IMG/VR virus record: IMGVR_UViG_3300025654_000021
Location: 1 to 37,023 of that record
Direction: 5' to 3' (one strand)
Origin: a virus
Taxonomy: Duplodnaviria; Caudoviricetes
Length of the DNA stretch: 37,023 nucleotides
The notes under the pieces were generated by a model. The model was not told the origin of the DNA. It searched no databases and was given only the letters and a program-made list of their open reading frames with translations. Shown one piece after another: positions 1 to 37,023 of the stretch (its first letter is position 1; every line of letters begins with the position of its first letter). Made by a program: the position numbers and the translations under genes.

Positions 1-2
1 AA

Positions 3-284
3 GCTAAAACAGACTTACTTAATTTTACGGGTACAGATATTAAAGCAACCTTAGACGGTGAAGAAGTTGTTACAGATACAGCGAGTAGAGATGCAAGTAA
101 AGCTGATGTAAGCGGTTTAAGTACATTTGACCCAAGTACGCAAGATGTAAACACTAATAATTTAAGTAGGGAAGCAAGCAAAGCAGACACTACAGACTTA
201 GCGACTAAAGATAATCAAGAAATAATAAATAACGGTGTAAAAAAATCTAGTTTAATAATACCACATAATGAGGACACTCAATAA
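3..284 (+). CDS. 3' end of a hypothetical virion-region protein (5' truncated by window edge)
   Basis: Open frame from nt 3 to TAA at 282-284 (AKTDLLNFTG...KKSSLIIPHNEDTQ*); internal repeat SRDASKAD/SREASKAD; not in ORF track. Confidence 0.75.
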   Translation, partial: AKTDLLNFTGTDIKATLDGEEVVTDTASRDASKADVSGLSTFDPSTQDVNTNNLSREASKADTTDLATKDNQEIINNGVKKSSLIIPHNEDTQ

Positions 285-328
285 TATAGATAAAATTTAT
301 ACAATATTGTCGTTTAATAAATTTTACT

Positions 329-336
329 TATCTTTA
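329..336 (+). promoter_or_regulatory. Putative -7 promoter element, TAnnTTTA variant (TATCTTTA), upstream of head genes
   Basis: One mismatch to Bacteroidota TAnnTTTG consensus; intergenic, 30 nt before protease ATG. Confidence 0.4.
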
Positions 337-367
337 CAAATGTGATTACACCTATATAAAATTAAAT

Positions 368-1042
368 ATGGATTTTAAACAAATATCATTAGATTTGAAA
401 GACCTAGACGATTCTCAGGGAATTGTTACTGCTTACGCTAACGCTTACGATTTTAAAGATAGCGATGGTGATATTTCGGCAAGAGGTAGTTTTAATAAAA
501 CAGTATCAGAGAACTTTAAGAGGATTAGAGTTTTAAAGGATCACAACCCTAGAGAAATGGTCGGTGTGCCTTTGAATATAGACCCTAATGACTCTTATGG
601 ATTGCTTACAACTACCAAGTTCAATATGAATAAGCCTTTAGGGAAGGATATGTTCACAGATGTTAAACTAATGCATGAATCTGGCTTAAACGCTGAGTTA
701 AGTATTGGTTATCAAGTATTAGGTAGAGATAGTAAAAACAAATCAATAATTAACGAGTATAAGTTAATGGAATACTCTTTTTTATCTAGTTGGGGTGCTA
801 ATGAATTAAGCACTGTACAAGGTATTAAGGGGATTAAATCTCATTACGGAATAATGGAGTTGATAGAGAAATCTTATAACTTAGATTATTCAGACGATAG
901 ATTAAGACAAATAGAATCAATGCTAAAAGCACTTTCAGACAAAGAGCCGTCAGACACTGACACTTCTAATGATGAGCCGCTAACAGAAGAGCAAAAGAAT
1001 ATAAATATTATTAACGAATTTAGAAAAACACTAAGAAAATGA
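368..1042 (+). CDS. HK97-type prohead maturation protease
   Basis: AYANAYDFKDSDGDI..GSF, catalytic-like LKDH and ELSIGY, EYSFLSSWGAN; directly upstream of capsid gene. Confidence 0.9.
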   Translation: MDFKQISLDLKDLDDSQGIVTAYANAYDFKDSDGDISARGSFNKTVSENFKRIRVLKDHNPREMVGVPLNIDPNDSYGLLTTTKFNMNKPLGKDMFTDVKLMHESGLNAELSIGYQVLGRDSKNKSIINEYKLMEYSFLSSWGANELSTVQGIKGIKSHYGIMELIEKSYNLDYSDDRLRQIESMLKALSDKEPSDTDTSNDEPLTEEQKNINIINEFRKTLRK

Positions 1043-2244
1043 GTTTAGATGCAGAATTAAAACAAATGAGTTCTGATTTAGAAGGTAAATCAAAAGAACA
1101 AATAAAAGAGGCTCTAGTAGAGTTCGGAGCAAAGAACCAAGAGGCTATCCAAAAGTCTATTAACGATGCTGCTCAGGCATTTGAGGCTAAATTAAAATTA
1201 AGTCAAGACCATATCGACGCTTTAGATATTAAATTACAAGCTAAGACAAAAGGAGAAACTGTTAAGACTACAGCGATGGAGCTTAAAGAACACTCTGTAG
1301 AGCTTAAAGCAATGTCTACTAAGAATAGCAATAAAGAGATTTCTGTAAAAGCTGATACAGTTAGGTCTACTATTAATGGAAATCAACAAGCTAGAGAGCT
1401 TGATTCTATTGGTCAATTGGCTACTAGAAAACTTACAATGTATGACGCTTTTGTAAAGATTCCTGTTTCTGAGTCTAACAACAACGGGGTTATTAGATAT
1501 TACGATTGGGATGAATCTACTATCAATAGAGCTGCTGCTATGGTTGCAGAAGGTGGTTCTTTTCCAGAGTCTACTGCTGCATGGGTAACAGAAACTATTT
1601 CATTAAAGAAAATTGGAGATACATTACCTGTGTCTGAAGAGTTTTTTGAAGATGAGGCTATGTTTGCTGCTGAGTTAGGGCAATTCCTTAACACAAACGT
1701 TAACTTAATCGTAGATGATCAAATTGCAAACGGTCCAGGAACAGGGAACAACCTAAAAGGGTTAATGAACTCTATCCCTACATATACGGCTTCTGCTAGT
1801 GGTATTCAAGACGCATCTATTTACGATTTATTCCCAAAAGTAAAAGAAGCTATAACAACTACAGGAGGTTCTAAGTATATGCCTAATATAGCTTTTATGA
1901 ATATCGCAGACATCAACAAATATAAGTTGAAGAAAGATGCTAATAACAACTATGTAATGCCTCCATTTGTATCAAGAGACGGAGAGGTTATTGATGGTGT
2001 AACTGTTATTGAATCTAATGTTATCACTGCTGATACAATGGCTTTAGGAGATAATAGATTTGGACGTATTTACGAAAAGCCAGGAGTAGTATTATCACAA
2101 GGTGAGATTAACGCACAGTTTACATCTGACATGACTACATTGAAAGCTAGACGTAGATTGTTATTCTTAATCAGAGGTGCTGACGCTCCAGGATGGAGAA
2201 AAGTTGACGGTATTGCTGCTGCATTAATAACTTTAGCGAGCTAA
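1039..2244 (+). CDS. HK97-fold major capsid protein
   Basis: 401 aa, N-terminal coiled-coil delta domain, AAMVAEGGSFPES, DDQIANGPGTGNNLKGL, LKKDANNNYV motifs. Confidence 0.93.
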   Translation: MSLDAELKQMSSDLEGKSKEQIKEALVEFGAKNQEAIQKSINDAAQAFEAKLKLSQDHIDALDIKLQAKTKGETVKTTAMELKEHSVELKAMSTKNSNKEISVKADTVRSTINGNQQARELDSIGQLATRKLTMYDAFVKIPVSESNNNGVIRYYDWDESTINRAAAMVAEGGSFPESTAAWVTETISLKKIGDTLPVSEEFFEDEAMFAAELGQFLNTNVNLIVDDQIANGPGTGNNLKGLMNSIPTYTASASGIQDASIYDLFPKVKEAITTTGGSKYMPNIAFMNIADINKYKLKKDANNNYVMPPFVSRDGEVIDGVTVIESNVITADTMALGDNRFGRIYEKPGVVLSQGEINAQFTSDMTTLKARRRLLFLIRGADAPGWRKVDGIAAALITLAS

Positions 2245-2245
2245 T

Positions 2246-2389
2246 ATGATAGAGATAGAATTTACTAAATCTTTTGCTAACAAGGAAAAAGGTGATAAGA
2301 TATTTATAGACTCGATGATAGCATCTACGTTAATAAACAAACACAAAGTAGCTAAGAGAGTTAAGAAAAGTAAAAAAGACTCTAAATAA
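2246..2389 (+). CDS. Small basic hypothetical protein following capsid (47 aa)
   Basis: ATG 2246, MIEIEFTKSFANKEKGDKI...KKDSK*; below ORF-track cutoff; followed by terminator. Confidence 0.7.
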   Translation: MIEIEFTKSFANKEKGDKIFIDSMIASTLINKHKVAKRVKKSKKDSK

Positions 2390-2397
2390 TAATAACT

Positions 2398-2426
2398 AGC
2401 CTGTCTTTAATTAGGCAGGCTTTTTT
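2398..2426 (+). terminator. Rho-independent terminator
   Basis: agcctgtct-ttaatt-aggcaggct stem-loop followed by T run. Confidence 0.8.
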
Positions 2427-2437
2427 AATATAAATAG

Positions 2438-2929
2438 ATGGCATATACGGATATAATATCACTAAACGACGCTAAAACCTATTTAAGGGTAGACGATACT
2501 TTAACAGAGGACGACCAATTTATAACTAGAACTATAAACGCTTCATTTAGTTGGATCGAGAAGAGAACAAATCAAATAGTTTCAGCAAGAGAAAAAGAAT
2601 ATGTTTTAATTAATGGCTACACTAGAATATATGACAGCCCAATTAACACAGACTTATCTACTTTAACTGATTACGAATTTACAAATAAGGGTTTGTATTA
2701 TACGGTATGCGCCAACAGTTTAGACGTGGAAAATGAATTTACTTTAAATATTGGGGAGAGTTTCGCTGATAATGTAGATTTTGAACTTATCAACGTGGCT
2801 TATGAAATAATTGAGTACTATTATAACCAAGCTAAAAAGAAACAAGAGGTTAAAGGCATGACTGTTTCTGATTACCTTAGTGAAATGTCAAAAGAGTATA
2901 TAAACATTAATAGACGCTTTATAATATGA
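2438..2929 (+). CDS. Head-tail connector/adaptor (HK97 gp6-like)
   Basis: ISLNDAKTYLRVD...EDDQFITRTINAS..WIEKRTN signature and position. Confidence 0.85.
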   Translation: MAYTDIISLNDAKTYLRVDDTLTEDDQFITRTINASFSWIEKRTNQIVSAREKEYVLINGYTRIYDSPINTDLSTLTDYEFTNKGLYYTVCANSLDVENEFTLNIGESFADNVDFELINVAYEIIEYYYNQAKKKQEVKGMTVSDYLSEMSKEYININRRFII

Positions 2930-3399
2930 GAGCTAGACAACTTAACAGAAAAATAGAGATATGGCAAGCTAGAAGGGTTAAAGATGGTTCTGGTGGGTCT
3001 ACAACCTACAATGAACTAATAACTTCGTCTTGGGCAGCCGTTAGAACACACAAAGACACCCGTAGAGATACTGAGGTAGGTGTTAGTGATTATTCTGAAA
3101 AGTTGGATATTACGATGCGTTATAGAAACGATATACAATATAATTCTGTTAATCAGTTCTTAATGTATAGAGGGGTAAAATATACTTTTACTATGAGTCC
3201 AATGAATATGGATTTTAACGAGTCTTTTATTGTGCTAACAGCATCAAGAGAAAAAACTAAATCGGTTGAGGTATTAGAGCCTATAAATCCAGACGCTAAC
3301 ACTATATTTATTAATTACAAAAATAGAGTTATAGGGGATGGCGGTACGTTTGAGGCTGATGATTGCGTGTTAACGTACATAGAAAACAATATAGCATGA
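2926..3399 (+). CDS. Head closure/stopper (SPP1 gp16-like) with C-terminal extension
   Basis: LNRKIEIWQ...DGSGG....WAAV...ITMRYR motif; synteny. Confidence 0.8.
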   Translation: MRARQLNRKIEIWQARRVKDGSGGSTTYNELITSSWAAVRTHKDTRRDTEVGVSDYSEKLDITMRYRNDIQYNSVNQFLMYRGVKYTFTMSPMNMDFNESFIVLTASREKTKSVEVLEPINPDANTIFINYKNRVIGDGGTFEADDCVLTYIENNIA

Positions 3400-3833
3400 A
3401 ACTAAACGCAAATGTTGTAGGTGTTAAGGCTTTAGAAAAGAAGTTTAAAAAGTTTGGTATTGAGGGACAAAAACAATTTGAGGATATAACAAAGATTCAA
3501 GCTTTAGAGATTCAAGCAGACGCTAAAAGGCAAGCTCCCGTAGATTTAGGTAAGTTAAGACAAGGAATAGTCACAGAAGAAGTAAATAAAACAACTTACA
3601 TAATTGCAGCTTTAGAGAAGTATTCGGCTTTTATGGAGTTTGGTACAGGTATGCTAACATCGATACCTAAGGGTTGGGAAGAGATAGCTATATTATTCAA
3701 GGGTAAAGGAGTGAGACAAGTAAACCTACCAGCTCAACCGTTTTTATATCCTGCATTTATGAAGGGTAGCGATCAATATATAAAAGACTTAAACACAGCG
3801 TTGAAACGTTTAACAGATAAATTTAATAAGTAA
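3396..3833 (+). CDS. HK97 gp10-like neck/tail-completion protein (start reassigned to ATG 3396)
   Basis: AKRQAPVDLGKLRQGI, YSAFMEFGTG, PAQPFLYPAF motifs; ATGA overlap with previous gene. Confidence 0.85.
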   Translation: MKLNANVVGVKALEKKFKKFGIEGQKQFEDITKIQALEIQADAKRQAPVDLGKLRQGIVTEEVNKTTYIIAALEKYSAFMEFGTGMLTSIPKGWEEIAILFKGKGVRQVNLPAQPFLYPAFMKGSDQYIKDLNTALKRLTDKFNK

Positions 3834-4267
3834 TGGATAAGAATTTACCTAATAAATGGGTTAGGAAAGCTGTTTACGATGCTATAGATGGGATTGTAGT
3901 AGATGGTTACGCTATAGAGTGTTTTGACACTTATGTATCGGGTGCTAATCAACCTGACCACTATACAATACTAAGCACACAAACAAGCTCAGTAGATAAG
4001 AATAATAAGTGCGAATGGTTTTGGGATAGCTCAATTACAATAGAGGCGGTTACTTATTATCCAAGACCAGGAAACCCAGGAAGTAAACTGCTTGCAAACA
4101 ATATTATTGATGAGATTAGGTTTCAAACTAATGACTTGGTGTTAGATGCAGCGAGTGATTTAGAGATATTTGTACAAACGCAAGACTTCCCTAACGGGCT
4201 AACTATTTCTACGGATCACGAAAACATTTTTAGAGAGTTTATCACAATAAATTTTAGAATTAAATAG
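3833..4267 (+). CDS. Tail terminator protein (putative)
   Basis: Size and position between gp10-like gene and tail tube. Confidence 0.65.
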   Translation: MDKNLPNKWVRKAVYDAIDGIVVDGYAIECFDTYVSGANQPDHYTILSTQTSSVDKNNKCEWFWDSSITIEAVTYYPRPGNPGSKLLANNIIDEIRFQTNDLVLDAASDLEIFVQTQDFPNGLTISTDHENIFREFITINFRIK

Positions 4268-4348
4268 ATAGAATTTAGAATAACTAATATGTTATAAATT
4301 TTGCTTATATTTACATTAAATATTTTTTTAACTTAAAACACAATAAAT

Positions 4349-4792
4349 ATGTCTTTCATTAAAGGAGATGCTATTATTTTGTACATATGGGATAATGTTT
4401 CAGCCTATAAGCCTGTTGCGTGCCTTACGTCAAATAGTTTAGCACAAACAAGAAACATTATTGAATCACAAACAAAGTGCAATCCTGGAGTTGTCATTAA
4501 GGATGCAGGTTCTTTAACTTATGAGATTACATTTGAGGGTAACTACATTGACACAACGTCAGCAGGAAGTACCGATACGGACAAGGTATCACATGACGCT
4601 TTAAAGATTCTTTTAGAAACAGGAGCGGCTGAGACTTGGAAAATGGATACGGGATTAGCAGATACTACTGCTTATTACGGGACGGGTATTTTCTCTGACT
4701 TAACTTTAGATGCAGCAGCAGGAGATGAACTAGCTACTTTTAGCGGTACGTTATCAGGAAGCGGAGCAATCACAACTACAGACCCTAACTAA
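4349..4792 (+). CDS. Major tail tube protein
   Basis: VACLTSNSL...IESQTKC...YEITFEG...ATFSGTLSGSG pattern typical of siphovirus tube proteins. Confidence 0.85.
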   Translation: MSFIKGDAIILYIWDNVSAYKPVACLTSNSLAQTRNIIESQTKCNPGVVIKDAGSLTYEITFEGNYIDTTSAGSTDTDKVSHDALKILLETGAAETWKMDTGLADTTAYYGTGIFSDLTLDAAAGDELATFSGTLSGSGAITTTDPN

Positions 4793-4798
4793 TAATAT

Positions 4799-5167
4799 AT
4801 GAAGAGCATTAAATTAGTTATTGCAAAGAAAGAAATTGAGTTTCATTTTGGGCTTGGTTTTTTGGGAGAGTTGCTAGATAGTTTGGATTTATCTATTGAG
4901 GAATTAATGGGAGGGTTACAAAAAAACCCTTTTAAACTATTGCCGAAGATAATGCACGGAGCAGCTACATACGCATCATTACGAAAGGATGAGGAATTAG
5001 GTTTATCATTATATCAGCTGACCGACCTTATAGATGAAGATGGAGGAATAGTATCTGAAAACGTAAGTAAGTTTTTAGAGGCTTTTACTAAGAGTATGAG
5101 TAAAGATGTTCCTAACGAACCAACAACAAAATCCAAGGGAAAGAAGAGAGCGGTTCTACAAAAATAA
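4799..5167 (+). CDS. Tail assembly chaperone (lambda gpG-like)
   Basis: Between tube and tape measure; ends just after slippery site. Confidence 0.8.
   Translation: MKSIKLVIAKKEIEFHFGLGFLGELLDSLDLSIEELMGGLQKNPFKLLPKIMHGAATYASLRKDEELGLSLYQLTDLIDEDGGIVSENVSKFLEAFTKSMSKDVPNEPTTKSKGKKRAVLQK
5137..5143 (+). other. -1 programmed ribosomal frameshift site G GGA AAG
   Basis: Correctly phased XXXYYYZ heptamer identical to lambda G/T site; -1 frame is open (GKEESGSTKINWSEDVLSF...) into the 5185-5499 ORF. Confidence 0.85.
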
Positions 5168-5499
5168 ATTGGTCTGAGGACGTTTTGTCCTTTTCTTTGG
5201 GAGAGTTGAATTGTCCGTCCTTAGAATATGTTTACGATATGACTTGGGCGGAATTTCGTATAAGACAATTTGCATACAGACGAATGGATAATTATTCATG
5301 GATTAAAGTAAGGGAAATTGCTTATCAAGCTCTAGTAGGATCGCACGCAGACCCAAAAAGACTACCTAAATCTAAAGAAAAGTTTATGCCTTTAGATGAT
5401 AGGAAACAAAAAGAACTAACAGAAAGGCAGTTAGAGGCTATGAGAAACGCCCAAGCTGTTTATCTAAAAGAAATACAAAAAAGGAATGGCAAGCAATGA
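5137..5499 (+). CDS. Tail assembly chaperone frameshift extension (gpGT-like C-terminal part)
   Basis: -1 frame relative to 4799 ORF; GEL..P...YDMTWAEF motif; track start at 5185 is a TTG probably not used. Confidence 0.8.
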   Translation, partial: GKEESGSTKINWSEDVLSFSLGELNCPSLEYVYDMTWAEFRIRQFAYRRMDNYSWIKVREIAYQALVGSHADPKRLPKSKEKFMPLDDRKQKELTERQLEAMRNAQAVYLKEIQKRNGKQ

Positions 5500-7600
5500 G
5501 TTAAACGTAAAAATAGGTGCTGATATAGATAACCTAATCGTAGAACTTAACAAGGCTAAAAAAGAGCTTGGTTCATTCTCTAATGATGTAGATTCTTTTA
5601 GTAAAAAACTACAAAGAACAGGCGAGAAAATGAAGTCTATAGGTAGTGCTATGTCTAAATACATAACATTACCTTTACTTGCTTTAGGTGGTGCTGCTTT
5701 AAAAACGGCAGGAGACTTTGAGAAATTAGAAACCTCTTTAAGAACTTCTTTTAACGGTAATGCAGAGGCGGCAAGAAAAGCCTTTAAAGTTATTACTGAT
5801 TTTGCAGCAAAAACACCGTTCCAGGTTGAGCAGGTTGCAGATGCTTTTATAAAACTTAAAAACTTAGGATTAGACCCAAGCGAAAAAGCGTTGACTGCTT
5901 ACGGTAATACTGCGTCTGCTATGGGTAAATCACTTAATCAAATGATTGAGGCGGTTGCTGATGCGAGTACGGGAGAGTTTGAGCGTTTAAAAGAGTTTGG
6001 TATTCGTGCAAGTAAGCAAGGCGATCAGGTTTCGTTTACTTTTAAAGGCGTTACCAAAACAGTTAAAATGGAGTCAGCGGCTATTGAGGGGTACTTGATG
6101 AATATCGGTCAAACTGATTTCGCAGGTGGTATGGAGGCACAAAGTAAAACCTTTTTAGGGCGTTTATCTACCTTAAAAGATAGTGTTTCTTTATTACTTA
6201 AAGACTTTGGAGATATAATGATGCAGTATGTAAATCCTGTTATTGATACTATATCTGATTTAGTTAGAAAATTCGGTGCATTATCACCACAAACAAAGAA
6301 AATAATAGTAGTAGTTACTGCTTTTGTGGCTGCTTTAGGTCCTTTACTTATAGGGTTAGGGTTTTTATCTACAACTATACTACCTGCATTGATTGCAGGG
6401 TTTGGAGTGTTGTTGTCACCTATTACTTTGGTTGTTGCTGCTATCATAGCTTTAGCGGCTGTTGTTTACAAGAACTTTGATAGTGTAATAAATAAAGTAT
6501 CTGAGTTTTATAATTCTTTTGTAGACGTATATAACCAAAGCGTATTATTAAGGGGTATTATAGCAAGCGTAGCAGCAACGTTTAAAATACTTTGGATTAA
6601 CGCAAAGTTAGCCATGGACAACGCTTGGGCTGTAATAAAAGGATTTGGTAAAAACGTTGTAGAGTTGTTTAGCAATATAGTAACTATTATAGCAGGTGCG
6701 TTAACCTTTGATTTAGATAAAATAAAAAAAGGTATTAGCGGTGTTAAGAGTGTAATATCTAAAGGTTTTTCTGAGATATCAGAAGAGATAAAAGGCAACA
6801 TAACTAAAGCAGGAAACGATGTAGCGGTTGTGTTAGGCGAGGCTATAGATTCAACTATAAGCGGACATTTAGAACACAAAACACCCGAACAAATAAAAGA
6901 AAGTTTGTCTAACATGGCAAACAACGTAGGAGAGTTTGCTAAAGGAATAGGTGAAAAAATAGCCAATTCTTTAGGGTTAGGATTTTCGGGAGGTGAGGAA
7001 AGCGGCGGAGATACAAGTATAGGTCTTAGTAATGTTGTTTCTACAGAATCAGATAAAGTTGTAGAAGAGTTAAGTAATCTTAACAACCAAGCGAACGACA
7101 TAATTAGCAACGGAATAGCAGGAACATTTGATGGGTTAGTAGACGCAATAGGAGGTTCTTTATCTAATGGTGGTAATGTTTTAAAGTCAACAGGAGCTGT
7201 TTTATTAAGCTCTTTAGGTAGTATTGTTTCTCAATTAGGTAGAATGGCAATAGGTATAGGTATAGGTATAAAGGCAATTAAAGCGTCTTTGTCAACTCTT
7301 AATCCATTAGCCGCTATCGGTGCGGGTGTTGCTTTATTAGCGTTAGGTTCTGCTTTCTCTGCGGGTGCTAAAAAACTAGGTTCTTCTGGAGGTGGAGGAG
7401 GTTCTGATGTAAGTATTCCTGCAAGTTCGGGTAGTACTGGTCAATCTTCGTTTAGTGGAAGTAGCCAATCATCATTTAGCGGTAACTCTAATAGTTTACA
7501 AAACGTTGTTTTTGAGATTCAAGGGACAAAGTTAGTAGGTGTATTGAGTAATACATTAAATAGAAATAGAAGTTTAAACGGTACTTTATCAATTAACTAG
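5486..7600 (+). CDS. Tape measure protein
   Basis: 704 aa Ala/Gly-rich helical; FAAKTPFQVEQV tape-measure N-domain; central hydrophobic stretch. Confidence 0.92.
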   Translation: MASNELNVKIGADIDNLIVELNKAKKELGSFSNDVDSFSKKLQRTGEKMKSIGSAMSKYITLPLLALGGAALKTAGDFEKLETSLRTSFNGNAEAARKAFKVITDFAAKTPFQVEQVADAFIKLKNLGLDPSEKALTAYGNTASAMGKSLNQMIEAVADASTGEFERLKEFGIRASKQGDQVSFTFKGVTKTVKMESAAIEGYLMNIGQTDFAGGMEAQSKTFLGRLSTLKDSVSLLLKDFGDIMMQYVNPVIDTISDLVRKFGALSPQTKKIIVVVTAFVAALGPLLIGLGFLSTTILPALIAGFGVLLSPITLVVAAIIALAAVVYKNFDSVINKVSEFYNSFVDVYNQSVLLRGIIASVAATFKILWINAKLAMDNAWAVIKGFGKNVVELFSNIVTIIAGALTFDLDKIKKGISGVKSVISKGFSEISEEIKGNITKAGNDVAVVLGEAIDSTISGHLEHKTPEQIKESLSNMANNVGEFAKGIGEKIANSLGLGFSGGEESGGDTSIGLSNVVSTESDKVVEELSNLNNQANDIISNGIAGTFDGLVDAIGGSLSNGGNVLKSTGAVLLSSLGSIVSQLGRMAIGIGIGIKAIKASLSTLNPLAAIGAGVALLALGSAFSAGAKKLGSSGGGGGSDVSIPASSGSTGQSSFSGSSQSSFSGNSNSLQNVVFEIQGTKLVGVLSNTLNRNRSLNGTLSIN

Positions 7601-7601
7601 G

Positions 7602-9818
7602 ATGGCAAACAGTTTTTATACAATACAACTAACAAGCAATAATCTAGCAGGTAACTTTTTAAAGGTTCAAGTAGATCCTATAGGTAATACAGATAAATGG
7701 AGTACTACTACTTTTGTGAATGGTGCTACGTCTAATTACTATCAATGTGAGATAGGTACAGATATTGAGCAAACTATTATAAACTTAAAAGACCAATTAG
7801 ATTATTATTACACAGGTGCTGGATATACTAACCAACCATACAACACTACTATAATAGCGACAGACACTTTAAAAGTAGAACTAATAGAACCTTATCTTGA
7901 TTTTGAGGTTTTTTTGTTTAGTGGACTAGAAGACAACGCTATATTAGCAATAGAAAATGTTCCTAACATAAAATACTATATAGAATATAATGATAGTGTA
8001 AACATTTTACATAGATTTGAGTTATATGACTCTAATTATTTTGAATCTCCTTCAGAGGTTCAAGGCTACGTTACTATGGATTACGGGCAAGTAGACGAAA
8101 ACCTAGAGGCTATTAGAGGGCAAGGATTAAGAGTAAACTTAGAGGCTGATGCATCTTTAACTTTCGAAGAATTATTTGAGGAAAACGAAAAAACTTTTAA
8201 ATGTATTTATTACAGAAATAACGTTATTTTATTTCAAGGGTGGCTAAACCCCGAAGGATTTTTTGAAGATTACGTAAATGACAAATGGATTGTGTCTTTT
8301 GATTGTATTGATGGACTTGGTTATCTTAAAAACTTAGCTTTTGTAAATGATGACGGAACTAATATAACAGGTGTAAAATCACAATTAGAAATACTTTCTT
8401 TAGCGTTACGCAGAACAGGGATCGAAGTAAATATAAACGTAGATATTGATGTGTTTTATACAGGATTAGCAGATACAAATTCTATTTTAGAAAACGTAAA
8501 AGCAAATACAAGGCGATACATAAAAGACGATGAGGTTACTGTAATGAATTGTGAAGAAGTTATTAGGGATATATTAGAGCCTTACGGGGCAGTTTTAACG
8601 TCTTACAATGGACGTTGGGCAATCTATAAACCAAATCAATTAGTAAGCAATCAAACGGCTACTTTCTTTAGATACGACTATTTAGGGGTTGCGTTATCTC
8701 CAACGACTATAACTTACGATTTTGATTTTACAATAGGTAGCCAAGTAGACGGGTACGACCCTCATTACTGTAACGGAAACCAACAATTTACAAATCAGCC
8801 TAGTTTTGGGGCTTATAGGATTAGTTATAAATATGGTGTTTTACGCTCTTTAATAGATAACAACAGTCTTTTAAGTAATGGAACTGGATATGATGACTTT
8901 GTAATAACAGACCTTTTAGAGATAGTGATTAAACCTGCTGGAGAATATGGATTTGGGTTAAATGTTTTAGGGCCTGGATTTAAGAACTCAGTTATAAACA
9001 CACTTAACTACATAGTACCAAGTGGGTCTAGTTTTAAATTAAGCCTTGCTTATTCTTTTAGTAATGTATCTAGTTCTGATTTAAATAGAAATAAATTTGT
9101 AGTAAGAGTAGACGACGATAATACTTCTAATTACTACACTTTAAACACAAACGGCTCATGGAAGTTAAACGGTAGTTTTTCTACTATAAAAACTGATTAT
9201 TCAGAGGGTGATACACTAAGTAGTTATGATTTAGATGTTAATAACGTGCCCGTTAAAGGCACTATGCAAATTAGGTTTTACAATCCAGAGGACGATCCTT
9301 CAACGGTAAATAGTGGTATTTGTGATTTCACAAACATATCCATAACTAGTTTAGATGTTGGAGACGAAGAAGGCGAGACATGGACTTTTGAAAGAACAAA
9401 CAATCCGTCATCAAGAATAGAAAAAACCAGAGAGGTTTTTACTGGAGATTCAGAGTTTAATACATACGAGGGTACTTTATACAAATCAGACGGAATAACA
9501 CCCACAGAAACATGGTATCGAAAAGGAATAACGGAAGCCGTGCCAGTTCTCGAATTAATGGGTTCGGAAGCCATGCGAATGAACGCAAACACAATGAGAA
9601 TATTTAATGGTGATGTTTTTGGTTATTTTAATTATTTGAGTGTTATTACTATTGATGGAAGGACTGGTAAGTTTGGAGTTACTAAATATAGCTACGACAC
9701 AAAGAGTAATATTATATCTGCTGAGTTTAAGCAAATGTTTGGCGATGAGCTAACGGATTTAGACGTAGAGAAACGGTTAGACTATGGTAATGTAGTAGAG
9801 CCAACTATTAGAGGATAA
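7602..9818 (+). CDS. Tail tip/baseplate hub protein (putative)
   Basis: 738 aa directly after TMP; LFQGWLNPE...FDCIDGLGYLK motif. Confidence 0.65.
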   Translation: MANSFYTIQLTSNNLAGNFLKVQVDPIGNTDKWSTTTFVNGATSNYYQCEIGTDIEQTIINLKDQLDYYYTGAGYTNQPYNTTIIATDTLKVELIEPYLDFEVFLFSGLEDNAILAIENVPNIKYYIEYNDSVNILHRFELYDSNYFESPSEVQGYVTMDYGQVDENLEAIRGQGLRVNLEADASLTFEELFEENEKTFKCIYYRNNVILFQGWLNPEGFFEDYVNDKWIVSFDCIDGLGYLKNLAFVNDDGTNITGVKSQLEILSLALRRTGIEVNINVDIDVFYTGLADTNSILENVKANTRRYIKDDEVTVMNCEEVIRDILEPYGAVLTSYNGRWAIYKPNQLVSNQTATFFRYDYLGVALSPTTITYDFDFTIGSQVDGYDPHYCNGNQQFTNQPSFGAYRISYKYGVLRSLIDNNSLLSNGTGYDDFVITDLLEIVIKPAGEYGFGLNVLGPGFKNSVINTLNYIVPSGSSFKLSLAYSFSNVSSSDLNRNKFVVRVDDDNTSNYYTLNTNGSWKLNGSFSTIKTDYSEGDTLSSYDLDVNNVPVKGTMQIRFYNPEDDPSTVNSGICDFTNISITSLDVGDEEGETWTFERTNNPSSRIEKTREVFTGDSEFNTYEGTLYKSDGITPTETWYRKGITEAVPVLELMGSEAMRMNANTMRIFNGDVFGYFNYLSVITIDGRTGKFGVTKYSYDTKSNIISAEFKQMFGDELTDLDVEKRLDYGNVVEPTIRG

Positions 9819-9867
9819 ATAAAAACTATAAAATATTATAGTTAAATAGATTTTGTATATTTAAATT

Positions 9868-10374
9868 ATGATAAACGGAACATTAAAGATATTATATATA
9901 AAACAATATGGCGAGTATTTGCCTATCGGTTGTTTAACGGATAATAGTTTTTCAGAAAGTGCCGAAATGTTAGACACAACTGTAAGAACAAATACAAACG
10001 GATGGACTAGCTCTATACCTGTTGGTCAATCTTACAATATTGATTTTAGCGGATTGGTAACTAACGATATTTCAAGCGACTCAATTATAACGTTTCAAGC
10101 GTTAAGGGACATAAAAAGACAAAGACAACTATTAGAATGGAGAGTTTCAGACGGTAATGGTAATGATGATTTTGGATCAGCATATATAAACAGCTTAGGG
10201 GAAAGCTCTACAATAGATGAGTTTGTTTCTTTTAATGGTAGTTTAGTAGGACAAGGAGAGCCAACAAATACTTTTGACGAGTTATTTTATGGCTATAAAG
10301 ACAGGGTTTTAGCTGATGGGGGTACTTTTGAAGCTGAACGATGTGTAAAAGAATATATAGAAAAAATAATATAA
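9868..10374 (+). CDS. Second tail-tube-like protein with C-terminal extension
   Basis: PIGCLTDNSF...LDTT...YNIDFSG...VSFNGSLVGQG aligns by eye with 4349-4792. Confidence 0.7.
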   Translation: MINGTLKILYIKQYGEYLPIGCLTDNSFSESAEMLDTTVRTNTNGWTSSIPVGQSYNIDFSGLVTNDISSDSIITFQALRDIKRQRQLLEWRVSDGNGNDDFGSAYINSLGESSTIDEFVSFNGSLVGQGEPTNTFDELFYGYKDRVLADGGTFEAERCVKEYIEKII

Positions 10375-10375
10375 C

Positions 10376-11086
10376 ATGAGTACAGTATTTGCATTTATAC
10401 CGCAGTCTTATAATACAAGCAAAGCATTTATAATAGTTCCTAGCTCTGTTGGGTTTATTAATTTTAGTAGACCAGCACCAGCAGACAGAACAGACCCAAA
10501 CGGAGACACTGAGTCTATGGCAACAAACGTTCCTAGAATTGATTATTCAGGGGAGGGTTGCCCTGTTTTGCTTTTAGATAATTCTTTAACAGAGAGATGT
10601 TACCAAGCGTACCAACTAGCTATAAATCCTAATAAAATGGTTTGGGAGCTAGAATTAGCTGCTGCAAGTAACACAACAGGAACAGAAAGAGTTGTAGCTA
10701 TGACAGACCTAACAAATAGCATTGTATCTATAGGTTACACTTCGACTGATAATCAAATATCTACTAAGTTTATAAATAATAGTACTACAATAGCTGATAT
10801 CACATTTGACCACTCAGACAATACTATACTAAGAGATATAAAAGTAGTCAAAAACGGAACAGATATCTTAGTTAAGATTGATAATGTTTATGTTGGTGGT
10901 GTATTTGATGCTACTAACTTACCTACAATTGAAGAAATGAGCTACTCAGTTGCCAACACTAGAGATTGGATGGACGGTAAAACAAGAGATAACACAGTTT
11001 TTGACGATATAACAAAATATGATAGTACTGATACATCATGGGGTCAAGTAGTACAAAATATTAGTAACTTATTTACAGAGAGATAA
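10376..11086 (+). CDS. Minor tail/fibre-associated protein
   Basis: FSRPAPADRTDPNG...NVPRIDYSGEGCPVLLL module; beta-rich C-terminus. Confidence 0.55.
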   Translation: MSTVFAFIPQSYNTSKAFIIVPSSVGFINFSRPAPADRTDPNGDTESMATNVPRIDYSGEGCPVLLLDNSLTERCYQAYQLAINPNKMVWELELAAASNTTGTERVVAMTDLTNSIVSIGYTSTDNQISTKFINNSTTIADITFDHSDNTILRDIKVVKNGTDILVKIDNVYVGGVFDATNLPTIEEMSYSVANTRDWMDGKTRDNTVFDDITKYDSTDTSWGQVVQNISNLFTER

Positions 11087-12243
11087 TGGGATATGAAATA
11101 AATTTAGGTAACGGAGAATGGGCTACAGGTCAAGGCGGAATGGCTATGACTGTTACTGATACAGATACAGGAGTAAAGGAGGCTGTTTTAATGGGCTGTG
11201 ATAGAAACTCTAACAAAACAGCGGTAAACAAAGATGGTTTATTATATGATGTTTTACCATACGAGCCTAGTGTAACTTATGTTGATGGTGTTGGTGTTTT
11301 GAATAACGAACCACAAGCCACTAATATTATTACTTATAGCGAAGATTTTAGTCAGTGGAATAGTTCTTCATCAGGCTTAGGAGATTCCGTAATCGTGACT
11401 CCTAACAACTCAATAAGTCCAACGGGTTTAAATGATGCGACAAAATTAGATTTTAATTTAAACGGAGGTAATACGGCATCTGATGTGTCTCAACTAATTT
11501 TATTATACAACGCTACTAGTGGACAAGAATTAACATCTTCCATATGGATAAAATCAGCAGATACAAATGATTATACAATTGCTCTTGATTCAGATAGCCA
11601 ACAAGGAAATTTGGTTGTAGCCACTAACGAATGGCAAAGATTAGACACTAAAAGAACAGGCGCAAACACAGGTTCAAGAACTTTTAAAATAGGTCTAAGA
11701 GGTTCTTTTGGAACTTCTGATAGTGCTAGTGTTTTAGTTTATGGCGCACAACTAGAAGCAGGCTCACTAGCTACTTCCTACATACCAACAAACGGAGCAA
11801 CACAAACAAGACTAGCAGACACAGGGTTTAAAACACCTGATATTAGTAAGTGGATTGATGGTTCTGATTTTATTGTGGAGTTTTCTTTTAAGGATTTAGG
11901 AGCTTCTAGTTCACGAAGAAGATTAACATTGTCTGATGGTAGTACCTCAAACAGATTGCGTATAACAAAAGAAGCTTTAGGCACTCTGTCTGTTAACTTT
12001 GACATAGGAGGCGTATCTTCTGCGGTTGCAATGGCTATTTCAAGTACTCCGAGTCAGGATTTTGTATTAAAAATACGGGGTAAGTCAGGAAGTTATTTTG
12101 CTAGTATAGATGGTGTTGATTTTGGAAACTCCACAAATAGTGTTGCTCTTGGTGTAGATGATATCAAATTTTTAGTTTTAGCAGAAGTAAACGATACTCT
12201 TATTTTTGATGCGAAAATAAAATCAATAAAAATAACTTCATAA
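11086..12243 (+). CDS. Tail fibre/receptor-binding protein with carbohydrate-binding/LamG-like domains (putative)
   Basis: EPQATNIITYSEDFSQW ... YGAQLEAGSLATSYIPTNGATQTR motifs. Confidence 0.65.
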   Translation: MGYEINLGNGEWATGQGGMAMTVTDTDTGVKEAVLMGCDRNSNKTAVNKDGLLYDVLPYEPSVTYVDGVGVLNNEPQATNIITYSEDFSQWNSSSSGLGDSVIVTPNNSISPTGLNDATKLDFNLNGGNTASDVSQLILLYNATSGQELTSSIWIKSADTNDYTIALDSDSQQGNLVVATNEWQRLDTKRTGANTGSRTFKIGLRGSFGTSDSASVLVYGAQLEAGSLATSYIPTNGATQTRLADTGFKTPDISKWIDGSDFIVEFSFKDLGASSSRRRLTLSDGSTSNRLRITKEALGTLSVNFDIGGVSSAVAMAISSTPSQDFVLKIRGKSGSYFASIDGVDFGNSTNSVALGVDDIKFLVLAEVNDTLIFDAKIKSIKITS

Positions 12244-12560
12244 TGAAACACTACGGAAAATACATATTCCCAACACACGAGAAAGCGTTGGAGATGCTAA
12301 AAAGTTTACAATCAACAGAAGAAAACCATAGCTTTCATATAGCGGGGGGTTTAATCAGAGAAAAGATTGCAGAAGCTACAGAAGCAGAGTATTCGGATAG
12401 ATACCAATTAGATGTTATTTGGCATAATCTACCAAACGAGGGTACAGAAGAAGAACCTGTTTATGACCACCCTTACGGATGGAAAAAATACAAAGCAGAA
12501 GTATCAGGAGAAGGAAATCATAGGATGGGAGCTTACTCATACCAAAAGTGTAAACTATAA
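12243..12560 (+). CDS. Hypothetical protein (possible fibre assembly partner)
   Basis: Overlapping start/stop with fibre gene; HPYGWKKY motif. Confidence 0.65.
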   Translation: MKHYGKYIFPTHEKALEMLKSLQSTEENHSFHIAGGLIREKIAEATEAEYSDRYQLDVIWHNLPNEGTEEEPVYDHPYGWKKYKAEVSGEGNHRMGAYSYQKCKL

Positions 12561-12563
12561 TCA

Positions 12564-12989
12564 ATGCTAACAAGTTTTCACACAGCAGTATCGTATGCAG
12601 TAGGAACGTGTATAACATACGTAACTAAGAATCCTTACCTTGGTGCTGCTTGCGTGTTTGCTTTACATTATCCTATTGATTACTTAGGGGAAAACGTTAG
12701 TAAGGGTTATCAGAAGTATGAGATTATATTTCATGCTTTATATTTAACATTGGGTATTATTTATAATGATTGGATAATGTTTTTAATATATGCTTTGTCG
12801 GGTAACTTAATGGATGTTATAGATAAGAAGTTGTATTTATCAATATTATATCCTTACAAATATAGTCATTGGTATATATTCCACAAAAAAGAAAGAAAGA
12901 CCCTAAAATTAAGCAAAGGATTAACAAAAGAAATAACTTTCTGTATGATTGCTATATTGATTATATTTGTAGTATTAAATTTAAAATAA
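12564..12989 (+). CDS. Membrane protein
   Basis: Several hydrophobic segments; H..HYPID pattern. Confidence 0.6.
   Translation: MLTSFHTAVSYAVGTCITYVTKNPYLGAACVFALHYPIDYLGENVSKGYQKYEIIFHALYLTLGIIYNDWIMFLIYALSGNLMDVIDKKLYLSILYPYKYSHWYIFHKKERKTLKLSKGLTKEITFCMIAILIIFVVLNLK
12962..12969 (+). promoter_or_regulatory. Bacteroidota sigma-70 -7 element TATATTTG upstream of lysis genes
   Basis: Perfect TAnnTTTG, 27 nt before ATG 12996. Confidence 0.5.
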
Positions 12990-12995
12990 ATAAAA

Positions 12996-13247
12996 ATGAA
13001 AAATTGGAAAACAACAGCGATTGGTGTAATTGCTTTAATCGGATTAGGATTTAATGCTTACACTAACGGAGGTTTTAGCGTTGCTGACTTCTTGTTATTA
13101 ATTACGGGTATTGGGTTTTTAGCGGCTAAGGATGGAAACGTAACAAATTCAAGCAATGGTAAGTTATATACAAAAGGTAGCTCCCTAGCTGCTAGAATGA
13201 AAAGAAACATTGGAGGTGATGGACTTCCTAAAAGCGAAAGAGATTAG
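12996..13247 (+). CDS. Holin-like protein (2 TM)
   Basis: MKNWKTTAIG...GIGFLAAKD pattern, two TM helices, lysis-cassette position. Confidence 0.65.
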   Translation: MKNWKTTAIGVIALIGLGFNAYTNGGFSVADFLLLITGIGFLAAKDGNVTNSSNGKLYTKGSSLAARMKRNIGGDGLPKSERD

Positions 13248-13250
13248 AAA

Positions 13251-13640
13251 ATGACTAAAAGAAACTTTTACATATTATTAGCCCTGAGTACAGTAACGTT
13301 GTTATCAGGGCTTCATAATTTATTCATAGGGATGGGTAGAATAAACCCGTTTTTGTTTTATGATTACTATAATAGTGTAGGAGTAAAAGGTATAAATATA
13401 TCTGCATTTGTTTATGAATTAGGTTATATGATACAGGTTTTAGTTGTTCTTTTTTTATGTATATTTATATCTAATAGCAAAAGCACTAAAAATATAATAC
13501 AACCATTTATATTGATTGCACTTATTGATATTTTGGATTATATTGCATTCTACAAACAACTATCATATATAAAATTGCCATTACTCGTTTTACTGGTGCT
13601 AATCTATAATATAAAATGGAAAAAATTAAAGGTAAAATGA
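13251..13640 (+). CDS. Membrane protein (lysis cassette)
   Basis: 3-4 hydrophobic helices. Confidence 0.6.
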   Translation: MTKRNFYILLALSTVTLLSGLHNLFIGMGRINPFLFYDYYNSVGVKGINISAFVYELGYMIQVLVVLFLCIFISNSKSTKNIIQPFILIALIDILDYIAFYKQLSYIKLPLLVLLVLIYNIKWKKLKVK

Positions 13641-13897
13641 ACGAGCCATCTACAAAACTTCAATTAATAATAGCAGTATTTATTGCTTTAATACCTACTT
13701 TTCTTGTCATGTGGAATAACTCCAGGGACGAACTAAACAAAACTGTAGCTAGACATGAGGTTACTTTAGAGAACCACGAGCTTAGAATAAATCTACAAGA
13801 GGTCAAAAGCGAAAAGATAGACGCAAGCTTAGAAGAGATTAAGAGAGGTATAACTAAAATACAATTATCACTAAAAGATAAAAAGAATAAAGATTGA
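13637..13897 (+). CDS. Single-TM coiled-coil protein (holin/antiholin-like)
   Basis: N-terminal TM then heptad-rich region; ATGA overlap suggests start 13637 rather than 13616. Confidence 0.55.
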   Translation: MNEPSTKLQLIIAVFIALIPTFLVMWNNSRDELNKTVARHEVTLENHELRINLQEVKSEKIDASLEEIKRGITKIQLSLKDKKNKD

Positions 13898-14322
13898 GAG
13901 CAGTAAAACTATTAATAGAGAGATATTCACATGGGGAAAAGCAAACCATAGGCAGTTTATTTGGTTTATCTGACTTTAACCACGTTCTTTTTAAATGTGA
14001 TACACTAGAGTTGACATGGAAAGAAAACAAGACAAACATAAGTTGTATTCCAACAGGGGAGTATATAGTAAAAAAGAGATACTCAAAGAAATTCAAAAAC
14101 CATCTCCATATTACAGAGGTTATTGGGCGAACTCATATATTAATACACTCGGGTAATTTCTATACAGATATTTTAGGATGTGTTTTAGTGGGTAAATTAG
14201 GTTACGTAAACAAAGACGATATAATAGATGTGTCAAGCTCTAAAAAGACGTTAAAAAACCTTATCAACAGCTTAGAGTTTGATTCTAACGGAGAGATGCC
14301 TTTAGAAATAATTAATATATAA
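13894..14322 (+). CDS. DUF5675-like protein, candidate endolysin
   Basis: TIGSL...CDTLE..W..N..NISCIPTGEY...V.GRTHILIHSGN...DILGCVLVG signature; lysis-cassette position. Confidence 0.75.
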   Translation: MRAVKLLIERYSHGEKQTIGSLFGLSDFNHVLFKCDTLELTWKENKTNISCIPTGEYIVKKRYSKKFKNHLHITEVIGRTHILIHSGNFYTDILGCVLVGKLGYVNKDDIIDVSSSKKTLKNLINSLEFDSNGEMPLEIINI

Positions 14323-14436
14323 AAAAAAACACACATTTTAGACTATGCGTGTTTTTAAGAATTTTAGTAAAAAATCAACCTAGTTTTATCGAACTAGATA
14401 TCTAGAATTATTAATCACGGCTAAGATAATATAATT

Positions 14437-14886
14437 ATGAGATACTACAAAGTTTTTTTAATACTTTTATTTATCTCTTGTAAATCTACAGAGTCTACAA
14501 ACAATAACAAGCTAGACGTAGATAGAAAAACAATAGACAAAACTGTTACGGTTCAGAAATTAGACAGAGTTTCATTTTCTTTTGATGAGATTACAGTAGT
14601 TGCACACGATCCAAAACTAGAAACTACTATAACTGATTCTAACGGCATTAAAAATACTTTTAAAAACGTTAAGACTATCACTATCAAAAAGCAAAAGAAA
14701 GACAGCGTAGTGCAATCTAATGAGGTTAAAAAGGATATAGACGAACATTTAAAAGACAAATCTATAATAAGAACTAAAGATAAGTCTATTTCTGATGCTA
14801 ATAATTACAAGTGGATATTTATAGCGATAGCCTTTATAGTTTTATTTATGCTTATTGGTTACTTAGTTTTTAAATTCAAGAGATAA
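14437..14886 (+). CDS. Lipoprotein with C-terminal TM helix, candidate unimolecular spanin
   Basis: Signal peptide with lipobox-like LFISC, beta-rich middle, C-terminal hydrophobic helix followed by KFKR. Confidence 0.65.
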   Translation: MRYYKVFLILLFISCKSTESTNNNKLDVDRKTIDKTVTVQKLDRVSFSFDEITVVAHDPKLETTITDSNGIKNTFKNVKTITIKKQKKDSVVQSNEVKKDIDEHLKDKSIIRTKDKSISDANNYKWIFIAIAFIVLFMLIGYLVFKFKR

Positions 14887-15503
14887 ACGCAAAACTCATC
14901 AGAATAAACAGCTAACTCTTTGTTTATTTTATTCCTAATTATTATCCTATTATCTAAAGAGTAGTTTAAATCTGCTTTCTTTAATCTTAGAACTATTTTT
15001 TTAGCCTTGTAGTAAAGTTCTTTGTATTCCGAATTACTTATATCTAAAGCAGGTGTTTTTCTTAGCTCGCTTATAAAGTTCATGTAGTCTTGACCGTATT
15101 CTTCAACAACACCCTCTCTTAGTAGTCCATCATCATTTTGAAAGTGGTTAGACCTTGCGCATTGCCTGTGTATATTGTGTAGGTTGTATCTTATTGTTTG
15201 GTTTCCACCTCTTGCAAATACATGACCTGCGTGCATTTGCCCTCCTGTTTTTCTAGCTAAACAAAACAAATCTTTATCTATTAGCCTAACTATTTTATTT
15301 ATCTCGTCTTGAAACTTGCTTTTCCAATTAGTTAACTTCTCTCTAAGTTGTTTCTTTTCTGCTTTCCACTCTTTAGCCTTTTTGTCTTTTAGCTTTTCTT
15401 GTGATAGCTTATAACCGCAATATGGAGAACACCAAGACACCAAAGAATTGAACTGCTCAAATTCAGTATTGCAAACTTTACATTTTTTCTTTTTAGGTTT
15501 CAT
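14859..15503 (-). CDS. ninG: NinG/Rap-family recombination endonuclease
   Basis: KKKCKVC...WCSPYCG zinc motif; HAGHV.....IRYNLHNIHRQC HNH-like motif; start reassigned to MKPKKKK. Confidence 0.8.
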   Translation of the reverse strand: MKPKKKKCKVCNTEFEQFNSLVSWCSPYCGYKLSQEKLKDKKAKEWKAEKKQLREKLTNWKSKFQDEINKIVRLIDKDLFCLARKTGGQMHAGHVFARGGNQTIRYNLHNIHRQCARSNHFQNDDGLLREGVVEEYGQDYMNFISELRKTPALDISNSEYKELYYKAKKIVLRLKKADLNYSLDNRIIIRNKINKELAVYSDEFCVYLLNLKTK

Positions 15504-15557
15504 AGTAACGTATAAGATTTTGTACAAAAACAACCTATTTGTATTTTATATTGAACA

Positions 15558-15971
15558 TTAAAAATGTTGTTCTATCTGTTCTTTTACTGATTCCTTATCA
15601 AAGTTAAAATACTTTTCTATACTATCCAACATTGCGGAGTAAAGTTCTGAGAACTCTAACTCGCTCATCTTGGCAAATGATATGCTTTTAGGCTCTGTTA
15701 TCTCTTCTCCGTGTATAGTTATCCTTTTAGTATAGTAACCACTAGCAACCGTTAAATCTCTTCTTAGTTGATTTATATTGTTGTAGTGTTCTTGATTGTC
15801 ATATACTAAATTAATCAATGCGAAAAACTTTCTGTGAAACTTTATATTTCTGGGTTGTGTTATCTTGCATTTAACCTCTTTGAGAGGCTTAATCTTCTTT
15901 GCTTTTTCAAGGTCTGAGTCATAAGCCAATTTAAAAGAGTTATCAAACTGTTTAATTAGTGTTAGCTCCAT
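15558..15971 (-). CDS. NinB/DUF1367-like protein
   Basis: PRNIKFHRKFFALI ... PKSISFAKMSELEFSELY signature. Confidence 0.75.
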   Translation of the reverse strand: MELTLIKQFDNSFKLAYDSDLEKAKKIKPLKEVKCKITQPRNIKFHRKFFALINLVYDNQEHYNNINQLRRDLTVASGYYTKRITIHGEEITEPKSISFAKMSELEFSELYSAMLDSIEKYFNFDKESVKEQIEQHF

Positions 15972-15994
15972 CTGTTAAGGTTTTACGTTTTTCT

Positions 15995-16222
15995 TTACAA
16001 ATCAAATCCCTTTGATAACAAAATGTACGTATCGTTATCATAAAGCTTTATAGCTCTAACTATTATTATGCTATTTGTTTTCATTCTATCCTTTTCAACT
16101 TTTGTAAACTCAGAACCTAAATCTACGTTGTCAGCGTCTAGCCTTAATAGTGCGTCTGTGGTTTCTCTATTGCTTAGTTTTAGGTCTACTATTTCTTGTA
16201 TTCTTTCTCTAATGTTTTCCAT
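15995..16222 (-). CDS. Hypothetical protein
   Basis: Co-oriented ORF in leftward operon with A-rich start. Confidence 0.65.
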   Translation of the reverse strand: MENIRERIQEIVDLKLSNRETTDALLRLDADNVDLGSEFTKVEKDRMKTNSIIIVRAIKLYDNDTYILLSKGFDL

Positions 16223-16322
16223 TTTTTTTGTTTTTAGTTATACGTTCTTACATATAAAATAGCTTATTAACTATAAATTATACGCAACAACATATAAAAT
16301 ATTGTGTATCGCGATATGCGAT

Positions 16323-17540
16323 TTATCTATTTATAAAAATTGGTAGTATTGTATTATCTACTCCTGTGAAACTTTCTATTACAAACCCTCTTCTACCTTT
16401 TTTAAAGTTGTTTTGTACCCATTGAGAGCTTGGAGATGCAGCAGGATAGTTGTAATAATCAAAATCATCTGATCCAGCCATATCTAAAATTAATTGGTGT
16501 GAATCTCCTTTTTTAAATATAATCCTTTTAGCTTGACCGTATAAATTATGATGTTTGATATATTGGTCTATCTTTTCTACTTGTTTAGAATCTAGTTGAG
16601 GTTTAAAACCAAACTTTAAAGTACTATCATCTTTACCATGTGAGATTAAAAACAAGATACCGTTAACAATGTAGTGACTAATAAAATTAACGTGGTTTGT
16701 TATCTCTACGTTTTTATACTTTAACTCTGCGTATGTTTTAAACTGTTGATTAAGTAAGTAGCCAAAGTCTCCAGCGTGGTTATCATTGCAAACGTTATTA
16801 AATACTATTTTATTGTAATACTTTACTAATCCATCTAAGATAATAGATTTAAACTCAAAAGCACAATCAAATGCTTCTTTATTTGTCATGTTCTGAGGTA
16901 GTTTATGCCCTCCACGGGTTGTTAAAGCGTTGAATCCGTCTAGTAAATCTCCTAAATCATCAACAACTAATATATCAGACTTTCTATTAGATAGGGTTTT
17001 ATTTACAATAAGTTTAGCAGTTTCTAAAATAGAGTCTCTGTTCCATAACTCAGCATACATACTATTCTTATTCTTATTAGTGTCTAAGCCTACGTGTACA
17101 TCTGTGAATGTGATAGTATCAAAGTCAGATTCTGTGTTTGTTAGAGGCTTTAGTTTAAGTTTAACAGGCTTTACGTGTTTTTTAATAATTGCAGTAAAAT
17201 CTACTTCATCTTTTGGGCTATCCTTTTTAGGTTTGTATTGGATCCATTGTTGCCCTGTTGTTTTTGATGTAGATATTTTAACTATCTCGAAATTATCAGG
17301 AATTTCTATTGGTTTACTTTGTAGCTTTTCAATCGTAGAAACTATCTCTCCATCTTTGTCAAGTCTTTTTTGTGTCTCTACAAAAGAACGGTCATTAGTT
17401 TGTAGCCTTAAAATTCTTAATTCTTCAATTTTTTGTTCATCTAAATAATACCTATTCTGTTTTCTTCCTGGAGCGTCTTCTTTGGGTTTAAATCCTAGTA
17501 TAACCGCTTCTTCTTTGTTTAACCATTTATATTTTTTCAT
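16323..17540 (-). CDS. Calcineurin-like metallophosphoesterase
   Basis: TDVHVG, LGDLLDG, NDNH, SHG, GDSHQ metal-binding motifs. Confidence 0.8.
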   Translation of the reverse strand: MKKYKWLNKEEAVILGFKPKEDAPGRKQNRYYLDEQKIEELRILRLQTNDRSFVETQKRLDKDGEIVSTIEKLQSKPIEIPDNFEIVKISTSKTTGQQWIQYKPKKDSPKDEVDFTAIIKKHVKPVKLKLKPLTNTESDFDTITFTDVHVGLDTNKNKNSMYAELWNRDSILETAKLIVNKTLSNRKSDILVVDDLGDLLDGFNALTTRGGHKLPQNMTNKEAFDCAFEFKSIILDGLVKYYNKIVFNNVCNDNHAGDFGYLLNQQFKTYAELKYKNVEITNHVNFISHYIVNGILFLISHGKDDSTLKFGFKPQLDSKQVEKIDQYIKHHNLYGQAKRIIFKKGDSHQLILDMAGSDDFDYYNYPAASPSSQWVQNNFKKGRRGFVIESFTGVDNTILPIFINR

Positions 17541-17637
17541 AAGATATTATTTATAGTTTAAATTAATTAACCCTCCCTTGTTTATAATCTACACAACGAC
17601 GTTAAAATTATTAGTTTGGGAGGGTGTTAGTTAAATT

Positions 17638-17979
17638 TTAGAATGGCAAATCTGCTGATCCATCTTCGTAAGCTGTTAATTCAGGTGCAGCTTGTGTTTC
17701 AAAACTTGCTCCAGGTGCATCTGTATTAGCCTCTATCCTCCATCCTTGTAGACTTACGTAGTATTTACCTTTGTATTCATTACCTCTAATATTAATAGAT
17801 ACAGTAACACTATCTCCAATATTCCAAGAGTCTAATAAACTTGTCTTGTCTTTAAAGAAGTCCATAGCTATGTCTTGTGGATATTGCTCATCGGTTGTTA
17901 TTACTAATTGTCTTTTTGTAAACCCACTATCAAAAGTTTGAGTTTCTGCTTTTAATTTAATTTTTCCTTTAATCTCCAT
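17638..17979 (-). CDS. DUF3127-like single-stranded DNA-binding protein
   Basis: MEIKGKIK...FTKRQLVITTDEQYPQ...NIRGNEYKGKYY..LQGWRI, acidic DLPF tail; start reassigned to 17979. Confidence 0.85.
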   Translation of the reverse strand: MEIKGKIKLKAETQTFDSGFTKRQLVITTDEQYPQDIAMDFFKDKTSLLDSWNIGDSVTVSINIRGNEYKGKYYVSLQGWRIEANTDAPGASFETQAAPELTAYEDGSADLPF

Positions 17980-18022
17980 TTGTTTATATTTATTATTGTT
18001 ATTTATTTTAACTAATTCTTTT

Positions 18023-18196
18023 TTAATCAAATTGCTTTATTTCTCTTTCAACCATGTTCCAATACATAGCGGCTTCTCTAACACCGTTAGCACTCAAATA
18101 CTTCCTTATTTCCAATGTACAAGCTAGTGCCATTTCTTTGCTTCCAAAGGTTTCTATCAACCCTACTGCTCTTTGTTTAGGTGTATCTCTTATCAT
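18023..18196 (-). CDS. Small hypothetical protein (57 aa; TPKQRA...YWNMVEREIKQF)
   Basis: Fills gap in operon; not in ORF track. Confidence 0.65.
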   Translation of the reverse strand: MIRDTPKQRAVGLIETFGSKEMALACTLEIRKYLSANGVREAAMYWNMVEREIKQFD

Positions 18197-18198
18197 AT

Positions 18199-18444
18199 TT
18201 ATTTATTTCTAATTATTTCTTTATAATTCTCTCTTGCTTTCTTTAAATCTTTGTAGTCCTTGTTTAGTTTGTTATAAATAGGGTCATCTTTAAAGTTATC
18301 TTTGTAGTCGTCTGGCTCTGCACTCCAATCTTTTATAATTTCTTTGTTAGGCTTTTGGAATCTCTCAAAAAACTCTAACTCTGTTAGTGGGTCTGTTAGT
18401 ATTACGTAGTTCATACGCTCGTATTCTCTTTTACTTGCTCCCAT
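18199..18444 (-). CDS. Hypothetical protein
   Basis: Co-oriented, overlaps upstream gene. Confidence 0.65.
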   Translation of the reverse strand: MGASKREYERMNYVILTDPLTELEFFERFQKPNKEIIKDWSAEPDDYKDNFKDDPIYNKLNKDYKDLKKARENYKEIIRNK

Positions 18445-19039
18445 CAGTAAACGCTTTTGTTAACTTTATTGCTTTTACCTGAATCTCTGTTAAATCGTAA
18501 GTGTCTAAAACTGTTTGTAATTGAGTTTTATTAAACTTCTGTAAGGCTGTGTTAAATTTATCCTCCTCTAATTTAGGTTTATTCCCTTTATGTATATTAT
18601 TACAATACTCGTTTACATCCCAAATTTGTTTACCGTTCTGAGCAGGAAAAAACTTATTATTCTTTTGAATTACTTCTTTAATTTTAATAATCTTTAAAGA
18701 GTATAAAAACCTACCAACTCCCCACATAACAGCAGCTCTTTTAAAAGCGTCGCTTGCCTCTCCTTTTTGTTTTTCTACCTGACTTTCAGTACCGCAATCA
18801 GATTTCCAAATCCAACCTGTATAACCAGAAAGGTCTGTGTGTAATATACCTATACTTGCAAATAAATTTCCTTTATGTTCTTCATACTTTACTTGCCAAT
18901 TACAAGCACCTACAACATCGTCTAATAAATCTTGAACATCTCTAGCATCAATATAAGCTACACAAGTACAACCGTATTGGTTAGTGCTTTGAACCCTCCA
19001 CTTAAAGGGCAATTCTTTTTTTAGTTCTTCTAAATTCAT
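18431..19039 (-). CDS. Sak/Rad52-family single-strand annealing recombinase
   Basis: KWRVQ...VAYIDARDVQDLLDDVVG...W..KSDCG.ES..E..KGEASDAFKRAAVMWGVGRFLY. Confidence 0.85.
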   Translation of the reverse strand: MNLEELKKELPFKWRVQSTNQYGCTCVAYIDARDVQDLLDDVVGACNWQVKYEEHKGNLFASIGILHTDLSGYTGWIWKSDCGTESQVEKQKGEASDAFKRAAVMWGVGRFLYSLKIIKIKEVIQKNNKFFPAQNGKQIWDVNEYCNNIHKGNKPKLEEDKFNTALQKFNKTQLQTVLDTYDLTEIQVKAIKLTKAFTDGSK

Positions 19040-19050
19040 GGTTAATAATT

Positions 19051-19314
19051 TTAAATATAGTTTTTAATCTTCTCGTATTCTCTTTTAATAATATCCTCGT
19101 AAAAAATTATAGCCTTATTGATGTAATCTAAGTTCTGTTTAATTGGCTTTGTGGCATTGTCTCCGTTCTTTACTTGGAATAAGAATGAGGGAGATCTTTT
19201 TAACTTATCTGCTACCTCTCTGTGTGCTCCTTTGAATACTCCGCAAGCGTTGTAAATATCTTTTAAGTATTCTCTTCTGTTTTCTAACTGTTCTTTAATT
19301 TCTGTTTTATCCAT
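19051..19314 (-). CDS. Hypothetical, possible helix-turn-helix protein
   Basis: AHREVADKLKRSPSFLFQVKNG resembles an HTH. Confidence 0.55.
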   Translation of the reverse strand: MDKTEIKEQLENRREYLKDIYNACGVFKGAHREVADKLKRSPSFLFQVKNGDNATKPIKQNLDYINKAIIFYEDIIKREYEKIKNYI

Positions 19315-19320
19315 AATTTA

Positions 19321-19632
19321 TTAATATATTTTATTCATACAATCTAATTTATCTTTCCACTCTTTAGTAGTTAATGGCTCTTCATTATCTTCTGCCTCTA
19401 CTAAGTCGTTTTTAAAATACTCTAGTCTATCTATAATACTTTTTACTTGCTCAGTACTTAAATATACTTTTTGATTAACAATAAACAACTCACAAATAAA
19501 AGTAAAGTCATCATTTAGTCTAGCATCTAAATAAATAGTTACATCGTCTAACTTTGCAGTTGTTTTAAATACATCATAACTATAGTTAGCGTATGTAAGT
19601 ATTTCGTTTAAATCTTTTTTGTTTATTTCCAT
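19321..19632 (-). CDS. Hypothetical protein
   Basis: ORF in leftward operon. Confidence 0.65.
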   Translation of the reverse strand: MEINKKDLNEILTYANYSYDVFKTTAKLDDVTIYLDARLNDDFTFICELFIVNQKVYLSTEQVKSIIDRLEYFKNDLVEAEDNEEPLTTKEWKDKLDCMNKIY

Positions 19633-19634
19633 GA

Positions 19635-19847
19635 TTACTTAATTATATCGTTAATTTTCTCTCCTAAAGCTCCTATACTTGTTTTTCTAATCTCTGACCT
19701 TGTTTCGTTACCAAACATCTCTCCAGCGCTTAAACTTATCAGATAACCACTTTCTACTTTATCCTCTTCAAAGTTATACCAGTAAACAATTTCTTTTAAG
19801 TCTCTAAACTCATCTCCTGACGTATTAGTGTAGTATGTTGTTTTCAT
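19635..19847 (-). CDS. Hypothetical protein (first gene of leftward operon)
   Basis: Start reassigned to MKTTYY (19847) because the longer start overlaps the promoter. Confidence 0.6.
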   Translation of the reverse strand: MKTTYYTNTSGDEFRDLKEIVYWYNFEEDKVESGYLISLSAGEMFGNETRSEIRKTSIGALGEKINDIIK

Positions 19848-19869
19848 AATATCTGTTTTAATGTTTTGA

Positions 19870-19877
19870 CAAATATA
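19870..19877 (-). promoter_or_regulatory. Leftward promoter -7 element (TATATTTG)
   Basis: caaatata on + strand; TTG -33-like element near 19898. Confidence 0.65.
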
Positions 19878-19969
19878 TAACCTTTCAATCATTCCCACAA
19901 GAAAAATCGTAAAAAAGTTTTTATTTCAATATATTTTTAAAAAAGTGTTGTTTAATTAATAAAATGTGT

Positions 19970-19977
19970 TACTTTTG
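19970..19977 (+). promoter_or_regulatory. Rightward promoter -7 element (TACTTTTG)
   Basis: Perfect TAnnTTTG; divergent from 19870 promoter. Confidence 0.65.
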
Positions 19978-20006
19978 TACTTGTATAACAATTAAAAATA
20001 AATATT

Positions 20007-20306
20007 ATGGAATTAACAGAAATTTTAGACTTTTTAGAATCTCCTTTAGTATTAGAGCTTGACAACATGAGAGACAGAAGCCACATACAGAGCTTTTTAG
20101 TAGAGAAAGAAACTATTACTATTAAGTATAGTGTATTGGTTATTACAAGAGATATAGCATTTGGAGATTTTGTTGTAGTAGATGCTAGTATCGATAATTT
20201 AGACTTTTCTGTAGATAATGGAGAATTAACTATAGAAAAGTTTGATGTAGTATCGGATTTAATTTACGCTAAGATAGAGAGAGCGGTTAACAATTTAATG
20301 GAATAA
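20007..20306 (+). CDS. Hypothetical acidic protein
   Basis: First ORF after rightward promoter. Confidence 0.65.
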   Translation: MELTEILDFLESPLVLELDNMRDRSHIQSFLVEKETITIKYSVLVITRDIAFGDFVVVDASIDNLDFSVDNGELTIEKFDVVSDLIYAKIERAVNNLME

Positions 20307-20351
20307 AAATTATGGAATCAATTAAGACAGTAATAATTAGATAAAATAGAT

Positions 20352-20446
20352 TATATTTGTATCTGTAGAGTAGTGGCTACATCAAAACATTATACAAATC
20401 CCAATAGATGACGAGCCCACTACCTCCGATTCTATTGGGTTTTTTA
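20352..20446 (+). promoter_or_regulatory. Promoter (TATATTTG 20352-20359) plus structured leader/attenuator
   Basis: cccaataga...tctattggg stem followed by T run; loop complementary to 20368-20378. Confidence 0.55.
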
Positions 20447-20453
20447 TTTAAAA

Positions 20454-21197
20454 ATGGCAAGACCAGAAAGAAATAACATCGATTATTTTCCTTTTTATTG
20501 TGATGAGGGAAAGAAGATGTTTTATTTAGAAGAAACCTACGGCAATGATGGATTTGCCACATTCCTAAAAATACTTAGAGAATTAGCTAAAACAGACTAC
20601 CATTATTTAAATCTAAGCAAGCCAACTACAATGATGTTTTTGTCTGCTAAGTGTAAGATATCAAAAGAAACCTTAGATAGTATTATTAAGGACCTTGTAG
20701 ATTTAGAAAAGTTTGATCCTGTTTTATGGAATGAAAATAAGATAATTTGGTGTCAAGATTTTATAGACAGCATACAAGATGCTTATAGTAAGAGAAAAAA
20801 TAAATGCATCACTTATGATGGTTTACTTGTCCTTTTATCGAGTTTAAGGGTACGTAAACCTATTAAACGGGATAGTTTAGTACACATTAATACACAAAGT
20901 ATAGTAGAGTATAGTAAAAAAGAAGAAACTACAGTAAAAAAAGAAAGCGATAATAGTAGTTATTCTGATATATGTAAAGATGATGTTATTTGGTTAGAAG
21001 CTATTGCAATGAAATGTAAAGTAAGAATTGATGTAGTTAAACTTTATTTAGATAATTTTGTTATTCACTTATTAGCAATGGATGAATATAAAAGAAACAT
21101 AAAGGAATTTAAAATCCATTATGTTAATTGGATTCAAAAGCAAGACTTATCACAGCACAAAACAAAAAGAGTAGGACGATCAAATCAAATAAGGTAA
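20454..21197 (+). CDS. DUF4373-like replication initiator/replisome organiser
   Basis: MARP....IDYFP......K...LE..YGNDG.A..LKIL signature; upstream of primase-helicase. Confidence 0.75.
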   Translation: MARPERNNIDYFPFYCDEGKKMFYLEETYGNDGFATFLKILRELAKTDYHYLNLSKPTTMMFLSAKCKISKETLDSIIKDLVDLEKFDPVLWNENKIIWCQDFIDSIQDAYSKRKNKCITYDGLLVLLSSLRVRKPIKRDSLVHINTQSIVEYSKKEETTVKKESDNSSYSDICKDDVIWLEAIAMKCKVRIDVVKLYLDNFVIHLLAMDEYKRNIKEFKIHYVNWIQKQDLSQHKTKRVGRSNQIR

Positions 21198-21200
21198 ATT

Positions 21201-23000
21201 ATGGATATTAACGGATTTGAAATAGAGGTTTACAATATTTACAAGATACCAGAGAAAGCTAAAACGCATACTTGTCCTAAATGCTCTGAGCATAGAAAAA
21301 AGAAGAAAGATAAATGTATGTCTGTTTTTTGGGATACAGGATTAGGGCAATGTAATCACTGCGGAGAAACGACGCAATTACACACGTACAAAAAGAAACA
21401 AGAAACAAAGGTGTATATAAAGCCAAATAAGGTTACTGTAAACGAAAATTACAGCACTTCTCTACAAAGCTATATAAGTAGTCGTAAAATAAATTTAAAC
21501 GCCTTAGAACGCTTAAAAGTAACTGAGCAAAAAGAATGGATGCCACAGACTAAAAAACAAGAAAACTGTATCTGTTTTAATTACTATCTAGAAAACGAAT
21601 TAATAAACGTAAAGTATAGAGATGGCAAAAAGAATTTTAAATTATTTAAAGGAGCTGAGAAGATATTTTATAATTTAGATTCAATAGCAACTTCTAAAGA
21701 AGCAATTATAGTAGAGGGGGAGTTTGATGTATTGGCTTATGCAACGGCTAATATAAATAATGTTGTTTCTGTTCCTAATGGTTTTAATCTAAAAGGAGAC
21801 CATGTTAATTTAGATTACTTAGACAACTATACGGAATACTTTGAGAATAAAGATACTATCTATATTGCCGTAGATAATGATGACGCAGGGATCAAGGGTC
21901 AAAAAGAATTAGTTAGAAGGCTTGGAGCTGATAAGTGTAAATTAGTCGATTTTAAAGATTGTAAAGATGCTAACGATTACTTAATAAAATACGGTTCTGA
22001 AAGTTTAAAAGACACTATTAAAAAAGCTAAAGACGTAAAGATAGAAGGAGTTTTTTATGCAAACGACGTAAAAGACAGTATGTTAAACTCTTACCGTAAC
22101 GGACAAAAACGAGGTACTACTACATATGTAGACTGTGTAGATAAGGCTTGGACGTGGAGACCTGGAGAGGTTAATTTATGGACTGGTTACCAAAACGAGG
22201 GTAAATCTTTAATGTTAAACCAACTCTGCTTAATAAGGGCAAAGAATGAAGATGCAAAAGTAGCTGTATTTAGTCCTGAGAATTTCCCGTTAGACGATTT
22301 TTACACTGATTTAATAGAAATGGAGGTTGGTAAAAGTGCTGATCCTTATTATAAAAATAATTATATGTCAGAAGATGAGTTTAAAGAGTCTTTTGAGTTT
22401 GTAAACAATAATTTCTTTTCAATATACCCGAAAAAAGATTTTAAATTAGAATCTCTATTTGAAAGAATAAAGTACTTGGTAAAAAAGAAAGGTATTAGAA
22501 CTGTTATTATCGATCCTTACAATACTGTTGAGCATATGATGAAGCCAGGAGAGAGAGAGGATTTATACATATCTCGATTTATTTCTACTCTAAAAAGGTT
22601 TGCTGTAGATTATGATTTGTCTATGAATTTAGTGGCACACCAGAACACACCTAAAAAGAACGACAAAGACGATGGAAGGTATTTTAAACCTCAGCTAAAT
22701 AACATTAAAGGAGGTGGTACTTTTGCGGATAAGGCAGATAATGTATTAATAACGTGGAGACCAAACAGAGCAATAGATTTTAGATGTAATCAGGTTATAT
22801 TTTCTAGTCAGAAGATTAAGAAACAAAAATTGGTAGGTTATCCTCAAGACGTTGATTATATAACTTTTAATATTAGGACTAATAGATACTGCTTTAACGG
22901 AGAGAACCCTTTAGAAGATAAAGAGGAACAGTTTGAGCAAGAGAAACAAATACAACCAGCAACATTATTAGAAGCCTTTGGAGACGAGCCTCCATTTTAA
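21201..23000 (+). CDS. Bifunctional primase-helicase (T7 gp4/Twinkle-like)
   Basis: CPKC/CNHC zinc finger, TOPRIM (IVEGEFD, DNDDAG, KDAND), SF4 helicase (GYQNEGKS, IIDPYN, LVAHQ). Confidence 0.92.
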   Translation: MDINGFEIEVYNIYKIPEKAKTHTCPKCSEHRKKKKDKCMSVFWDTGLGQCNHCGETTQLHTYKKKQETKVYIKPNKVTVNENYSTSLQSYISSRKINLNALERLKVTEQKEWMPQTKKQENCICFNYYLENELINVKYRDGKKNFKLFKGAEKIFYNLDSIATSKEAIIVEGEFDVLAYATANINNVVSVPNGFNLKGDHVNLDYLDNYTEYFENKDTIYIAVDNDDAGIKGQKELVRRLGADKCKLVDFKDCKDANDYLIKYGSESLKDTIKKAKDVKIEGVFYANDVKDSMLNSYRNGQKRGTTTYVDCVDKAWTWRPGEVNLWTGYQNEGKSLMLNQLCLIRAKNEDAKVAVFSPENFPLDDFYTDLIEMEVGKSADPYYKNNYMSEDEFKESFEFVNNNFFSIYPKKDFKLESLFERIKYLVKKKGIRTVIIDPYNTVEHMMKPGEREDLYISRFISTLKRFAVDYDLSMNLVAHQNTPKKNDKDDGRYFKPQLNNIKGGGTFADKADNVLITWRPNRAIDFRCNQVIFSSQKIKKQKLVGYPQDVDYITFNIRTNRYCFNGENPLEDKEEQFEQEKQIQPATLLEAFGDEPPF

Positions 23001-23010
23001 ATAAAAAATT

Positions 23011-23211
23011 ATGAGAATAGATGAAATAAATTTAGCGATGCAGAAATGCCACAAAAACAAAGTATTTGTATATCCTGTTAGAGTACTTGGTAAATGGTAT
23101 ATTGAGAGATTAGTAAACGGTAAGCCTTATAGATATAGAAAGGAAATAGATAAGGATAAACAAAGCATATCAATGGAGTTAACTTATATTGATCTAGCGA
23201 ATAAACTATAA
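23011..23211 (+). CDS. Hypothetical protein
   Basis: A-rich start, follows helicase. Confidence 0.65.
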   Translation: MRIDEINLAMQKCHKNKVFVYPVRVLGKWYIERLVNGKPYRYRKEIDKDKQSISMELTYIDLANKL

Positions 23212-23287
23212 ATTATGCAGCACCTAGACGAAGTATTAGTATATCTAAAAGAAAGAGAAGAGAGTAATAACGAAAACAATATAAACC

Positions 23288-23347
23288 ATGAAGAAAATTA
23301 AAGTATTAAACTTATACGCTTGCCTTGGAGGTAATTTGACGCAATAA
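23288..23347 (+). pseudogene. Truncated N-terminus of a C5-cytosine methyltransferase-like gene
   Basis: MKKIKVLNLYACLGGN (SAM-binding motif I-like) then stop after 19 aa. Confidence 0.55.
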
Positions 23348-23399
23348 GAGAGAAAGAAAAAAATATTAAAAAAATTAGGTTTATATAAATTAATATAAC

Positions 23400-23407
23400 T
23401 ATATTTG
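23400..23407 (+). promoter_or_regulatory. Promoter -7 element TATATTTG upstream of the cassette array
   Basis: Perfect TAnnTTTG, 28 nt before ATG 23435; candidate array-wide (Pc-like) promoter. Confidence 0.6.
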
Positions 23408-23434
23408 TACATATATAACAATAAAACTAATATT

Positions 23435-23551
23435 ATGAAAGTAGATAAACAAGAAGTAGTAAACAGATTATTAGACGGTATAATAGTAGGAGGTATATTT
23501 ACAATGCTTTATTGTGTGTTGTGGGTTGGATCAGTAGTTTTTGGTGTTTAA
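23435..23551 (+). CDS. Small single-TM protein (38 aa)
   Basis: MKVDKQEVVNRLLDGIIVGGIFTMLYCVLWVGSVVFGV*; not in track. Confidence 0.6.
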   Translation: MKVDKQEVVNRLLDGIIVGGIFTMLYCVLWVGSVVFGV

Positions 23552-23595
23552 AACACTTAAATATTGTAGTATGATGCACTTTTAAATTTAGAAAC

Positions 23596-23832
23596 ATGAA
23601 AGCATTATTTAATAAAAAGAAAAAACTTGTAAAGCAATTAAATGAAATAGGTTATTTTCTAGATAAAGAAATTGAAGAAAGGTGGGGTTTTCATTACTCA
23701 AAAACAGATAGTGACCCAATGATAGATACCTTAGATTATGGTACATCCGACATAAGTTATAAAGACTTTATTGAGAGAATGGATGACTTTAAAGAAAAAC
23801 AAGATAAAGGAGAGTGGACACCAAATGCTTAA
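23596..23832 (+). CDS. Hypothetical protein (first, degenerate cassette)
   Basis: Ends just before GCATAAC of site 1. Confidence 0.7.
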   Translation: MKALFNKKKKLVKQLNEIGYFLDKEIEERWGFHYSKTDSDPMIDTLDYGTSDISYKDFIERMDDFKEKQDKGEWTPNA

Positions 23833-23836
23833 TTTA

Positions 23837-23970
23837 GCATAACGGATTGAATATGAATAGTGCCGAGCGTAGGGCTGTCCCCTGCGGAGATATAGCGAAG
23901 TAAAGCCTCTTGCATAGCAACGTAACAGGAATATCTTTTGAGGCATTATTTATATTTATTTCTATGTGCT
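23837..23970 (+). repeat. attC-like site 1 (right GTT core degenerate)
   Basis: gcataac; arms aatatgaatagtgcc / ggcattatttatatt; then ttctatgtgc instead of ttgttatgtgc. Confidence 0.6.
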
Positions 23971-24024
23971 TTTTTAATTGCACTCCCATGGTTAGTAGCG
24001 GATTAACAACTTAAAATTTAAAAA

Positions 24025-24162
24025 ATGACACCAAAAGAAAAAGCAAACGATTTACGTGAACTGTTAGAGTGGTTGAGTAACGAAGACTATTTTAATATAC
24101 CTAAAAATGAGATAGGCGAGATTTTAGAAGATTGGCAAACATATAACTCTAATTGTGGCTAA
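24025..24162 (+). CDS. Small hypothetical protein MTPKEKANDLRELL... (45 aa)
   Basis: Stop codon lies in GGCTAAC of site 2; not in track. Confidence 0.65.
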   Translation: MTPKEKANDLRELLEWLSNEDYFNIPKNEIGEILEDWQTYNSNCG

Positions 24163-24286
24163 CGGACTTGGGTATGGTTAGTGCGACCATACAGGTATTA
24201 ACTTTAAATAAAAAACAGAATGAGCAAAATGAAAAAATATTTTGATTTAGCAGAAGAACGAGCATTAACTATACCTGTTGTTATGT
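24157..24286 (+). repeat. attC-like site 2
   Basis: ggctaac; gggtatggttagtgc / gcattaactatacct; GTT at 24280. Confidence 0.85.
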
Positions 24287-24465
24287 GGCGTTTTTGTGCT
24301 TATAAGACTGAAAAAGATTACGAAAGTGGCGAGCATTATTTTATGAAAGACTTTCTTGACCATACAGAAATGAAAGTATTTAGCGGTAAACATTCAGAAA
24401 AAGAAAATCCACTTCACAGCGATTATTGTAGTATGTATTGGAAGATTGATACAAATGCCACATAA
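24220..24465 (+). CDS. Split-module hypothetical protein (starts in site 2, ends in cassette)
   Basis: Junction peptide ALTIPVVMWR; stop inside CATAAC. Confidence 0.7.
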   Translation: MSKMKKYFDLAEERALTIPVVMWRFCAYKTEKDYESGEHYFMKDFLDHTEMKVFSGKHSEKENPLHSDYCSMYWKIDTNAT

Positions 24466-24591
24466 CGGAATTGTGTATGGTATGTTGCGTATAGAGAAGC
24501 ACAGAATTAACGAATTAAAAACTAAATAAATTAATAATAACAAGCCTTTGAAATAGCAGAAAGTAGCAATAGACTATACACGTTGTTATGT
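24460..24591 (+). repeat. attC-like site 3
   Basis: acataac; gtgtatggtatgttgc / gcaatagactatacac; GTT at 24585. Confidence 0.85.
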
Positions 24592-24621
24592 ACTGTGTGA
24601 ACGGTTAAAAAGCAATAAACT

Positions 24622-25209
24622 ATGAATGAAGATAGAACCCAACAAATGTACTATAGCGTAATGAGGCAAAATAAACAAATTGATAGCCAAAAAATACTAT
24701 ATAATAAAACAGGTAATGACGAAGCCTATACGCCTGAATATGGTGTAAAGCCTATTTTAAAGTACATACCAAGTAATTTTGTTGTTTGGTGTCCTTTTGA
24801 CGAAGCTGATTCTGCATTTGTAAAAATGATAAGTAAAACGAATAAAGTAATACACTCTCATATAAGCAATGGGCAAAACTTTTTTGATTATGAGCCTAAA
24901 GAAGATTGGGATTGCATAATAAGTAACCCACCATTTAAAGGAAAGCGACAATTCTTTGAAAGGGCGTTAAGTTTTAACAAGCCATTTGCTTTAATAATGA
25001 CTAACGCTTGGTTAAATGATGCTTACTCAAAAAAAGTTTTTATGGAAGCAAATAAACAAATGCAATTACTGATGTTTGACAAAAGAATAAAGTTTAATAA
25101 TCCTTACGGAAAACCAAACAACAAAATTACGTTTAGTAGTTCTTATTTTTGTGTGGACTTCTTGCCGAATGATTTGATATGCGAGAACCTAAGTGAACAT
25201 TGTACATAA
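24622..25209 (+). CDS. Amino (N6-adenine) DNA methyltransferase, cassette-borne
   Basis: DEAYTP, VVWCPFD, IISNPPF catalytic motif, PFALIM. Confidence 0.8.
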   Translation: MNEDRTQQMYYSVMRQNKQIDSQKILYNKTGNDEAYTPEYGVKPILKYIPSNFVVWCPFDEADSAFVKMISKTNKVIHSHISNGQNFFDYEPKEDWDCIISNPPFKGKRQFFERALSFNKPFALIMTNAWLNDAYSKKVFMEANKQMQLLMFDKRIKFNNPYGKPNNKITFSSSYFCVDFLPNDLICENLSEHCT

Positions 25210-25257
25210 CGTACTTTTATAACAGGTCGTTTTAATGCCTGTTATACGGTGTTGTAC
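25204..25257 (+). repeat. attC-like site 4 (minimal)
   Basis: tataacagg-tcgttttaatg-cctgttata; GTT at 25251. Confidence 0.85.
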
Positions 25258-25294
25258 ATCTGTATTGCGGTTTTAAAGAACAAAATTTTGAATT

Positions 25295-26446
25295 ATGAAC
25301 GAACATAGTAATAACATTTTTGAGCGTGGGCAAATTGCTGACGTAGGAAGCAAAGGAATAAACGTGCTTTCTCTATTTAACGGAATGAGTACAGGACATA
25401 CTGCACTTGATAATGTAGGAATAAAAGTAAACAAATATTATAGTAGCGAATTAAAGCCTTATGCAATAGAATTGACACAACACCACTATCCGGAAACCAT
25501 ACAATTAGGCGATGTAAATAATTGGCGTGAATGGGATATTGATTGGAAAAGTATTGATTTGCTTTTAAGTGGAAGCCCTTGTAAGGATTTAAGTATTGCA
25601 GGAAAACGAAAAGGAATAAACGGAAGTAATAGCGGTTTGTTTTGGCGATTTATTGAAATATACGAACATATAAAATCTTTAAATCCAAAAATTATATTCT
25701 TTCAAGAAAACGTTGGATCTGCACCAAAAGAAGATATTGGAATTATGAGTAGATCAATGGGTGTTTATCCTGTTAGATTTAACAGTAGTTTGGTTACTGC
25801 ACAATTAAGAGATAGATATTATTGGACTAATGCAAAAACAAAACCTTTTGGAATGTTTGGTGATTTAGTTACAGATATTACAGAACCTAAAAACAGAAAT
25901 ATTAAATTGATTGATGTTATTACTGATGGTTGGACTGACAAAGAAAAAGCAAACTGCATTTTAGAAAGTGAAAGCAGAATGACAACGAGCCAAGAAAGTT
26001 TAAAAAAACGATATGTAAAAGACTTTAATACTATTGTTTATTTAGTTGAAAATGAAGTTAGGGTAAAGACAAATACTGTAAAAGGTTATGATGTTTTAAC
26101 TGAAGAAGATTGTTTAAACTTATCATTTCCAAGTAGTACAACAAGACGAGGACGAGTAACTAAAGGAAAAGCACCTTGTTTATTGCAAGGAAACGAACCT
26201 TTATATGTTTTAAAGGATAAACAAGTAAGGATGTTAAATAAGATTGAATTGTGTAGATTACAAGGCTTTCCGGACAATCATTGCGATATATTGAGCAGAA
26301 ACAAAGCGGCTTCACTTTTGGGTGATGGTTGGACTTTACCAATTATAGAACACATCTTCCAATATTTACCTTTTAAAAAAGCGAGGGAAGAAAAAAATGT
26401 TATTACGGAATATAAGCACGAATCTTTGAATAAAACAGGAACGTAG
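25295..26446 (+). CDS. C5-cytosine DNA methyltransferase, cassette-borne
   Basis: VLSLFNG (I), GSPCKD (IV), QENV (VI), QLRDR (VIII), ELCRLQGFP (IX), LGDGW (X). Confidence 0.92.
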   Translation: MNEHSNNIFERGQIADVGSKGINVLSLFNGMSTGHTALDNVGIKVNKYYSSELKPYAIELTQHHYPETIQLGDVNNWREWDIDWKSIDLLLSGSPCKDLSIAGKRKGINGSNSGLFWRFIEIYEHIKSLNPKIIFFQENVGSAPKEDIGIMSRSMGVYPVRFNSSLVTAQLRDRYYWTNAKTKPFGMFGDLVTDITEPKNRNIKLIDVITDGWTDKEKANCILESESRMTTSQESLKKRYVKDFNTIVYLVENEVRVKTNTVKGYDVLTEEDCLNLSFPSSTTRRGRVTKGKAPCLLQGNEPLYVLKDKQVRMLNKIELCRLQGFPDNHCDILSRNKAASLLGDGWTLPIIEHIFQYLPFKKAREEKNVITEYKHESLNKTGT

Positions 26447-26455
26447 CAATATTGT

Positions 26456-26586
26456 GTACAACGCATTGTATAAGGTTTCGTTGCGACCTTGAAACAGCAA
26501 CTAACTTAATTAAAATATAATAAATTATGAGTACAGAAAATAGTAACCAAAAAGATACAAGCAATAAACTTTATACATTGTTAGCA
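26456..26586 (+). repeat. attC-like site 5
   Basis: gtacaac; tgtataaggtttcgttgc / gcaataaactttataca; GTT at 26580. Confidence 0.85.
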
Positions 26587-26799
26587 AATGAGAATTTTAC
26601 AGGTTTTTATGATGACAATAAGCAACCAATTTTAGTTGGTGATAAACTAAAAAGCGAATGGGGTTATGAAGTGATTGTTGTTAAAGGTAAAAATGGTGAT
26701 TATAATGGTAAATTGGTTTGCGATGAAAACCATAGTTGCAAGAATATACCATACGCAATTAACGAAGGCAAGGGACATAGTAAAATTATTTGTTGCTAA
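26527..26799 (+). CDS. Split-module protein, C-part resembles YopX-family C-terminus
   Basis: Junction NKLYTLLAN; FTGFYDDNKQPILVGDKL resembles the YopX TG..D.NG..IYEGD motif. Confidence 0.65.
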   Translation: MSTENSNQKDTSNKLYTLLANENFTGFYDDNKQPILVGDKLKSEWGYEVIVVKGKNGDYNGKLVCDENHSCKNIPYAINEGKGHSKIICC

Positions 26800-26994
26800 C
26801 TAGAATGTGTAAGATTAGTACGATTAATTAATGACTAAATTTAATAAATATGGAAATAGAAAATTGTGTGGTATGTAAAAAATACCTAAATGAAATTGGT
26901 GAACAAGAGCGAGCAATGTGTAATGAATGTGACATAGAAACAGAAGCCATTGCAAAAGAGCAAGAACAAGTATTAATTTTACATGGTGTTACCT
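26794..26994 (+). repeat. attC-like site 6
   Basis: tgctaac; gtgtaagattagtac / gtattaattttacat; GTT at 26988. Confidence 0.85.
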
Positions 26995-27173
26995 GTAGTT
27001 TTGATTTAGCGAAAGCAAACCTAGCTATTCAGTTAATTAAAAAATCTGTATGTGAAAGTGATGTCTTAGACGCTATTTATGTAAAAGAAAAACTCAATTG
27101 GTTTGCGGTGACTGATGATATAAAAGACCTTTGGAATGAATACTATGGTGATGCAAAAAAGTACTTACCTTAA
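26850..27173 (+). CDS. Split-module protein with N-terminal CxxC..CxxC
   Basis: Junction VLILHGVTCS. Confidence 0.7.
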   Translation: MEIENCVVCKKYLNEIGEQERAMCNECDIETEAIAKEQEQVLILHGVTCSFDLAKANLAIQLIKKSVCESDVLDAIYVKEKLNWFAVTDDIKDLWNEYYGDAKKYLP

Positions 27174-27178
27174 ATTAC

Positions 27179-27230
27179 AGGTAACGCATTGTATAAGGTG
27201 CGTTTTAATGCACTTTATACGTTGTTACCT
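27179..27230 (+). repeat. attC-like site 7 (minimal)
   Basis: gtataaggtgc-gttttaat-gcactttatac; GTT at 27224. Confidence 0.88.
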
Positions 27231-27251
27231 ACTGTACTAAAAAAATGAATT

Positions 27252-27902
27252 ATGACTGAACCAAATATAGAATTACTGAACACCGATTGTTTGCTTTTTA
27301 TGAAGCAATGCGAGGATAATCAATTTGATTGGGCAATAGTTGACCCACCTTATGGTATTAACTACGATAAGGAACAGAATAAACAAGCAGAAAATGAAAG
27401 GATTAGCAATGGTGGTAAATGGAAGAAATACCACGATACAAATTGGGATAGTTCTGTTCCTGATATTGAATACTGGAATGAACTTTTTAGAATAAGTAAA
27501 AATCAAATTGTTTGGGGTGGCAATTATTTTTTTGATGTAAAACTAAATGGTGTTATTATATGGAATAAAGGCGAAAATGGAACAATGAAACAAGGCGAAC
27601 TTGCAAAATGCAGTAAAAATACTTTTAAGATATATAATAAAAGTAGAATAGATGCTTATGTAAATAGTGGTGAGCCGAAAATACACCCTTGTCAAAAACC
27701 AATTTCTTTATATGAATGGCTTTTAGATAACTATGTTAATGAAAATGAAAAAATAATTGACACTCATTTGGGAAGTGGAAGCATTGCGGTTGCTTGTTAT
27801 AACCGAAAAATTGATTTAGTAGGAATTGAAATTGATAAAACCTACTTTGACAAAGCAAACAAAAAACTAAAAGATAGAAAAAATGCACCTACTCTTTTTT
27901 AG
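27252..27902 (+). CDS. N6A/N4C DNA methyltransferase (beta class), cassette-borne
   Basis: IVDPPYG catalytic motif, HPCQKP, DTHLGSGS SAM motif. Confidence 0.92.
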   Translation: MTEPNIELLNTDCLLFMKQCEDNQFDWAIVDPPYGINYDKEQNKQAENERISNGGKWKKYHDTNWDSSVPDIEYWNELFRISKNQIVWGGNYFFDVKLNGVIIWNKGENGTMKQGELAKCSKNTFKIYNKSRIDAYVNSGEPKIHPCQKPISLYEWLLDNYVNENEKIIDTHLGSGSIAVACYNRKIDLVGIEIDKTYFDKANKKLKDRKNAPTLF

Positions 27903-27908
27903 TATTGT

Positions 27909-28027
27909 AGGTAACGGTTTGTATATGACACTTAGCAACACAGACCTTTGAGATAGAAAATAAATTAATAATTAAGCACATAGTTAAAAAATAGCCTAAC
28001 AGCTATGTGTTATATACTTTGTTAGGC
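27909..28027 (+). repeat. attC-like site 8
   Basis: aggtaac; gtatatgacacttagc / gctatgtgttatatac; GTT at 28021. Confidence 0.85.
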
Positions 28028-28037
28028 ACAGTTAATT

Positions 28038-28286
28038 ATGGGATTAAAGCAGAAATTAATAAAACACAAGACAGAGTTTTATCGCATTTTCAATGAAGCG
28101 ATTAAAAAAGATGGAGATTTTATAACAGCAGGAGGTAAATTGAGCCATGATGATTTAATTGACAGCCATTTAAGAGCTTGGGTAGCAAGTAGGATTAATG
28201 GTGGTAGTTCATCAATGGTATTTTATGCTGAAGAAGCTGAAGCCATAAAACTCATAGATAAATTGGCAAAAGAGTATTTTTCTTAA
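28038..28286 (+). CDS. Hypothetical protein, whole gene in a cassette
   Basis: Bounded by gttaggcacagttaa / ttaattgtgcctaac. Confidence 0.75.
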   Translation: MGLKQKLIKHKTEFYRIFNEAIKKDGDFITAGGKLSHDDLIDSHLRAWVASRINGGSSSMVFYAEEAEAIKLIDKLAKEYFS

Positions 28287-28290
28287 TTGT

Positions 28291-28521
28291 GCCTAACGGT
28301 TTGGCTATGAATAGTAACGGATTAATAATTACAAAACTTAATAAATATGTACAGTATTAGAACAAATTACGGAACAACACACCAATACATTGAAAGTTGG
28401 AAAGAATGGGATATAGACGAGAACTTTATAGAATTTAAACAAAAAGGTGATTTGTTGATTATACACAAAAGCCAAATTTTAACAATCTATAAGTAGTTAT
28501 TATTTATAGCCTTTGTTGTAA
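28291..28521 (+). repeat. attC-like site 9 (contains a complete ORF)
   Basis: gcctaac; ggctatgaatagtaac / gttattatttatagcc; GTT at 28515. Confidence 0.85.
28347..28496 (+). CDS. Small hypothetical protein (49 aa) wholly inside site 9 loop
   Basis: MYSIRTNYG...ILTIYK*; not in track. Confidence 0.65.
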   Translation: MYSIRTNYGTTHQYIESWKEWDIDENFIEFKQKGDLLIIHKSQILTIYK

Positions 28522-28538
28522 CACGTTTTTAAATGTGA

Positions 28539-28605
28539 TTACAACGGTTTGGCTATGAAGCGTTGTGTAGTGCAACGGAACAATGATTTATAGGTGTTGT
28601 TATGC
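28539..28605 (+). repeat. attC-like site 10 (short), preceded by 31-bp empty cassette 28515-28545
   Basis: ttacaac; ctatgaagcgttgt / acaatgatttatag; GTT at 28599. Confidence 0.8.
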
Positions 28606-28639
28606 ACCGTATTTTTTATAAAACTTAAATTAAAAACAG

Positions 28640-28969
28640 ATGGATTGGATAGAAGTAAAAGAAGAAAGCCACCAAATAAAAAACTGTATTTTGGTAGAAT
28701 GTATTGCAGAAATTAGAAAAAATGATACTGGTGAAATAAGAGAATATGAAACTCACGAAATTTTAGAAATAGGTGACGAACATCCATCTGTTTTTAATTG
28801 GGAAGAGAACAACTACTCTTGTGACTGCAATAGGCTTTTGTTTTTTAACAGAGCAAAAGGCGAAGAGAAAGACGAAGATTGGGATGTAGAATGTACTGAG
28901 GGCAAATTCTCTGTTAATCTAAAAAACAAAAAGGATGGGAAGGCGTACTATCGTGAATATGGTGCATAA
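28640..28969 (+). CDS. Hypothetical protein with NYSCDCNR motif, whole gene in a cassette
   Basis: Bounded by gttatgcaccgtatt / aatatggtgcataac. Confidence 0.75.
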   Translation: MDWIEVKEESHQIKNCILVECIAEIRKNDTGEIREYETHEILEIGDEHPSVFNWEENNYSCDCNRLLFFNRAKGEEKDEDWDVECTEGKFSVNLKNKKDGKAYYREYGA

Positions 28970-29164
28970 CTTAAATGGTTAAGGTTAGTTGCGTGAATAA
29001 GTAATGAAGTAAATAGATAATCGATATGAACGAAGATATTAAAAAAGAAATTAGAGAAATAATACATACCTATTGTGGTGGAAATTATGAAAATAGAAGA
29101 ATGGCAACAGAACTAATTTTACAAAAATGCCAAGAAAAGCAATTAACTTTAACCGATGTTAGCC
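28964..29164 (+). repeat. attC-like site 11
   Basis: gcataac; ggttaaggttagttgc / gcaattaactttaacc; GTT at 29158. Confidence 0.88.
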
Positions 29165-29277
29165 AACTACGTGAACTGTTAATAGCTTTTGATGCTATGC
29201 GAGAATTTGACATTAAGCACGATGATATAGAAGAAAGTGTTGACTACTTCTTAAAACACAAAGAAAGCTATTTATAG
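29026..29277 (+). CDS. Split-module hypothetical protein
   Basis: Junction QLTLTDVSQLRELL. Confidence 0.7.
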   Translation: MNEDIKKEIREIIHTYCGGNYENRRMATELILQKCQEKQLTLTDVSQLRELLIAFDAMREFDIKHDDIEESVDYFLKHKESYL

Positions 29278-29278
29278 T

Positions 29279-29474
29279 GGCTAACTGAATTGTGTAAGAT
29301 TAGTATTAACGGAATAGAAACAATAAATATAAAAATTATGGATAAATGTAAATGGAACTTTAAAGTATTAAACCACTATGTAAGATTGACTGTTGAAAAT
29401 AGATTTATAATACTTGGTTATAGAGGCGAAAATTGGAAAGAGTTAGTTAATATTAATTTTACACTTTGTTAGCA
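29279..29474 (+). repeat. attC-like site 12
   Basis: ggctaac; gtgtaagattagtattaac / gttaatattaattttacac; GTT at 29468. Confidence 0.88.
29338..29472 (+). CDS. N-module ORF terminating at the junction with an empty cassette
   Basis: ATG 29338 (MDKCKW...NINFTLC*); stop is TAG of GTTAGC. Confidence 0.6.
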   Translation: MDKCKWNFKVLNHYVRLTVENRFIILGYRGENWKELVNINFTLC

Positions 29475-29498
29475 AAACGAAGTGTACGTTTTAATGAT

Positions 29499-29553
29499 TG
29501 CTAACGTTAAGTATATGAGCCTGTACTTGTATGGCTTATATACATTGTTATAC
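29499..29553 (+). repeat. attC-like site 13 (minimal), preceded by 38-bp empty cassette 29468-29505
   Basis: tgctaac; gtatatgagcc / ggcttatatac; GTT at 29547. Confidence 0.85.
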
Positions 29554-29627
29554 CCTGTTTTTTAAGCGTTGGGAAAAATAATTTACAGAAAAGAGTATTT
29601 TTATTTGGTAGTAATTACAGAATACTG

Positions 29628-29635
29628 TATATTTG
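29628..29635 (+). promoter_or_regulatory. Cassette-internal promoter (TATATTTG with TTTG at 29604-29607)
   Basis: Matches Bacteroidota -33/-7 consensus. Confidence 0.7.
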
Positions 29636-29666
29636 TAGTGTAATAATAATTAAAACAAAATAAACT

Positions 29667-29933
29667 ATGAAACTTTGTAAGAAAACAAATAAGATAAAAG
29701 GCTTTTGGGTAGAGGATTACACAGAACAAGAAAAAGAGTTTTTTATTGGATTAGGGTTTACTGAAAGACGTGTTAAATTTATGGATGAGTGGATGAGTGG
29801 TTCACTTTCTTTTTACGGTAGTAGAAGTTTTGGTTTTTGGAATGATGAAGAAACTAAAACGATTTATGATGCAGTAAAAAAAGAATTTGGTAAATGTAAA
29901 CCAAGATTATTAACCACAGCAGAATTAATGTAA
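29667..29933 (+). CDS. Hypothetical protein (gene 1 of two-gene cassette)
   Basis: Follows internal promoter. Confidence 0.75.
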   Translation: MKLCKKTNKIKGFWVEDYTEQEKEFFIGLGFTERRVKFMDEWMSGSLSFYGSRSFGFWNDEETKTIYDAVKKEFGKCKPRLLTTAELM

Positions 29934-30091
29934 TGAGCAAAGACCTAATAAAATGGAGTGAGCTTAGTCGTAAACTAAGTGGTTCAGATAATTCTATCAG
30001 ACCAAACAAAGTACCTAAGAAGTACGAACAGAAAGTAAATCGTTTGCTATGGATTCTCGATTTGTGGGAGCGTTGGGCAAATAGGGTATAA
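29933..30091 (+). CDS. Small possible DNA-binding protein (52 aa; gene 2 of cassette)
   Basis: TAATG coupling; MSKDLIKWSELSRKLSGSDNSIRPNKVPKK...; stop within GTATAAC; not in track. Confidence 0.7.
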   Translation: MSKDLIKWSELSRKLSGSDNSIRPNKVPKKYEQKVNRLLWILDLWERWANRV

Positions 30092-30278
30092 CGTATGTGG
30101 TTAAGGTTAGTTGCGTTATTGATAACACAAAAATAAATAGATATGACAATAGATAACTTAATTAATTGGTTGGAAGAAGCCGAAGATAATAACACTTGGT
30201 TAGTAAGTACACAAAGTGTAAAACGACACCTTGAAAAAATAAAAGAAACTGAGCAATTAAATTTAACCGATGTTAGCC
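30086..30278 (+). repeat. attC-like site 14
   Basis: gtataac; ggttaaggttagttgc / gcaattaaatttaacc; GTT at 30272. Confidence 0.88.
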
Positions 30279-30394
30279 AACAACGTGAACTGTTTTATAA
30301 TTTTATTACTTGGTATAACGCAAAACCTAAATTAGAAAAAAATAAAGATGGGTTAGTTACTATTGGTGTAATAGATGAGTTTTTAAAATTATAA
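30143..30394 (+). CDS. Split-module hypothetical protein
   Basis: Junction QLNLTDVSQQRELF. Confidence 0.7.
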   Translation: MTIDNLINWLEEAEDNNTWLVSTQSVKRHLEKIKETEQLNLTDVSQQRELFYNFITWYNAKPKLEKNKDGLVTIGVIDEFLKL

Positions 30395-30400
30395 TATAGT

Positions 30401-30604
30401 GGCTAACGTGCTTGTGGTATGGATAGTTGCGTAAAAATAAAACAAAACTTATATAAATGGAAAAAACAGAATTGATTAAAGGTATTTTGAAATTAGGCGA
30501 AGAACTTGATAAAGACCACGGAATGGGAAGCGTTATGATAATTGATGATATGCAAAGACTTGTAGATAAGTACGTAGAGCAATTATCTATACCACGTGTT
30601 GTAA
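30401..30604 (+). repeat. attC-like site 15
   Basis: ggctaac; gtggtatggatagttgc / gcaattatctataccac; GTT at 30598. Confidence 0.88.
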
Positions 30605-30750
30605 AATCGTTGCCGACTGATGAAGAAATATATTCTGAGGGATGCAACTATGTTAGAAAAATAGAACAACCTAATAGACAACCTTTAATTACATTAAGAC
30701 GAACTTTTAAGGCTGGTGCAGAGTTTGTAAAAAAGCAATTAGACAACTGA
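30457..30750 (+). CDS. Split-module hypothetical protein
   Basis: Junction QLSIPRVVKS; C-part LPTDEEI...FKAGAEF. Confidence 0.7.
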   Translation: MEKTELIKGILKLGEELDKDHGMGSVMIIDDMQRLVDKYVEQLSIPRVVKSLPTDEEIYSEGCNYVRKIEQPNRQPLITLRRTFKAGAEFVKKQLDN

Positions 30751-30763
30751 TTTAGGTTATGTT

Positions 30764-30956
30764 TTACAACGGTTTGTATAACCTTACTAGCGAAAATTAA
30801 TAACTTAAAATAATAAATAATGACTGATAAAGAATTTAATAAACTTGACAAACACTATAATAAATTAGTGAAGAAAGGAACCATAAAAACAATGAATGAT
30901 GCCTACATTTATAAATTAGCAATAGAAAAAGCTATTAAGGTTATACGTTGTTGTGA
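30764..30956 (+). repeat. attC-like site 16
   Basis: ttacaac; gtataaccttactagc / gctattaaggttatac; GTT at 30950. Confidence 0.88.
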
Positions 30957-31110
30957 AACGTTTGAGGTTAAAGAAGTACCTACTTTTGAGGAATGGAAGA
31001 AACAAAATTACATACACTATGATAAAGGACAGTTTGCAAGAAAAGCAGAAGGTTTAAAGGATTTAGAACAACTTAAACAAATATACAATAAGGAAATACT
31101 AAACCTCTAA
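30820..31110 (+). CDS. Split-module hypothetical protein
   Basis: Junction AIKVIRCCET. Confidence 0.7.
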   Translation: MTDKEFNKLDKHYNKLVKKGTIKTMNDAYIYKLAIEKAIKVIRCCETFEVKEVPTFEEWKKQNYIHYDKGQFARKAEGLKDLEQLKQIYNKEILNL

Positions 31111-31114
31111 TGTT

Positions 31115-31307
31115 TTACAACTTAAAAGTGTATGATTAGTAGCGTGGGATAATAACTAAATAAAATAAGAATGAATAAACTAAAGGAAATAATTGAACGA
31201 GTAAAAGAGTATGAGGATAATAACTGTTTTGAATTAAAAACAAGTGTTGTTTTGCATTGGCTAAATGAAATACAAAAAGAAGCTATTAATTATACACATT
31301 GTTGTAA
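31115..31307 (+). repeat. attC-like site 17
   Basis: ttacaac; gtgtatgattagtagc / gctattaattatacac; GTT at 31301. Confidence 0.88.
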
Positions 31308-31422
31308 AAGCGATAGCGAACTGTTACCTAGTTTTCTTTATAAAAAGGGAGGCTTATATTTTAAGTACAGAGAAGATACAGATGTTACAGAACATTGGAA
31401 TGAATACCTAAAAACTAGGTAA
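31171..31422 (+). CDS. Split-module hypothetical protein
   Basis: Junction AINYTHCCKS. Confidence 0.7.
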   Translation: MNKLKEIIERVKEYEDNNCFELKTSVVLHWLNEIQKEAINYTHCCKSDSELLPSFLYKKGGLYFKYREDTDVTEHWNEYLKTR

Positions 31423-31426
31423 TTGT

Positions 31427-31496
31427 TTACAACACAAAGATAAAAACACGTTTTAATGTGTTTTATCGACTGTTGACCAACGTTTTAATGTTGGTA
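31427..31496 (+). repeat. Terminal minimal site 18 plus terminal empty half-cassette
   Basis: gataaaaacac-gttttaat-gtgttttatc; GTT at 31472; accaac-gttttaat-gttggt lacking closing AAC. Confidence 0.8.
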
Positions 31497-31520
31497 TTTA
31501 ATTAATAAAACTAAAAACAA

Positions 31521-32378
31521 ATGAGCGAAGAGCAAAAAGAAGAACAACACGAGCATATTATGTCTATGCAAATGATACAAGAAGAGTGCGCTATTAACAT
31601 TAATGAAAAAATAGAACATCCTCCAGTAGCAATTAGCTATAAGACTAAAGAAGTAGTAACTAAAGACGGAGAGATTAAAGAGTTTCCTATACCAATAGGC
31701 ACTTACGGTAACTTTAGCTTTATACAAGCACCTCCTAAGTCTATGAAGACATTTTTTGTTAGTTTGTTAGGCTCTGCTTATTGTAACCCAAATGGAACTC
31801 ATACATCAGGACTAAGCTCCTTTAGAGAAGACAGAGAGTATATCCATTTCGATACAGAGCAGGGAGACTGGCATTCACAGCGTGTATTTAAACGTATTCA
31901 ATGGATGAATAAAGAGTCTAACTTAGACTTCTACCATACATTTGCGTTAAGAAAGATAGGTTTTAGAGATAGAATAAACTTTATAGAATACTATTTGCAG
32001 ACATTAACAGATACTGGTAAGAAGATAGGTGTAGTAGTTATTGATGGTGTAGCAGATTTAGTATCCGATGCAAACAATCTTGAGGAATCAAACCTCGTAG
32101 TACAGAAGATTATGGCTTGGACAACTATTTATGATTGCCATATCATTACAGTAATACACTCTAACTTTGGCTCAGACAAGCCTACAGGGCACTTAGGGAG
32201 CTTCTTAGAGAAGAAAGCAGAGACTCAGATACAATTAGAAAGAGACCCTAATAAACTAGGTGCTATAACAGTATCTTGCAAGAGAAGTAGAAACACACCA
32301 TTTGAGCAGTTTGACTTTAGATTAGACGATAACGGTTTGCCTAAGATAGATAACCCAGATGATGTTTATAGTTTCTAA
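31521..32378 (+). CDS. RecA-fold ATPase (AAA_25/RepA-helicase-like)
   Basis: Walker A variant APPKSMKT, FDTEQG, Walker B VVIDGVAD, VIHSN...GHLGS. Confidence 0.8.
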   Translation: MSEEQKEEQHEHIMSMQMIQEECAININEKIEHPPVAISYKTKEVVTKDGEIKEFPIPIGTYGNFSFIQAPPKSMKTFFVSLLGSAYCNPNGTHTSGLSSFREDREYIHFDTEQGDWHSQRVFKRIQWMNKESNLDFYHTFALRKIGFRDRINFIEYYLQTLTDTGKKIGVVVIDGVADLVSDANNLEESNLVVQKIMAWTTIYDCHIITVIHSNFGSDKPTGHLGSFLEKKAETQIQLERDPNKLGAITVSCKRSRNTPFEQFDFRLDDNGLPKIDNPDDVYSF

Positions 32379-32421
32379 TAACTATACTTGCTAAACAATT
32401 AATAATTAATTAAATTTATAT

Positions 32422-33138
32422 ATGAAAGATTTTAGACCGAGATTAAAAGGTAAGATATTAAAGGCTTATCAAAACCTAACTAAAGTAGAGAACAGGGTTC
32501 TTGTAATTGGAGATTTACACGAGCCATTTTGTTTGGATGGTTATTTAGGTTTCTGTAAAGAACAGTATGCTCTACATAATTGTAATAAGGTAGTGTTTAT
32601 CGGAGATATCATTGATAATCATTATTCAAGCTATCACGAATCATCCGCTGATGGTTTGGGCGGTAAGTATGAATTAGAACAAGCCATTGAGAAGCTGGCT
32701 AAATGGTATAAAGCATTTCCTGACGCTCACGTTACACTAGGTAACCACGATAGGATAATAATTCGCAAGGCACAAACATCTAACATACCAAGTAAATGGA
32801 TTAAAGAGTTTGGAGAGGTTTTAGAAACACCTAATTGGAAGTTTGTAACAGAGGTGTATATTGATGATGTGAGATATGTTCACGGAGACAAAAGTGGTAA
32901 GCCAAGAATGGCAGTTAAAAGAGATATGGTAAGCACAGTTAGTGGACACTACCATACCGATATGTATGTAGAATGGTTCTTCGGTAAAACAAGGGCATTG
33001 TTTGCTATGGCAGTAGGCTGTGGTATAGATAGTAAGAGTTATGCTATGGGATATATGCAGGGGGGTAAAAAAGAAGCTATTGGTATAGGAGTGGTAAAGG
33101 GAGGTAGGATTGCTTTTAACGTAAGAATGGAGTTGTAA
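32422..33138 (+). CDS. Metallophosphoesterase
   Basis: IGDLH, IGDIID, LGNHD, VHG, GHYH motifs. Confidence 0.88.
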   Translation: MKDFRPRLKGKILKAYQNLTKVENRVLVIGDLHEPFCLDGYLGFCKEQYALHNCNKVVFIGDIIDNHYSSYHESSADGLGGKYELEQAIEKLAKWYKAFPDAHVTLGNHDRIIIRKAQTSNIPSKWIKEFGEVLETPNWKFVTEVYIDDVRYVHGDKSGKPRMAVKRDMVSTVSGHYHTDMYVEWFFGKTRALFAMAVGCGIDSKSYAMGYMQGGKKEAIGIGVVKGGRIAFNVRMEL

Positions 33139-33139
33139 T

Positions 33140-33535
33140 TTGAAGTACAAGATAGAGTCTCCCTTATTCGTAATGTTACCTAGAAAAACCACTAAAGATA
33201 AGAGGATTTCATTAAATATGAATACATACAGAAACTTACATCACAGAACTAATAACGATGCTAAGAAGGTGTATCACAAGTTAATGAGATATAACTTAGA
33301 AGGTTTAAAGATAAACACCCCAGTAGAGATTACCTATAAAGTATTTAAAGGCTCTAAGAGACGTTTAGATAAAATGAATGTAATATCTGTAGTTAGTAAA
33401 TACTTACTTGACTCTATTACTGAGTATGGATGTTGGGAAGACGATAATGATGACTTTGTAAAAAAAGAAACGGTATTACCAACAGAAATAGATAGAGAGA
33501 GACCAAGAGTAGAAATAATAATTAAAGAGATATAA
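33140..33535 (+). CDS. RusA-like Holliday junction resolvase
   Basis: RRLDKMN...K...D.I....WEDDND...RPRVEI pattern. Confidence 0.75.
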   Translation: MKYKIESPLFVMLPRKTTKDKRISLNMNTYRNLHHRTNNDAKKVYHKLMRYNLEGLKINTPVEITYKVFKGSKRRLDKMNVISVVSKYLLDSITEYGCWEDDNDDFVKKETVLPTEIDRERPRVEIIIKEI

Positions 33536-34081
33536 ATGTTAGAGTTATTAGCTACAAAACACGATGATTGGGTTAGAATAACCTTTAGTATGACTGGAAA
33601 TATGAATGATGCACAAGACTTGGTGCAGGATATGTATTTAAGGTTAGACAGATTAGGTAAGACAAGAGAGCAGGTATCTTACAAGGATACGGTAAACAGA
33701 TACTTTATATGGACGGTATTATTTAATATGTTCAAGGTCTCTAGGAGAACTAAAGTCTACAAGAAGTTAGATACTTGTGAGTATCTGGGTAATGAAGAAG
33801 TTACTTTAGAAGAGTATGATTTTGATGAGACGCACTTTAGCTCTGTAGAGACCATAAGCAATAGTATAAAGAATATTGTAAAGGATTGGAAAGTTTATGA
33901 TAGGCAGCTGTTTGACTTATATTATATGCAAGGTCAATCACTAAGACAAATAGCAAACGGAGCAGGTATTGGATTGAACTCTATACATAATTCAGTTAAG
34001 AGTTATAGAAAAATACTTAAAGACGAGCTATCAGAGGATTTAATGGATTACTTTAACGGAGATTATGACAAGATACTATAG
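33536..34081 (+). CDS. Phage-encoded ECF/sigma-70-like transcription factor
   Basis: DAQDLVQDMYLRL (region 2) and SLRQIANGAGIGLNSIHN (region 4 HTH). Confidence 0.8.
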   Translation: MLELLATKHDDWVRITFSMTGNMNDAQDLVQDMYLRLDRLGKTREQVSYKDTVNRYFIWTVLFNMFKVSRRTKVYKKLDTCEYLGNEEVTLEEYDFDETHFSSVETISNSIKNIVKDWKVYDRQLFDLYYMQGQSLRQIANGAGIGLNSIHNSVKSYRKILKDELSEDLMDYFNGDYDKIL

Positions 34082-34277
34082 ACACAAGAATAATAATAAT
34101 GTTATATGCTCTGTGTATAATGGGGTTGCTAGATTTAGTAAATGGGTTTGGCAAGGAAATTACTGCAATGAAGTATATAAACTTAAAAAAGTAGAAGATG
34201 TTTTTTACGAATCATTTGAAGAAGTGAGTATTAATGAGTTTAACAGCGTTTGGGGTGTTAACCTACAGAACGCATAA
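34065..34277 (+). CDS. Hypothetical protein
   Basis: Overlapping co-oriented ORF. Confidence 0.6.
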   Translation: MTRYYRHKNNNNVICSVYNGVARFSKWVWQGNYCNEVYKLKKVEDVFYESFEEVSINEFNSVWGVNLQNA

Positions 34278-34287
34278 AATATAAATT

Positions 34288-34785
34288 ATGAAACAAGATA
34301 AATATTATTTAGATTTAGAGGAAAGAGGTTACTTTAACTCTATAGACAAACGCACAAAAGACTATAGAGAGTATAAGCAATGGAAAGAAGATTACACGTT
34401 TAGCAATTTTAAAGTTTTCGCTAACAATGTAGAGAAGCAGTCTAAAGGACTAGGAGACACTATTGCAAAGATAACTAAATCAACAGGGATAGATAAGGTT
34501 GTTAAGTTTATAGCAGGAGAAGATTGTGGTTGTGATGAAAGACAAGAAAGGTTTAATAAAGAGTACAAGTACAAAAATGTTAAATGTCTAAAGGAAGATG
34601 ACTATAAGTACCTATCTAACTTTCTAGCCAACAAAGGTTCTACGATTAGTTATGATGATAGAGTTCGAGTCATAGGGATATACAACTACGTCTTTAGCAC
34701 CAACGAGAAAAGAACTACAAGTTGCTCATCCTGTATAAGCAAAATAGTTAAAAACCTAGAAAGGTATATGAAGAATTACCAATAA
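34288..34785 (+). CDS. Conserved-type hypothetical phage protein with CGC and CxxC motifs
   Basis: GLGDTIAKITKSTGI...GEDCGCDERQ...SCSSC. Confidence 0.75.
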   Translation: MKQDKYYLDLEERGYFNSIDKRTKDYREYKQWKEDYTFSNFKVFANNVEKQSKGLGDTIAKITKSTGIDKVVKFIAGEDCGCDERQERFNKEYKYKNVKCLKEDDYKYLSNFLANKGSTISYDDRVRVIGIYNYVFSTNEKRTTSCSSCISKIVKNLERYMKNYQ

Positions 34786-34790
34786 TAATT

Positions 34791-34818
34791 AGCCTAGCAG
34801 TAAAATGTTAGGCTTTTT
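34791..34818 (+). terminator. Rho-independent terminator
   Basis: agcctagca-gtaaaa-tgttaggct followed by T run. Confidence 0.75.
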
Positions 34819-34853
34819 AGTTAAATAAACTTGTGTATGTAAAATATTTTTAC

Positions 34854-34861
34854 TATGTTTG
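34854..34861 (+). promoter_or_regulatory. Promoter -7 element TATGTTTG
   Basis: TAnnTTTG with TTG near 34831, right after terminator. Confidence 0.6.
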
Positions 34862-34880
34862 CTACTCAATATAAAAATAG

Positions 34881-35072
34881 ATGACCATGAAAAGAGATTA
34901 CAGATTTTGGGAACATAACTACAACCCTATTACAATGCAACCAGACCCTTGCGTTACTAGCGATAAGAATATTGGAGAAGGAGCTGAACAAGAGTCAGAT
35001 GAGAAGTGGGTTGAGAGTATAGAAAGGTCGAGAGTTAGAAACAAAGTTAGAAGAGTCGGTAAGTTTTGGTAG
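34881..35072 (+). CDS. Hypothetical protein
   Basis: Follows promoter. Confidence 0.55.
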   Translation: MTMKRDYRFWEHNYNPITMQPDPCVTSDKNIGEGAEQESDEKWVESIERSRVRNKVRRVGKFW

Positions 35073-35794
35073 TATTATTTGACGCAGATAGCCTTATTTA
35101 CGCATCTTGTTTTGACTCTAAGTCAGACCAGAAGTGGTTAACTATAGATAAGGCTTACGAGAAGTTTCAAGAAGGACTTGATAAGATATTTGCTGAGTTA
35201 GAAGAGCAAGTAGAAGTGGATAAGTTTATAGTATGTAACGGTTCTAGGGGTAATTTTAGACACGATATATCTAAAGAGTACAAAGCTAATAGAACAGGAG
35301 AGAAACCTCCAATACTAGGTAAACTACATAGCTTGGTTAAGAGGAAATATCGTTCTCATTACGGAATAGGTATTGAGACTGATGATGTTGTGGCTACATT
35401 ATGGAAAAGAGTTGCAGATAAAATCGGTATAGATTCTGTTATTATAGTATCTATAGATAAAGATTATAAGCAATTTCCCTGCTGGTTTTATGATTACCAT
35501 TGGAAAAAGAAAACACTATCTAAGATATCAGAAGAAGAAGCTACTATTAACTTTTATACGCAAATGATTGTAGGCGATTCATCAGACAATATTAAGTATT
35601 GTAAAGGCCATGGAAAGGTTTATGCTAGAAAGCTCTTAGAAGGCGTTAAAACACCATTCTCAGCTACAAGAAGAGTCTATACATTATTTAAAGAAGTGTA
35701 TGGAGAAGATGCTAAAGAGAAATACAAAGAATGTAAAGCATTATTAGCATTGAAAACAGACTGTAATGATAACATCAGAATACAAGGGAAGTGA
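35066..35794 (+). CDS. 5'-3' exonuclease (T7 gp6/Pol I N-domain/FEN-like)
   Basis: LFDADSL, EYKANR, ETDDVVA, SIDKDY, GDSSDNI..C.G.G motifs. Confidence 0.88.
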   Translation: MVVLFDADSLIYASCFDSKSDQKWLTIDKAYEKFQEGLDKIFAELEEQVEVDKFIVCNGSRGNFRHDISKEYKANRTGEKPPILGKLHSLVKRKYRSHYGIGIETDDVVATLWKRVADKIGIDSVIIVSIDKDYKQFPCWFYDYHWKKKTLSKISEEEATINFYTQMIVGDSSDNIKYCKGHGKVYARKLLEGVKTPFSATRRVYTLFKEVYGEDAKEKYKECKALLALKTDCNDNIRIQGK

Positions 35795-36011
35795 TGACGA
35801 AATAAAAAAAGCCTATTACGATATTTATTTCTACAATCTAGAGCAAGGTCTTATGACTTTAGAAGAGTGTGGTTGGGATTTGGAAATGCTGGAGGAAGAG
35901 GAAGATTATCTTGCTTGCGCTGGAGTGTTTAGAGCTATGAATAACCACAAAGCCATTGAAGAAGAGAGGTTTAGTGAATTGTTGATGGAGATTACGAGTA
36001 AAACAGAATAA
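35766..36011 (+). CDS. Hypothetical acidic protein
   Basis: EEEEDYLACAG motif; co-oriented. Confidence 0.6.
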   Translation: MITSEYKGSDDEIKKAYYDIYFYNLEQGLMTLEECGWDLEMLEEEEDYLACAGVFRAMNNHKAIEEERFSELLMEITSKTE

Positions 36012-36031
36012 ATAAAAATAGTTATCTTTTT

Positions 36032-36415
36032 ATGAATAGTAAAGAGATAAAGCCAACTGATGGCAGAAAGGGTAACTCTAGGAAGAAATCTATACCTAAG
36101 TTGCCTGTACCTCAAGGAGAGAGGTCTAATAAACCAGCACTTAATCAAGCAAAGAAGAGTCGCAAGAAACAATACGCAAAGAAAGCTATCAAGAATGTAT
36201 TTGGTAGTGAGGTTGCTATGTTTGAGTCTATGGCTGAGAAGGCTAAAGAAGGTAGTTACAACCATATGAAACTACTTACTGATATGATGTATGAAGAAGA
36301 TAAAGATAATACAGGAACAACTGTTAAAGCTCCTATTATAAACTTTATTGGAGATAGCGAACTCAGTAAGAAAGTTAAAGATAAGATTATAGACGTAACA
36401 CCTAAGGATGAGTAA
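36032..36415 (+). CDS. Putative terminase small subunit
   Basis: Basic N-terminus (DGRKGN), immediately upstream of and overlapping TerL. Confidence 0.55.
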   Translation: MNSKEIKPTDGRKGNSRKKSIPKLPVPQGERSNKPALNQAKKSRKKQYAKKAIKNVFGSEVAMFESMAEKAKEGSYNHMKLLTDMMYEEDKDNTGTTVKAPIINFIGDSELSKKVKDKIIDVTPKDE

Positions 36416-37023
36416 ATTAAACATACACACAAAATACATACCACTATTTAAAGAGCCTTCAAGATACTTTGTTGTAACTGGAGGTCGTGGTTCTGGTAAG
36501 TCATTTGGTGTTAACGTATTCTTACTTAACTTAACCTATGAGAAAGGTCATAAGATTTTGTTCTCACGTTATACAATGATATCTGCACATACATCTATTA
36601 TACCTGAATTTATAGAAAAGATTGACTTAATGGGAGTTCACGAAGACTTTAGGATAACTAAAGATGAGATAATGAACTTAAAGACAGGTAGTTCTATAAT
36701 ATTTAAAGGTATTAGAACATCATCTGGTAACCAAACAGCAGCACTTAAATCTTTAAACGGTATTACAACGTTTGTAGTAGATGAAGCAGAGGAATTAGTT
36801 GACGAAGGAACATTTGATAAGATTGACTTTTCTATACGTTCACAACTTAAACAGAACAGAGTTATTTTAGTGATGAATCCGACAACTAAAGAGCATTGGA
36901 TATACAAACGTTGGTTTCAAGCAGAAAATGTCTTAGGAGGCTCTAATATGAGCTTAAATGATGTAACTTATATACATACAGACTACAGAGATAATAAAGA
37001 TAACCTATCAGAGTCATTTTTAC
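36408..37023 (+). CDS. terL: Terminase large subunit (3' truncated by window edge)
   Basis: ATG 36408: MSKLNIH...VVTGGRGSGKS (Walker A), FVVDEAEE (Walker B), LVMNP; not in track because no stop in window. Confidence 0.92.
   Translation, partial: MSKLNIHTKYIPLFKEPSRYFVVTGGRGSGKSFGVNVFLLNLTYEKGHKILFSRYTMISAHTSIIPEFIEKIDLMGVHEDFRITKDEIMNLKTGSSIIFKGIRTSSGNQTAALKSLNGITTFVVDEAEELVDEGTFDKIDFSIRSQLKQNRVILVMNPTTKEHWIYKRWFQAENVLGGSNMSLNDVTYIHTDYRDNKDNLSESFL

What the first reader, a model, noticed from the sequence alone, without database searches (positions are those of the whole stretch)
23837..31496. Phage-borne integron-like cassette array with a two-tier hairpin grammar
SEEN: 18 consecutive sites of the form YAAC-(5-7 nt)-arm-[loop]-arm'-(2-4 nt)-GTTR alternate with cassettes. 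Each cassette's start is the reverse complement of its own end. Examples: gttatgtggcgttt 24280 / aaatgccacataac 24466; gttacctgtagttt 26988 / aaattacaggtaac 27185; gttacctactgtactaaaaaa 27224 / ttttttagtattgtaggtaac 27915; gttaggcacagttaa 28021 / ttaattgtgcctaac 28297; gttatgcaccgtatt 28599 / aatatggtgcataac 28970; gttataccctgttt 29547 / aaatagggtataac 30092. Arm sequences differ between sites while pairing is retained (covariation). The AAC core usually matches its own cassette's GTT core better than the next one. Six ORFs stop in the TAA of TAAC. KNOWN: these are hallmarks of integron cassettes (RYYYAAC...GTTRRRY attC, crossover at G|TT, stop codon in R''). INFERENCE: a structure-recognising site-specific recombination system that loads and reorders accessory genes in a phage. 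It differs from classical attC in site length (to ~230 bp), long cassette-end pairing and coding loops. I cannot verify whether it is already described.
Basis: partly seen in the sequence, partly recalled or inferred. Interest (0 to 1): 0.93.

Follow-up and report, generated by a model that had tools for sequence, protein, structure and literature searches.

The report
Back-to-front integron-like phage gene cassettes
This marine phage carries a row of about 18 small gene units that sister phages hold in shuffled order, always joined at one three-letter mark beside a predicted DNA hairpin, likely by a borrowed integron-like enzyme of its Bacteroidota host, and the units point the opposite way to those in host chromosomes and textbook integrons.

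Summary
The array is real: 16 intact hairpin sites plus a decayed first and a variant last one. Sister contigs hold five of the window's cassettes whole (99.5-100% identical) between other neighbours. Each hairpin heads its own gene, which explains the coding loops. This is attC polarity inverted relative to the genes, and G:T pairs mark the coding strand as the folded one. The same sites form chromosomal arrays of classical polarity in Bacteroidota (92 vs 7 genes; phage loci 1 vs 35). There they sit beside an IntI-related tyrosine recombinase lacking the IntI insertion (16 of 20 loci vs 0 of 20 XerC/D controls). The window encodes none. Rarer GTT-side swaps recombine protein halves. One site of this class was tested in print (Polaribacter phage P12002L, PMC9892861) and was not recombined by IntI1. 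Ten searches found no description of the system. This scan noted it before on other DNA. Enzyme activity is inferred, not shown.

The parts
23574..23843 (+). Leftmost cassette body with ORF 23596-23832 (78 aa); its hairpin and GTT are lost here
   Evidence: L286 has GTT directly before the shared stretch, which starts at 23574
23841..23963 (+). Decayed first site (arms pair, TCT in place of GTT); followed by an eroded unit with ORF 24025-24162 ending in TAAC
24161..24466 (+). Cassette: site 24161-24282; ORF 24220-24465 starts in the loop, reads through GTT, stops in TAAC
   Evidence: different right neighbour in L286
24464..25210 (+). Cassette: site 24464-24587; DNA methyltransferase 24622-25209
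   Evidence: phrog_799 E 4e-33; right end at AAC in L285 and L286
25208..26462 (+). Cassette: site 25208-25253; C5-cytosine methyltransferase 25295-26446
   Evidence: PF00145 E 8e-28; skipped AAC to AAC in runs X1, X2, X9 and X8 record 22
26460..26800 (+). Cassette: site 26460-26582; ORF 26527-26799 starts in the loop
   Evidence: 100% identical, other neighbours on both sides in L286
26798..27185 (+). Cassette: site 26798-26990; ORF 26850-27173 starts in the loop
   Evidence: 99.5% identical, other neighbours on both sides in L286
27183..27915 (+). Cassette: site 27183-27226; N6/N4 methyltransferase 27252-27902
   Evidence: PF01555 E 1e-13
27913..28297 (+). Cassette: site 27913-28023; ORF 28038-28286
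   Evidence: 100% identical, other neighbours on both sides in L286
28295..28545 (+). Cassette with ORF 28347-28496 wholly inside the 223-nt site and a 31-nt geneless body
28543..28970 (+). Cassette: site 28543-28601; ORF 28640-28969 stops in TAAC
   Evidence: 100% identical, other neighbours in L286, L288, L292
28968..29285 (+). Cassette: site 28968-29160; two-part ORF 29026-29277 (loop half + body half)
   Evidence: run X10 carries 11 differences in the stretch 28541-29285, ten of them listed, all behind the GTT
29283..29505 (+). Cassette with ORF 29338-29472 in the loop (stop in GTTAG) and a 38-nt body
29503..30092 (+). Cassette: site 29503-29549; two ORFs, 29667-29933 and 29933-30091
   Evidence: other left neighbour in L334
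30090..30407 (+). Cassette: site 30090-30274; two-part ORF 30143-30394
   Evidence: skipped AAC to AAC in run X2
30405..30770 (+). Cassette: site 30405-30600; ORF 30457-30750 starts in the loop
30768..31121 (+). Cassette: site 30768-30952; ORF 30820-31110 starts in the loop
   Evidence: 100% identical, other neighbours on both sides in L334
31119..31433 (+). Cassette: site 31119-31303; ORF 31171-31422 starts in the loop
31431..31496 (+). Terminal double hairpin (variant site + geneless mini-body); likely docking end of the array
   Evidence: Kept in relatives L007-L011 and L013-L016, with various cassettes to its left and similarity resuming at the AAC; absent, with the whole array, in L012, L017, L018, L021

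Best explanation
The stretch is an array of mobile gene cassettes that are lost, gained and reordered at the AAC in front of each predicted hairpin, likely by an integron-like tyrosine recombinase of Bacteroidota supplied from outside this phage and likely acting on the folded coding strand.

Shown by sequence comparison: (1) the unit of exchange runs from AAC to AAC and carries hairpin, loop, GTT box and gene; (2) its two ends pair, so a circular form would close the outer stem; (3) G:T pairs favour folding of the coding strand; (4) polarity is inverted against host chromosomal arrays of the same sites; (5) these arrays sit beside one clade of PF13495+PF00589 recombinases in hosts and in other phages; (6) the window has no such gene.

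Inferred: the enzyme recognises the folded single strand, cuts within AAC as IntI does, excises circles and reinserts them mostly at the right end (31431), so the left end ages and decays. Recombination of the other strand would give the rarer GTT-side swaps, which join loop-coded protein heads to new bodies. Selection is likely on cargo such as the three orphan methyltransferases (anti-restriction).
For: Joints. In L286, L288, L292 and L334 (96-100% identical), 17 of 19 internal segment ends lie within 3 nt of an AAC; AAC windows cover under 2% of the array. In 8 runs laid, the 6 joints listed with 4-6 shared letters all lie at AAC. In P12002L vs P12002S, the 8 ends of near-identical segments at array junctions are at AAC or run 2-11 nt into the similar spacer and arm; none is at GTT.

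Linkage. Where the left flank is shared but the right is not, the hairpin differs in 11 of 11 viral and 6 of 6 bacterial comparisons. Where the right flank is shared, the hairpin is the same in 11 of 16 and 8 of 8.

Strand. Arms have 28 G:T and 0 A:C on +. The + fold is more stable in 16 of 16 circular-form sites, mean 3.8 kcal/mol. G:T pairs also mark the recombining strand of true attC sites (PMC5027507, passages).

Polarity. Genes lie opposite to the folded strand in 92 of 99 gaps in bacterial loci and on it in 35 of 36 in viral loci, and 86 of 87 beside phage-borne recombinases.

Enzyme link. At least 2 sites within 8 kb in 16 of 20 clade genes vs 0 of 20 XerC/D-like controls. 31 of 76 viral clade loci have at least 2 sites upstream. 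A strong clade hit (E at most 5e-80) occurs in 67 of 81 genomes of the Aquimarina family sample.
Against: No recombination was observed experimentally, and the enzyme link is by neighbourhood only. This phage's host is not identified.

44 of 76 viral clade loci and 4 of 20 host loci had fewer than 2 sites nearby (many viral loci have short flanks).

2 of 19 segment ends are not at AAC (deletions at 23574 and 24467-24672), and a 93%-identical homologue (L289) breaks at GTT. 5 of 16 viral body comparisons have another hairpin.

The window is a linear record lacking the portal gene and the terminase end, so a recombinase could lie in the missing part. Five complete isolates with such sites also gave no hit.

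No window cassette was found in 2.0 Mb of bacterial loci except distant methyltransferases. The cut position inside AAC could not be fixed.
Confidence: 0.8

Rival explanations
1. Homology-driven exchange by the phage's own Rad52/Erf-like annealing protein (18431-19039), with the repeated sites as short homologies.
For: The window encodes PF04098, NinB, NinG and RusA-like genes. Some loop/body swaps share 15-28 nt of arm (3 of 10 pairs), and the 24467-24672 replacement looks like a microhomology deletion.
Against: Main joints share only 3-6 letters and sit at AAC, not in the longer, more alike arms. It does not explain own-end pairing, the one-strand G:T bias, or host arrays beside one recombinase clade.
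Confidence: 0.07
2. Classical integron CALIN served by a true IntI, crossover at G|TT behind each gene (first reader; Qi et al.).
For: AAC/GTT cores, own-end pairing and stops in TAAC. IntI1 did recombine P12002L_attC2, which overlaps that phage's terminal element.
Against: Joints are at AAC on the coding strand. A 1-nt bulge improved arm pairing in 0 of 16 sites. The neighbouring enzymes score 181-227 bits on TIGR02249 (cut-off 265) and lack about 43 residues against VchIntIA. P12002L_attC1, a regular site of this class, was the one of six not recombined by IntI1. No Rfam hit.
Confidence: 0.05
3. The hairpins work as mRNA structures (translation coupling, processing); swapping is a by-product.
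For: In the phage the folded strand is the coding strand, and 10 of 16 loops hold a start codon.
Against: In hosts the same G:T pattern lies on the non-coding strand. The best outer stem forms only in the circular form (15 of 16). A secondary RNA role remains possible.
Confidence: 0.04
4. MITE-like transposition or assembly artefact.
For: Bodies have terminal inverted repeats. MITEs are reported in Bacteroidota and their phages (PMC11602168, passages). Metagenome assemblers can misjoin.
Against: Units stack head to tail, sharing only AAC, with no target duplication. The hairpin travels with the unit. Shared letters (3-6) are far below assembly word length, the same joints recur in separate studies, and two cultured isolates show the same rule.
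Confidence: 0.04

Closest known systems
Integrons (IntI, attI, attC cassettes; class 1, Vibrio sedentary integrons)
   Same: Single-gene cassettes; exchange in an AAC triplet; site completed by the cassette's own ends; G:T-stabilised preferred strand; stop codons in the core; related tyrosine recombinase (best solved match VchIntIA, 2A3V).
   Different: Phage polarity inverted (site heads the gene, coding strand folds); 5-6/3 nt spacer; no extrahelical bases; outer stem 8-14 bp; translated loops up to 223 nt; enzyme lacks the IntI insertion. Host arrays appear to put the folded strand on the lagging-strand template (17 of 20, 9 of 11 clear calls), unlike 25 of 30 sedentary integrons (PMC5371416).
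CALINs in virulent phages, Polaribacter phage P12002L (Qi et al. 2023, PMC9892861)
   Same: Same site class: their P12002L_attC1 has the 6/3 geometry and lies on the coding strand in front of a methyltransferase gene. No integrase; methyltransferase cargo.
   Different: They called 2 sites of divergent direction; my scan finds 9 on one strand in two arrays. In the parts I read they do not describe inverted polarity, reordering, host arrays or a non-IntI enzyme.
Integron-like subgroup of simple tyrosine recombinases (Smyshlyaev et al. 2021, PMC8138268)
   Same: [quoted passage not shown]
   Different: It calls the insertion essential for integron function; here insertion-less members flank cassette arrays.

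Membership tests
Integron (classical) | IntI gene next to the array | tested here: not met
   No tyrosine recombinase in 68 ORFs or six frames; record is incomplete
Integron (classical) | Integrase with the IntI-specific insertion | tested here: not met
   6 of 6 array-linked host enzymes below the TIGR02249 cut-off, matched in two pieces; about 43 aa missing against 2A3V in the one aligned
Integron (classical) | Exchange within the conserved AAC triplet of the folded strand | tested here: met
   17 of 19 segment ends; position within the triplet not resolved
Integron (classical) | attC behind the gene, non-coding (bottom) strand recombines | tested here: not met
   Inverted in the window and in 35 of 36 viral gaps; met in 92 of 99 bacterial gaps
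Integron (classical) | Core completed by the cassette's own ends | tested here: met
   0 of 100,000 permutations
Integron (classical) | Extrahelical bases in the attC arms | tested here: not met
   0 of 16 sites improved by a 1-nt bulge; conserved G:T at arm positions 7 and 12 instead
Integron (classical) | attI docking site and Pc promoter | tested here: inconclusive
   A conserved terminal element at 31431; it differs from the short AT-rich motif before phage-borne recombinases. A TAnnTTTG match at 23400 (motif recalled; 34 such matches on +) is no evidence of a promoter
Integron (classical) | Recombination of single-stranded folded sites by the enzyme | not testable with these tools
   Published test of one site with IntI1 was negative (PMC9892861)
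CALIN (attC cluster without integrase) | Detection by the attC covariance model or HattCI | not testable with these tools
   IntegronFinder not available; Rfam gave 0 hits at E up to 5; HattCI did call one site of this class in P12002L
MITE | Target-site duplication, dispersed copies | tested here: not met
   Joints share only the AAC core; units are tandem

The most novel reading that the evidence does not exclude
Bacteroidota run a widespread, overlooked sister system of integrons with an insertion-less recombinase. Their phages have taken it over with the cassettes turned back to front and keep a cassette pool of their own. The two ends of each site give two shuffling axes: AAC moves whole genes, GTT recombines selected protein heads (loop) with tails (body). 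That would make it a site-specific generator of new small proteins.
Probability: 0.5. Interest if true: 0.92.

Novelty: new variant of a known kind. Interest (0 to 1): 0.8.

Why it matters
Integrons are held to be rare in Bacteroidota (IntegronFinder 2.0 paper names one complete integron in the phylum, PMC9024848, passage) and rare in phages. If the enzyme link holds, most Flavobacteriaceae-type genomes sampled here (67 of 81) carry the candidate enzyme of a cassette platform that current tools largely miss. Their phages would use it to swap methyltransferases and small unknown genes at precise sites.

This window is a good test case because wild sister genomes show the same cassettes in several orders. 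It also asks how a tyrosine recombinase without the IntI insertion and without flipped-out bases picks a folded strand, and it yields a defined pool of candidate counter-defence genes.

Tried and rejected
My idea that hosts keep the folded strand on the leading-strand template (as Vibrio) and that phages flip it failed. Host loci gave lagging-strand template in 17 of 20 (only 11 clear calls, 9 lagging). Phage skews are confounded with coding strand, and P12002L/S point the other way. Why polarity is inverted stays open.

L288 is a 2170-bp circle equal to window 26798-28967 with 1 mismatch, closed at AAC. The same joint occurs in linear L286, so an assembly cycle cannot be excluded; I do not count it as an excised circle.

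RNA run X20 held a small share of the stretch and shows nothing about expression. Joints with short sides and unknown letters between were not counted.

The first greedy scans missed 5/3 sites and were replaced. Site 30405 needed a 7/3 register. In one search the first AAC was entered as 23840; it is 23841.

Rfam, Pfam, PHROGs, NCBIfam and PADLOC named only the three methyltransferases among 19 array ORFs; two more hit unnamed PHROGs. The ESM Atlas gave nothing usable for ORF 30143.

A match to the phage docking motif at 13558 lies in a gene and may be chance. Muminvirus and Lillamyvirus isolates gave only 2 sites each at my threshold and were not followed.

PMC8565304, PMC10013915 and PMC8618304 (passages) had nothing on this system.
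Full report
Context. The window is the whole record (37,023 bp): a tailed phage with HK97-type head, tail, recombination, primase/helicase and terminase genes. Its closest named relatives in the array are Tenacibaculum, Polaribacter, Flavobacterium and Cellulophaga phages. 17 runs holding at least half of the array's sampled words are all marine metagenomes. The array lies between the primase/helicase (ends 23000) and an AAA gene (starts 31521). No tyrosine recombinase was found among 68 ORFs or in six frames; the record lacks the portal gene and the terminase end.

Observation. The scan finds 17 hits on + and 0 on - in 23801-31550, against 0.65 (max 3) in 40 shuffles. Curated, there are 16 complete sites of 44-223 nt, a decayed first site and a variant last site. 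Each body pairs best with its own end (0 of 100,000 permutations; 13 of 16 best or tied), and six ORFs stop in TAAC. Arms covary at seven positions, keep G:T at positions 7 (14 of 16) and 12 (11 of 16), and have no bulges. G:T pairs lie on the + strand 28 to 0, and the + fold is more stable in 16 of 16.

Where the cut is. L286 carries the window's cassettes at 99.5-100% in another order and behind a different gene (a terminase); L288, L292 and L334 give further orders. Of 19 internal segment ends in these four, 17 are within 3 nt of an AAC. The other two are deletions, at 23574 and at 24467-24672. Five cassettes (26460, 26798, 27913, 28543, 30768) occur whole with other neighbours on both sides.

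Eight public runs laid on the array show AAC-to-AAC joints 25206-27912, 25207-26460, 27181-29282, 30088-30404, 28294-26460 and 28966-26797, several in three or more runs (contigs only, and the best holder may be the source sample). The cultured pair P12002L/P12002S follows the same rule. Across loci, the hairpin never stays with the left flank (0 of 11 viral, 0 of 6 bacterial) and mostly stays with the right flank (11 of 16, 8 of 8).

So a cassette is hairpin, then GTT box, then gene, then AAC. This explains why 9 main ORFs start in a loop and reach the GTT, one lies wholly in a loop, and none crosses an AAC (two short overlapping alternative-frame ORFs do).

Ends of the array. Close relatives keep the element at 31431-31496 with various cassettes to its left (L007-L011, L013-L016). 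Others lack it and the array altogether (L012, L017, L018, L021). The left end is eroded (lost hairpin at 23574, TCT core at 23961). I infer insertion at the right and ageing at the left.

Host side. Genes between neighbouring sites lie opposite to the folded strand in 92 of 99 bacterial gaps and on it in 35 of 36 viral gaps. Site lengths fall in the same three classes in both. Loops of 175 nt or more hold an open frame through GTT in 18 of 26 viral and 0 of 28 bacterial sites.

Six tyrosine recombinases beside bacterial sites are PF13495+PF00589 proteins below the integron-integrase cut-off; the one aligned lacks about 43 residues against VchIntIA. With a profile of these, 67 of 81 genomes of the Aquimarina family sample have a strong hit. 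16 of 20 such genes have at least 2 sites within 8 kb, against 0 of 20 XerC/D-like controls. Of 80 viral relatives, 76 had a called ORF; 31 have at least 2 sites upstream, co-directional, with genes on the folded strand 86 to 1, and 44 have fewer than 2. Many end in a shared AT-rich motif starting at AAC shortly before the start codon. That this clade does the recombining, and in trans for this phage, is inference.

Second axis. For one arm class, 189 matches gave 66 distinct complete loop/body pairs (96 incomplete dropped). All 66 have an in-frame ATG upstream of the arm' and past the AAC. 10 of 52 loop groups occur with more than one body and 4 of 56 bodies with more than one loop. The frame stops at the body's end in 83 of 90 bodies, against 4 and 1 in the other frames. 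Synonymous changes match or exceed non-synonymous ones (loop 74:63, body 33:34), so both halves look selected.

Among 748 viral and metagenome sites, 7 of 10 pairs with the same body and another hairpin share only 3-5 nt at GTT (five of the seven concern one body); 3 share 15-28 nt. This fits occasional recombination of the other strand, known for attC sites without extrahelical bases (PMC5027507, passages), but arm homology may explain some.

Literature. PMC9892861 (passages, section 3.4 whole, supplement part 1 of 2) reports CALINs in virulent phages. Its P12002L_attC1 is a site of this class on the coding strand and was the one of six not recombined by IntI1; attC2, over the terminal element, was. 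PMC7077304 (passages) links missing methyltransferases to poor plating in Flavobacterium phages. PMC8138268, PMC9024848, PMC5371416, PMC11602168 and PMC8618304 were read as passages. Ten searches found no description of the Bacteroidota system or the inverted polarity; subscription journals are mostly outside the library. Earlier notes of this scan report the same system on other DNA; I treated them as leads.

Verdict. Real, and shuffled in wild populations. It works like an integron but fails classical membership on enzyme, polarity and bulges. New variant of a known kind; interest 0.8.

Noticed in passing
L288 (G002, 2293 bp): A record with 123-bp terminal repeats equal to a 2170-bp circle of five window cassettes closed at AAC; excised circle or assembly cycle.
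   Followed up: partly
L286:3830-4540 vs window 24467-24672: A common allele (runs X1, X2, X10, X14, X16) fuses another loop-coded head in frame to the methyltransferase and removes arm' and GTT, which would lock the cassette.
   Followed up: partly
window 26988: GTT is TTT in L286 and runs X14 and X16; a core mutation that may immobilise the cassette.
   Followed up: no
window 23288-23345: Short truncated reading frame that resembles the start of a C5 methyltransferase (by eye), upstream of the array; possible remnant.
   Followed up: no
L007:2833: First cassette sits at an AAC inside the arm' of an older site, a secondary insertion point.
   Followed up: no
L683-L722 (host flanks): Host arrays appear to put the folded strand on the lagging-strand template (17 of 20), opposite to Vibrio integrons, so their genes would face replication.
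   Followed up: partly
L635-L637 (Aquimarina chromosome, about 127-190 kb): A cassette array spread over tens of kb beside the clade recombinase.
   Followed up: partly
L013:4058-4710: A second small array ending in a second copy of the terminal element, downstream of the AAA gene.
   Followed up: no
window 33536-34081: Phage-encoded ECF-type sigma factor (TIGR02937, just above cut-off).
   Followed up: no
L072: A 2.5-kb contig in a Mycoplasma-labelled MAG has sites in phage polarity and a methyltransferase 48% identical to ORF 27252; probably misbinned phage DNA.
   Followed up: no

Follow-up and report, generated by a model that had tools for sequence, protein, structure and literature searches.

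An integron-like hairpin array in a flavobacterial siphophage, with loop-borne gene fronts read into cassette bodies and re-paired front and back halves

The DNA analysed here (the window, 37,023 nt, the full length of record IMGVR_UViG_3300025654_000021) is the genome of a flavobacterial-type siphophage, 98% complete, and probably holds an integron-like array in which front halves of genes, borne in hairpin loops, are read into the bodies that follow, the halves being re-paired by a tyrosine recombinase supplied from outside and acting mostly at AAC and sometimes at GTT. The anatomy, read-through, re-pairing, frame matching, selection and AAC-to-AAC rearrangement are evident from sequence comparison, with re-pairing forming a rarer second reaction beside routine cassette exchange.

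The array (23841..31474) lies between the primase-helicase region and ORF 31521 and comprises one decayed and 17 intact sites, all in the same strand orientation, the intact attC-like hairpins (AAC...GTT) alternating with 16 bodies. Sites were called with a purpose-written detector that rewards coding-strand G.T pairs, yielding 12 sites in 23701-31600 versus 0-1 in 20 resampled sequences. Body ends are self-complementary, own ends matching at 5.8 of 7 bases versus 2.7 for non-own ends, a level reached in 0 of 100,000 permutations and characteristic of an AAC/GTT-core array. The hairpins are imperfect, with an unpaired central spacer and variable terminal loops (44-223 nt), and the left spacer exceeds the right by 2-4 nt in 16 of 17 window sites, a count that, like the wobble and match-end counts, took the right core of S3 at 25254, its final position being 25251. 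Within the arms no extrahelical base was found of the sort that, in the L stem of integron sites, selects the strand, the 14-nt arms pairing without gaps and carrying two fixed G.T wobbles in place of a bulged base. An ATG-led frame of at least 17 codons reaching GTT occurs in 9 of 12 long loops (shuffled mean 1.3, maximum 5, n=2000). In the window, Rfam gave 0 matches at E up to 1, promoter-like sites (35 versus 47 ± 8.5 in shuffled sequence) and the Bacteroidota -7 promoter motif stood at chance level, and terminator-like sites numbered 4 versus 2.4 ± 1.5 in shuffled sequence. A long gapped site pattern, discarded as too strict, had no matches in four genomes.

All features lie on the plus strand. 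The decayed site S0 (23841..23965; no right core found) stands at the left end, with ORF 24025 (24025..24162) carrying a RELL-headed back fused directly to a short front. S1 (24161..24282, 122 nt) contains the start of ORF 24220 (24220..24465), and S2 (24464..24587, 124 nt) precedes a DNA methyltransferase body (24622..25209, phrog_799). The short hairpin S3 (25208..25253) leads to a second methyltransferase body (25295..26446), which is lost by an AAC-to-AAC deletion in sequencing run X8. S4 (26460..26582, 123 nt) contains the start of ORF 26527 (26527..26799), made up of an 18-residue polar leader and a back half, S5 (26798..26990, 193 nt) contains the front half of ORF 26850 (26850..27173), and the short S6 (27183..27226, 44 nt) precedes a third methyltransferase body (27252..27902, phrog_67). 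S7 (27913..28023, 111 nt) is followed by a whole-gene body (28038-28286), S8 (28295..28517, 223 nt) holds a complete 49-aa gene in its loop (28347-28496) ahead of an empty 31-bp body, and the short S9 (28543..28601) is followed by a whole-gene body (28640-28969). S10 (28968..29160, 193 nt) contains the front half of the RELL-headed ORF 29026 (29026..29277), S11 (29283..29470, 188 nt) contains ORF 29338 (29338-29472) and is followed by an empty 38-bp body, and the short S12 (29503..29549), which recurs with different flanks in related loci L107 and L129, precedes a two-gene body (29667-29933, 29933-30091). The front halves of ORFs 30143 (30143..30394), 30457 (30457..30750), 30820 (30820..31110) and 31171 (31171..31422) are contained in S13 (30090..30274, 185 nt), S14 (30405..30600, 196 nt), S15 (30768..30952, 185 nt) and S16 (31119..31303, 185 nt), respectively, and the short S17 (31431..31474) is terminal. 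Complete genes make up 6 of the 16 bodies, three of them DNA methyltransferases, contradicting an earlier sequence-only reading in which shuffling stood in place of whole-gene capture.

That reading had described nine ORFs beginning in hairpin loops, eight of them running through GTT, with junction peptides in three frames, and all were found as described. GTT is read in frame, giving valine, in ORFs 24220, 26850, 29026, 30143 and 30457; ORF 26527 alone uses ttG-TT; and tGT-T is used by ORFs 30820, 31171 and 29338, the last ending at its junction. The start ATG lies 52-59 nt past AAC in 8 of 9 ORFs and 67 nt past it in ORF 26527. Six of the eight back halves have no Met; the body of ORF 24220 has its own directly after GTT, so its front half may be dispensable. 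The proposed homology of the 30143 and 31171 fronts held, as a distant one (HMM E 1.1e-4 among 108 fronts, next best 0.16; pairwise shuffle p 0.0016). The RELL/RELF/SELL family, suggested to follow different fronts, does so as a shared head of about 8 residues and not as one module: past this head no likeness is detectable among the four back halves in the window (shuffle p 0.08-0.83), and clustering sorts 68 RELL-type back halves into 50 clusters. ORF 24025, assigned to that family, has the RELL-headed back and no junction; its back follows an ordinary junction in L086 (91%), indicating that the junction was lost in the window copy.

Searching the halves separately, as the sequence-only reading had suggested, yielded the predicted pattern of one half with many unrelated partners and likeness stopping at the V/C junction. 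The 30143 front retrieved 59 proteins, the window's own counted, hence 58 relatives, whose back halves form 50 clusters with three too short for clustering; valine occupies the junction position in 51 of the 58 (list read by eye), and none carries the window's back half. Of 36 relatives of the 30457 front, 24 carry at least 20 aa of back half; these backs all cluster separately, and none resembles that of the window. Seen from the other side, the 30820 back half has an unrelated front in 5 of 7 relatives, making five other fronts, and the back halves of 29026 and 31171 are joined to other fronts in L050 and L096 (83%), respectively. Other partners were found for 30457, 30820, 31171, 29026, 26527 and 24025, and each half of 30143 is re-paired elsewhere; these pair counts are not independent events, and most relatives are metagenome assemblies. 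Matches of the 30143 back half in L008-L017 were dismissed as chance, being DnaA proteins. Among related loci, no re-pairing of 24220, for which a single pairing was found, or of 26850 was seen, and the loci collected included no relative of ORF 29338 or of the 29026 front; tblastn of 29026, 31171 and 24220 against annotated phages gave no match. Relatives reached through the flanking gene 31521 had almost no array in common in the 20 of 43 loci compared (19 of 26, plus L001).

Front families are diverse, with 99 clusters among 108 front halves. Some fronts, including that of 30457, are also stand-alone small genes in relatives, and in Cellulophaga phage phi17:2 the 26850 front exists as a separate 41-aa gene. 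Of 65 relatives of the 26527 back half, 23 start with a Met of their own at its head. The suggestion of de novo gene generation consequently finds no support, since front halves and the 26527 back also exist stand-alone.

At RELL junctions, the valine frame continues an ATG-led frame of at least 15 codons in 63 of 63 cases, versus 0 and 3 of 63 for the other frames. Among 88 junctions picked without the RELL motif, 69 were open for at least 20 codons against a permuted mean of 42.8 and a maximum of 54 in 10,000 permutations. Comparison of a window front with six relatives gave pS 0.11-0.75 and pN 0.025-0.16, a front ratio biased low because the loci came from a protein search, and 14 back-half pairs gave pS 0.28 and pN 0.044, indicating at the level of nucleotide divergence that front and back halves are each under purifying selection.

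The claim that recombination at GTT yields chimeras stands insofar as re-paired halves exist; routine exchange takes place at AAC, GTT being rarer. Match ends between near-identical loci fell 21 times at AAC, twice at GTT and 5 times elsewhere, the two GTT ends being one contig counted twice and hence one independent end. The same hairpin retains its downstream body alone in 12 of 53 pairs and its upstream body alone in 1 of 53. In near-identical phages, units of hairpin plus body are reordered, deleted and circularised without the fused gene being split. L125 consists of one unit, 2170 nt long, whose ends meet at AAC (circle or tandem repeat), and AAC is also where the isolates P12002L and P12002S diverge. 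The long-sided joints listed for sequencing runs connect AAC to AAC, the listed joints are skips or back-jumps with none switching strand, and no long-sided GTT-to-GTT joint is among those listed for 8 runs (21 more being unlisted). An integron-type linkage of a body with its downstream hairpin was rejected, 9 of 10 pairs differing immediately after AAC, and an all-against-all BLAST end statistic was dropped as noisy and near background.

In the window arms, G.T wobbles number 29 on the coding strand versus 1 on the opposite strand, and for 16 of the 17 arm pairs the better fold is that of the coding strand; a larger count (493 versus 9) was set aside as the detector rewards coding-strand G.T. 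Chromosomal-array bodies code on the opposite strand in 13 of 14 cases, host arrays thereby fitting integron gene placement. Of 114 phage bodies, 90 code on the strand that carries the wobbles, and the phage genes move together with the hairpin upstream of them. A de novo origin from antisense host cassettes was set aside, L124 being a single case and insufficient. No PF00589 recombinase match was found in the window genome (98%-complete record), and a recombinase was absent from four of five related records, one of them complete; with several attC-like sites and no integrase, the window array has the composition of a CALIN. In 12 of 20 loci a recombinase has sites within 1.5 kb downstream, always in the same orientation. 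The host candidate scored 203.7 against TIGR02249 (IntI), below the cut-off of 265, and spans 20 residues where IntI4 spans 63, hence lacking the IntI insertion. In L096, Leef_1 and Freya_10 the array is succeeded by short Xer-like genes, and no further viral relatives of the L096 recombinase were found. The enzyme is most likely the Xer-like recombinase heading same-site chromosomal arrays in Flavobacteriaceae, or a short phage-borne relative.

For the re-pairing step itself, a recombinase crossover at GTT is modestly favoured, homologous recombination by the phage within the common arm and head is a lesser possibility, and joints made once at cassette birth are doubtful. The phage's own homologous recombination could also account for all of the re-pairing, with site-specific moves at AAC only and halves re-paired through 20-45 nt common to right arms and body heads, the chimeras being real and yet a by-product of the repeats. 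Genes for an Erf-like annealing protein, NinB, NinG/Rap and RusA are all in the window, right arms vary behind one front half, joints occur off any core (ORF 24025; methyltransferase 24622 in L124), and PeSL repeats are reported to shuffle T4-type phage genes and form mini-circles (PMC2839356). Where long-hairpin pairs combine read-through fronts with unlike bodies, four of the five share heads of 8-28 letters past GTT, placing the breaks in those pairs away from the core, although two of the four are one event and the RELL search favours such sharing. Moreover, three or more distinct arm pairs, with differing leaders, enclose the 30143 front, and in some loci its arms are damaged or missing, pointing to exchange inside the loop too, which core-only crossover does not explain. 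This account is nevertheless judged unlikely: S8 recurs at 99% over 223 nt with different flanks and 0 shared letters beyond either core, most short-hairpin pairs have 0-4 letters in common after GTT, and in the 30143 family one front with one arm leads to at least 10 different residue pairs right after valine.

It is quite improbable that pairings were fixed once, at cassette birth, by a hairpin joining a new body, with front and back never separating afterwards. Near-identical VCRs are joined to hundreds of genes, every recent rearrangement keeps front with back, and several pairings are stable across relatives (P0062, L124, L125, L134); however, in 9 of the 10 pairs that have upstream sequence, one back half, 87-97% identical as DNA, is joined to unlike fronts, which would need repeated capture of one body. 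That the frames are incidental, or chimeras of repeat assembly, with hairpins alone mattering, is very improbable, for although relatives are mostly metagenome assemblies and function, family and fold searches were empty, frames are matched, pN/pS is low in both halves, the start position is fixed, and the same anatomy, with read-through genes, is present in isolates JQ, Leef_1, Freya_10 and P12002L/S.

Under the preferred reading of a recombinase acting at both cores, the coding strand would fold as the equivalent of the integron bottom strand, leaving the genes inverted relative to host arrays. Routine crossover at AAC would carry hairpin plus downstream body, keeping the fused gene intact. 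Strand choice would be leaky because the arms have no bulged base, and occasional use of the other strand would lead to crossover at GTT, joining one front to another back, with selection retaining frame-matched products. Tentatively, flavobacterial phages and their hosts may share an integron-like recombinase system that uses both cores of a translated hairpin, whole genes being reordered at one core and front modules spliced to back modules at the other, in three frame classes, so that new two-part proteins are continually made and selected in the phage pool.

The fusion products are probably accessory proteins, small and helical, predicted to act on the host. AlphaFold modelling of a read-through protein gave pLDDT 71 and pTM 0.34, with four helices, one spanning the junction; Foldseek with this model returned no match at E 0.001, PHROG and NCBIfam no informative family for read-through proteins, and an Atlas search of the read-through protein no family. 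The literature covered, subscription journals being mostly outside it, describes phage CALINs and not read-through or re-paired halves, and no infection proteomics for array-carrying phages was found in it. Such an array would mean that bacteriophages have a natural system for combinatorial protein fusion, one in which selection can be seen on each half. It would account for a class of small ORFans in flavobacterial phages, the two halves of which have unrelated homologues, and would tie phage accessory genes to host chromosomal arrays carrying defence-type genes. Cassette birth (a gene joined to an attC-type site) and folded-single-strand recombination by a tyrosine recombinase without the IntI insertion become testable in the cultured phages P12002L/S, JQ, Leef_1, Freya_10 and phi13:2.

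In shufflons (Rci/sfx, pilV C-terminal exchange) and tail-fibre invertons, recombination in a reading frame swaps protein ends, with one constant N-terminus, few C-termini, and inverted sites undergoing inversion by an enzyme encoded in cis. The window array differs in having direct sites, two varying halves, three frames, no recombinase in cis and a pool common to many phages and hosts. Class 1 integrons show attI1-encoded N-terminal fusions and attC translational coupling. As in attI1 fusions, a recombination site gives a start codon to a downstream cassette, which fits the 18-residue leader of ORF 26527; the attI1 leader is fixed and short, in contrast to the conserved fronts of about 45 residues here, which belong to many families. 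PeSL cassettes of T4-type phages (Arbiol et al. 2010, PMC2839356) are alike in being structured repeats that shuffle genes and form mini-circles; from the available part of that paper they are promoter-terminator units between genes, each repeat with a strong sigma-70 promoter and a terminator, whereas the window array has no promoter excess, has 3-base core ends and would be translated.

CALINs in virulent phages, including Polaribacter phage P12002L, have been described (Qi et al. 2023, PMC9892861), and, as far as the available part of that paper goes, the P12002L CALIN and the window are alike in orphan DNA methyltransferase cassettes and the lack of an integrase. Its attC1 is a short hairpin of the window's site family, and this full family site gave no recombinants with IntI1 (PMC9892861, section 3.4). 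In attC2, the phage's AAC core was used as R', on the strand opposite the genes, and IntI1 recombined attC2 only when the phage coding strand was the substrate (PMC9892861); this result fits coding-strand folding and is partial support, since attC2 is a half-site at the array's end and its flank was altered in cloning. Two P12002L sites are given there versus 9 by the present detector (14 kb scanned), and the available part of PMC9892861 contains no description of loop-starting genes, read-through or re-pairing.

With integrons the array has in common the AAC/GTT cores, imperfect hairpin, unpaired spacer and variable loop, as set out in the available part of Bouvier et al. 2009 (PMC2727003), where removal of extrahelical bases from a VCR shifts the crossover to the R'' box. 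Self-complementary body ends, a direct-repeat array, excision and reordering at one core, and chromosomal arrays beside a tyrosine recombinase are likewise alike. Unlike integrons, the phage array has genes on the opposite strand, start-less bodies, start codons plus up to 47 codons in the loop, two fixed G.T wobbles and no bulged base in its 14-nt arms, a candidate recombinase without the IntI insertion, and halves re-paired at the second core.

The array occupies positions 23841-31474, where 17 intact hairpin sites and one decayed site (S0-S17) alternate with 16 bodies, the stretches of DNA between consecutive sites. Each site is laid out as AAC, left arm, loop, right arm and GTT, with arms pairing gaplessly over 14 nt, two fixed-position G.T wobbles, and, in 16 of 17 sites, a left spacer 2-4 nt longer than the right spacer. 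An arm-pairing detector found 12 of these sites against 0-1 in 20 resampled sequences. The 7 bases after GTT match the reverse complement of their own body end at 5.8 of 7 positions, compared with 2.7 when ends not their own are used, a difference reached in 0 of 100,000 permutations. Six of the 16 bodies hold whole genes, three of them methyltransferases, and two bodies are empty (31 and 38 bp). A 10-nt apex motif is common to the short hairpins and empty bodies (25228, 27201, 29487, 31449 and 31481) and recurs in many loci.

Re-derivation from the window bore out the nine ORFs proposed to start inside loops, with eight crossing GTT and 29338 (ORFs are named by start coordinate) ending at the junction. 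An ATG-led frame reaching GTT is found in nine loops, while shuffled loops gave a mean of 1.3 in 12 and a maximum of 5. The ATG lies 52-59 nt past AAC in 8 of these 9 window frames and 45-70 nt past it in 95 of 123 read-through frames of other loci. The S8 loop carries a complete 49-aa gene (28347-28496), starting 52 nt past AAC and resembling a front half (the part encoded before GTT) with its stop codon retained. The read-through anatomy is also present in the isolated phages JQ, Leef_1, Freya_10, P12002L and P12002S, which rules out an assembly artefact. Near position 3026 of one related locus (L127), a single ORF crosses two successive junction-like stretches, giving a three-part protein.

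The sequence-only reading proposed that protein halves are shuffled, to be checked by splitting each protein and searching the halves separately; this search supports it, the 30143 front recurring with many different backs and the 30820 back with unrelated fronts. Residues 1-44 of 30143 retrieved 59 proteins (45-146 aa, 67-100% identity). As read from the list, V stands at the junction position in 51 of the other 58, and none of the 58 carries the window's back half, their backs forming 50 clusters with three too short to cluster. The 30143 back half occurs behind two other fronts (L004, L007). The 30820 back retrieved seven proteins, comprising one with the same front, one with a truncated form of that front and five with unrelated fronts; a frame switch is indicated for this back, since four of the five unrelated fronts have V-type junction peptides (GTT in frame). 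For the 30457 front, 24 of 36 representatives carry backs at least 20 aa long, no two of them alike, and seven are stand-alone proteins of 44-49 aa. The 31171 and 29026 backs were each found with one other front. The 26527 front is a polar leader of 16-19 residues, absent in 23 of 65 relatives, which start at the junction, and the 26850 front exists in Cellulophaga phage phi17:2 as a 41-aa gene of its own, flanked by no site. Among the loci compared, no other pairings of 24220 or 26850 and no relatives of 29338 or the 29026 front were seen. The proposed homology of the 30143 and 31171 N-modules holds at a distant level. The proposed RELL family of C-modules does share a start of about eight residues (RELL/RELF/SELL), but the label covers this head alone; its supposed member 24025 has a RELL-headed back that matches, at 91% identity, a back following a normal junction in L086, but 24025 has itself lost the junction.

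Frame matching, selection and methionine-poor backs indirectly support translation of the fused frames. A RELL motif search yielded 74 viral loci with 64 distinct junctions, 63 having enough upstream DNA (both window junctions counted); an ATG-led frame of 15+ codons was present in the V frame at 63 of 63, and in the other two frames at 0 and 3. In a second set of 88 junctions, not RELL-selected and with exactly one front frame each (57 V, 23 C with tGT-T, 8 L with ttG-TT), 69 were open for 20+ codons past the junction, against a permutation mean of 42.8 and maximum of 54. Swapping halves within the window would leave 25+ codons open in 22 of 22 same-frame and 10 of 34 cross-frame combinations. 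Comparison of the 30143 front with six relatives bearing other backs gave pS of 0.11-0.75 and pN of 0.025-0.16, values biased because the relatives were found by protein search, while 14 back-half pairs picked by DNA identity gave pS 0.28 and pN 0.044. Methionine is absent from six of eight window backs.

The point of exchange is where the earlier proposal, recombination at GTT, needs revising: routine exchange occurs at AAC and keeps the fused gene intact, while re-pairing at GTT does take place, more rarely. In 9 of 10 pairs, bodies at least 80% identical are followed by a different hairpin immediately beyond AAC. Among 53 same-hairpin pairs, which are not independent, the downstream body alone was kept in 12, the upstream alone in 1, neither in 39 and both in 1. 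Matches to the window (90+ nt, 94%+) end at AAC in 21 cases, at GTT in 2 (one contig seen twice) and elsewhere in 5, with about 5% of positions lying near either core as background. L124, a 99.5-100% identical phage, has its units in a different order with AAC joins. L125, a viral contig of 2293 nt whose ends overlap by 123 nt, represents a 2170-nt circle or tandem repeat closed at AAC and containing the five units S5-S9 (window 26797-28971); L001 is a like circle or tandem repeat of units S12-S15. Of the long-sided joints listed in contigs of eight runs, all five named are AAC-to-AAC: 25206>27912 and 28294>26460 (three runs each), 28966>26797, 25207>26460 and 29502>30768. The two isolates P12002L and P12002S also diverge from each other at AAC cores. 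Match ends, reorderings, circles or tandem repeats, run joints and isolate differences thus identify the routine unit as a hairpin together with the body downstream of it, the fused gene staying whole.

On the side of GTT, S8 and L024 are 99% identical over 223 nt with no common letters past either core, a break exactly at GTT, and short hairpins share 0-4 letters past GTT in most pairs. Other breaks fall 6-28 nt inside common heads, not at GTT. The 30143 front occurs in three different arm pairs. GTT re-pairing, though rarer than AAC exchange, has nevertheless occurred dozens of times for one front. The reading in which one recombinase uses both cores has slightly less than an even chance of being correct. 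The N-terminus of methyltransferase 24622 (24622-24673) differs in L124 and three runs, with an off-core join at a short common stretch.

The window, an entire record, is a linear virus contig with an estimated completeness of 98%, and the sequencing runs containing it are marine metagenomes. A flavobacterial host is indicated because array pieces match phages of Tenacibaculum, Polaribacter, Flavobacterium and Cellulophaga. Its gene products include head, tail, tape-measure, primase-helicase, Erf-like, NinB, NinG/Rap and RusA-like proteins, the Erf-like gene lying at 18431-19039; no integrase was found among its annotated proteins or by a six-frame PF00589 search. The phages of L098-L121 have a 94-97% identical flank protein, the 31521 homologue, yet upstream of it almost none of the window's array is shared; in some of them a different array occupies this position, and none was detected in several. 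Family, fold and Atlas searches gave no naming match for the fused proteins, and the 30143 structure model shows, at modest confidence, four helices, one across the junction. The fused genes sit in the replication region alongside three orphan methyltransferases, a setting suggestive of accessory proteins that act on the host.

A Flavobacteriaceae chromosome (L139, G001) has arrays built from the same kind of site; the genes in them are long and include GmrSD/Schlafen, SUFU and transporter families. G.T wobbles number 29 on the coding strand and 1 on the other, in a count with registers set by a small G.T bonus and the S3 register misplaced. Of the chromosomal bodies, 13 of 14 code on the strand opposite to the wobble strand; of the phage bodies, 90 of 114 code on the wobble strand itself. 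Should the wobble strand correspond to the integron bottom strand, host arrays would stand in the usual orientation with phage genes inverted, and the usual crossover would fall at the phage AAC, matching the observed exchange point. Chromosomal arrays with defence-type and transporter genes and IS110 copies lie at L139 1001-15362, L141 4008-9544, L142 and L143, and one inverted phage-type read-through cassette lies within such an array (L139 7700-8130). In an extra body of L124 (956-1405), an ORF of 149 aa lies on the host-type strand, and a loop-started frame runs through the body for 125+ codons on the phage strand; the body may be a captured cassette of host origin and a way for new back halves to arise.

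At the head of one host array stand a 394-aa Xer-like tyrosine recombinase (L141 8360-9544), the candidate enzyme, and an HU-like gene. Of 41 genomes from the family, 26 contain relatives of this recombinase, and 12 of the 20 loci fetched have sites no more than 1.5 kb downstream. The recombinase scores under the IntI cut-off, and it lacks the IntI insertion, as it spans 20 residues where IntI4 has 63; available text of PMC8138268 calls this insertion essential for integron function. After the array, L096 (6415-7230), Leef_1 (L176 5989-6852) and Freya_10 (L177 4147-4962) each carry a short Xer-like gene; such genes are absent from four of five related phage records. The Leef_1 and Freya_10 integrases were interpreted as signs of a temperate lifestyle in PMC8776804, whose available text does not contain the word "cassette"; these genes and that of L096 may instead be cassette recombinases.

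CALINs, attC clusters without an integrase, are reported in phages in the accessible sections of Qi et al. 2023 (PMC9892861). There, P12002L attC1 corresponds to a short hairpin of the present family in gene orientation and did not recombine with IntI1, while attC2 has an R' that is the phage AAC core on the opposite strand and recombined from one strand only, the phage coding strand. This result fits the proposed strand reading, but attC2 is a terminal half-site with an altered flank, which makes the support partial. In P12002L (L178, L180) 9 sites were detected, spread over two or more separate arrays; the published scan called two sites. The R'' shift in the available text of Bouvier et al. 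2009 (PMC2727003), in which loss of extrahelical bases relaxes strand choice and moves the crossover to R'', is a precedent for a leaky second core in the phage array, as PeSLs (PMC2839356, from its accessible part) are for repeat-driven shuffling. Literature searches found no account of genes that start in a hairpin loop, nor of halves being re-paired. Tested for integrase, orientation and extrahelical bases, the array falls outside the integrons; its anatomy is that described for a CALIN. The array is real and behaves as an integron array would if inverted and given an extra layer of protein-half exchange.
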